A stretch of 32,000 nucleotides of DNA from Candidatus Electrothrix sp. GW3-4. Lineage in GTDB: Bacteria; Desulfobacterota; Desulfobulbia; Desulfobulbales; Desulfobulbaceae. The DNA is taken from assembly GCF_037902255.1 (NCBI RefSeq), contig NZ_CP147990.1:3150001-3182000 (forward strand), written 5' to 3'. Position 1 is the first letter of the stretch; each line of letters begins with the position of its first letter. Both the position numbers and the translations under genes were made by a program. The notes under the pieces were generated by a model. It did not search any database. It was not told where the DNA came from and saw only the letters and a program-made list of their open reading frames with translations. Of the stretch, positions 1-32,000 are shown one piece after another.

Positions 1-326
1 CCCGGATTTGAAGGGCGACCCGCCTTACCTGCCCATGCCTGTGCTTTACGGTCAAATGTGCTGATATAACTGATAGGTTTTGATTTTGCGGTGAATGTAA
101 ACTCAATAGATGCTTTCCCGGTTTCATGCGGCTTTGCCATCAGCCCTGCAGGAAGCCGGGGATTGACTTCTGCTGGCCATTTTTTAGTAAGCGACCACCA
201 AATGATATCCAGCAGAAAACTTTTTCCCAGCCCATTGTCACCGGTCAGCAAGTTCAGCCGCTCGCCGAATTCCAGCTGCAAAGCAGGAGCCGGGCCTACA
301 TTGTTCATGTTCAGTTGCTTAATCAT
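1..326 (-). CDS. AAA/SMC/ABC-type ATPase, N-terminal ~108 codons only (gene continues beyond the left window edge)
   Basis: Absent from the ORF track because it is open at the window edge. My minus-strand translation from the ATG at 326 is MIKQLNMNNVGPAPALQLEFGERLNLLTGDNGLGKSFLLDIIWWSLTKKWPAEVNPRLPAG... The Walker A motif GDNGLGKS sits ~30 aa from the start after a short beta lead-in, the RecF/SMC/OLD-type ATPase head layout. AGGA lies ~9 nt upstream of the ATG. Confidence 0.55.
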   Translation of the reverse strand, partial: MIKQLNMNNVGPAPALQLEFGERLNLLTGDNGLGKSFLLDIIWWSLTKKWPAEVNPRLPAGLMAKPHETGKASIEFTFTAKSKPISYISTFDRKAQAWAGKAGRPSNP

Positions 327-451
327 GGCACCAATCCTGTTTACTCTTCTTATTCAATCACATAGCCCCTCTTTCCTGTTTCAACACCGGGGACGGAAAA
401 GGCACTACAGAAAAACTATATCAGAATCACCTGGATCATTTTTCACGGATT

Positions 452-1048
452 TCAGAGATTCAGTCCACGCAGGACCCCTCCCTCGGAAAACAGCTCCAGG
501 ACAGTCAGGGAAGCGGGCTGGACATCGAAGAGCAGGTAGTTACGGGGAGAGATACCCAGGGCAAGACAAATCATGGTCCGGATGACACCACCGTGCGTCA
601 TAACAGCAACGGTATTATGCTCTGATGCGCTGAACATTGCCAGCATGGCCTCAACCCGGGCAATAAAGGCTGAGACCGCTTCTCCTTCTGGAAAGACAAA
701 GTCCAGGTATTGATTCCAGGCAGCGAGCTGCTCTTTATCCTGAGCAGCAATATCAGCAAAAGTTTGCAACTCCCAGCGTCCGAAGTTAATCTCCCGCAAA
801 CGGTCCTCATAGAGAGGTTCTCCCACCGGGCAGCCCAGCTGACGCACATGTTCCAGGGTCTGCCGGGTCCGCAGCATGGGACTGCAATACCAGCATTCAC
901 CCCCTTTCACGTCTGTTACGATATTACCTAAACGGGCAAGACCCTGGCCAGACAAAGGAACATCGCTGCTGCCAACAAGGCAACCCGAGGGGGCAGTGGT
1001 GGGTCCGTGACGGAGGAGAAGAAGCCGGGTCGGCATAGAGTCGGTCAT
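452..1048 (-). CDS. Histidine phosphatase family protein (phosphoglycerate-mutase-like; CobC/alpha-ribazole-phosphatase-like size)
   Basis: 198 aa. It has the N-terminal LLLLRHGPT (RHG catalytic motif) and the C-terminal MTHGGVIR second His motif. Length is typical of CobC-like enzymes. Confidence 0.8.
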   Translation of the reverse strand: MTDSMPTRLLLLRHGPTTAPSGCLVGSSDVPLSGQGLARLGNIVTDVKGGECWYCSPMLRTRQTLEHVRQLGCPVGEPLYEDRLREINFGRWELQTFADIAAQDKEQLAAWNQYLDFVFPEGEAVSAFIARVEAMLAMFSASEHNTVAVMTHGGVIRTMICLALGISPRNYLLFDVQPASLTVLELFSEGGVLRGLNL

Positions 1049-1062
1049 TCTATTAAACTCTT

Positions 1063-1143
1063 ATCCCGCTCCCTGGGGCGGGACAACAAAACATGCAAGA
1101 GAGGAAGCCTGGTTGGCTTATCCGACCACCTTCATATAAAAAT
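1063..1143 (+). repeat. Copy A of an ~80-bp structured intergenic repeat (GC hairpin plus conserved ACAACAAARCATG...CTGGTTGGCTT...CCGACCACYTTCATATAAA tail)
   Basis: tatcccgctccctggggcgggACAACAAAaCATGcAAGagaGGAAGcCTGGTTGGCTTatCCGACCACcTTCATATAAAAA aligns with copies at 27838-27917 and 27924-28002. Confidence 0.75.
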
Positions 1144-1208
1144 TTCATAAAGTACAGTTATCGTCCAGGGAAGACACAGGTGCGCAGGTTCTCCAATATA
1201 CACCCATT

Positions 1209-1256
1209 ACATACTCCTCTGTATACTCCACTGTATACTCCACTGTATACTCCATT
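1209..1256. repeat. Four tandem 12-bp units (acatactcctct / gtatactccact / gtatactccact / gtatactccatt), each centred on GTATAC
   Basis: Read directly from the sequence. It lies in the 446-bp divergent intergenic region between the histidine phosphatase gene (-) and the OMP gene (+). It also produces the spurious HTPLYTPLYTPLY ORF at 1093..1380. Confidence 0.85.
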
Positions 1257-1494
1257 GCCCCAGGGATACCAACGAGAAAAACATAGGTGTTTTGTACCAT
1301 TCCCAAGCCTTGCCTTCCTGAGCTTTGAGAACCTTTCCCCAGCAAGGCCTACCACAGCAAAGGAGGTCTCCCCTGTATAACTCTTTTTCCTGTCATATTT
1401 TTTTTATTTACTTCCCCTTTATTAATTCTGTATCCTATCAAGGATAGCGTAATATTTTTTTTAAGCAATGCTGAACCCTACACAGGAGGAAGAA

Positions 1495-2190
1495 ATGAAA
1501 AAGGTGATAGCAGCAGGGGCAATATTTCTGCTGGCCAGCGGGTCTCAACTATCCTATGCAGAAACCCAAAAAGTTGAACTGGAGGAAGTACAGCAACCCC
1601 AACAAGCATCACATCGCGATTGGGCAATCAGCGGATATATCGGTATGACGGATTTTGACGGCGACGAAAAACCAGATCCCTATCAACCGGAAAGAAGAAG
1701 CCATGAAATGGAATCAGATGCCGCCCTGACAGCGGGTGTTATCCTCAGTAAATATTACAAGGATTTCTCATTCAACCTCGGCATTGAATATATTCAGGAA
1801 GTCACCGTAGAAGACGAAGACGGTAACGAGCTCTCTGAACATAGCCACATCCCCATTTCTTTGGGTGTGAATTATCACTTTTATACAAACATCGTGGATC
1901 CGTATATTGGAGCTGGTATAGGCTATTCCTTCAACGACTCTTCAGACAGCGAATTTATCGCTAACCAGGGAATGAGTGCAGAAGTTGACGATAGCATGTT
2001 CTACTTTCTGACAGCTGGTGTCGAGTACCCTGTCAATGACAAGTATGCCCTCTTTTTGGCAGGACAGTACATTATCGGCGATGCTGATATGAAGGGAACC
2101 ATAGAAAGGCCCGAGGGAACGTTTGTGATAGAGGATGAGGCCAATATGGATCGCTATGAAGTAAATGTAGGTGTTAAATACTTCTTTTAA
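1495..2190 (+). CDS. Outer-membrane beta-barrel protein (small OMP/OmpW-like porin family)
   Basis: I chose the ATG at 1495 (MKKVIAAGAIFLLASGSQLSYA signal peptide) because AGGAGG sits at 1484-1489. The ORF track starts at 1468. The sequence shows alternating amphipathic strands, aromatic girdle residues and a C-terminal ...VGVKYFF ending in Phe. Confidence 0.75.
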   Translation: MKKVIAAGAIFLLASGSQLSYAETQKVELEEVQQPQQASHRDWAISGYIGMTDFDGDEKPDPYQPERRSHEMESDAALTAGVILSKYYKDFSFNLGIEYIQEVTVEDEDGNELSEHSHIPISLGVNYHFYTNIVDPYIGAGIGYSFNDSSDSEFIANQGMSAEVDDSMFYFLTAGVEYPVNDKYALFLAGQYIIGDADMKGTIERPEGTFVIEDEANMDRYEVNVGVKYFF

Positions 2191-2231
2191 AAAGGAGCAC
2201 ACCGAACCGTTTACCAAACAGTTTCTGGTAC

Positions 2232-2283
2232 AAAGGCTGCCCTGGCGCAGCCTTTAACGACAAGAAAAAGAGCGGGCTCTTTT
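2232..2283. terminator. Two hairpins between convergent OMP and cheB genes (AAAGGCTGC-cctggc-GCAGCCTTT, then AAAAGAGC-gg-GCTCTTTT)
   Basis: A perfect 9-bp stem spans 2232-2255. The second, A/T-flanked palindrome spans 2266-2283. No long U-tract follows the first hairpin. Confidence 0.35.
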
Positions 2284-2311
2284 CCCGAGCGCCCCCCCTT
2301 CCCGTCCGACT

Positions 2312-2917
2312 TCATAGCAGCACCGGAGCTGTCCCTTCCTGCCCGACCGGGCAATCATCAGTAAGGCTCAGCAAAAAATTCCCTAACTCGGCCAGGGGCA
2401 ATATATAATCAACCTCTGTACAGGCCAAGGCCGCCCTGGGCATCTCAGGGAACTTGGCCGTTGCAGGATCTTCTACCAAAGTCAGCCCACCATATTCTTT
2501 GATCCGTTGCAGACCACGGGCACCGTCATGATTAGCTCCGGTCATGAGGACACCGACCAGCTCAGCACCGTAGACGTCTGCTGCACTCTCAAACAGGACA
2601 TCAATGGAGGGGCGTGAGTAATTCACCTTTTCATCAAAGGCCAGCGAAAAGGTTTCATCCCGCTCAACAAGGAGATGATAATCAGGTGGAGCAATATAAA
2701 TATGTCCCGGCAAGATCCTCTCCTTTTCCTCCGCCTCTTCAACCTTGAGCGCTGTTCGCTCATTATAAAACCGGACCAAGGTCCTGTCTTGCTCCTTATG
2801 CAGATGCTGGACAAGGATAATCGGCAGAGCAAATTGCGCAGGCAATTTGCTCAGGATATGCACAAAGGCCTCTATGCCCCCAGCCGAAGCCCCAAGAACT
2901 ATCGCCTTATATCTCAT
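2312..2917 (-). CDS. cheB: Protein-glutamate methylesterase CheB, catalytic domain only (no N-terminal receiver)
   Basis: 201 aa starting directly at MRYKAIVLGASAGGIEA (Ser nucleophile motif GASAGG). It also has LVQHLH (His) and LMTGANHDGARGL (Asp). Its start overlaps the cheR stop (ATGA). Confidence 0.85.
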   Translation of the reverse strand: MRYKAIVLGASAGGIEAFVHILSKLPAQFALPIILVQHLHKEQDRTLVRFYNERTALKVEEAEEKERILPGHIYIAPPDYHLLVERDETFSLAFDEKVNYSRPSIDVLFESAADVYGAELVGVLMTGANHDGARGLQRIKEYGGLTLVEDPATAKFPEMPRAALACTEVDYILPLAELGNFLLSLTDDCPVGQEGTAPVLL

Positions 2918-3762
2918 ACCTGGGACGGGAAGCTGTGCGCAACATGTTTACGATATATCCTGTTCTTCCTGTCCAGCCGTTCATACTGCTCAGCCAAACT
3001 GAAAAATCGGAGCGACTCCCTGCCACCAAGGCAGAGAAAGCCCCCCCTGATCAGACTTTGGTCAAAGAGCTTCAGCACCCTGTCCTGTAATTTCTTATCA
3101 AAATAAATCATCACATTACGACAGAGAATGAGATGCATCTCTCCAAACACCTGATCAGAAACAAGGTTATGGTTGGCAAAGGTAATCTTGTTCTTTAACC
3201 CCCTATCCATAACGACATCATCCTGATCAGCATGATAATATCTGCTAAAAGAGTGAACAGAGCCTGTCTCCTGAAAATTTTCCGTATACTCCCGCACCTG
3301 TTTCAAGGGATAGATCCCCCTTTTGGCTTTGGCCAGGGATTCATCATTGATGTCTGTGGCAAAAAGGGTTGCCTTTTCCAAGAGTCCTTCCTCTTTCAGT
3401 AAAATAGCGACAGAATAGGCTTCTTCTCCGGTTGCACAGCCAGCCACCCAGATCTTAATGAAGGGATACGTTTTCAAAAGCGGGACCACTTCTTCCCGCA
3501 ATGCCCGATAAAAGGCAGGGTCGCGAAACATCTCTGTAACGGTAACGGAGAACTCACACAGGAGACTTTGGAAAAACAAGGGTTCACGAATAATCCTGGG
3601 CAACAACGCACCAATCGTCTCGACGTCGTTCTTGGCAAGAAACTGCTCAATACGCCTGCGAATAGTAGCTTGAGCATAATTGCGAAAATCATAGCCGTAA
3701 CGAAGAAAAACAGCCTCCAGTAACAGGGTCCGCTCAATCTCTTCAAGTTCTTTTTCCTGCAT
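2914..3762 (-). CDS. cheR: Chemotaxis-type protein-glutamate O-methyltransferase CheR
   Basis: It has the N-terminal helical domain LLLEAVFLRYGYDFRNYAQATIRRRI and the SAM-binding IWVAGCATGEEAYSVAILL. I prefer the ATG at 3762 (AGGTGG just upstream). The ORF track's GTG at 3810 would overlap the kinase stop by 16 nt. Confidence 0.85.
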   Translation of the reverse strand: MQEKELEEIERTLLLEAVFLRYGYDFRNYAQATIRRRIEQFLAKNDVETIGALLPRIIREPLFFQSLLCEFSVTVTEMFRDPAFYRALREEVVPLLKTYPFIKIWVAGCATGEEAYSVAILLKEEGLLEKATLFATDINDESLAKAKRGIYPLKQVREYTENFQETGSVHSFSRYYHADQDDVVMDRGLKNKITFANHNLVSDQVFGEMHLILCRNVMIYFDKKLQDRVLKLFDQSLIRGGFLCLGGRESLRFFSLAEQYERLDRKNRIYRKHVAHSFPSQV

Positions 3763-3794
3763 AGACCACCTGTTATCTTTTTCCAAGGCACACG

Positions 3795-6700
3795 CTATCT
3801 GTACAGCCACACCCGCATCATAGAAAGCAGCCTCTCTACATCAACTGGTTTTGCCAGGTAATCACTGGCACCTGCTTCAAGACATTTATCCCGATCATCC
3901 TTCATCGCCTTGGCAGTTAAGGCAATAATCGGCAGCTTCCAAAACTGCTTTTGCTCCCGTATGCTCCTCGTTGCCTCATACCCGTCCATCTCCGGCATCA
4001 TGATATCCATCAGCACGATATCAATGCCCTCTTCCTGGACCAGCATCTCTAATGCCTTTTTTCCATCTTCTGCGACAATCACTTCCATCCCCTTCTGCTC
4101 AAGAACCCCGGAAAGAGCAAAAACATTGCGCATATCGTCATCAACAAGAAGGACCTTTTTTCCCTGAAACATCTTGTCCCGATCATAGAGGTCAGCAATA
4201 ATTTGCTGTTGTTGAGCAGGCATGGTTTCCACCATTCTATGGAGAAAGAGTGAAGTCTCGTCAAGTAGCCGTTCCTGTGACCGAGCATCTTTAATAATAA
4301 TGGATTCTGAATACCTCTTCAGTTCACGTTCCTCTTCTCTGGTCAAATCCCTGCCGGTATAGATAATAACGGGAGGAATAACAAGATCAGCAGCGCCTGC
4401 CAATCGCTGCAGCAGTTCAATCCCGTTGCAGTCAGGAAGCCCAAGGTCCAGCACCATGCAGTCAAATCGTTGTGCTCCTAAGAGCTTCTCTACCTCTTTT
4501 CCTGTTCTGGCCTCAAAGGTTTCTGTGTCGCTATTTCCGACCAAATCGACCAAAACGCTTCGCAACTTATCGTCGTCCTCAACAACCAAGAGCTTCTTTA
4601 TCTTTTTATTGATAACAGACTCAAAACGATCAAAGGCCGCAATCAACTGCTCCCGAGTGACCGGCTTAGAAAGGAAACCAATAGCACCGAGGTTCATCGC
4701 CTTACGACTCACCTCTTCCGCAGACATCATATGGACGGGTATATGACGAGTGCTGGCATTGGACTTCAGGCTGCTCAGCACTGTCCAGCCATCAATCCCA
4801 GGCAATCGGATATCCAGAATAATTCCAGAAGGACGATATTGCTCAGCCAGTTGCAGCCCCTCTTCACCATTATCCGTCACCAGGGCCTTAAAGTCAGATT
4901 CATGACATTGGTCTAAAAGGATCTCAGCAAATTTGGGATCATCTTCAACAAGCAACATAACCCTGTCTTGGTCAGCAAGATGGTCTCGATCGTCCGGCAC
5001 TGCGAAGGGCCGAGCCCCAGCATCTCTCTCATCCGCCTGTGGAGATCCGGTGTTTGGAGCCACAACAGGTTCTGCCTGCTGTGGTTTATCGCCTTTTTCT
5101 GGCAAAGGTTCTGTGCCAAGAGGCAGATACAGGGTAAAGGTTGAGCCCTTTCCACGTTCACTGACCAACCCGATCTCTCCACCGAGCAAGGCAGCCAATT
5201 CTTTTGAAATTGAGAGGCCAAGACCGGTGCCACCGTACTTCCGGGCCGTTGAGCCATCTGCCTGCTGGAACGCCTCAAAGATAAAACGTTGTTTTTCTGC
5301 CGGGATGCCGATACCTGTATCCTTAACAGAAATGGCGATGGCCTGTTCAGGTTGCAAGGTCTCTGATTGAAGCCGTGCTGTTGCTGGCATCCGTGCAATC
5401 ATCAGCTCAATTCGGCCTTCTGCGGTGAACTTGATGCTATTACCGAGAAAATTTTTCAAAATCTGCTCAACACGTTTACGATCAGTGAAGATTGATTGCG
5501 GAAGATCATCGGCCAGGTTAACAGAAAAAACCACTCCCTTGTTTTCCGCCATATGTTTGAACAGGGTTTGGGCATTCTCCGCCAAATCAGTCAACGGAAC
5601 TTCTTCCACATCCTTGACGATCTGTCCTGCCTCAATCTTAGAGAGGTCCAGGATCTCGTTAATAAGATCTAAAAGATCATTGCCTGATTCAACAATGATA
5701 CCGGCTGATTTCTGCTGTTTTTCCGTCATATTGCCGTCCTTATTTGCGGCAAGGGATTGGGCAAGGAGTAACAGGCTATTCAGCGGGGTACGCAGTTCAT
5801 GGCTCATATTGGCCAAAAACTCAGATTTATATTTCGAGGCCAAAGCAAGATCCTTGGAACGTTCCTCTATTCGTTCCTTTGCCGCAAGAAGTTCTTCATT
5901 ACGTTTCTTTATTTTCTTCCTTTCCACCATCAGGGCTTCTGATTTCTCTTCAAGAGCAGCATTGGTTTCTTTGAGTTCTTCCTGCTGGCTTTCCAGCTCC
6001 TGCTGAAAGTTTTTCAGAGCGATCGTCTGGGACTCCAGTTCTTCGTTGGTTGCCATCAGCTCTTCACTCTGCTGCCTTAATTCCTCGGCCTGCTCGCGGG
6101 TCTCTCCCAGGAGTTCCTCTACTTCCTGTTTGCTTCGGGCAGAGCGGAAGGCTATGGCGATATGCTCGGTCACAGTATCCAGAAATTCCATCTGCTCATC
6201 TGTGATCTCTGCAAAAGCAGCAAACTCAAGCACCCCAAGTAATGCCTCTTCATGGAGAAAAGGAACCGCCAGAAGATTACAGGGTGATGCATCTCCCAAC
6301 GTAGAATTGATCCGGACATAATCTTCTGGAAGATCCGTGACCGAGATCATATTTTTCTCCAATGCGGCCTGCCCGGCAATCCCTTCGCCTATGGTTACCC
6401 TGCTATTGAGCCCCTTACGTTTATGAAAGGCATAACTCCCCTTCAGAGTCATGGTCTCTCCGCTGCGGTCAACAAGGTACAGGGAGGCCATCTGGACATT
6501 AAGGAGTTTGGCGAGATAAGCAATAATATTCATCGCCAAGGTCGAAATATCCTGCTCACCCCGCATCTGGTCAGAGAGTTCTGCCATTGCGGTTTTTTCA
6601 TGGAAATTTTTCGCCACTGTTTCCGCCATGCGGTCCAGGGCATTGGCCATCTGGCCGATCTCATCCGTACGCTGCATATTAAGGCGGCGGTGAAAATCAC

Positions 6701-7856
6701 CAGCAGCGATCCCGTCGGCTATTCCAGCCGCCTGGACAACAGGACGACTGATTGAGCGGACAATCAACCAGGCAATGACCCCAACAATAAAGAAGGTCAA
6801 AAGAAGACCTGTGAGAACCCATCTTGTAACCTTATTCTCCACATCAATACGGATTTCATTCACAGCGGTCCGGGACCGCATCGCCTCTGCCTCATCAGAT
6901 TCACAGATAAGCGCCCATCGGGCATCGAATACATCAACCGGTACCCAGGATGCAAGCACCCTCTTCCCGCGATAATCCAGGATAATTCCCGTCCCCTTTT
7001 CTCCCCCAATCGCATTTCTACTGGCCACCGTATTGACCTTATTCCCCTGCCGGAAGGACTCTACCCGACTGTAATTATCTGGATCCAAAACAGAATCTGA
7101 ACGCATATACCCATCTGCCCCCACGAGATAGGCCTCCAGCGACTCTGTCTTGCTCGAGGCCAGCTTGATCGTATTCCTCAAGGCCTCGGTGGAGGGCTGG
7201 ACAGCCAGATACCCAAGCTCCTCTTTTCTTTCTCCTGAACTGTCATATATCCGAGTAATCAGGAAAGCTGAGGGAAGGTTAGCCAACGGTGGGTAGGGCG
7301 CATAATCTCCAAAGGCAATCTCCCGCTCCTGCTCCGTACGAATCTGAGAATACGCCCTGCCAAGAGAGGTATTTTTTAAGGGATTCATGACCAATGACTT
7401 ACCGAGATCAGAGGACTTCTGCATAGAATAAATTATATCCCCGTCCCGATTGATCAGGTAAAGATTATTCCAGTCAAGGTGAACACAGAGGTACTGAAAA
7501 AGGACATCATTCAACAAGGCCAGAGAGTTCCACTCATCGCTTTCCACCGAATCTCTGGCCAGCCGGAACTCCCTGTCAACAGACTGGAATGTCTCCTGAA
7601 GCCATGAATTATCCCGTAACATGTACATCTGCCCTTCCATCGTCCGAAAAAAATAGGCTATCTGCTTTTCCTTTATGCTACACATGGTTGTGAGCTGATC
7701 ATGGGCAACATGCTCCACAGCCGCGACGCTTGTCTCACCAATGGTCTCAAAGCCCCTTGAGACAGTTAACCAGATCACAACGCTGATAAACAACAAAGGG
7801 AGTATTCCCATGCCGAGATGAGAGAAAATCAATTTTGCGCCCAGATTGAATCTCAT
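3795..7856 (-). CDS. Hybrid sensor histidine kinase: TM, ~330-aa periplasmic Cache-like domain, TM, HAMP, GAF, long coiled coil, HisKA, HATPase_c, then three receiver domains
   Basis: The H-box is FLANMSHELRTPLNS (His codon at 5799-5801). The ATPase G-boxes are DTGIGI and GGTGLGLSISK. The three REC domains are LLVEDD...ILDIRLPGIDG, LLVVEDD...VLDLGLPDCNG and VLLVDDD...LMDIMMPEMDG. I place the start at MRFNLGAKLIF (7856) because GGAGAAGAA lies immediately upstream. The longer ORF from 7964 would overlap the upstream gene. Confidence 0.9.
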   Translation of the reverse strand: MRFNLGAKLIFSHLGMGILPLLFISVVIWLTVSRGFETIGETSVAAVEHVAHDQLTTMCSIKEKQIAYFFRTMEGQMYMLRDNSWLQETFQSVDREFRLARDSVESDEWNSLALLNDVLFQYLCVHLDWNNLYLINRDGDIIYSMQKSSDLGKSLVMNPLKNTSLGRAYSQIRTEQEREIAFGDYAPYPPLANLPSAFLITRIYDSSGERKEELGYLAVQPSTEALRNTIKLASSKTESLEAYLVGADGYMRSDSVLDPDNYSRVESFRQGNKVNTVASRNAIGGEKGTGIILDYRGKRVLASWVPVDVFDARWALICESDEAEAMRSRTAVNEIRIDVENKVTRWVLTGLLLTFFIVGVIAWLIVRSISRPVVQAAGIADGIAAGDFHRRLNMQRTDEIGQMANALDRMAETVAKNFHEKTAMAELSDQMRGEQDISTLAMNIIAYLAKLLNVQMASLYLVDRSGETMTLKGSYAFHKRKGLNSRVTIGEGIAGQAALEKNMISVTDLPEDYVRINSTLGDASPCNLLAVPFLHEEALLGVLEFAAFAEITDEQMEFLDTVTEHIAIAFRSARSKQEVEELLGETREQAEELRQQSEELMATNEELESQTIALKNFQQELESQQEELKETNAALEEKSEALMVERKKIKKRNEELLAAKERIEERSKDLALASKYKSEFLANMSHELRTPLNSLLLLAQSLAANKDGNMTEKQQKSAGIIVESGNDLLDLINEILDLSKIEAGQIVKDVEEVPLTDLAENAQTLFKHMAENKGVVFSVNLADDLPQSIFTDRKRVEQILKNFLGNSIKFTAEGRIELMIARMPATARLQSETLQPEQAIAISVKDTGIGIPAEKQRFIFEAFQQADGSTARKYGGTGLGLSISKELAALLGGEIGLVSERGKGSTFTLYLPLGTEPLPEKGDKPQQAEPVVAPNTGSPQADERDAGARPFAVPDDRDHLADQDRVMLLVEDDPKFAEILLDQCHESDFKALVTDNGEEGLQLAEQYRPSGIILDIRLPGIDGWTVLSSLKSNASTRHIPVHMMSAEEVSRKAMNLGAIGFLSKPVTREQLIAAFDRFESVINKKIKKLLVVEDDDKLRSVLVDLVGNSDTETFEARTGKEVEKLLGAQRFDCMVLDLGLPDCNGIELLQRLAGAADLVIPPVIIYTGRDLTREEERELKRYSESIIIKDARSQERLLDETSLFLHRMVETMPAQQQQIIADLYDRDKMFQGKKVLLVDDDMRNVFALSGVLEQKGMEVIVAEDGKKALEMLVQEEGIDIVLMDIMMPEMDGYEATRSIREQKQFWKLPIIALTAKAMKDDRDKCLEAGASDYLAKPVDVERLLSMMRVWLYR

Positions 7857-7866
7857 ATTCTTCTCC

Positions 7867-8862
7867 TCAGGAGAGAGCCTTTTCCTGCAAGGCATTTTTT
7901 CCTTGATAGACGACAACCCGATTCCGGCCGCTTTCTTTTGCCTGATACAAGGCCTCATCGGCAAAAGAAATCATACAGCTTGCGGTTTGATGCACTTCTT
8001 TATTATAGGAGGTCACCCCTATGCTTACGGTGATTTTCACAGCATAGTTTCTGTCATCAATCATTGTTTCTTCACATTTCCGACGTATTTTTTCGGCGGT
8101 CTTTGCGGCACCGCCCGCACCAGTCAGAGGTAAAAGGACAATGAACTCTTCCCCACCGAAACGAAACACCAGGTCAGACTTTCGAACCGTTGTTCGCAGA
8201 AGAGTAGAAAACGCTTTCAGTACATAATCACCAAACTCGTGCCCAAAATTATCATTGATGTTTTTAAAATGATCAAGATCAAGCATGATCAGAGAGAGCT
8301 CTGTTCCATGCCGGCAACAACGATTGAATTCCTGCTCCAGAGAAGCAACAAGATGACGACGATTACAAAGCCCTGTCAGATCATCATGGGTTGAAAGCCG
8401 TTGCAACTGCCTATTCTGCTTCAAAACCAATTTCTTGGTCTTCTCAAGCTCCTGAATAGTCTCTTTCAGCTTGATTTTCTGGAGATATATCTCAATAAAA
8501 AATTGTATCTTCCCTGCAAGGATTTCCGGAGAAAAAGGTTTGGTAATAAAATCAACCGCCCCGGAATCGTATCCTTTAAAAATATGAAAATCGTCGGAAT
8601 AAATAGCGGAGAGAAAAATGATAGGGAGCTTCGAGGTCTGTTTTCGATTCCTGATCAGTTGAGCCAGTTCGTACCCGTCCATTTCGGGCATCTGCACATC
8701 GAGAATCGCCAAAGCGAAATCGTGCGTCAAGGCCTCACGAAGGGCATCATTACCACTGGTTGCCTTAATAAAGGTAGCACCAACGCCACTAAAAGTTTCC
8801 TCCAACGCAATGAGATTATTTATCTTATCGTCAACAATCAGTATATCAACCGTATCAACCAT
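7867..8862 (-). CDS. Response regulator-diguanylate cyclase (REC-coiled coil-GGDEF, PleD/WspR-like)
   Basis: The REC domain reads ILIVDDK...ILDVQMPEMDGYEL...K. The GGDEF domain has an intact GGEEF active site, and an RxxD I-site (RKSD) sits 5 residues upstream of it. The gene ends 10 nt before the kinase start. Confidence 0.9.
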   Translation of the reverse strand: MVDTVDILIVDDKINNLIALEETFSGVGATFIKATSGNDALREALTHDFALAILDVQMPEMDGYELAQLIRNRKQTSKLPIIFLSAIYSDDFHIFKGYDSGAVDFITKPFSPEILAGKIQFFIEIYLQKIKLKETIQELEKTKKLVLKQNRQLQRLSTHDDLTGLCNRRHLVASLEQEFNRCCRHGTELSLIMLDLDHFKNINDNFGHEFGDYVLKAFSTLLRTTVRKSDLVFRFGGEEFIVLLPLTGAGGAAKTAEKIRRKCEETMIDDRNYAVKITVSIGVTSYNKEVHQTASCMISFADEALYQAKESGRNRVVVYQGKNALQEKALS

Positions 8863-9096
8863 ACAGCTTTCCTGTCAATTATGCTCAAGCTTCGAAAAAG
8901 TTAAAAAAAGAGAATAGATCATTCTTCTTATTATATGTTACCAGTTTATTCTTGGGAAGATAATACCCTGATAAATCTCTTCTGTTCATTCCGTTGCCCA
9001 TTTCAACAATTTTCCCTGTCAATTCCAGCGTATTTTTTTCGTAAATGAAAGTATATCAGGCAAGATTGGGAAATGGGCTGAAATATGGAAAAAATG

Positions 9097-9124
9097 TTGC
9101 CTTTTTTGAGTCTGTATGTATAAT
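9097..9124 (+). promoter_or_regulatory. Candidate sigma70-type promoter for rpmB (TTGCCT-N16-TATAAT)
   Basis: The hexamers are at 9097-9102 and 9119-9124, ~43 nt upstream of the rpmB ATG. AAGGAG lies before the ATG. Confidence 0.35.
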
Positions 9125-9166
9125 ATCGCCTTTAACAAATAACCCGTTGCAAGGAGCATATATATC

Positions 9167-9361
9167 ATGGCGCGTAAATGTGAGATTTGTGGAAAAGGAC
9201 CGGTAACTGGCAATAATGTCAGCCATGCCCATAATAAAACGAAACGGCGTTGGTTGCCGAACCTGCAAAAGGTCAGAACAGTCACCGACAGCGGCCAAAC
9301 ATCCCGCTTGCTTGTATGCACTCGTTGCATTCGCTCTGGGGCTGTTGTCAAGCCTGCCTGA
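9167..9361 (+). CDS. rpmB: 50S ribosomal protein L28
   Basis: [34 protein letters not shown]... is the canonical L28 N-terminus. Length is 64 aa. Confidence 0.95.
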
Positions 9362-9382
9362 GCTGTTTATCGGCCACCTTCA

Positions 9383-9419
9383 GGGGCGAGAAGATTTTCT
9401 TCTTCCGCCCCCTTTTTTT
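9383..9419 (+). terminator. Rho-independent terminator after rpmB
   Basis: An imperfect GC-rich stem, GGGGCGaGAAGA-tttt-CTTCTTCcGCCCC, is followed by CTTTTTTTG. Confidence 0.6.
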
Positions 9420-9508
9420 GTTAATAGCATATTGCTATAAAAGAGAAAAGCTTTGAACCACTTCTAGCAGTACGATAGATAGTACCTTTATAGGACAGGA
9501 GAAATATT

Positions 9509-9763
9509 GTGAGCAATGAAGAAGTTCATTTTCTTCCTTTTGACGAAGCTGTCAACATCGTGGGAGCAATTCAAGAAGAGGAAGATATTGACGACGCAAC
9601 CCATCGAATCTTTACAGTGTACTCCAAGGACGACAAGGAGCTCTGCTGGTTTGATTTCGAGGAGGTAGTACAAGATGTGCAACCTGTAAAAGGCGATAAG
9701 GGAAAAGAACAGGTAACGGAGTATATTTTACACCGTATACCGGACTGGGTCCTTGAGCTGTAA
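9509..9763 (+). CDS. Small acidic hypothetical protein (84 aa, GTG start)
   Basis: AGGAGA lies 6-7 nt upstream of the GTG at 9509. I recognise no family. The coding call rests only on ORF length, the RBS and the absence of competing genes. Confidence 0.45.
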   Translation: MSNEEVHFLPFDEAVNIVGAIQEEEDIDDATHRIFTVYSKDDKELCWFDFEEVVQDVQPVKGDKGKEQVTEYILHRIPDWVLEL

Positions 9764-9924
9764 TGCTCTTCGTTCGTCGCGAGAAACAAAATCTTTTCGT
9801 TCTCTCCCATTGTTTTTTCCTTTTTGCTGTTGCCTCCAGGTGGGCTCTTAGTATAGACTATACATAGTAGGATCTTTTCTTTTACAAAGATAGCTTGCCG
9901 TCAAATAATTCTCTCACGTATCTC

Positions 9925-10998
9925 ATGAAAAAGTTTGCATATTCAATGATTCCCAAAAGACTCCACTTCGTCATCACCGGTGAAGTTGGCGCTGGTTTGT
10001 CCTTTGTTGTTCGTCGGGATCATATAGCCCTCATCCTCGCTGTTACCCTCTCCACCCTGACCGCCTTGGCAGTGGGGACTTGGCTGGGGATGGGCTTTTT
10101 TCAAGAAAGAAATTCTCTCGCTCTCAAGACCACACTTCAGGCGGACGCCCTCAGAGAATTATCAGAAAATTTTGACCAGCACCTCAAAGAACAGCTTGCA
10201 GCACAAAAAAATGCGTGGCAGGCTAAAGAGGATGCCTATCACGCCGAGATACAAAATCTCAGAGAAGAGAAAGAGGAGGTCATCTGTCGCTATGAGGAGG
10301 AAATTGCCTCAGCCGACATATCAACTGCTGTAAAAATATCAGGTTTGCTTGCAGAGCTTGAGCAAGAAAAACAAGAAAAACAAGAGCTTCTTGAAAAAAC
10401 AGCCGTGCGCCTCGACGAACGCAGCCGAATGATTGAGTCGGTGATGAGCCGAATTGGTGTGGATGTAAAGGTCGGCAAGAAAAGTACAGCGAACAGCGGT
10501 GGTCCCTTCATTGCTATTGATGAAAAGTATAGCGAAAGCCTCTTAAACAGAAGCGACAAGTATATAAAAACTATACGAAAAATGCCGCTCGGATATCCCA
10601 TGCGAGGAAGAATAACAAGTGGTTTCGGTCGCCGTTCTGACCCAATTAATAGTCGCCCGGCATTTCATGCGGGTATTGATCTTAAGGGAAGGATAGGGCA
10701 AAACATTAAGGCCACCGCAGACGGTATAGTAACGCATTCTTCCTACGACAAAAATGGTTTTGGTAATTTTGTCATTCTGCGTCATGGCAACGGTTATGAA
10801 ACCGTGTTTGGACATATGAGTAAAAGGTTGGTCAAAAAGGGAGAGAGAATTCAACGTGGACAGGTGGTAGGCCTGATGGGAAACACCGGACGTTCTACGG
10901 GGCCTCATCTGCATTACGAGGTTCGTTACAAAGGAGAACCGATCAATCCAAAAAAATACCTGTCAGTAGCCAAACTATCATTTACCGTACCTGAATAA
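9925..10998 (+). CDS. Membrane-anchored M23 (LytM-type) peptidoglycan endopeptidase with a coiled-coil linker
   Basis: It has a TM helix (IALILAVTLSTLTALAVGTWLGMGFF) and a Glu/Gln/Lys-rich coiled coil. The C-terminal M23 domain carries HAGIDL (HxxxD) and GPHLHYEV (HxH) metal ligands. The start is uncertain: ATG 9925 is preferred and the track uses TTG 9895. Confidence 0.85.
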   Translation: MKKFAYSMIPKRLHFVITGEVGAGLSFVVRRDHIALILAVTLSTLTALAVGTWLGMGFFQERNSLALKTTLQADALRELSENFDQHLKEQLAAQKNAWQAKEDAYHAEIQNLREEKEEVICRYEEEIASADISTAVKISGLLAELEQEKQEKQELLEKTAVRLDERSRMIESVMSRIGVDVKVGKKSTANSGGPFIAIDEKYSESLLNRSDKYIKTIRKMPLGYPMRGRITSGFGRRSDPINSRPAFHAGIDLKGRIGQNIKATADGIVTHSSYDKNGFGNFVILRHGNGYETVFGHMSKRLVKKGERIQRGQVVGLMGNTGRSTGPHLHYEVRYKGEPINPKKYLSVAKLSFTVPE

Positions 10999-11023
10999 CA
11001 GGCGATGAGGAGACGTTGCACCG

Positions 11024-11500
11024 ATGGCCTTATTTAAGAAAGAAGAAAAAGTCGAGCCGATCAGAAATGAAATAAGTGCACCTCAGGAGAGAAGAACAGT
11101 GAAAAACGAGAAAGACCCCATAGCGAGCGTTCTTGCAAAGGAGATGACGATTACAGGCGAGATCAGCTTCAAAGGAAAAGCTCGCTTTGACGGAACGGTT
11201 GAGGGAGACATTAACGGAGAATATCTCATCCTCAGTGATACAGCTCGGGTGACGGGTAATATCACCGTAACCACCTTGGTCTGCCACGGAAAAGTTGAGG
11301 GAAATGTTATTGCAGAGGTCGTGACAGCCCATGCGACTTCGGAGATACACGGTATCCTGAAATCACAAAATCTCACTGTCGAATCTGGTGCCTCCCTTGA
11401 AGGCGAAATTCATGCCAGCTCTCGGAAACAGGGTGCAAACAATCCACCACCTAAAAAGACCGAAGCAAACGAATCCTCAGATAAAAGGACGAAAAAATAG
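11024..11500 (+). CDS. Bactofilin (polymer-forming cytoskeletal protein, DUF583 beta-helix) with a charged C-terminal tail
   Basis: The core has repetitive beta-helical turns: MTITGEISFKGKARFDGTVEGDINGEYLILSDTARVTGNITVTTLVCHGKVEGNVIAEVVTAHATSEIHGILKSQNLTVESGASLEGEI. GAGGAG lies upstream. Confidence 0.85.
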   Translation: MALFKKEEKVEPIRNEISAPQERRTVKNEKDPIASVLAKEMTITGEISFKGKARFDGTVEGDINGEYLILSDTARVTGNITVTTLVCHGKVEGNVIAEVVTAHATSEIHGILKSQNLTVESGASLEGEIHASSRKQGANNPPPKKTEANESSDKRTKK

Positions 11501-11538
11501 CAGAGCTTCCTGATCGACTCCTTTATATCCCTCCAATC

Positions 11539-11582
11539 AAGACGAAGGTACCTGCTTTGTAGGTTTACCATCGTCTTTTTTT
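11539..11582 (+). terminator. Rho-independent terminator after the bactofilin gene
   Basis: The stem AAGACGAAGGTA-(15-nt loop)-TACCATCGTCTT has one mismatch and is followed by TTTTTT. Confidence 0.65.
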
Positions 11583-11625
11583 ATGCAGTCCGCGCTGTTG
11601 CCCTCCTCCAAAATCTTGAGTAGCA

Positions 11626-12936
11626 ATGCCTCCTGAAAAAAAGGACAATATAACTCCCCAGCTCGTGTTTGACCGACAACATATCTGGCATCCCTATACC
11701 TCCATGGAGAGCCCGTTACCGGTCTACCCGGTCAAATCGGCAAGCGGCGTTCGCATCACCTTACAGGATGGGCGTGAACTTATCGATGGCATGTCCTCTT
11801 GGTGGGCAGCCATTCATGGGTATAACCATCCAACACTCAACGCTGCACTCTCGGCACAGGCAGGCAAGGTTGCCCATATTATGTTTGGTGGCCTCACCCA
11901 TGAACCAGCCATTGAACTCTGTCGCCTATTGCTCGAATTGACGCCAACCGGTCTGGACAAGGTCTTTCTCTGCGATTCAGGTTCGGTCTCCGTGGAAGTG
12001 GCCTTAAAAATGGCCCTTCAGTACCAGCAGGCCAGAGGGTTGAAGAGAAAAAGGCGTTTCCTTACTGTACGCGGTGGCTATCACGGCGATACCTTTCATG
12101 CCATGTCGGTCTGCGATCCGCTCACCGGGATGCATACGGTCTTTTCCGGGGCCCTGCCTGAGCAACTCTTTGCCCCTCGTCCACAATGCCGCTTCAGCAT
12201 GCTTGCCAAAGACTGGCAACAGGACGACATTGCCTCCATGAGCAAACTCCTGGCCGGGCATCACGAAGAAATCGCCGGGGTCATCCTGGAACCGATCGTC
12301 CAAGGGGCTGGCGGCATGTGGTTCTACCATCCTCAGTACCTCAGAGAGCTCCGTGGACTCTGTGATCGTTATGATGTCCTCTTGCTCTTTGACGAAATTG
12401 CCACCGGTTTTGGGCGAACAGGGAAACTCTTTGCAGCAGAACATGCCGGGGTCAGCCCGGATATCTGCTGCCTGGGCAAGGCCCTCACGGGAGGCTATAT
12501 GACCTTGGCCGCCACCCTTTGTTCAGAGCAGATCGCCCAGGGGATTTCCCATGGCACGCCTGGCCTGTTCATGCACGGCCCCACCTTTATGGGCAATCCC
12601 CTGGCCTGCGCGGTTGCAGTGGCCTCAATCAAGCTGCTGTTGGCAACCAATTGGCAGAAAAGAGTAGAGGCCCTTGAACAACAACTCAGGCAGGAACTTG
12701 AACCGGCAAGAAGCTCGGAAGCAGTGGCCGATGTCCGGGTCCTTGGCGCCATCGGGGTCCTGGAGATGAAACAGCCAGTTGATATGGAGATTTTGCAAAG
12801 ATTCTTTATTGATCAAGGGGTCTGGGTTCGTCCCTTTAATAAATTGATCTATCTGATGCCCCCCTATACGATCAGCAGCGAGGACCTGAGCAGACTCACC
12901 AGGGCAGTGCGTAAAGCAGTTGATCTGGCCAAATAA
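11626..12936 (+). CDS. bioA: Adenosylmethionine-8-amino-7-oxononanoate aminotransferase
   Basis: [44 protein letters not shown] and LGKALTGGY (PLP Lys) are the BioA class-III aminotransferase signature. Length is 436 aa. Confidence 0.9.
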
Positions 12937-12974
12937 CAGGATGGTCACGGTAGTCTATCAAAGCTATAAGGCTG

Positions 12975-13901
12975 TCAGCTCTTACCGTAATGTCCCTCCA
13001 CGGTTTGCACCAGTCGTACCAAGGTCTGATTCACTGGCACAGCCATCTCCACCTCCTGGGCCTTGCGAAGAATATAACCGTTAATGGCATCTATTTCTGT
13101 GGGACGCTGTCCATCAACATCCTGCCCCATGGAGGAACGATTGGAGGCCGTGGCCCGGGCCACCTGCGCAACATGCTCCAAAATAGCAGGAGGCACCGCA
13201 ATGGAATGCGCCTCAGCAACAGCGACGGCCTCAGCAACAACATCCTCCATCAATAAGCTCGTCGCCTGTTGGTCAAGCAGTTGCCCATTGCGCAGGCCTG
13301 TCAGGGCAGTAAGGGCATTGATCCCCACATTGACGAAGAGCTTATGCCAGAGAACAGGCGCAATATCATCAACAGCCCGACAGCTGATCCCTGCTGCTGA
13401 AAAGACCTCAGCCACCTCTGCTGCTCGTGCTATGGCACCTCTTCCCGGCCGCCACAAGCCAAGAACCGTCTCCCCTACGCCCGAATGCTGAATCCTCCCC
13501 AGGCCCAGGACCATGGCCCCCTGCGCCGTTGTGCCGCAGAGCACCCGCTCCTCTCCAAGGATGTCAGCAATAATCTCGGCATTGCCCATACCGTTCTGGA
13601 GGGTCAGGGCATAGCCCGTCTTTTCCAATAAACGAGCAGCCGTGCGGGCAGCTGCCTCGGTCTGGGCATGTTTCACAAAGATCAGGGCGAGATCTGTCGC
13701 GGCGATTGCCGCTGGGTCAGTCACTGCTCGGACCCTGACCACCCTTTCCTGGCCGTGATGATGGATAATGAGCCCTTGTTCGTTCAGGGACCTGACCTGT
13801 TCTTCATGGACATCCAGCAGCTGGACATCCATGCCGTGTTCACTGAGGAGTCCACCAAACAGGCAGCCCATAGCACCGGCACCAATAATTGTTATTTTCA
13901 T
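12975..13901 (-). CDS. panE: 2-dehydropantoate 2-reductase (ketopantoate reductase, ApbA/PanE family)
   Basis: It has the N-terminal Rossmann motif MKITIIGAGAMGCLFGGLL. Its 308 aa and the central NGMGN and C-terminal SSMGQD-type motifs are typical of the family. Confidence 0.8.
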   Translation of the reverse strand: MKITIIGAGAMGCLFGGLLSEHGMDVQLLDVHEEQVRSLNEQGLIIHHHGQERVVRVRAVTDPAAIAATDLALIFVKHAQTEAAARTAARLLEKTGYALTLQNGMGNAEIIADILGEERVLCGTTAQGAMVLGLGRIQHSGVGETVLGLWRPGRGAIARAAEVAEVFSAAGISCRAVDDIAPVLWHKLFVNVGINALTALTGLRNGQLLDQQATSLLMEDVVAEAVAVAEAHSIAVPPAILEHVAQVARATASNRSSMGQDVDGQRPTEIDAINGYILRKAQEVEMAVPVNQTLVRLVQTVEGHYGKS

Positions 13902-14176
13902 GAGTTATTGCATTCTGAGATGTACCTTACTCCGCAGCCTGGCGGCCAGAAGAGAATGGAAGGAAAATCCATCCCCCGCCCTCACAGGATCAAAGCTCTC
14001 TTTGAACTCACGGGTTATAGTAAGCAGCATCATTCTATCTTGGGTCGCCGCAGCAGCAACTGCAAATTTGATTGACAAGAGAAAAAAGAGAAGTAAAGTT
14101 ATTATGAGCTATAGTCCTGTTTCTGCATTGCAGGAGAGGCCTTTTTATTCAAAAAAGAATATCCCAGAGGATAATA

Positions 14177-15124
14177 ATGAAAATCAGATCCATCCTTGCA
14201 GAGCTCCTGCTGTTCTCGGCAAGTTGTCTTGTTCCGATGGCCCAGGCAGCAACGTATACCAACTCCATTGGCATGGAGTTGCAAAACATTGCCCCGGGCA
14301 GCTTCTTCATGGGCAGTTGTCTGTACAGCAGGGCAGATAAGGAACGCGACAATCAACTGGAAGAGCAAGGGCTCGCCCCTCAGGGTCCCACCTGTCCGGC
14401 CCAGGTCCCGGAGGATAAACATGCCCTGGAGGAAGAGGCCCCTCAACATGAGGTGCATATCAGCAAGGGTTTTCAAATAGGTGTCTATGAAGTCACCCTG
14501 GGCCAATTTAAGCGGTTTCTGGCCACCCTTAATGAGGAGGAACGAGGCAAGAGAACAACGGAAGCCTTTAAAAATGCTAATATCCATGGTGACGAGGCAG
14601 CAGTTGTCGCCGTCTCCTGGGAAGATGCCCAGGCCTTTATCGCCTGGCTCAATCAAAAAGAAGGCGGGGAGAACTACCGCCTCCCCACAGAGGCAGAATG
14701 GGAATATGCTGCCCGTGCTGGCAGCAAAACAAGATATTTTTGGGGCGACACCCTGGAGAAGGCCTCTGAATATGCCTGGTTCAATATGGAACATGCAGAC
14801 CTGAGGATCTGGTTCCCAGAAGGCACCTTCAATAAAAAGGAAAACTTCCCCCATCCTGTCGGTCTGAAGAAGGCCAATAGCTGGGGACTCTATGACATGG
14901 CTGGTAATGTCTGGGAATGGGTCAATGACCGCTACAGTACAACCTATTATCAGAACAGCCCCAAGCAGGACCCCACTGGACCCGAAAAGGGAACAGCACG
15001 CTGTTTTCGCGGTGGAAGCTGGTACGGCTCAGCAAGAAGCCTCCGCTCTGCCTATCGTGGCCTGAATATTCCTACCCATCGCAGCGACTCCCTGGGGTTC
15101 CGGGTCGTTCGGGAGATCCGCTAG
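14177..15124 (+). CDS. Secreted formylglycine-generating-enzyme (SUMF1/FGE-sulfatase) domain protein
   Basis: It has a signal peptide (MKIRSILAELLLFSASCLVPMAQA) plus YRLPTEAEWEYAARAG, GNVWEWVND, RGGSW and GFRVVR motifs. Confidence 0.85.
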   Translation: MKIRSILAELLLFSASCLVPMAQAATYTNSIGMELQNIAPGSFFMGSCLYSRADKERDNQLEEQGLAPQGPTCPAQVPEDKHALEEEAPQHEVHISKGFQIGVYEVTLGQFKRFLATLNEEERGKRTTEAFKNANIHGDEAAVVAVSWEDAQAFIAWLNQKEGGENYRLPTEAEWEYAARAGSKTRYFWGDTLEKASEYAWFNMEHADLRIWFPEGTFNKKENFPHPVGLKKANSWGLYDMAGNVWEWVNDRYSTTYYQNSPKQDPTGPEKGTARCFRGGSWYGSARSLRSAYRGLNIPTHRSDSLGFRVVREIR

Positions 15125-15612
15125 GCCTGCTCCCTCCCCTTTCTCCGCTGATAGGTACAGATCCTATAAGGAACCGGCTCTGTGACCTCTTCTGTCTGGA
15201 TCAGGGCAAAGGGCGGACAGGAGAAGGCCGGGAAAAAGACATCCCCTGCCACCTCCTGCCCAAGCTCGGTGAGGATCAAGGTATCTGCCCGTTCCAAGGC
15301 CAGCTGATAGAGCTGGGCCCCACCGATGACAAAGACCCGTTCCGCGCCCGCTGTCAGGGCAAGGCCCTGCTCCAGGGAATGGACCACCTTGGCACCAGGG
15401 GCCTGAAAGGCAGAATTTCTGGTAACAACGATATTCTGTCGTCCGGGCAAGGGCTGGCCAAGGGACTCCCAGGTCTTGCGCCCCATGAGCAGGCTATGGC
15501 CCATGGTGGTCTCCTTAAAGCGGGTCTGCTCCCCTGGGATATCCCAGGGGATGGTATTGCCCCGCCCGATGACCCGATTGGCAGCCATAGCGGCAATGAG
15601 GATAAGCTCCAT
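15121..15612 (-). CDS. folA: Dihydrofolate reductase
   Basis: LILIAAMAANRVIGRGNTIPWDIPGEQTRFKETTMGHSLLMGRKTWESLG and VIGGAQLY are classic FolA motifs. Length is 163 aa. Confidence 0.9.
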   Translation of the reverse strand: MELILIAAMAANRVIGRGNTIPWDIPGEQTRFKETTMGHSLLMGRKTWESLGQPLPGRQNIVVTRNSAFQAPGAKVVHSLEQGLALTAGAERVFVIGGAQLYQLALERADTLILTELGQEVAGDVFFPAFSCPPFALIQTEEVTEPVPYRICTYQRRKGREQA

Positions 15613-15614
15613 GC

Positions 15615-16688
15615 TTATTTCCCGTCCTTGGCCGCCTCTGCCTCCTGGGGAGGCACCACCTCCTCAACCGCGCCCTGTACTGGCAGGCCAAAGCCTAACC
15701 GGACCTTACGGTCGATCTCCATGAGCATGTCAGGATGTTCCTTGAGAAAGGTCTTGGCATTCTCCCGGCCCTGGCCGATGCGCTCATCATTATAGGAATA
15801 CCAGGCCCCACTCTTATCAATGATCTCCTGTTCCACCCCGAGGTCCAAGAGGTCACCGGTCCGGGAGATCCCTTCACCATAGATAATGTCAAATTCAGAG
15901 ATCTTAAAGGGCGGAGCCACCTTATTCTTGACCACCTTGACCTTGGTCCGGTTGCCGATGACCTCCTGCCCATCCTTGATCTGGGTCATGCGGCGGATAT
16001 CGATACGAATGGAGCTATAAAACTTCAAGGCGTTGCCACCGGTGGTGGTCTCGGGGTTACCAAACATCACCCCGATCTTCATCCGGATCTGGTTGATAAA
16101 GATCAGCACCGTATTGGTCCGCTGGAGTACACTGGTGAACTTGCGCATGGCATGGGACATCAGGCGGGCCTGGAGCCCCACATGCTGGTCTCCCACATTA
16201 CCGTCGATCTCCGCCCTCGGGACCAGGGCGGCCACCGAATCCACCACAATAACGTCCAGCCCACCACTGCGCATCAGGAGCTCGCAGATCTCCAGGGCCT
16301 GCTCACCAAAATCCGGCTGGGAGACCAGCAGATTATCCACGTCCACCCCCAGTCGTTCGGCATAGTCGATGTCCAGGGCGTGTTCCGCATCAATAAAGGC
16401 GGCATTGCCCCCTGCCCGCTGGGCCTCAGCGATGACGTGCAGGGCCAGGGTGGTCTTACCCGAGGACTCCGGGCCATAGATCTCTGTCATCCGGCCTCTG
16501 GGCAAGCCACCCACACCCAGGGCGATGTCAATCCCCAGGGTGCCGGTGGAAATAGCTGGGATGTTTTCCCGCTCATGCTCACCAAGGCGCATAATCGCCC
16601 CTTTGCCGAACTGCCGCTCTATCTGGCTGATGGCGTTATCAACACTCTTCCGTCTGCCCTCTGCTTGTTTATCCTGTGCCGCTGCCAT
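15615..16688 (-). CDS. recA: Recombinase RecA
   Basis: The N-terminal-region motif is [14 protein letters not shown] and the Walker A is [12 protein letters not shown]. The L1/L2 loops and the [28 protein letters not shown] motif are unmistakable. Confidence 0.98.
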
Positions 16689-16840
16689 GAATATTCTCCT
16701 TACTTATTCGTCGAGACGTACAATTGCTCCGTCCGCTTCTCGCTGTTTCAATCCCGCTCTTCTTGCCGATGCCCTTTTTTCGCTTCTAAAGGAGGAACCT
16801 CCTCCCTTTGCTCTGCTTGAACCGCTCCCGGAAGAGCTTC

Positions 16841-16970
16841 GACCATACCTTAGGTATGCTTCTACCATACTTTGAGTATGCTTCAACCGCTCAGGGGATA
16901 GGTTCTACCATACCCTGGGTATGCTTCGCCCTATCTCTTGATATGGTTCTTCCTCTCCCAGGTGTGCTTC
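16841..16970. promoter_or_regulatory. Array of 22-bp repeats, each containing the palindrome CATAC-N5-GTATG, in the cinA-recA spacer
   Basis: The three clear units are gACCATACcttagGTATGCTTC (16841-16862), tACCATACtttgaGTATGCTTC (16863-16884) and tACCATACcctggGTATGCTTC (16906-16927). A degenerate fourth unit is GGTTCTtcctctcccaggtGTGCTTC (16945-16970). Confidence 0.6.
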
Positions 16971-17065
16971 CACCCCTCTCTGGAGGGCCTTATCCTCTCC
17001 CGAAGGCGATCCAACCTCCTCCTCAAGAGATCCTTGGTTAGCGAGGCAGGAGACTGAGCCCATTC

Positions 17066-18304
17066 TTAAAGGGCATCCGCTAATAAGACCCGTCGTATCG
17101 TATCCAAGGCGGTCTGGGCCGTCAACTCCTGGATCTCCTTCCGGCCCCCGGAGAAATGATGCAGGGTCTCCTTCACCTTGTTCTTATAAAAAAGGCCGAT
17201 ATATACCGTACCCACCGGTTTTTCTTTGCTACCGCCACCGGGTCCGGCAATGCCGGTAATAGAAAGAGAGACCTTGGTGCCCACCCGAGCGGCAAGCCGG
17301 GCCGCCATGGCCCTGGCCACCTGCTCACTAACGGCCCCATAATTACGTAAGAGGTCTTGATCCACATTGAGCAAAACCTCTTTGAGGTGATTGGAATAGG
17401 CCACCACCCCGCCAGCAAACCACTCCGAACTGCCCGGAACCATGGTCAGCTGCGAACTGATCAAGCCACCGGTACAGGATTCCGCAAGGGAGAGCATCAG
17501 CCGCCTTTGCCGGAGCAGATTACCCACCACTTCGGCTAAGGTCTCCTGGTCTGTCCCGTAAATATGGTCCCCTAAGGCCTCCTGGATCCGCTCTTCAGCA
17601 TCGTTGAACAGGACATCCCCTTGCTCTGCGCTGCTGCCTGCAACGCTCAGGCTCACATGCACTTCAAAATCCACTGGATAATAGCCCACCGCCACCTGTT
17701 TTTCCTGCTCCAAGGGCATGAGACGCTTATTGATCTCATGTTCCGGCAGACCCACGGTCTTGTAGAGGCGCATTCGCTGATATTTATTACAGCCACTCCA
17801 GCCTGCTAAGCGGGGCAGAACGATATCCACCAGCAGTTTTTGCGCCTGCACCGGCACCCCAGGCAGAAAAAAGATGGGAATATCATCATGGACGAGCAGA
17901 TGACCAGCCATGCGTTCCTCGGCACTCAGGACCTCGGCCCCTTCCGGTAGCCAGGCCAGCTTTTCCAGGGCGTCAAGCTGCCCATCCGGGTCTTGCAACT
18001 GGGAACGGATCTTTTCCAGGATGGCCTCGTTCAGGGTGGCAGGCCGTTGCAGGGCCTCGGCCACGGCCTCATTGGTCAGGTCATCGGTGGTTGGCCCCAG
18101 CCCGCCCGTAACAATGAGAAAATCCACCCGCCGGATCGCCCGCTTCAGGGCCTCGCCGATCAGCTTGGGCGTATCTCCGATGGTGTGCATGGCATAGATC
18201 TCATGACCGGCCTGGAAAAGCTCTCTGGCGATAAAGGCACTGGTGGTATTGGTTATCCGGCCCGAGGTCAGCTCGTCACCGATGGCTATAATTTCTCCGA
18301 TCAT
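17066..18304 (-). CDS. cinA: CinA-family competence/damage-inducible protein (MoCF-binding domain plus C-terminal PncC-type NMN deamidase domain)
   Basis: It has MIGEIIAIGDELTSGRITNT, VTGGLGPTTDDLT and the C-terminal LSLAESCTGGLISSQLT...SITGIAGPGGG. The start is taken at the ATG 18304. The ORF track's GTG at 18319 adds 5 aa. Confidence 0.9.
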   Translation of the reverse strand: MIGEIIAIGDELTSGRITNTTSAFIARELFQAGHEIYAMHTIGDTPKLIGEALKRAIRRVDFLIVTGGLGPTTDDLTNEAVAEALQRPATLNEAILEKIRSQLQDPDGQLDALEKLAWLPEGAEVLSAEERMAGHLLVHDDIPIFFLPGVPVQAQKLLVDIVLPRLAGWSGCNKYQRMRLYKTVGLPEHEINKRLMPLEQEKQVAVGYYPVDFEVHVSLSVAGSSAEQGDVLFNDAEERIQEALGDHIYGTDQETLAEVVGNLLRQRRLMLSLAESCTGGLISSQLTMVPGSSEWFAGGVVAYSNHLKEVLLNVDQDLLRNYGAVSEQVARAMAARLAARVGTKVSLSITGIAGPGGGSKEKPVGTVYIGLFYKNKVKETLHHFSGGRKEIQELTAQTALDTIRRVLLADAL

Positions 18305-18622
18305 TGTCTTACATAGCACGTCATCATTCTCAATTGAGTCGCTCCTTGTCAGAGAGAGGGCTCAACCTGGGGTGATTTATGAAAATACCTGGCAAGCATA
18401 AAGAAACAGGCCCTGAAACTTGACGATATAATGCTTCGTTCCTTCTCAGGCCTGCGCAACGCCTGGCAACACAGTGGCTGAGAGAAAAAAAAGGGGGCTA
18501 GATGACTGGTCGTCAGTTCTCACACAGGCAAATATGCTTGAAAGGTTTGCATCCTGCCTACTCTATCATAAACAGGAGGAAAAGGGAAACACCAGAGTGG
18601 CACTTGGAGGGGGATATATGGC

Positions 18623-20212
18623 TCAGGCCGTGCTGCATCCTGGGCTATCTGTTCGGACAACGCCATCATTATCTTCTTCTGCGGCCTGACCATGATGGGT
18701 CAGGCGCTTGGTCAGATATTTTTTCAAAAATTCCTCTGCTGGCAGGACCTGTTCTGCTGCCTTAACCACCTGATCCGCAAGATGCCCACCCACAGATTCT
18801 GCTTCGCCCTCTTTGCCCAGTATCAGCTGGATAATCCGGGCTGCATCCACCTGTTCCAGAGGACGGCTGGGGATAAAGGCGCTTGCTTCGTCCTGGTCTA
18901 TCTCGTGCAGCAGGTCGCCCTGTATCAGCAGATCAAGAGGACGGGCCAGGTCGGTCTCATTCACCACCTGACATTGCTCCACCAGCTGATCGAGCGAGGT
19001 GGCTCGGCCTACAGCAAAATTATTATAGACCGTAATCAGGATATCAAAGGTGCGCTGGAGGTCCTGGCGGGTACTGCTCGTTGTCCCGGAAAGCTGATAG
19101 CTATTGCGATGCTGAATGGCATAGGCCAGGACCGCTCCAAGCAGAATAAACATCCAGCCCAATTGAATCCAGACCAGAAAGAGAGGAACCGTGGCAAAGG
19201 AACCATAGATGGCATTATATTTGGCCACCCCAACCTGGAGAACCACGTAGACCCGCTGGACGATGAACCAGAAGACCGCCCCGAACAGGGCCCCGCAAAA
19301 AGCCGCCGTGGTCTTGACCCTCACATTGGGAAAAAAGAGATACATCATCATCAAAGACAGGGTGATGAAGATAAAGGGCAGCAGCTTCAAGAGCATCTGC
19401 ACTACCCAGGCAGAAGGAATAAAGGTAATGAGGTAGTCCATTATCTTGGGTGATTGCAGGACAGCATCACCGGCCAGGGCAATATTGATCGAGATGGGCA
19501 GGAGGACCAGCAGGGCCAGATAATCCATGATCTTGCGAAATAAGGAGCGGCCGCGTCGGGTATGCCAGATGGCATTCATGGCATCTTCAATGGAGCTCAG
19601 GACCATGATCACCACAATGAGAAGGCCTGCAATACCAATGGCACCCAAGGCGGCAAAATTGGTATTATCCACATAATCAAAGATGGTATCAATGGCCTGG
19701 TGGAGATGACGATTCAAAGAAGGAGGGACCTCTGCATCTCCTGGTGCAGGGTTTTCTGGTGCAGGGTTTTCTGGTGCAGCGTTTCCTGCTGCAGCCCCTG
19801 CTGGCACATCTTCAAGACTCGCTCTCTCTGATATAACCTGCGGAGGCGGGTCCTGGGCCCCTTGTTGGCTGACCTCGGGGTCCAGTTGATCAATGAAATG
19901 ATAGGCCGCTATCCGCATCTGGTCCCCATTCCCCAACCCTTTCAGGATTGCTGTACTCATAGCCAGCAAAGGGACCATGGAGAGGACAACAGAAAAGGTC
20001 AGTGCCGAGGCGCGGAGCGCGATATTGGTATTGCTGAACTCATGGACCATAATGAGCAGGATACGGAACAGACTCCGCAATGCTCCGGTGATCTTTTTCT
20101 CATCAGGACAATTGCCAAAGGACCAATGACTCAGTCGTCCACCTGTTTTAAGGGAACCGAGTTGCAGAGCTGGGTTCACACCAGCACCGGATGAGGGAGT
20201 GGAATGGGTCAT
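18623..20212 (-). CDS. YihY/BrkB (formerly 'RNase BN-like') family inner-membrane protein with an extra C-terminal soluble domain
   Basis: It has ASALTFSVVLSMVPLLA, multiple TM helices and YGSFATVPLFLVWIQLGWMFILLGAVLAY, which are family hallmarks. About 140 aa of non-membrane sequence follow the last TM. Confidence 0.8.
   Translation of the reverse strand: MTHSTPSSGAGVNPALQLGSLKTGGRLSHWSFGNCPDEKKITGALRSLFRILLIMVHEFSNTNIALRASALTFSVVLSMVPLLAMSTAILKGLGNGDQMRIAAYHFIDQLDPEVSQQGAQDPPPQVISERASLEDVPAGAAAGNAAPENPAPENPAPGDAEVPPSLNRHLHQAIDTIFDYVDNTNFAALGAIGIAGLLIVVIMVLSSIEDAMNAIWHTRRGRSLFRKIMDYLALLVLLPISINIALAGDAVLQSPKIMDYLITFIPSAWVVQMLLKLLPFIFITLSLMMMYLFFPNVRVKTTAAFCGALFGAVFWFIVQRVYVVLQVGVAKYNAIYGSFATVPLFLVWIQLGWMFILLGAVLAYAIQHRNSYQLSGTTSSTRQDLQRTFDILITVYNNFAVGRATSLDQLVEQCQVVNETDLARPLDLLIQGDLLHEIDQDEASAFIPSRPLEQVDAARIIQLILGKEGEAESVGGHLADQVVKAAEQVLPAEEFLKKYLTKRLTHHGQAAEEDNDGVVRTDSPGCSTA
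19741..19800. repeat. In-frame 15-bp tandem repeat inside the YihY gene (ctggtgcagggtttt x2 plus two degenerate units), encoding NAAPENPAPENPAPGDA
   Basis: Read directly from the sequence. It falls in a predicted loop between TM segments. Confidence 0.8.
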
Positions 20213-20410
20213 GAATGCATTATGAAGGCGTTATTTATTATATTATATAGGAAGTTGCGTTTGAATGCGTTCAATGAGGGGGCCAAGAACGCAGCGGCTG
20301 CCAGCTGTAGAGAAGGGGAGTTGCCAAGAGGGGCTATTTATGCTCATCCTGGAACCAGGAACCCTCTAGAGGAAGGTACCCTTAGGCCCTTAACCGTTAT
20401 TATACCGTTC

Positions 20411-21922
20411 TTAAGGCGTTCTTTTAGACAAGGTATTAAGGGTGAGAATGCTGTTGCCGCTATCAGCTATGGCTACGGGGACGTCCTCCACTTCCGCAGC
20501 CCCTGCTGCCTTGGGGGCAAGGATCTTTTCTTGCTCTTTCACCTGTTCTTTCGGCGTAGCCTCCAGGGTAACCACCTTCGCATGACTGGCCGGTTGCTTC
20601 TTTACAAAGGCAGGAGTAGGAATCTTGATTTTCTCTCCCAAACGTATCCTTGCCTTCTTGCCCAGATTATTCGCCAGAATAAGCTCTTTCAAAGAGACCT
20701 TGTATTTTCTTGCAATCTTGATGGCCGTGTCTCCCTTCCTGACCCTGTACTCTTTATCACGAATCTGCTGGGCGTACAAGAGTCGGGAAGGAATGGTCTT
20801 TATCTGCTTGCGGATGCGTTTGGTCGCAGGTAAACGGACCAAGGTCCCTGTGGGGATATATTTCCTTCCTTCAAGAACCGAATCACGCAGCGCCGGATTC
20901 AAGCGCTCAAAATCCTCATCAGGTATCCCAAAATAGTCGCTCAGCTCCGTTGCAGACGCGTAGTCACGCAAACGAAAGGTGACATTGATCCAAGGACGAT
21001 CTTTAACCAGGGAACGCTCGTTTTCCAGGCGTCTTGCCACCCGAACAGCGGCTATGAACTCCGAATAAAAATTCTTTGAGGCAAATTTAAAAATCCCCGT
21101 CTCATGGTGCTTGATAATTCGTGGATAGGTTTCCCATCTTTTCTGGGCGCGTACCATCCCGGCCCGTCCGTAATTATAGGCGGTCAGGGCTAAGGGCCAG
21201 GATCCGAGCTGGCGATAATTTTCTTTCAAAAAACGTGCTGCAGCCATACTGGACAGATACACGTCAAAACGCTCATCAACGAGTTCATTGATGGTCATAA
21301 ATTCCCGTCCTGTATGCCTGGTAAACTGCCAAAGACCAACAGCTGCTGCCTTAGAATGGGCATTGAGGTTAAAGGAGGATTCGACATGAGGAAGATAAGC
21401 CAATTCCACCGGGAGGTTGCGAGACCGCATAATCTTTTTAATGAGCGGCATATATGCGCCAGAGCGAATCACCCCTTTGCGAAAGGTATCTTTCAGGCCA
21501 GTTTGGACGCGCAAATTCTCAATAGCCTCACGAAAGCGAGCAGGCCGTTGCTTTCCTTGAAACAGGGCATAAACTTTTTTTTCTTCTCGTGTGCTCGGTT
21601 TTTTGCCGTCAGCAAATTTTTCCAGAATCTTTTTATGGCGCAGCCGGACCGTCTTTTCCAACTGGGCATTCACCCGCCCCGCCCCTGGGATCCTTCTCGG
21701 GACAAAATCTATCACTGCATAGATAATGCTCAAGTCATCCTTATCATGCAATACACCTTGATTACTCGTATAGGTGCCGTAGATTTTTTCCCAGAACTGC
21801 ACATTGGGCACAATAATTTTATAGATCGGAAAGCGGGAACCGGCCTCACACCGTCCATTGGCCAGCAAAACAGTTACGCAAAACAGCAACAGGCATGTTA
21901 TTTTTTTTCTCATAATAGGCAT
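20411..21922 (-). CDS. mltD: MltD-like membrane-bound lytic murein transglycosylase (SLT domain plus C-terminal LysM)
   Basis: It has a signal/anchor (KKITCLLLFCVTVLLANG), the SLT catalytic region LPHVESSFNLNAHSKAAAVGLWQFTRHTGREF, and a LysM repeat YRVRKGDTAIKIARKYKVSLKELILANNL. Confidence 0.85.
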   Translation of the reverse strand: MPIMRKKITCLLLFCVTVLLANGRCEAGSRFPIYKIIVPNVQFWEKIYGTYTSNQGVLHDKDDLSIIYAVIDFVPRRIPGAGRVNAQLEKTVRLRHKKILEKFADGKKPSTREEKKVYALFQGKQRPARFREAIENLRVQTGLKDTFRKGVIRSGAYMPLIKKIMRSRNLPVELAYLPHVESSFNLNAHSKAAAVGLWQFTRHTGREFMTINELVDERFDVYLSSMAAARFLKENYRQLGSWPLALTAYNYGRAGMVRAQKRWETYPRIIKHHETGIFKFASKNFYSEFIAAVRVARRLENERSLVKDRPWINVTFRLRDYASATELSDYFGIPDEDFERLNPALRDSVLEGRKYIPTGTLVRLPATKRIRKQIKTIPSRLLYAQQIRDKEYRVRKGDTAIKIARKYKVSLKELILANNLGKKARIRLGEKIKIPTPAFVKKQPASHAKVVTLEATPKEQVKEQEKILAPKAAGAAEVEDVPVAIADSGNSILTLNTLSKRTP

Positions 21923-22147
21923 GGGTCCACCGCGTTATAATCCGTTGCAGAGCTGCCCGACCTTGCGACAGCACCCCAGTTATTCGCATATTTGCTACTA
22001 ATGATCTATTATACAATATTTTCACCCCAAAAGGCAAGAAGGGGAAAAAGGGTATTTTTCCCTCACCACTTGAGCAGGCTTTTTCGGGCAGAGATGGGCG
22101 GGTTACCCCATCAGGGCACCTCTCAAGCGAGCAAGGTCTACTCAGAC

Positions 22148-22175
22148 AAAAAAATCCCGGTGCGTACACACCGGG
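22148..22175 (-). terminator. Rho-independent terminator (minus strand): CCCGGTG-tgtacg-CACCGGG followed by ATTTTTTT
   Basis: The 7-bp GC stem is at 22156-22162/22169-22175. The A-run at 22148-22154 on the plus strand becomes the U-tract on the minus strand. It lies ~80 nt downstream of the two-CW stop codon if the IS is removed. Confidence 0.6.
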
Positions 22176-22265
22176 ACCTCAAATGACCTTTCCGAGAAAA
22201 ATGCCCCGCATAAGCACGCCAAGAGGCATGCTGTGCTTTATAAAAAAAACTATACTAGTGCTCTG

Positions 22266-22961
22266 TCACGACTTAATTTTAGGGTAAACGGATTTTAATT
22301 TGCACCGGGCATCAGAAATTTTCATTTGCCACTCAACACCACGTTGAGTGTTATTCACATCGCTTGACCATGCGGCAATCTCTTTCTGTAACGTCTCGAT
22401 ATCTCCTATACGACGATTGGCAAGACATTGTCGAGTCATGGAGCTCAATTCGTTTTCTGCTATATTGAGCCAGCTACCATGTTTCGGTGTGTAACAAAAT
22501 TCAATCCGGCGTACTAATGCACGAGCACGTTCAGGAGGAAAAGCCTCATAAAAAGCTCCCTTTGTATGGGTGTTGAGATTATCGCAAACCAACGTTATCT
22601 TTTCACATTCTGCATAGCGACCTTCAAGGAGGCGAGCCACTTCGATCGCCCAATCTGTTTTAGTCCGCCGAGGACGAGCTGTGGCTTCACGCCAGCCTGA
22701 AAGAGGCTCGGTGAACATGAAAATACTGGCTGTTCCGTTACGCTCATACTCATAATCAACGCGTTTAGCATGATTTTTAGTTGCCGGGATAGGTAAACGA
22801 GTTTCCTTTATCAGCTGAACTGGTTGTTCGTCCATACAAAGAAAAGGATGATTAGGATTATACGGTCTTTCATAAACCTCTATCACATCTTCCATGTTGG
22901 CCACGAATTCCGCATCGTGTTTTGGTGGAATAACCCAGTATTGGATTTTCCGGTTGTTCAT
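22266..22961 (-). CDS. IS630 transposase, DDE catalytic part (orfB)
   Basis: The candidate catalytic residues are LCMDEQPV (D), LVCDNLNTH (D) and LNIAENELS (E). The D...D-35-E spacing is characteristic of IS630/Tc1. Confidence 0.85.
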   Translation of the reverse strand: MNNRKIQYWVIPPKHDAEFVANMEDVIEVYERPYNPNHPFLCMDEQPVQLIKETRLPIPATKNHAKRVDYEYERNGTASIFMFTEPLSGWREATARPRRTKTDWAIEVARLLEGRYAECEKITLVCDNLNTHTKGAFYEAFPPERARALVRRIEFCYTPKHGSWLNIAENELSSMTRQCLANRRIGDIETLQKEIAAWSSDVNNTQRGVEWQMKISDARCKLKSVYPKIKS

Positions 22962-23416
22962 CCCGTTTTTTTTATTACTTGGCGAATAGTTTCATGGCTG
23001 ATCGACGGAACTATTTCCAATTCAACAACATGTCGGGCTAAAAGGCGCAGTGACCAATTTGCGTATCCCGGCGGAGGTGAACCAAGACGAGTGGCAATGA
23101 TTTTAACCTCCTGCTCCCCATTCAATAGTTTCGGAGTAGGCGGGGTTGCACGTTTTTTTCCGTCAAGAGCCTGTTGAAAACCGTGCAAAACAAAATTTTG
23201 ACGGATGTTCTCAACCGTTTTTGTCCTACAGTTGAATGCTTCTGCTATCCTGCTGTCTTTCCAACAGGGGCCATTTGCATCAGCTTTCAATAAGATGTGA
23301 GCACGACGGACTTTCTGGCTGCCCCCCGAAAGCTTTTTGATAACCTCCTGTAAATGACAGCGTTCTTTTGGAGTCAATTGGACAATGTATTTTTTTGGCA
23401 TGAAATCCTCTTTCAA
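22958..23416 (-). CDS. IS630 transposase, N-terminal HTH/DNA-binding part (orfA)
   Basis: 152 aa with helix-turn-helix segments (RRAHILLKADANG; SHETIRQVIKK). It ends in an A8 run (T8 at 22966-22973 on the plus strand) followed by an ATGA overlap with orfB. This is the typical -1 frameshift arrangement. Confidence 0.85.
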   Translation of the reverse strand: MKEDFMPKKYIVQLTPKERCHLQEVIKKLSGGSQKVRRAHILLKADANGPCWKDSRIAEAFNCRTKTVENIRQNFVLHGFQQALDGKKRATPPTPKLLNGEQEVKIIATRLGSPPPGYANWSLRLLARHVVELEIVPSISHETIRQVIKKTG

Positions 23417-23485
23417 TTTTTTTTTCGGACAACATGCTACATTAATTTTAAATACGCTACCCTAAAATTTAGATTTTACAGAGCA

Positions 23486-23764
23486 CTAGGCAACAACGAG
23501 CAACTGGGTGGAACCTTTCACTATCGCATAAAACTCACAGTTTCGGCATTCAAGGAACCTTCCAGAGAGGTTACCTTTTTCCCCAACCTTACAGTATGAA
23601 TCGCTGATAACCCAACAGCAGCGCCCTCCATTCTTCCCCTGATGGATACCGTTTGCTCTGGATTCGATCGCAGCTGGACAGACACCCTCCTTAGATGCGT
23701 TCAAACCACCAGGCTCCCTCCCACATTTCTTGAATTCCCAGCAATTTATCCTTTTATATTCCAT
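23486..23764 (-). CDS. Small cysteine-rich protein of the 'two-CW' type (92 aa, 8 Cys)
   Basis: The sequence is MEYKRINCWEFKKCGREPGGLNASKEGVCPAAIESRANGIHQGKNGGRCCWVISDSYCKVGEKGNLSGRFLECRNCEFY... It shows an NCWEFKKCGRE...CPA...GGRxCW...C...CxxCxFY pattern, which I recognise from memory as the two-CW domain. That recognition is not verified by search. Confidence 0.55.
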   Translation of the reverse strand: MEYKRINCWEFKKCGREPGGLNASKEGVCPAAIESRANGIHQGKNGGRCCWVISDSYCKVGEKGNLSGRFLECRNCEFYAIVKGSTQLLVVA

Positions 23765-23830
23765 AATGCAAATATTATCCCTACAAAAAAGTTCAACTTA
23801 CAACACCAAACAGCCAGCGAAGTAAAAAAA

Positions 23831-23859
23831 ATTATACTTTACTTTTTTCTAAAAAACAA
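23831..23859 (-). promoter_or_regulatory. Candidate sigma70-type promoter for the two-CW gene (minus strand TTGTTT-N17-TATAAT)
   Basis: The -10 hexamer is the complement of attata at 23831-23836. The -35 hexamer is the complement of aaacaa at 23854-23859. It lies ~65 nt upstream of the ATG at 23764. Confidence 0.3.
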
Positions 23860-23923
23860 TATCTACTTTCACTAAGGAAGATTGCCCAATAAGTTAACTG
23901 CAAAACAAAAAGTCAGGAGGCAA

Positions 23924-23961
23924 TAAAAAAACGGGCAAAGAAGTCAACGCCTCCTTGTCCG
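23924..23961 (-). terminator. Rho-independent terminator of the AsnB-like operon (minus strand)
   Basis: On the minus strand, CGGACAAGGAGG-cgttga-CTTCTTTGCCCG (12-position stem with 1 GU pair and 2 mismatches) is followed by TTTTTTTATTG. Confidence 0.6.
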
Positions 23962-23989
23962 CCTTTTATTAATAAGTACCCGTCTAAAT

Positions 23990-24059
23990 ATAATCGACAC
24001 TCCAATTTAGCTACCGAACTGATTTATCGGCATATTGGAGCATAAGAAGTGTCGATTAT
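23990..24059. other. 70-nt extended imperfect hairpin immediately downstream of the AsnB-like stop codon
   Basis: ATAATCGACACT (23990-24001) pairs perfectly with AGTGTCGATTAT (24048-24059). There is an inner 5-bp stem CCAAT/ATTGG and an apical CCGA...TCGG. Confidence 0.6.
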
Positions 24060-24107
24060 TCAAGGTGACCTACTTAGCACCTTCCTGCTCCTTAATAAAA
24101 CAATCTA

Positions 24108-25820
24108 TCACAGTTTTTCATTCAGCACCTTTTGCCGCCACAACTCGAAGGTTATTAAAAGCCACAAGGTCCGTTCATGCTGTGGCAAGCTCTGTTCAGG
24201 TGTGAGTGCGAGCAGCTCTTCAACCCGCTCTGGATTAAAAATCCCTGCCTTCCTCACCACTCTTTTCCGCAAAATCTTTCGAGCATATTTTTTCCACTCT
24301 CTACCTCGCCAGAAATAAGACGGAAACTCCACCCCACTCTTTGCCCGCTCAATAAAGTGGTTAGGCAAAGACGGACTATACGCTTGCCGAATAACCCTTT
24401 TTCCCATACCTCGAGCGAGTTTCAGCGCGGAGGGCATCCGAAAACTCAGAGCGATTAATCGCTCATCAAAAAGGGGAGAGAGTGACGTCACCCCATATGC
24501 CCCAATCATCCTCTCCATGAGAGGCAGCTGCATATGACCGCCCTTCAAGTGGATATTCGCACGAGAAAGCTTATCAAGAAAATTTCCTGTTCGATCTGCT
24601 TGAAAAAAAGGCAGTAACGGGCCCTCAAGAGCCTCATGGGTATTATAGAGACTGCGCCATTCCGGGGTTAGCAGGGCATTCAGCTCGTCATAGGCGCCAC
24701 AGCAGGAAGAAAGATATGCCTGTTCACGAAAAAAGAGCCCCTGCTCAATCCCCCCATACCAATGTCGCAACAGCACAGGGAGCATATGGGTACCGCCAAA
24801 GACCAAGGAACCACCCGCCCCATTTAGAACATATTCCACCTCCTCAGCCGCAACTGCGGAAAGCATAGACATGAAGACCAACGAGGGGTCACCAAGGGGT
24901 TCACCAGTAGCAAAAACAGCCTGGTCAAGACGTTCCAGGAACTCCTTGGGCTGGACCTGAATTTCCCGGTGTTCAGTCCCAATATAATCAGCTAGGGCTC
25001 TGGCATGATCCCTGCCCTGGTGCTCGCCACTGAAACGAATCGACCAACTCGGCAATTTTTCTCTGCATTGCCTGCGTGCCTCTACAGCAATAGCACCAGA
25101 GCTGAGCCCTCCAGAAAGAAAAAGACCGACAGAACCATGAACAGGTAACTGATCTGCAAGAGCTTGGCCGTGCAGAGAGGTAAATTCCGCTTGCCATTCC
25201 TGCCCACTCCTCTCCTCCTTGCCTACCTGCTCAGGAGAGCAAAAACAGCGCGGTTGTCCAAGCTTTCCCTGGGCAAAGGTCACTGTATGACCAGGAGGAA
25301 GCTCCCAGAGATTCTCCAGCATGGTCCCTGAACCTGGGACAAAGCCATAGGAAAGATACTGCGCTACCGCTGCCGGTCGTAGCTTACGGGCAAAACCGGA
25401 CCACGCCAATATCCCCCTGGGTTCAACAGCAAAGATAAAGCGGTCGTTGCACAAGCCGTAATAGATCGTACGGAGCCCAGCAGGGTCCCGAGCGAGATGA
25501 ATACCATCCTCATCCAACACAGCAAGCACATAGGCGCCGCGCAGATCCTGCACAAACCCCAAGCCCTTTTCCCTATAACTACGCAGGAGCGGGGCCATAT
25601 GCGTTTTTTTCTGATCGGTGAAAAGACGACCAGCAAGGGCAACAACCTGGCCTCGGTGCTCAATAATACCACCATGATTGGAACGGGAAGGCAGCCAGCA
25701 GGCTGTTGAGCGAATTGAGGCATGGGTACGAGCCGGAGGATTTCCTCGATGACTCAATGCCTCTGCCATTGCCCGGCTCTTTTTCCCGCTCCACCCGGAA
25801 AAGCCAAAAATTGCGGCCAT
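24108..25820 (-). CDS. Asparagine-synthetase (AsnB)-like PP-loop amidoligase lacking the N-terminal Cys nucleophile
   Basis: 570 aa. Fold motifs of the Ntn glutaminase-like domain are retained (RGAYVLAVLDEDGIHLARDPAGLRTIYYG, FIFAVEPRGIL), but the N-terminus is MAAIFGF instead of MCGI. An in-frame TAG lies 4 codons upstream and AGGGAG is the RBS. The PP-loop is LFLSGGLSSGAIA. The usual SGEGADELFGGY is diverged to NGAGGSLVFGG. Confidence 0.8.
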   Translation of the reverse strand: MAAIFGFSGWSGKKSRAMAEALSHRGNPPARTHASIRSTACWLPSRSNHGGIIEHRGQVVALAGRLFTDQKKTHMAPLLRSYREKGLGFVQDLRGAYVLAVLDEDGIHLARDPAGLRTIYYGLCNDRFIFAVEPRGILAWSGFARKLRPAAVAQYLSYGFVPGSGTMLENLWELPPGHTVTFAQGKLGQPRCFCSPEQVGKEERSGQEWQAEFTSLHGQALADQLPVHGSVGLFLSGGLSSGAIAVEARRQCREKLPSWSIRFSGEHQGRDHARALADYIGTEHREIQVQPKEFLERLDQAVFATGEPLGDPSLVFMSMLSAVAAEEVEYVLNGAGGSLVFGGTHMLPVLLRHWYGGIEQGLFFREQAYLSSCCGAYDELNALLTPEWRSLYNTHEALEGPLLPFFQADRTGNFLDKLSRANIHLKGGHMQLPLMERMIGAYGVTSLSPLFDERLIALSFRMPSALKLARGMGKRVIRQAYSPSLPNHFIERAKSGVEFPSYFWRGREWKKYARKILRKRVVRKAGIFNPERVEELLALTPEQSLPQHERTLWLLITFELWRQKVLNEKL

Positions 25821-26389
25821 TACACTCCCTGCCTACTTGTCTTCTTTTGCCCAACGCTCCCTCTTTGCATCCACCAAGGAAGCCTCCGTGCGCTGCGGGT
25901 ACTCCATTGTTCCAACACCTCGGATAAGGTCCTCTTTTCATAAAGGGCCTGCCCACATATTGTTGCCATGATAGGGTAGGGCAGGATATCCAGGGGCGCC
26001 TTATACCCTTTTCTATCCAGTTGCAACGCCTTAAGAAAATGCATTTTCTCTACATGCTCAGGCCTAATACCAAGATCAATAACAACACGCCCCGACAATC
26101 TCTTTTTCTGGACCATTGCCATGCCAGCCTCACTGGCATCATGCAGCAGGTAAACAGGCAACGAGGCGTCCTCCTTAAGCATTTTTTGAGCACGTTGAAC
26201 AATATAGGCAGGGTAGCCGTCCCGCGAAAAGATCAGGGCATTCTGATCAGCATGAAAGCCGTTCCTGACCAACAAGTCCACCAAGAGGCGACGCTCAACT
26301 AGAATGATTCGTTCTACCCCATAGTCAAAAAGATCCTTTTCAGGAAACGCAGCAGGTGGTTCATGCAGGCTTGGCTGAAGGAGCAACAT
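25820..26389 (-). CDS. Hypothetical protein with a Spo11/TopoVI-A/JetD-like Toprim motif pattern (tentative)
   Basis: The motifs are ERIILVERRLLVDLLV (the hhhhE of Toprim), then ALIFSRDGYPAYIVQRAQKML...LPVYLLHDASEAGMAM, compared with the TopoVI-A pattern ...TGKGYPD..TR.FL..L....PVY.L.DxDPxG. The DxD is DAS here. The ATG at 26389 is preferred (GGAGGGG 7 nt upstream), while the track uses GTG 26419. Its stop overlaps the AsnB-like ATG (TAATG). Confidence 0.45.
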   Translation of the reverse strand: MLLLQPSLHEPPAAFPEKDLFDYGVERIILVERRLLVDLLVRNGFHADQNALIFSRDGYPAYIVQRAQKMLKEDASLPVYLLHDASEAGMAMVQKKRLSGRVVIDLGIRPEHVEKMHFLKALQLDRKGYKAPLDILPYPIMATICGQALYEKRTLSEVLEQWSTRSARRLPWWMQRGSVGQKKTSRQGV

Positions 26390-26826
26390 CTCATCTCCCC
26401 TCCATTGCCTGCTTGCCACAGCCTAACCATTTTTTTCAGCTGTCCCAAATCAGGAGGCATCTGTCGACGATACTGACGGACCAAGAGGCAAGGGCCAATC
26501 AACAGAACAAGACTAAGCAATCCACCAAGCCAACCGAACAAGAAAAAGCACGCAAAAAAAAGAGCGAGCAAAACAGCACCGATCCCGGCGATCCTTTTTC
26601 GCAACAGGGACATCTTTTCCTCGGCATTCTGCTGACACCAGGCGGTATAGAGCTGGGGAAAGGTAAAATAAAAACGACCATTCCCCCCAGCGCGGCGCAG
26701 AAGATGAACGAACTTGGCATCTGTCATCCCCTGAGCGGTTCTCGCGTGCAAGAGAAACCGGTACCCGCAAGGACAGCGAAGTTCGACATTTTTTTTTTGT
26801 TCAACACCGCATTCAGGACATCTCAT
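26314..26826 (-). CDS. Zinc-ribbon protein with two transmembrane helices
   Basis: It has an N-terminal CPEC...CPC zinc ribbon (MRCPECGVEQKKNVELRCPCGYRF) and a hydrophobic hairpin IAGIGAVLLALFFACFFLFGWLGGLLSLVLLIGPCLLV. Its last ~25 codons overlap the next ORF out of frame. Confidence 0.55.
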   Translation of the reverse strand: MRCPECGVEQKKNVELRCPCGYRFLLHARTAQGMTDAKFVHLLRRAGGNGRFYFTFPQLYTAWCQQNAEEKMSLLRKRIAGIGAVLLALFFACFFLFGWLGGLLSLVLLIGPCLLVRQYRRQMPPDLGQLKKMVRLWQAGNGGEMRCCSFSQACMNHLLRFLKRIFLTMG

Positions 26827-27286
26827 ACCGTTCTCTTCTCATCGGAAAGCCCCATTTATTTCCTTACATTTTCAGCAACCAGTCTTTAGTATCTTTTTTC
26901 AAAGCACTCTCAAAAGACCAATCTGACTTCCTCGAAAGCGCTCCCCCGGCCTGCGGCCAGGACCAAACTTCGAAATAACAGCGAGGTACACATCATGCTA
27001 CTTAGAAGAAGGAAGAGCATCCGCTTAGCAGACAAGCAATATAAAGTATCTATAATAATTGTCCAGCATTTCATTCAAATCCATAAGAACCGCAGGCTCC
27101 ATTTCTGACATCTTTTTTGCCCTATAACTTTCGGGCTTGGTTCTAACTTTCTTCTCACAGCGACGCAGACTATGTGGGGTTGAGCGTATGTTTTTCTGTG
27201 AATCTCGCCCCAATCTATGTTATATAAGAGGCACGTTGGGAATAATTTGAATCGCAGTTAGATGAATTCAATATAAGAGGAAGAAA

Positions 27287-27814
27287 ATGCAGAAAACTTC
27301 ATTAACACTCGGCCTGCTGGCGCTTATCGGTATCGTCTCACCATGTGGCATTCACGCCGCTACTCCTCCACCTCCAAATGCAGACGTCGATGTGGATATG
27401 ATGGCCAGGGAATATAAAGAGACTCCGAACGGCCCAGGAGCGTTAACCAAGGAAATGATTGAGGCCTGTGTTGTTCTGAAAATCGACATGGAAAAAGACG
27501 CCAGCAACCTAGATACCATCAGGGAAGAGCTGGGAAAGCTGAATAATGAAGTAAAAGATCTTGGAGCCTATCTCAAAAATAACAAAGGGCAGTTCGACGA
27601 AAACGACACCAGTGCTGCCCGCGCTGAATATGATGCCAAGGTAAAAGAATACAACTCCCGGATCCCTATCTTGAAAGAAAAAACTAAATCATACCAAGAC
27701 ATGATCAAGCCGTACAAAGAAAAAGAAGGTAAATTTGAACAGAATTGCAACAGCCAACCCTACTATGAAGACGACTACAAAGCGATAGAGAAAAAACTGG
27801 GCCGTGGCATGTAG
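27287..27814 (+). CDS. Secreted coiled-coil protein with two conserved Cys, paralogue 1 (unknown family)
   Basis: It has a signal peptide (MQKTSLTLGLLALIGIVSPCGIHA), GAGGAAG as RBS and Lys/Glu-rich helical sequence. By eye it aligns with 28738..29253 with a single one-residue gap. Confidence 0.7.
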   Translation: MQKTSLTLGLLALIGIVSPCGIHAATPPPPNADVDVDMMAREYKETPNGPGALTKEMIEACVVLKIDMEKDASNLDTIREELGKLNNEVKDLGAYLKNNKGQFDENDTSAARAEYDAKVKEYNSRIPILKEKTKSYQDMIKPYKEKEGKFEQNCNSQPYYEDDYKAIEKKLGRGM

Positions 27815-27837
27815 CCCGCGATCATCTCTTTTCCCCC

Positions 27838-27917
27838 TATCCCGACCCAACGGGCCGGGATAACAAGATATGAAAGATGGGAATCCTGGTCGCCTTTGTC
27901 AACCACTTTCATATAAC
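27838..27917 (+). repeat. Copy B of the ~80-bp structured intergenic repeat
   Basis: The sequence is TATCCCGacccaacgggcCGGGATAACAAgatATGaAAGatGGGAAtcCTGGTcGcCTTtgtCaACCACtTTCATATAAc. This is the most diverged copy. Confidence 0.7.
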
Positions 27918-27923
27918 GCCCAA

Positions 27924-28002
27924 CCCTCCCCTTCTGGGGAGGGACAACAAAGCATGAAAGGCGGGAAGTCTGGTTGGCTTCACCGACCACTTTCATATAA
28001 AA
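27924..28002 (+). repeat. Copy C of the ~80-bp structured intergenic repeat, abutting the dut start codon
   Basis: The sequence is CCCTCCCCttctGGGGAGGGACAACAAAgCATGaAAGgcgGGAAGtCTGGTTGGCTTcaCCGACCACtTTCATATAAAAA. It has a perfect 8-bp stem whose sequence differs from copies A and B, while the downstream module is conserved. Confidence 0.75.
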
Positions 28003-28005
28003 AAT

Positions 28006-28461
28006 ATGCAAATAATAGATGTTCCGTTTTGCTGGCTTGATCCCGACAACAGTCGGGATCTTTCTTTACCCGCCTATGCAACCACACAAGCAGCCGGTAT
28101 GGATGCAGCGGCGGCCATCACCGAGGATATTACCCTTCAGCCCGGTGACATAAAACTCTTCCCCACCGGATTTGCAGTGGCCTTACCTGAGGGGCTTGAG
28201 ATGCAGGTGCGCCCGAGATCTGGTCTGGCGATAAAACACGGCGTCACCGTTATTAACGCGCCAGGAACTATCGATGCTGACTACCGAGGAGAGGTCAAAA
28301 TCGGCCTGATTAATCTTGGCCAGATGCCTTTTACCATCCAACGGGGCGACCGCATTGCCCAACTCGTTCTTGCGCCAGTATGCCACGCGCAAGTACAGTC
28401 AGTACGGGAGCTGGGAAAAACAGAGCGGGGTGACGGAGGATTCGGACATACTGGCAGATAA
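28006..28461 (+). CDS. dut: dUTP diphosphatase (trimeric dUTPase)
   Basis: The five Dut motifs can be recognised: [39 protein letters not shown] and [11 protein letters not shown]. Length is 151 aa. Confidence 0.93.
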
Positions 28462-28737
28462 GCAACTTCATCTCCTCGAAGAGGATAAACGTCCCTGTAA
28501 CGAAAAAACAAGCCTTCCGTACCTTATATTATCTCTCTGCCCTTCTTCAGTGAGCCATGATAATGATCTTCAGCCCTCTCACTCTTCTGCACCATCCCCC
28601 CCACCTCCACCGCAAGTAAGCAAAAAACACCAATTCACCCGGCTCAGGAGATGCACCCATGATGTATCTGACGCACAACAAACAAAGAGCAAACAGCAAC
28701 CTGAAAATCCTACAACACAAGAAAGGAGCTTCCTCCC

Positions 28738-29253
28738 ATGTCCACAGCAAAAGTATTCCTTACAGGTGTTATCACCTTGGCCATTATCGCCCCAAGTCTC
28801 AACCACGCCTCAGCTGAGACCTTACAGGCAGACACTGAAAAAACAGAGCGTAACTATCGCAAGACAAAAACAGGTGCAGGCGCCCTCACCCTAAAAATGC
28901 TTGAAGCCTGCATACAACTCAAAGCAGAGGCCGAGCAAGAGTATAAACAAATCAACGCTTCCAAGGAAGAATATGACGCGCTCAATAACGAGGTCAGTGA
29001 CCTTGCAGCATCCCTGCAAGAAAGCAAGGAACAGTTAGATAACAAGGACGAAAAGGCCGTTGATGCACATAATGAGCAGGTTGAGCTCTATAACCAAAAG
29101 GTGGAAGAGCTCAAGGCGATGGAAACATCATATAATGAAAAGAGCGAACCTTATCAAAAAAAGGCCGACCAACTCGAAAAAGAATGCAATGGCCAGTCCT
29201 ATTATGAAGACGACTACGCCGAAGCAGTGAAAAAGACAGGAAAAACCCTGTAA
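28738..29253 (+). CDS. Secreted coiled-coil protein with two conserved Cys, paralogue 2
   Basis: It has a signal peptide (VFLTGVITLAIIAPSLNHASA) and GAAAGGAG as RBS. With 27287..27814 it shares GALT.xM.EAC..LK, LNNEV.DL, SY...PY, CN.Q.YYEDDY and KK.G. Confidence 0.7.
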   Translation: MSTAKVFLTGVITLAIIAPSLNHASAETLQADTEKTERNYRKTKTGAGALTLKMLEACIQLKAEAEQEYKQINASKEEYDALNNEVSDLAASLQESKEQLDNKDEKAVDAHNEQVELYNQKVEELKAMETSYNEKSEPYQKKADQLEKECNGQSYYEDDYAEAVKKTGKTL

Positions 29254-29271
29254 AAGACAGGCAACAAGGCG

Positions 29272-29330
29272 CTCTCGGCAGAGGCGCCCCTCTGCCGAGA
29301 GAGGCAGAGCGAGCCTGTTTAACTCGCTCT
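29272..29330. terminator. Two strong hairpins between convergent genes (13-bp perfect stem CTCTCGGCAGAGG-cgcc-CCTCTGCCGAGAG; 8-bp stem AGAGCGAG-N9-CTCGCTCT)
   Basis: The first hairpin is at 29272-29301. The second is at 29306-29330 and touches the stop codon of the minus-strand OMP gene. Neither has a clean U-tract. Confidence 0.5.
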
Positions 29331-29893
29331 TAAAAAAGCAGGGACACCCCAATATTTACGGTGAAATTGCTTAAGTCATCATCGGGCAGGGCCATATCAT
29401 AGGCTGACAACCCTATTTCCCCGCGAACAAAAAGATTTTCATGCAGCCAAGTGGCATTATGCATAATACCAGCATACCCCTCAAACCCATCCTCCTCCGC
29501 TTCAAAATTAATCCCCCTATGGTTCCTATCCGCTTCGACATGTGCATAACCGATCCCCAGATAAGGTCTCATTGCCACAGAGCTCATCAGCACAAGGGAG
29601 TTAAACAGATACTGGCCGCGCAGGGTTGTGGCCTTAAAATCCCCGGTTACCCCTAAGGTACACATAGCACCAACATGCTCGGTAAACCAGTACTCCGCAC
29701 TCGGGCCCGCACCGTAATTAACCGAATTCACCATACCTCCTATCCCGAAACGCCCGGCAACGGAAAAAACATGCTGAGAAGGCTGGTGCTCATAATCAGC
29801 CTGGGCAAAAGCAGAACCGGAAAAAGCCAGCCCTAACAAAAAAATAACCGTCAGCAGGGTGAGGCTCTGAAATAATCTGCTAGAATCCATCAA
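29330..29893 (-). CDS. Small outer-membrane beta-barrel protein (OMP_b-brl/OmpA-N-like)
   Basis: It has a signal peptide (LTLLTVIFLLGLAFSGSAFA), alternating beta-strand pattern and a C-terminal NIGVSLLF ending in Phe. Confidence 0.75.
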   Translation of the reverse strand: MMDSSRLFQSLTLLTVIFLLGLAFSGSAFAQADYEHQPSQHVFSVAGRFGIGGMVNSVNYGAGPSAEYWFTEHVGAMCTLGVTGDFKATTLRGQYLFNSLVLMSSVAMRPYLGIGYAHVEADRNHRGINFEAEEDGFEGYAGIMHNATWLHENLFVRGEIGLSAYDMALPDDDLSNFTVNIGVSLLF

Positions 29894-30081
29894 TATGTTC
29901 TCCTTCTTCTCAATAGCGCCTTACCTCCCTCTTTTGAAGAGGGACGCCCCAAAAACAGAGGGCTATTTAACCACGAAACCGCGCAAAGACAAACAAAAAA
30001 ATCCCGCTCAAGGGAAGAACACAAAGAGGAAGGACAAGACAAGAAACACCACAGAGTGGTGATACCGCCAACAGAACAACT

Positions 30082-30999
30082 TCACAAGTCCGCCTCAGCA
30101 AAAGGGAGCACCTCGGCGAGACAATTCCGTTCTAACAGGAGCATAAATAAACGATCCAACCCAAGGGCGATCCCCGCACAGTCAGGGAGTCTTTGCAGGG
30201 CAGTAAGAAATTTTTCAGGCATCTTACAGCCCCTGCCGTACCTATCAGCCTTCCTCATCTCCTCTGCAAAACGATGCTGCTGTACAACAGGATCTGTTAA
30301 CTCGGAAAAGCCATTAGCCACTTCAATCCCGCCAATATAGAGCTCAAAACGCTCCGCCACCTCAGGACACTCCGATTTTGGTCGGGCCAGCGAAGCCAGG
30401 GCAATCGGGTAATCGTACAAAAAAACGGGTCGTTCCCAGCCAAGTTCAGGCTCAACCTTTTCCACCAGCAGCAGATCAAATTGTCCTGTACGAACAGCCT
30501 GTTCAGCTGACACCCCGGCATAACGCTGAAAGGCATCGTTCACTGTCAGTCGCTGCCAGGGGACCTGCAGAGAAATGTCCTGACCAGATCGGCGGACAAC
30601 GTCCTTGCCCGCAACCTGCCGGATCATCTGCTCACATTCTTGCATCAGCTCCAGATAACTCCACCCAGCATGATACCATTCCAGCATGGTAAACTCTTCC
30701 TGATGTAGCTGTCCCTGCTCTCCTTTACGAAAACAGGGACAAATCTGAAAAATATGCTTGTTTCCTTGAGCCAACAGCCGCTTCATACAGAGCTCAGGTG
30801 AGGTTTGCAGAAACCAGCCTTCCGAGCTAAGGGGAATAATTTCCGCCTCAGGAATCAGCACTGGAAGACGGACGGGTGTATCCACCTCTATGTATGCTCG
30901 GTGACGAAAAAAATCGCGAACCCTCTGCAACAGAAGAAAACGCTGCCTAAGCCTTTCAGGTGATAACATAAAAAAATCTACTCCGTACCTCATTGCCAT
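30082..30999 (-). CDS. epmA: Elongation factor P-(R)-beta-lysine ligase (truncated class II LysRS paralogue, GenX/PoxA)
   Basis: It has YIEVDTPV, FLQTSPELCMKRLLAQG, FRKGEQGQLHQEEFTMLEWY, VAERFELYIGGIEVANGFSELTD and PDCAGIALGLDRLFMLLL. These are collinear with E. coli EpmA as I recall it. Several Met codons are possible at the N-terminus. Confidence 0.88.
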   Translation of the reverse strand: MAMRYGVDFFMLSPERLRQRFLLLQRVRDFFRHRAYIEVDTPVRLPVLIPEAEIIPLSSEGWFLQTSPELCMKRLLAQGNKHIFQICPCFRKGEQGQLHQEEFTMLEWYHAGWSYLELMQECEQMIRQVAGKDVVRRSGQDISLQVPWQRLTVNDAFQRYAGVSAEQAVRTGQFDLLLVEKVEPELGWERPVFLYDYPIALASLARPKSECPEVAERFELYIGGIEVANGFSELTDPVVQQHRFAEEMRKADRYGRGCKMPEKFLTALQRLPDCAGIALGLDRLFMLLLERNCLAEVLPFAEADL

Positions 31000-31140
31000 C
31001 CTTCTGTAACTCGCTTGACCATACAGATCTCTGACACAAAATAAAACAAATACGAGGATATACGCTCACCAAAGTATTCAGAGAACGCCTTTTCACAGGG
31101 ACAACATTCTCTCGGAAAAAAAGTGAAAAAATTCTTCTGT

Positions 31141-31539
31141 TCAGACCCGAGCCCCGACATACTGACCCCAGACGTCGTCTTCTGAGGTGTCATGGTCACA
31201 GCTAGGCATCTCTTGGCGAATAAACTGCTTCCAGCTCACAGGGGCATTCGCAATATGAAACCCCACAGCCACGAGCCGACCATCTTTCTTTCTCCATTTC
31301 GAATGCACGGTTAATTTATAATGCATGACATCCTGAAAATCGGAAATAACAACGCTAAACCGCTCCCCATTTATAGCTATAAATTTCGCTGGTAACCCTT
31401 GCAGTCGAATCCCCTTCAGAGAAGCATCTTGCACCGTTGCCGTGTAGACAAATCCCTCACTGACAATATTTGCGCTATAACCATTCAATTGCATCCTTGG
31501 CTGTCTGCGCTTTTCCATATTTTTACCCATAATATCCAA
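31141..31539 (-). CDS. Stand-alone PilZ-domain (c-di-GMP binding) protein
   Basis: The RRQPR (RxxxR) motif is followed ~25 aa later by DASLKG (D/NxSxxG). Length is 132 aa. Confidence 0.7.
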   Translation of the reverse strand: MDIMGKNMEKRRQPRMQLNGYSANIVSEGFVYTATVQDASLKGIRLQGLPAKFIAINGERFSVVISDFQDVMHYKLTVHSKWRKKDGRLVAVGFHIANAPVSWKQFIRQEMPSCDHDTSEDDVWGQYVGARV

Positions 31540-32000
31540 CTCACTTCCTGAATTAAAACCTTACGCAAAATTTCCCAGCAACCCCATAGAACGACTGATA
31601 TTATATCGTTTATCATAGCGTGTCATTCAAGAATCACATACTTCTACGCGCCCCATATTCATAAAAAAAGATAGGCCGTTGACGACAAGAAAAGAGGTTC
31701 TCTATCCCCTCTCCCATGCTTCTTTATGCTCATCCGCCCCTCTTTTACTGTATCTTTTTCACAAAGTACAATTTTTTTTACTTAAAAACATTTTATACTC
31801 CTGTTAAAAAAACGCAATAACAAGAAAAAGGGGGAACATAGGGGGTAAATTTCACCCAGACCTTCAGGATATCAAATCCACAAGACCTCGCAGAAGCGAA
31901 ATACTTTCTTTTATCTTATAAGGTTAGACCAATCTGGAAAACTTGAGTGGAAGACAAAAAGACATGTCTCTCTGGGGACAAAGAAAAATATAATCGTCCC

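Follow-up and report, generated by a model that had tools for sequence, protein, structure and literature searches.

A CheR/CheB pair encoded beside a Glu-Glu heptad-coil hybrid kinase in Candidatus Electrothrix: a probable methylation-tuned, chemoreceptor-free two-component system of the MAC2 type

What do a CheR methyltransferase and a CheB methylesterase modify when their genes lie in an operon with a sensor kinase and without a chemoreceptor? In textbook chemotaxis, reversible methylation serves as the memory. The question is raised by a four-gene operon on the minus strand of a 32,000 nt stretch of the genome of the cable bacterium Candidatus Electrothrix sp. GW3-4 (NZ_CP147990.1, positions 3,150,001–3,182,000 of the forward strand), which is called “the window” below. 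The operon encodes, in this order, a REC-GGDEF response regulator, a hybrid sensor kinase, CheR, and CheB. The spacings are 10 nt between cyclase and kinase, 32 nt between kinase and CheR, and a 4-nt overlap (ATGA) between CheR and CheB. A sequence-only reading had described four co-directional genes with small gaps or overlaps, and Pfam searches found all of them with the domains that it named. It had also held that no canonical methyl-accepting substrate is encoded nearby. This agrees with the absence of MCP, CheA, and CheW domains among the window ORFs scanned (1–13,901); the flanking genes encode a histidine phosphatase, an OmpW-like protein, an M23 peptidase, a bactofilin, and an aminotransferase. 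We consider it likely that the locus is a chemoreceptor-free, methylation-tuned two-component system of the MAC2 type.

The CheR gene (2914..3762, minus strand, likely start ATG 3762) encodes a SAM-dependent glutamate methyltransferase with CheR_N and CheR domains, as predicted by Pfam and by alignment with the CheR part of a fusion kinase of the same genome, and the motifs AGCATGEEAYS, ATDIN, and CRNVMIYFD are kept. The CheB gene (2312..2917, minus strand) encodes a methylesterase/deamidase of 201 aa. Its methylesterase domain spans residues 6–181 and is the only domain, so that the earlier description of a CheB without an N-terminal receiver for phosphorylation by CheA was correct. According to the alignments, the predicted catalytic triad Ser11-His38-Asp131 is intact.

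The first gene (7867..8862, minus strand) encodes a REC-GGDEF protein of 331 aa with the receiver phospho-acceptor D55. The GGEEF motif (residues 236–240, nt 8143–8157) and, five residues upstream of it, the RxxD motif (R227-D230) could both be located, in line with the claim of an intact diguanylate cyclase. The receiver scores 113–145 bits against the partner receivers of homologous operons in other phyla versus no more than 69 bits against all but one of the receivers of its own genome. By sequence comparison, it is thus the conserved partner receiver of these operons. A closely similar receiver is carried by an unlinked REC-PAS-HisKA-HATPase-REC paralogue in the genome (3911367–3913289).

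The kinase gene (3795..7856, minus strand) encodes a membrane protein of 1353 aa if translation starts at ATG 7856, the probable start, which follows a GGAG and lies 10 nt past the cyclase stop. The ORF is open from 7964, and all kinase residue numbers given here count from that position. The domain order found by Pfam is dCache_1 (6906..7706), HAMP (6618..6767), GAF (6147..6554), a coil, HisKA (5625..5828), HATPase_c (5115..5483), and three REC domains (3810..4964; residues 1001–1112, 1123–1238, and 1269–1385), all on the minus strand. Two hydrophobic segments (residues 45–72 and 379–406) stand on either side of the dCache domain, which is predicted to be periplasmic. The phospho-acceptor of the HisKA (DHp) domain is His722 (nt 5799–5801), and every receiver keeps the DD pocket and the phospho-acceptor Asp. 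Pfam searches and reading of the sequence revealed no Hpt domain in the kinase, and NCBIfam gave nothing above the curated cut-offs, the sub-threshold matches being generic (e.g. TorS, BarA, and HrmK).

The coil between GAF and HisKA is the candidate methyl-accepting segment. The sequence-only reading had placed a Glu/Gln-rich coil at about 5830–6135, and heptad phase, AlphaFold2 prediction, and conservation support a coil within that range, at nt 5829–6125 (minus strand); the peptide that it quoted, AEELRQQSEEL...EEKSEA, is the exact translation of nt 6089–5934. The heptad repeat xxEELxx forms a ladder of Glu-Glu pairs, and its phase is constant from residue 625 into the H-box. AlphaFold2 predicts a single unbroken helix for residues 597–740, with a pLDDT of about 90 over roughly 626–706. 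An MCP-like hairpin fold was rejected in view of the unbroken phase together with the single predicted helix. EE pairs are found at residues 616/617, 627/628, 634/635, 641/642, 662/663, and 690/691, and QQ or QE pairs at 631/632, 654–656, and 660/661, several heptads having Q where relatives have E. In this lineage, the coil has gained a one-heptad insertion, and the second NEEL reads NAAL (668–671), i.e. the EE pair conserved in relatives is lost.

In the cross-phylum alignment, the commonest residue reaches a mean frequency of 0.74 in the EE ladder, compared with 0.53 in GAF, 0.68 in HATPase, and 0.63 in REC. The surface E/Q positions are very highly conserved, with conservation of 90% or more in the QQEEL and NEEL columns across about ten phyla. 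The strict MCP methylation consensus [ASTG][ASTG]xx[EQ][EQ]xx[ASTG][ASTG] has no match in the kinase, and the looser EExxA[ST] has one, EELMAT at residue 634. The same coil is borne by kinases with CHASE3 and 4HB_MCP sensors. It matched no family in the Pfam copy searched, which does not include PF28019. PF28019 is listed for some homologues.

The survey of catalytic-domain CheB/CheR pairs beside NEEL-coil kinases that the sequence-only reading had suggested was performed with the window CheB as query and gathered 80 loci from about ten phyla. The source groups include Bacteroidota, Cyanobacteria, Nitrospirota, Desulfobacterota, Actinomycetota, Alphaproteobacteria, Spirochaetia, Acidobacteriota, and Gemmatimonadota. 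CheR adjoins CheB in 77 of these loci, and a GAF-coil-HisKA-HATPase-REC kinase is present in 65. The recurrence of the gene order in 65 of the 80 loci from many phyla shows that the arrangement is far from chance. CheB is devoid of a receiver in nearly all of the loci. In a set of 121 genomes of the order, coil and CheB occur together in 37, the coil alone in five, CheB alone in two, and neither in 77; coil and CheB often lie within 3–5 kb on one contig. Three Bacteroidota genomes (Belliella, Niastella, and Cytophaga) have kept the operon and have no match to the MCP signalling domain. In a CheR tree, the kinase-linked CheRs, including that of the window, form one clade (SH-aLRT 99), which is the sister of the fusion-kinase CheRs and apart from the MCP-linked CheRs; the tree stems from a quick search and its kinase-linked set was collected via CheB similarity, so that the coherence of the clade is partly built in. 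Taken as sequence evidence, these comparisons lend good support to the hypothesis of the sequence-only reading that the neighboring CheR and CheB act on the kinase coil.

The first alternative is that CheR and CheB serve distant CheA-based clusters and act on the two MCPs of the genome rather than on the kinase. One CheA cluster is 0.69 Mb and the other 1.75 Mb away from the operon, and neither has a CheR gene. A second free-standing CheR was sought by a Pfam search of the genome and by phmmer against all ORFs of at least 80 aa, which returned only the window CheR and the CheR of the fusion kinase; for a 266-aa ORF within the Tfp-like cluster, Pfam gave no match. The three CheB-like proteins encoded in the cluster at 2.44–2.46 Mb lack the catalytic His, and in two of them the Ser is missing as well. 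Since the clusters have no CheR and their CheBs are degenerate, the window pair represents the only intact stand-alone enzymes, the fusion kinase aside. Moreover, two MCPs together with only one CheR are seen in several closed genomes of the genus. All this favors a role for the pair at the MCPs. However, the clade of the pair is linked to coil kinases across phyla and is present even where no MCP is matched. Of the two MCPs, one matches the strict methylation consensus once and the other not at all, and the C-terminal pentapeptide is absent from both. The CheB domain of the fusion kinase is a better match to the window CheB (E 3.8e-27) than the cluster CheBs are (1.5e-17 or weaker), and degenerate CheBs together with a missing CheR also fit a chemosensory system that gave up methylation. 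We therefore regard this alternative as unlikely. As the genome encodes two MCPs and the window CheR is its only free-standing CheR, this enzyme may nevertheless have a second substrate.

The nearest paralogues of both CheR and CheB in the genome are the corresponding parts of the fusion kinase (1702 aa; locus L020, 1340–6448, minus strand). The sequence-only reading had likened the coil to a NEEL segment behind CheR in CheB/CheR-fusion kinases, and the same heptads do follow CheR in this protein, which has eight [ST]xNEEL heptads at residues 669–720. It is of the MAC1 type and shares the heptad ladder with the operon kinase; the two differ in that the fusion kinase has CheB and CheR fused N-terminally to the coil, PAS sensors, and a HisKA_2-type kinase.

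MAC1 and MAC2 are classes of methyl-accepting coiled-coil proteins introduced by Wuichet and Zhulin in 2010, as reported in PMC6943060 and bioRxiv 10.1101/2022.05.07.491037. The operon shares with MAC2 a conserved coil and a histidine kinase core in one protein, separate CheR and CheB genes alongside, and a layout in which CheA, CheW, and MCP are not needed. About 80% of MAC-bearing species have other chemosensory systems (PMC6943060; bioRxiv 10.1101/2022.05.07.491037), as does this genome. We found no difference of substance, the assignment being based on architecture and gene neighborhood. The idea that CheR and CheB act on the kinase coil is not new but matches a published class, which the sequence-only reading had missed. 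The layout was predicted in 2010 by Wuichet and Zhulin and has partly been tested in Bacillus cereus, and the locus is a good fresh example of a known arrangement, not a new kind.

The tested relative is the RsbK-RsbM-RsbY module of B. cereus (PMC4574943, and Chen et al. 2012 as cited there). RsbM methylates the signalling helix of RsbK in vitro with 14C-SAM, and the C-terminal receiver of RsbK is inhibitory (PMC4574943). By its described architecture, RsbK resembles the operon kinase in the order sensor-HAMP-GAF-signalling helix-HisKA-HATPase-REC and in having a CheR-type gene in the operon. It differs in having a CHASE3 sensor and one receiver, in contrast to the dCache domain and three receivers found here. 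That module has as its output the control of sigma-B by a PP2C phosphatase, whereas the present operon encodes a diguanylate cyclase. RsbM is an orphan methyltransferase without an esterase partner, whereas the present locus has CheB.

The RsbK-RsbM module functions without a methylesterase, and a set-point has been proposed for the orphan RsbM (PMC4574943), so that CheB might here be mainly a one-way deamidase that matures QQ and QE pairs, with CheR methylation as a slow, essentially irreversible set-point and no true adaptation. The lack of a feedback receiver in CheB and the Q residues that replace E of relatives in several heptads would be compatible with this. However, CheB accompanies CheR in 77 of the 80 loci and has the full esterase triad, which one round of maturation would not require. 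Furthermore, adaptation in chemotaxis does not need CheB phosphorylation, and we give the set-point explanation little credit. It is similarly improbable that the enzymes modify another partner in the operon, e.g. the receiver of the cyclase or the kinase, with the coil as a rigid linker: methylation of a response regulator by CheR has been reported (PMC8546571), as for PhoP and the CheR of Salmonella, and a receiver-containing gene nearly always adjoins CheB and is fused to it in two loci (L037 and L062), but a passive linker would not hold solvent-facing E/Q at 90% or more over about ten phyla, CheR is followed by identical NEEL heptads in fusion kinases with different partners, and the methylated part of RsbK is the helix (PMC4574943).

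For the preferred reading, a MAC2-type kinase with a methylated coil, we infer the methylation itself, the sign of its effect, and the phosphotransfer route as follows. Judging from domain order and family knowledge, the periplasmic dCache domain would sense a ligand, and the signal would pass via HAMP and GAF into a parallel coiled coil of roughly 14 heptads and on to the DHp helix with His722. In each heptad x-x-E-E-L-x-x, Leu and a small or polar residue would form the core, with the Glu-Glu pair facing the solvent. CheR would use SAM to place methyl esters on glutamates of the ladder, and CheB would strip them off and may deamidate the QQ/QE pairs. Since this CheB has no receiver, feedback would operate via a preference of the enzymes for one conformation of the helix and not via phosphorylation. 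By homology, neutralization of the charges would alter helix packing and thereby set kinase output. In analogy to RsbK of B. cereus, methylation could favor docking of a C-terminal receiver onto the helix and the DHp domain, i.e. the OFF state. The phosphoryl group of His722 would be transferred to D55 of the REC-GGDEF protein and raise c-di-GMP, and probably also to the unlinked REC-PAS-HisKA-HATPase-REC paralogue, while the three receivers of the kinase may act as regulators or phosphate sinks.

In the Wsp system of Pseudomonas, WspA is the MCP, WspB and WspD are CheW proteins, WspE is the CheA, WspC the CheR, WspF the CheB, and WspR the REC-GGDEF output. The likeness to the operon lies in the logic, in which a surface or chemical stimulus acts on a receptor tuned by methylation and a REC-GGDEF protein is phosphorylated. 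In contrast, the operon lacks MCP, CheW, and CheA, and a receiver is absent from its CheB; in function it would resemble Wsp without belonging to that system. The cfcABCDE/CfcR system of P. putida is, by description, similar in layout, with a GAF hybrid kinase, CfcA, followed by CheR and CheB genes (cfcB and cfcC; PMC4951495, PMC6849547). A chemotaxis role of this pair was ruled out (PMC4951495; PMC6849547), and H496 of CfcA is needed for the cyclase activity of CfcR (PMC4951495), so that both systems involve a kinase His and a REC-GGDEF-type regulator. Both also include a further partner whose receiver is closely similar, CfcD there and the REC-PAS-kinase paralogue here. CfcA has a CHASE3 sensor instead of dCache, and CfcR additionally carries EAL. 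The linkage is reversed: P. putida has a linked REC-kinase and an unlinked cyclase, whereas the present operon includes the cyclase and its REC-kinase paralogue is encoded elsewhere.

MAC-type kinases suggest that the methylation memory of chemotaxis also tunes ordinary two-component pathways, in this case c-di-GMP synthesis. The class is widespread, being represented across about ten phyla and by 37 of the 121 genomes of this order, and it is barely studied: RsbK, the one tested relative, has no esterase, and a 2022 preprint describes MAC proteins as being without experimental characterization (bioRxiv 10.1101/2022.05.07.491037). The locus offers a clean four-gene case with a direct cyclase output in a genome that appears to be free of competing MCP methylation. 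Cable bacteria are poor experimental hosts, and cfcABC of P. putida or a Bacteroidota homologue would be better suited.

A further proposal goes beyond the locus. The missing CheR and the degenerate CheB triads can be read to mean that the CheA clusters of cable bacteria are without working methylation. The intact CheR and CheB would then serve the two methyl-accepting kinases only, and the MAC2 kinase-cyclase pathway would be the sole adapting sensor that compares the signal over time and steers the filaments, in gliding or attachment within oxygen-sulfide gradients, via c-di-GMP and not CheY. We see at best an outside chance that this is so.

The linked REC-GGDEF gene also distinguishes the operon from most of its relatives, which have a REC-kinase in that position. 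5′ of this gene, a consensus scan detected a sigma-70-like promoter candidate by pattern match, TTCCCA-17-TATAAT (8930..8958, minus strand).

The operon is a run of four consecutive minus-strand genes (nt 2312-8862), and open reading frames, Pfam matches and the DNA itself bear out the arrangement described in the sequence-only reading in every detail. The first gene encodes a REC-GGDEF protein of 331 aa (nt 8862-7867) with the receiver Asp at D55, GGEEF at residues 236-240, and an RxxD five residues upstream of GGEEF. The second is a hybrid kinase (ORF 7964-3795; dCache_1, HAMP, GAF, HisKA, HATPase_c, and three receivers), whose ATG was read from the DNA at nt 7856, preceded by GGAG and 10 nt past the cyclase stop. 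The kinase stop and the CheR ATG (nt 3762) are 32 nt apart, and the CheR stop and CheB start overlap as ATGA. CheR consists of CheR_N and a SAM-binding domain, and alignment showed that the motifs of its family are kept. CheB (201 aa) has the methylesterase domain only, with all three catalytic residues retained in the alignment (Ser11, His38, and Asp131). The neighbours of the operon, i.e. a histidine phosphatase, an OmpW-like protein, an M23 peptidase, a bactofilin, and an aminotransferase, are unrelated to it.

The sequence-only reading had proposed the coiled coil of the kinase as the target of CheR and CheB, quoting a peptide that the translation of nt 6089-5934 indeed yields. From residue 625 (counted from the ORF opening at nt 7964) to the H-box, the kinase sequence can be divided into x-x-E-E-L-x-x heptads (QAEELRQ, QSEELMA, TNEELES, QTIALKN, FQQELES, QQEELKE, TNAALEE, KSEALMV, and more), which end at FLANMSH. 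AlphaFold2, with an alignment of 44 homologues, predicted a single unbroken helix for residues 597-740, which begins as the last GAF helix, continues as the ladder, and leads into the DHp helix bearing His722 (pLDDT ~90 across roughly residues 626-706), which makes a parallel two-stranded coiled coil likely in the kinase dimer. The family consensus is QAEELEx QQEELKQ SNEELQE KTxLLEK SEAELKx QQEELQQ TNEELEE. With Electrothrix left aside, the commonest residue has a mean frequency of 0.74 in the ladder, compared with 0.53 in GAF, 0.68 in the ATPase domain, and 0.63 in the receiver, and those Q, E, and N columns of the ladder that face solvent are at least 90% conserved. Such a pattern is what one would expect of a site recognised by an enzyme, but not of a passive linker. 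All Electrothrix kinases have NAAL in place of the second conserved NEEL (window nt 5952-5963, residues 668-671), which resembles a naturally occurring, charge-neutral form of a candidate methylation site, and a one-heptad insertion (RKKIKKR) ahead of the last EE pair.

The synteny survey that had been suggested as a check started from the window CheB, with which a single genome of each species was searched. In the best 80 loci of 338 relatives, CheR lies directly upstream of CheB in 77, and a GAF-coil-HisKA-HATPase-REC kinase precedes CheR in 65, most of the remaining loci being cut by a contig end. The highest identities, 75-85%, are to loci of Candidatus Electrothrix, which identifies the source as a cable bacterium; the 80 include Bacteroidota, Cyanobacteria, Nitrospirota, Desulfobacterota, Actinomycetota, Alphaproteobacteria, Spirochaetia, Acidobacteriota, and Gemmatimonadota, and CheB lacks a receiver in nearly all. 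A search with the coil alone retrieved hybrid kinases with dCache, 4HB_MCP or CHASE3 sensors, in every case with HAMP-GAF-coil-HisKA. Among 121 genomes of the same order, which are related and not independent, 37 contain both the coil and this type of CheB, five only the coil, two only CheB, and 77 neither; the two are often 3-5 kb apart on one contig. No MCP signalling-domain match was found in three operon-bearing Bacteroidota isolate genomes (Belliella, Niastella, and Cytophaga), of which that of Belliella has one CheR. A quick maximum-likelihood tree placed the kinase-linked CheRs in a single clade (SH-aLRT 99), whose sister group is the fusion-kinase CheRs; eleven MCP-linked CheRs, including one from another Electrothrix genome, fall elsewhere. 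Synteny, conservation, MCP-less genomes, and the CheR clade thus support the coil as the target of the operon CheR and CheB. In one locus (L026), a single open frame (7673..9166) holds CheR and CheB, an apparent fusion.

The operon is not a Wsp system, because MCP, CheW, and CheA are missing. It fits the definition of MAC2 among the MAC proteins, which combine receptor and kinase in a single polypeptide; CheB/CheR are fused to it in MAC1 and associated with it in MAC2. According to the description of MiST 3.0 and a preprint, the class was defined in 2010 by Wuichet and Zhulin (PMC6943060; 10.1101/2022.05.07.491037). A 2022 preprint describes MAC proteins as experimentally uncharacterised (10.1101/2022.05.07.491037). 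The coil as substrate is therefore an already published prediction, and it is partly demonstrated in a relative. B. cereus RsbK (CHASE3-HAMP-GAF-signalling helix-kinase-REC) is methylated on its signalling helix by the CheR-type RsbM, as demonstrated with 14C-SAM, and is held off by methylation together with an inhibitory receiver; the same study found 127 RsbK-like kinases, spread over ten phyla (PMC4574943). In P. putida cfcABCDE, the hybrid kinase gene cfcA is followed by CheR and CheB genes without a chemotaxis role, the REC-GGDEF-EAL regulator CfcR depends on His496 of CfcA, and the receiver most similar to that of CfcR is that of CfcD (PMC4951495). By analogy, the window locus would work like both systems; that the coil of its own kinase is methylated, what CheB does there, and how the phosphoryl group is passed on are inferred.

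The source assembly, a single 4.64-Mb contig (G000:C1), has only two CheR homologues, one of them that of the window. The second is a domain of a MAC1-type fusion kinase of 1702 aa (G000:C1:2015340-2020448, i.e. L020:1340-6448, minus strand; CheB-CheR-NEEL coil-PAS_10-several PAS-HisKA_2-HATPase). Eight [ST]xNEEL heptads directly follow its CheR domain, which agrees with the segment that the sequence-only reading had described for CheB/CheR-fusion kinases. Directly upstream lies a Tll0287-like GGDEF gene and directly downstream a REC-HisKA-HATPase gene. There are two CheA clusters. In the Tfp-like cluster (1.38-1.40 Mb), neither CheR nor CheB was found; between its five-Hpt CheA and a partial CheW lies a 266-aa ORF (G000:C1:1391531-1392331, L019:9531-10331, plus strand) with no Pfam match at E ≤0.01. 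The cluster at 2.44-2.46 Mb encodes MCP, CheW, CheY, CheA, and three REC-CheB-like proteins (G000:C1:2443547-2462731; L017:3547-4947, L017:10734-11804, and L018:926-2731, all minus strand), and CheR was not found in it. In the alignment, all three REC-CheB-like proteins have E, Y or N instead of the catalytic His, two also lack Ser, and one lacks Asp. Of the two MCPs of the genome, one matches the strict methylation consensus once and the other not at all, and the C-terminal pentapeptide is absent from both. Judged from these genes, the CheA clusters appear to have given up methylation. Particular to the window locus are the sole free-standing CheR of the genome, NAAL, the heptad insertion, and the three receivers. 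A further particularity is that each of the two candidate methyl-accepting kinases of the genome has a diguanylate cyclase gene as a neighbour.

In the best 80 loci, CheB is mostly followed by a REC-kinase gene; several Desulfobacterota loci have a REC-GGDEF gene there, and in Electrothrix the REC-GGDEF gene lies upstream of the kinase. In two loci (L037:8982-11426 and L062:912-3338), of Sericytochromatia and Cyanobacteriota, CheB and the REC-kinase that follows it form one fused protein, which suggests a functional tie of the esterase with that second kinase. The cyclase receiver scored 113-145 bits against partner receivers of homologous operons in other phyla, but at most 69 bits against receivers of its own genome. 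Only one receiver of the genome scored higher, with 151 bits; it is the N-terminal one in a REC-PAS-HisKA-HATPase-REC protein encoded away from the operon (G000:C1:3911367-3913289, L117:5367-7289, minus strand), which is of the same type as the CheB-adjacent partner in other phyla and is probably that partner, relocated. These scores mark the cyclase as the cognate regulator of the kinase and indicate that the pathway probably has two branches. Pfam detected no Hpt domain in the window kinase, and the Hpt domains of the genome are in large multidomain ORFs, except one in a 259-aa ORF; direct His-to-Asp transfer would be the simplest route from the kinase.

Follow-up and report, generated by a model that had tools for sequence, protein, structure and literature searches.

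Asparagine synthetase-like enzymes adenylate the C-terminal carboxylates of peptides, and several members with the two-domain AsnB fold, including the nitrile synthetase PesC, TsrC, ScdTA and AsnO (TIGR03104), have a working glutaminase and use glutamine-derived ammonia (PMC13060819). Other relatives, among them beta-lactam synthetase, carbapenam synthetase, the lasso-peptide cyclases and TsnB9, lack the glutaminase cysteine and carry a dead or repurposed N-terminal domain while keeping the synthetase fold. Operon-encoded modification of a neighboring protein's C-terminus has a parallel in CBASS, where Cap2, an E1/E2-type enzyme, reportedly primes the C-terminus of the CD-NTase. Here, we describe a locus of Candidatus Electrothrix sp. 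GW3-4 that encodes an AsnB-like protein beside a protein with a Toprim domain, within a window of 32,000 nt that comprises the whole stretch of DNA analyzed. The locus had been predicted to be a translationally coupled operon of three genes. It is instead an operon of two, the second gene coupled to the first through a TAATG overlap, and the pair is a duplicate, in a derived and reduced form, of a widespread uncharacterized cassette.

The three minus-strand open reading frames (ORFs) of the original prediction lie where they had been placed (Table 1). The TAATG common to the ORF2 stop and the ORF3 start is likewise present, the IS630 neighbor is real, and a hairpin with a U-run was found at the position given for the operon's own terminator.

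Table 1. Features of the locus and its flanks, in window coordinates.
Feature	Position	Strand	Details
ORF1	26314-26826	minus	170 aa; 5' half of c0; GenBank WGN25_14100
ORF2	25820-26389	minus	189 aa from ATG, 199 aa from upstream GTG; GenBank WGN25_14095
ORF3, AsnB-like gene	24108-25820	minus	570 aa; GenBank 'asparagine synthase-related protein'
c0 gene (ORF1 and ORF2 rejoined)	25820-26826	minus	335 aa if intact
Frameshift site, G-run	26397-26400	minus	Gly-Gly-Gly codons, residues 141-143; blastn alignment
TAATG stop/start overlap, Toprim gene to AsnB-like gene	25818-25822	minus	sequence
C4 zinc ribbon, N-terminal (C3, C6, C18, C20; CPEC...CPCGY)	26755-26826	minus	alignments A1/A2; AF2 strands in residues 1-35
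Short helical module (MTDxKF...YFTxxQLY) after zinc ribbon	to ~26647	minus	alignments A1/A2; AF2 helix 36-47
Two-helix TM hairpin, residues ~79-118	26473-26592	minus	AF2 helices 56-97 and 100-120; hydrophobic segments conserved in A1
Top6A/Spo11-type Toprim domain, residues ~163-300	25928-26341	minus	PF21180, 2zbk_A profile, Foldseek
Degenerate PP-loop SGGLSS	25098-25115	minus	SGG[LI]DS in canonical clade; Asp position S, A, C or G in sub-clade
NGAGGS, canonical NGEGGD	24807-24824	minus	region of E. coli AsnB GEGSDE (1ct9)
Intrinsic-terminator-like hairpin and U-run, 3' of AsnB-like gene	~23925-23961	minus	dG -18.7 kcal/mol, z -2.6
Sigma-70-like promoter match TGGACA-16-TATATT	27038-27065	minus	~210 nt upstream of first gene; consensus match only
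IS630	22266-23416		near AsnB-like gene

ORF1 and ORF2 are the halves of one gene, which we will refer to as c0. A blastn alignment with the Logan contig L001 places GGGG in the window's G-run against GGGGG in L001; apart from this single indel the two are identical at 2926 of 2926 aligned bases, and with the extra G the L001 sequence is an uninterrupted ORF of 335 aa. Each c0 homologue, moreover, is one ORF of 280 to 335 aa that covers both halves, and all have the layout zinc ribbon, TM hairpin, Toprim domain. At E<=1e-30 there are 528 representatives (50% identity), and of the 150 listed almost every one spans the full length. Given the one-G difference from L001 and the single-ORF homologues, a single protein carries the zinc ribbon, the TM hairpin and the Toprim domain, and what was previously read as tight gene packing, the 76 nt over which ORF1 and ORF2 overlap out of frame, is a frameshift inside a gene. 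This frameshift may stem from an error of assembly, reflect heterogeneity in the population or be a true mutation. An apparent Shine-Dalgarno sequence of ORF2, GGAGGGGAG, was rejected, being the Gly-Gly-Gly coding stretch.

The c0 protein is membrane-anchored, about 335 aa long, with its zinc ribbon, small helical module and Toprim domain in the cytoplasm (AF2 model: pLDDT 81, pTM 0.80). The zinc ribbon and two-TM hairpin attributed to ORF1 are thus both there, as the N-terminal part of c0 and not as a separate protein. The helical module occurs in four copies in the protein P0257. Assignment of the 189-aa segment to the Toprim domains of Top6A/Spo11 type, which had been proposed from its motifs, was upheld by several lines of evidence. 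PF21180 matches the window protein with 30.6 to 32.2 bits against a cut-off of 24.1, as well as 16 of 16 members of alignment A1, and the family profile finds 2zbk_A (TopoVI-A) in the PDB with an E value of 7e-6. TopoVI-A chains are also the top Foldseek matches of the c0 model, with a probability of ~1 over ~100 aligned columns and E values of 0.02 to 0.1 that are weak because the whole protein served as the query; the small Toprim protein 2fcj was matched too. Like Top6A/Spo11 proteins (PDB 2zbk, 1d3y and 9o7o), c0 has the motif order hhhhE...GYP...LPVYLLxD and the same predicted fold. The NCBIfam TopoVI-A models remain below threshold on c0 (14 to 31 bits; cut-offs 424 to 675).

Several features nevertheless set c0 apart from Top6A/Spo11. 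As had been noted, there is no 5Y-CAP winged-helix domain with a catalytic Tyr, the AF2 model having a zinc ribbon, helix, short strand and TM hairpin at the N-terminus, and the second Asp of DxD is missing, with D230-A-S in its place. The domain is, in addition, tethered to the membrane by a hairpin that a zinc ribbon precedes, and it has no Top6B partner. Residues E172, R179, D184, N189, H192, GYP204-206, H229, D230, D251 and D280 are invariant in the family. The Toprim Glu is present in the window (E178), but among scorable members this position is E in 64, Q in 23, D in 8, N in 3 and S in 1, and DxD is mostly DAT, DAS or DST. Because 5Y-CAP is absent and neither the Glu nor DxD is conserved family-wide, these sequences make it unlikely that the c0 Toprim domain is a DNA-cleaving enzyme.

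The two-domain AsnB layout proposed for ORF3 is well supported by Pfam (Asn_synthase PF00733, 1e-48), by an AF2 model with pLDDT 88 and pTM 0.90, and by Foldseek, which gives a TM of 0.79 to TsnB9 (7ylz), the best solved-structure match, and of 0.56 to 0.66 to AsnB/human ASNS, beta-LS and CarA (0.64 to 1ct9). Its Ntn-glutaminase domain is dead: the protein starts with MAAIFG and lacks Cys2, a start that is firm because five codons before the ATG the frame is closed by a TAG. The missing glutaminase Cys is a property of the clade as a whole, whose N-terminus reads M[GAS]A[IL]FGF; the clade is discrete, with members at >=382 bits and the next match at 151 bits. On ORF3, curated models all fall below their cut-offs: TIGR01536 (157 versus 267.1), lasso-peptide cyclase NF033535 (97.9 versus 525), macrolactam cyclase NF033561 (47.8 versus 300), NAGGN amidotransferase AsnO TIGR03104 (167.6 versus 570.1) and XrtA/PEP-CTERM amidotransferase TIGR03108 (159.2 versus 816.9). 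For the last two, the canonical members of the clade fall below as well.

The PP-loop, by contrast, had been described as retained, whereas SGGLSS is without the canonical Asp. Alignment of NGAGGS with GEGSDE of E. coli AsnB indicates that the counterparts of E348 and D351 are missing too. These changes characterize the Electrothrix sub-clade to which the window protein belongs, with SGGL[S/A/C/G]S and NG[A/V/I/T/Q]G, while all other members have SGG[LI]DS and NGEGGDP; the catalytic positions lost vary among the Electrothrix species. Since the E363A mutant of PesC keeps partial activity (PMC13060819), loss of the Glu alone is no proof of inactivity. Several catalytic losses combined, variable among species despite purifying selection (dN/dS of 0.13 to 0.18 for both genes, 0.13 to 0.15 for the AsnB-like gene), suggest that the window protein is probably a pseudoenzyme.

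The pair belongs to a cassette found in at least six phyla, whose canonical form consists of a cupin, c0, a TPR lipoprotein, the AsnB-like protein and an SSF symporter. An AsnB-like gene is adjacent to c0 in 37 of 43 informative c0-seeded loci, in Desulfobacterota, Planctomycetota, Myxococcota and Proteobacteria, which bears out the idea of co-conservation across unrelated phyla, and the same pair was found separately in a Riflebacteria locus via the AsnB-like protein. One c0 gene, in Verrucomicrobiales (L024), has no adjacent AsnB-like gene. The cupin, TPR and SSF companions are recurrent, the cupin and SSF genes each in a minority of loci, and one protein is a fusion of c0 to a TPR module. 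None of the cupin, TPR and SSF genes lies near the window pair. As the original prediction held, no described pathway or system matches this combination.

The canonical cassette pairs an AsnB-like protein whose adenylation site is intact with a Toprim protein whose tail ends in [FY]G-COOH. The c0 C-terminus is [FY]G in 148 of 177 members and G in 150 of 177, and the window c0, which ends in ...RQGV, does not have this tail. At scorable loci, a canonical AsnB-like protein always accompanies a c0 ending in Gly, and a degenerate one always accompanies a tail-less c0; one tail-less c0 outside the clade has no AsnB-like neighbor. Tail and catalytic residues were lost together in what is essentially a single event of evolution, covering the Electrothrix clade and locus L032, so the correlation is weak. 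The tail may also be tied to the cupin or serve for docking, because three cupin-c0 pairs that lack an adjacent AsnB-like gene (L024, L026 and L031) keep it.

Read from its sequence, the canonical AsnB-like enzyme would adenylate a carboxylate and form an amide, and it would need ammonia or another amine because the glutaminase is absent. From the gene context, the most attractive candidate substrate would be the C-terminal glycine of the Toprim partner. The recurrent SSF symporter and cupin are equally compatible with small-molecule chemistry. For the window, the best explanation, and in our judgment a somewhat probable one, is a two-gene operon derived from a duplicate of the cassette, whose two proteins would survive as a membrane-associated, non-catalytic complex that binds, regulates or scaffolds, because tail, catalytic residues, cupin and TPR gene are all gone from this pair.

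If the frameshift were real and fixed in GW3-4, the Toprim gene would be a decaying pseudogene and the AsnB-like pseudoenzyme perhaps dispensable too. We regard this as a doubtful but serious alternative: the split is present in the deposited 4.64-Mb genome, from which GenBank lists three separate proteins; no other gene of the window is broken, so errors are not general in this assembly; and the partner enzyme is already catalytically degenerate. The frame is nonetheless intact in an independent assembly that is otherwise identical, a different assembly has other homopolymer indels within the same c0 gene, suggesting sequencing noise at such runs, and in other Electrothrix species the orthologues have an unbroken frame and evolve under purifying selection. 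Programmed frameshifting or slippage, or phase variation, at the G-run would yield a short zinc-ribbon/TM protein besides the full-length fusion, and the shift does sit in a homopolymer overlapping a purine-rich stretch, but we consider this extremely unlikely, given that all orthologues and paralogues are in frame with none shifted and that a run of 4 to 5 G is short for phase variation. It is hard to sustain the view first taken of the locus, a three-gene defense-like module in which a PP-loop enzyme still adenylates and cooperates with a Toprim nuclease, the zinc-ribbon membrane protein being a third, separate product. Both folds are real, an IS630 lies nearby and the GenBank annotation has three proteins, yet ORF1 and ORF2 together make up a single gene, the window copy has lost the PP-loop Asp as well as the Glu and Asp of GEGxD, and the Toprim domain lacks 5Y-CAP and a conserved Glu and DxD. 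Searches of PADLOC-DB 2.0 (including Qat and Wadjet JetD) found nothing at E<=1 for the window proteins and nothing at E<=0.1 for the canonical cassette proteins, and 2.9 million viral contigs held no relatives. Rather than the only accessory-looking patch of the window, the pair is flanked by the conserved core genes dut, recA, cinA and SLT-LysM in a gene order conserved among Electrothrix species; IS630 alone is genome-specific, missing from the orthologous loci, and is a later insertion. With a cupin, a TPR lipoprotein and a sodium:solute symporter as the usual companions, a defense or mobile role is very improbable.

A small-molecule pathway deserves more weight, although we hold it unlikely. 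Here, the canonical AsnB-like enzyme would amidate or ligate either a small carboxylate or an amine that the SSF symporter brings in, the cupin would transform the product further, c0 would be a membrane scaffold or sensor with the [FY]G tail as a docking motif, and the window pair would be left over as a remnant without catalytic activity. In its favor, an SSF symporter adjoins the pair in six loci (L007, L008, L010, L025, L033 and L035), several loci have the cupin gene coupled to c0 through an overlap of 4 nt, TsnB9 is a small-molecule hydroxyamidotransferase, and NAGGN AsnO is among the closest curated families. Such a pathway would leave unexplained, however, why a Gly is so strictly C-terminal in c0 and why it is lost alongside the catalytic residues; its cupin and symporter are present in only a minority of loci, and the curated pathway models all score below cut-off. 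We favor the non-catalytic, membrane-associated complex for the window pair.

Among known systems, QatABCD and the QueC-like/TatD modules also encode a PP-loop superfamily protein beside a nuclease-associated fold, but the window has no QueC-type protein, TatD or QatA/B, no PADLOC matches and a different gene context. ORF3 resembles the Cys-less AsnB relatives in its N-terminal domain and fold; those enzymes, however, keep SGGxDS and a catalytic Glu or Lys, the window sequence scores far under their family cut-offs (as for NF033535), and no lasso precursor or B-protein genes were seen adjoining it. PesC, TsrC, ScdTA and AsnO differ in having a glutaminase, which the cassette clade, without Cys2, does not, and the window copy, stripped of its catalytic residues, scores far under TIGR03104. 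The putative cassette substrate would, moreover, be a 320-aa membrane protein instead of a short peptide. What these enzymes share with the canonical cassette members is the two-domain AsnB fold with the PP-loop and GEGxD, together with a partner, c0, that presents a conserved, exposed C-terminal carboxylate. The cassette is unlike CBASS in having a PP-loop, AsnB-fold enzyme in place of an E1/E2-type one and in lacking a CD-NTase, an effector and a defense context; by analogy with Cap2, the operon's own adenylating enzyme would target the disordered, Gly-ending C-terminal tail of its neighbor.

The original prediction had placed three minus-strand genes here, encoding a zinc-ribbon membrane protein (ORF1), a Toprim-like protein (ORF2), and an AsnB-like protein (ORF3). 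All three open reading frames are present where they were predicted, the TAATG in which the stop of ORF2 overlaps the start of ORF3 is seen in the sequence, and the proposed terminator 3' of ORF3 corresponds to a hairpin and U-run. The ORF3 N-terminus is fixed as MAAIFG by an in-frame TAG five codons upstream. The gene count, however, has to be revised to two, as ORF1 and ORF2 are fused both in a contig from an independent assembly and in homologs. An exact-protein look-up with ORF3 retrieved this contig (L001, a 2,927-bp Logan contig from SRR28154589). It is identical to the window over 2,926/2,926 aligned bases, and the single indel is an extra G in L001 at the tabulated G-run (versions compared: GGAGGGGGAG against GGAGGGGAG). 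Restoring this G joins ORF1 and ORF2 into one 335-amino-acid (aa) ORF, here called c0.

Features of the c0/AsnB-like locus and other loci in the window
Feature	Position	Strand	Details
ORF1 (half of c0)	26314-26826	-	170 aa
ORF2 (half of c0)	25820-26389	-	189 aa from ATG, 199 aa from upstream GTG
ORF3 (AsnB-like)	24108-25820	-	570 aa
Hairpin then U-run	about 23925-23961	-	dG -18.7 kcal/mol, z -2.6
Frameshift G-run	26397-26400	-	one G fewer than L001
IS630-family element	22266-23416		HTH ORF 22958-23416, DDE ORF 22266-22961
Two-CW domain protein	23486-23764	-	NF045718, 1.4e-28
Coiled-coil protein	27287-27814	+	signal peptide, C-terminal CNxQPYYEDDY
dUTPase-like ORF	28006-28461		identified by sequence only
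Coiled-coil protein	28738-29253	+	signal peptide, C-terminal CNxQPYYEDDY
Hybrid sensor kinase and receiver-GGDEF diguanylate cyclase	3795-8862	-	kinase 1,389 aa

Fragments aside, the 48 database homologs of the ORF2 segment are 280 to 335 aa long and cover both halves. A library-wide search with a c0 profile returned 1,275 representatives (528 with E<=1e-30), and among the 150 matches listed, nearly all are about 300 to 335 aa and match c0 end to end. What looks like a Shine-Dalgarno sequence and an ATG for ORF2 is the internal run of Gly-Gly-Gly-Asp-Glu-Met codons. On this sequence evidence, the two separate hypothetical proteins in GenBank, WGN25_14100 (WYD83089.1, 170 aa) and WGN25_14095 (WYD83088.1, 189 aa), are the halves of one gene, and the public annotation of Candidatus Electrothrix sp. 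GW3-4 needs correction or a frameshift flag. A programmed frameshift at the G-run was considered and rejected because the shift is found in no homolog. The G-run difference may instead reflect assembly error, heterogeneity, or a real mutation. Another Logan assembly of the same gene (P0001) has two more frame changes in the N-terminal half (window positions of about 26490 to 26720), probably at G6 and T8 homopolymer runs. These different indels show that homopolymer lengths in this gene are unreliable across assemblies and that the runs are error prone.

From its N-terminus to its C-terminus, the intact c0 protein has a C4 zinc ribbon (CPxC...CxCGY), a conserved helical module of short length (MTDxKF...YFTxxQLY), a transmembrane (TM) hairpin of two helices, and an alpha/beta domain. 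The proposal that the last of these is a Toprim domain held up. PF21180 (TOP6A-Spo11_Toprim) passes its gathering threshold and is matched by 16/16 aligned c0 members, and the family profile aligns with S. shibatae TopoVI-A (2zbk_A, residues 196 to 267; E value of 7e-6), with ERILIVERDLLV opposite EFVLVVEKDAVF and LPVYLLHDAT opposite LPVYILTDAD. TopoVI-A chains are also the best PDB matches of the c0 AF2 model (pLDDT 81, pTM 0.80). The 5Y-CAP domain is absent. We rejected a cryptic 5Y-CAP or winged helix in the N-terminal module, where AF2 gives only the zinc ribbon, one helix, and a short strand; one family member (P0257) has a faint WHD_MCM8 match. The Toprim metal triad is not conserved across the family. 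Among scorable members, E, Q, D, or N occupies the Glu position, while DxD mostly reads DAT, DAS, or DST; the invariant set is instead E172, R179, D184, N189, H192, GYP, H229, D230, D251, and D280. We infer that the c0 Toprim domain does not cleave DNA. P0257 also carries the zinc-ribbon and helix module four times in tandem before a single Toprim domain, which shows that this module is an autonomous unit. In another member (P0210), c0 is fused to a TPR module via an extra TM segment.

ORF3 was correctly recognized as a Cys-less AsnB relative. It matches Pfam Asn_synthase (1e-48) and, weakly, GATase_7, and its AF2 model (pLDDT 88, pTM 0.90) superposes on TsnB9 (TM 0.79), E. coli AsnB, beta-lactam synthetase, and CarA. 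Loss of Cys2 is clade-wide, the N-terminus reading M[GAS]A[IL]FGF throughout. The clade is discrete: its members score at least 382 bits and the next match, a generic asparagine synthase, 151 bits. No curated cut-off was reached in an NCBIfam scan of the window and canonical AsnB-like proteins. The reported retention of the PP-loop did not stand, as the window sub-clade (Electrothrix "clade 1" plus one further locus, L032) lacks the PP-loop Asp. Canonical members have SGG[LI]DSS, NGEGGDPxFGGP, and RPKS. In the window sub-clade the first two of these read SGGL[S/A/C/G]S and NG[A/V/I/T/Q]G, and the Lys is variably lost. The degenerate positions are equivalent to D238, E348, and D351 of E. coli AsnB. 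Loss and variability of catalytic positions, combined with a dN/dS of 0.13 to 0.15 for the AsnB-like gene, are the signature of a pseudoenzyme, and the window copy is probably a catalytically dead, reduced derivative.

To place c0 in its genomic context, we surveyed 51 c0-seeded loci in GTDB genomes and metagenomes, 43 of which were informative. A gene of the AsnB-like clade lies no more than about 640 nt from c0 in 37 of these 43, in Desulfobacterota, Planctomycetota, Myxococcota, and Proteobacteria. The sole Verrucomicrobiales locus (L024) has a cupin-c0 pair with no adjoining AsnB-like gene, and a Riflebacteria locus with the c0/AsnB-like pair was found separately, via the AsnB-like protein. 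The fuller cassette encodes a cupin, c0, a YbgF/BamD-like TPR lipoprotein, and the AsnB-like protein, frequently joined by an SSF symporter. Several loci show a 4-nt overlap between the cupin gene and c0. At two loci, c0 copies look like they are decaying: an Electrothrix locus (L009, 5831 to 8173) has tandem copies, one fragmented, with no AsnB-like gene nearby, and in a Pirellulaceae locus (L031, 9929 to 10965) c0 is in pieces beside a truncated cupin.

Electrothrix has two paralogous pairs, a canonical one (SSF, c0, and convergent TPR/AsnB-like genes) and the reduced c0/AsnB-like pair seen in the window; both are present in E. marina and E. aarhusensis. The window c0 shares about 44% identity with the canonical Electrothrix paralog versus 30 to 37% with copies from other phyla, and the window AsnB-like protein about 59% versus 36 to 44%. 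That both are nearest the same paralog indicates, at the level of sequence, that the pair was duplicated as a unit. Literature searches on Toprim with asparagine synthetase and cupin/PP-loop and on Electrothrix asparagine synthase turned up no account of the cassette, which appears to be undescribed. It is defined here as the c0 family, whose members are Toprim proteins anchored in the membrane that begin with a zinc ribbon and carry a conserved [FY]G at the C-terminus, together with AsnB-like enzymes of one discrete Cys-less clade, in Planctomycetota, Desulfobacterota (cable bacteria), Myxococcota, and other phyla. The c0 family is sizeable, with at least 528 clusters at 50% identity, and no description of it was found.

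The original prediction also saw an accessory patch and a possible defense system, and neither reading was upheld. Gene order (coiled-coil lipoprotein, c0, AsnB-like, two-CW protein, SLT-LysM, BrkB) is kept in other Electrothrix, and the window also encodes dut, recA, cinA, and panE. The predicted IS630 is real and sits between the two-CW and SLT-LysM genes. It is missing from the orthologous loci, where SLT-LysM directly follows two-CW, which makes it a recent insertion in this genome only; with nothing else new, an accessory island was rejected. In PADLOC scans, none of the window or canonical cassette proteins had a match, and a scan of 2.9 million viral contigs found no relative, leaving the defense reading unsupported. 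The two-CW protein is small and Cys-rich; its gene lies behind the terminator with its own promoter-like site and, at four Electrothrix loci, directly follows the AsnB-like gene. Elsewhere in the window, two genes for paralogous secreted coiled-coil proteins, for which no family match was found, flank a dUTPase-like ORF, an arrangement that recurs in other Electrothrix loci. A hybrid sensor kinase (dCache-HAMP-GAF-HisKA-HATPase, three receiver-domain matches) adjoins a diguanylate cyclase; the ORFs as called share about 100 nt, and the probable reason is a kinase start, a TTG, that was placed too far 5'.

The C-terminus of c0 is [FY]G-COOH in 148 and Gly in 150 of 177 family members, and an acidic, Ser/Gly-rich stretch precedes the terminal Gly. 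The corresponding C-terminus of the window c0 is modeled with low confidence. At every locus where both could be scored, a canonical AsnB-like gene accompanies a c0 ending in Gly, and a degenerate one accompanies a c0 without the tail motif. Outside the window sub-clade, one tail-less c0 stands alone, with no AsnB-like neighbor. The window pair lacks the tail and the catalytic residues as well as the cupin and the TPR gene, yet both of its genes are constrained; we think that the pair persists as a non-catalytic membrane-associated complex. It would be a clear case of an enzyme becoming a pseudoenzyme with a co-evolving partner, and a handle on why a dead AsnB fold is kept.

For the canonical enzyme, which lacks a glutaminase, we infer adenylation of a carboxylate, which ammonia or another amine would then convert to an amide. 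The most attractive substrate would be the conserved C-terminal Gly of c0. The cassette would then be an unrecognized C-terminal modification system, in which a glutaminase-less AsnB-fold (PP-loop) enzyme adenylates this glycine and amidates it or ligates it to an amine, and the window pair would be a pseudoenzyme descendant keeping only the protein-protein interaction. We regard this full scheme as speculative and unlikely to be correct as it stands. A small solute taken up through the SSF symporter is the main rival substrate. Against the tail as substrate, its co-loss with the catalytic residues is essentially one lineage event, and three cupin-c0 pairs (L024, L026, and L031) keep [FY]G without an adjoining AsnB-like gene, so the tail may have as much to do with the cupin as with the AsnB-like enzyme.

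The AS-like enzymes PesC, TsrC, ScdTA, and AsnO adenylate peptide C-terminal carboxylates (PMC13060819). If the c0 tail is the substrate, AS-like C-terminal chemistry would no longer be confined to short RiPP peptides but would reach a full-size protein. The chemistry proposed for the c0 glycine would resemble ubiquitin activation and Cap2 priming, but the cassette enzyme is not an E1.
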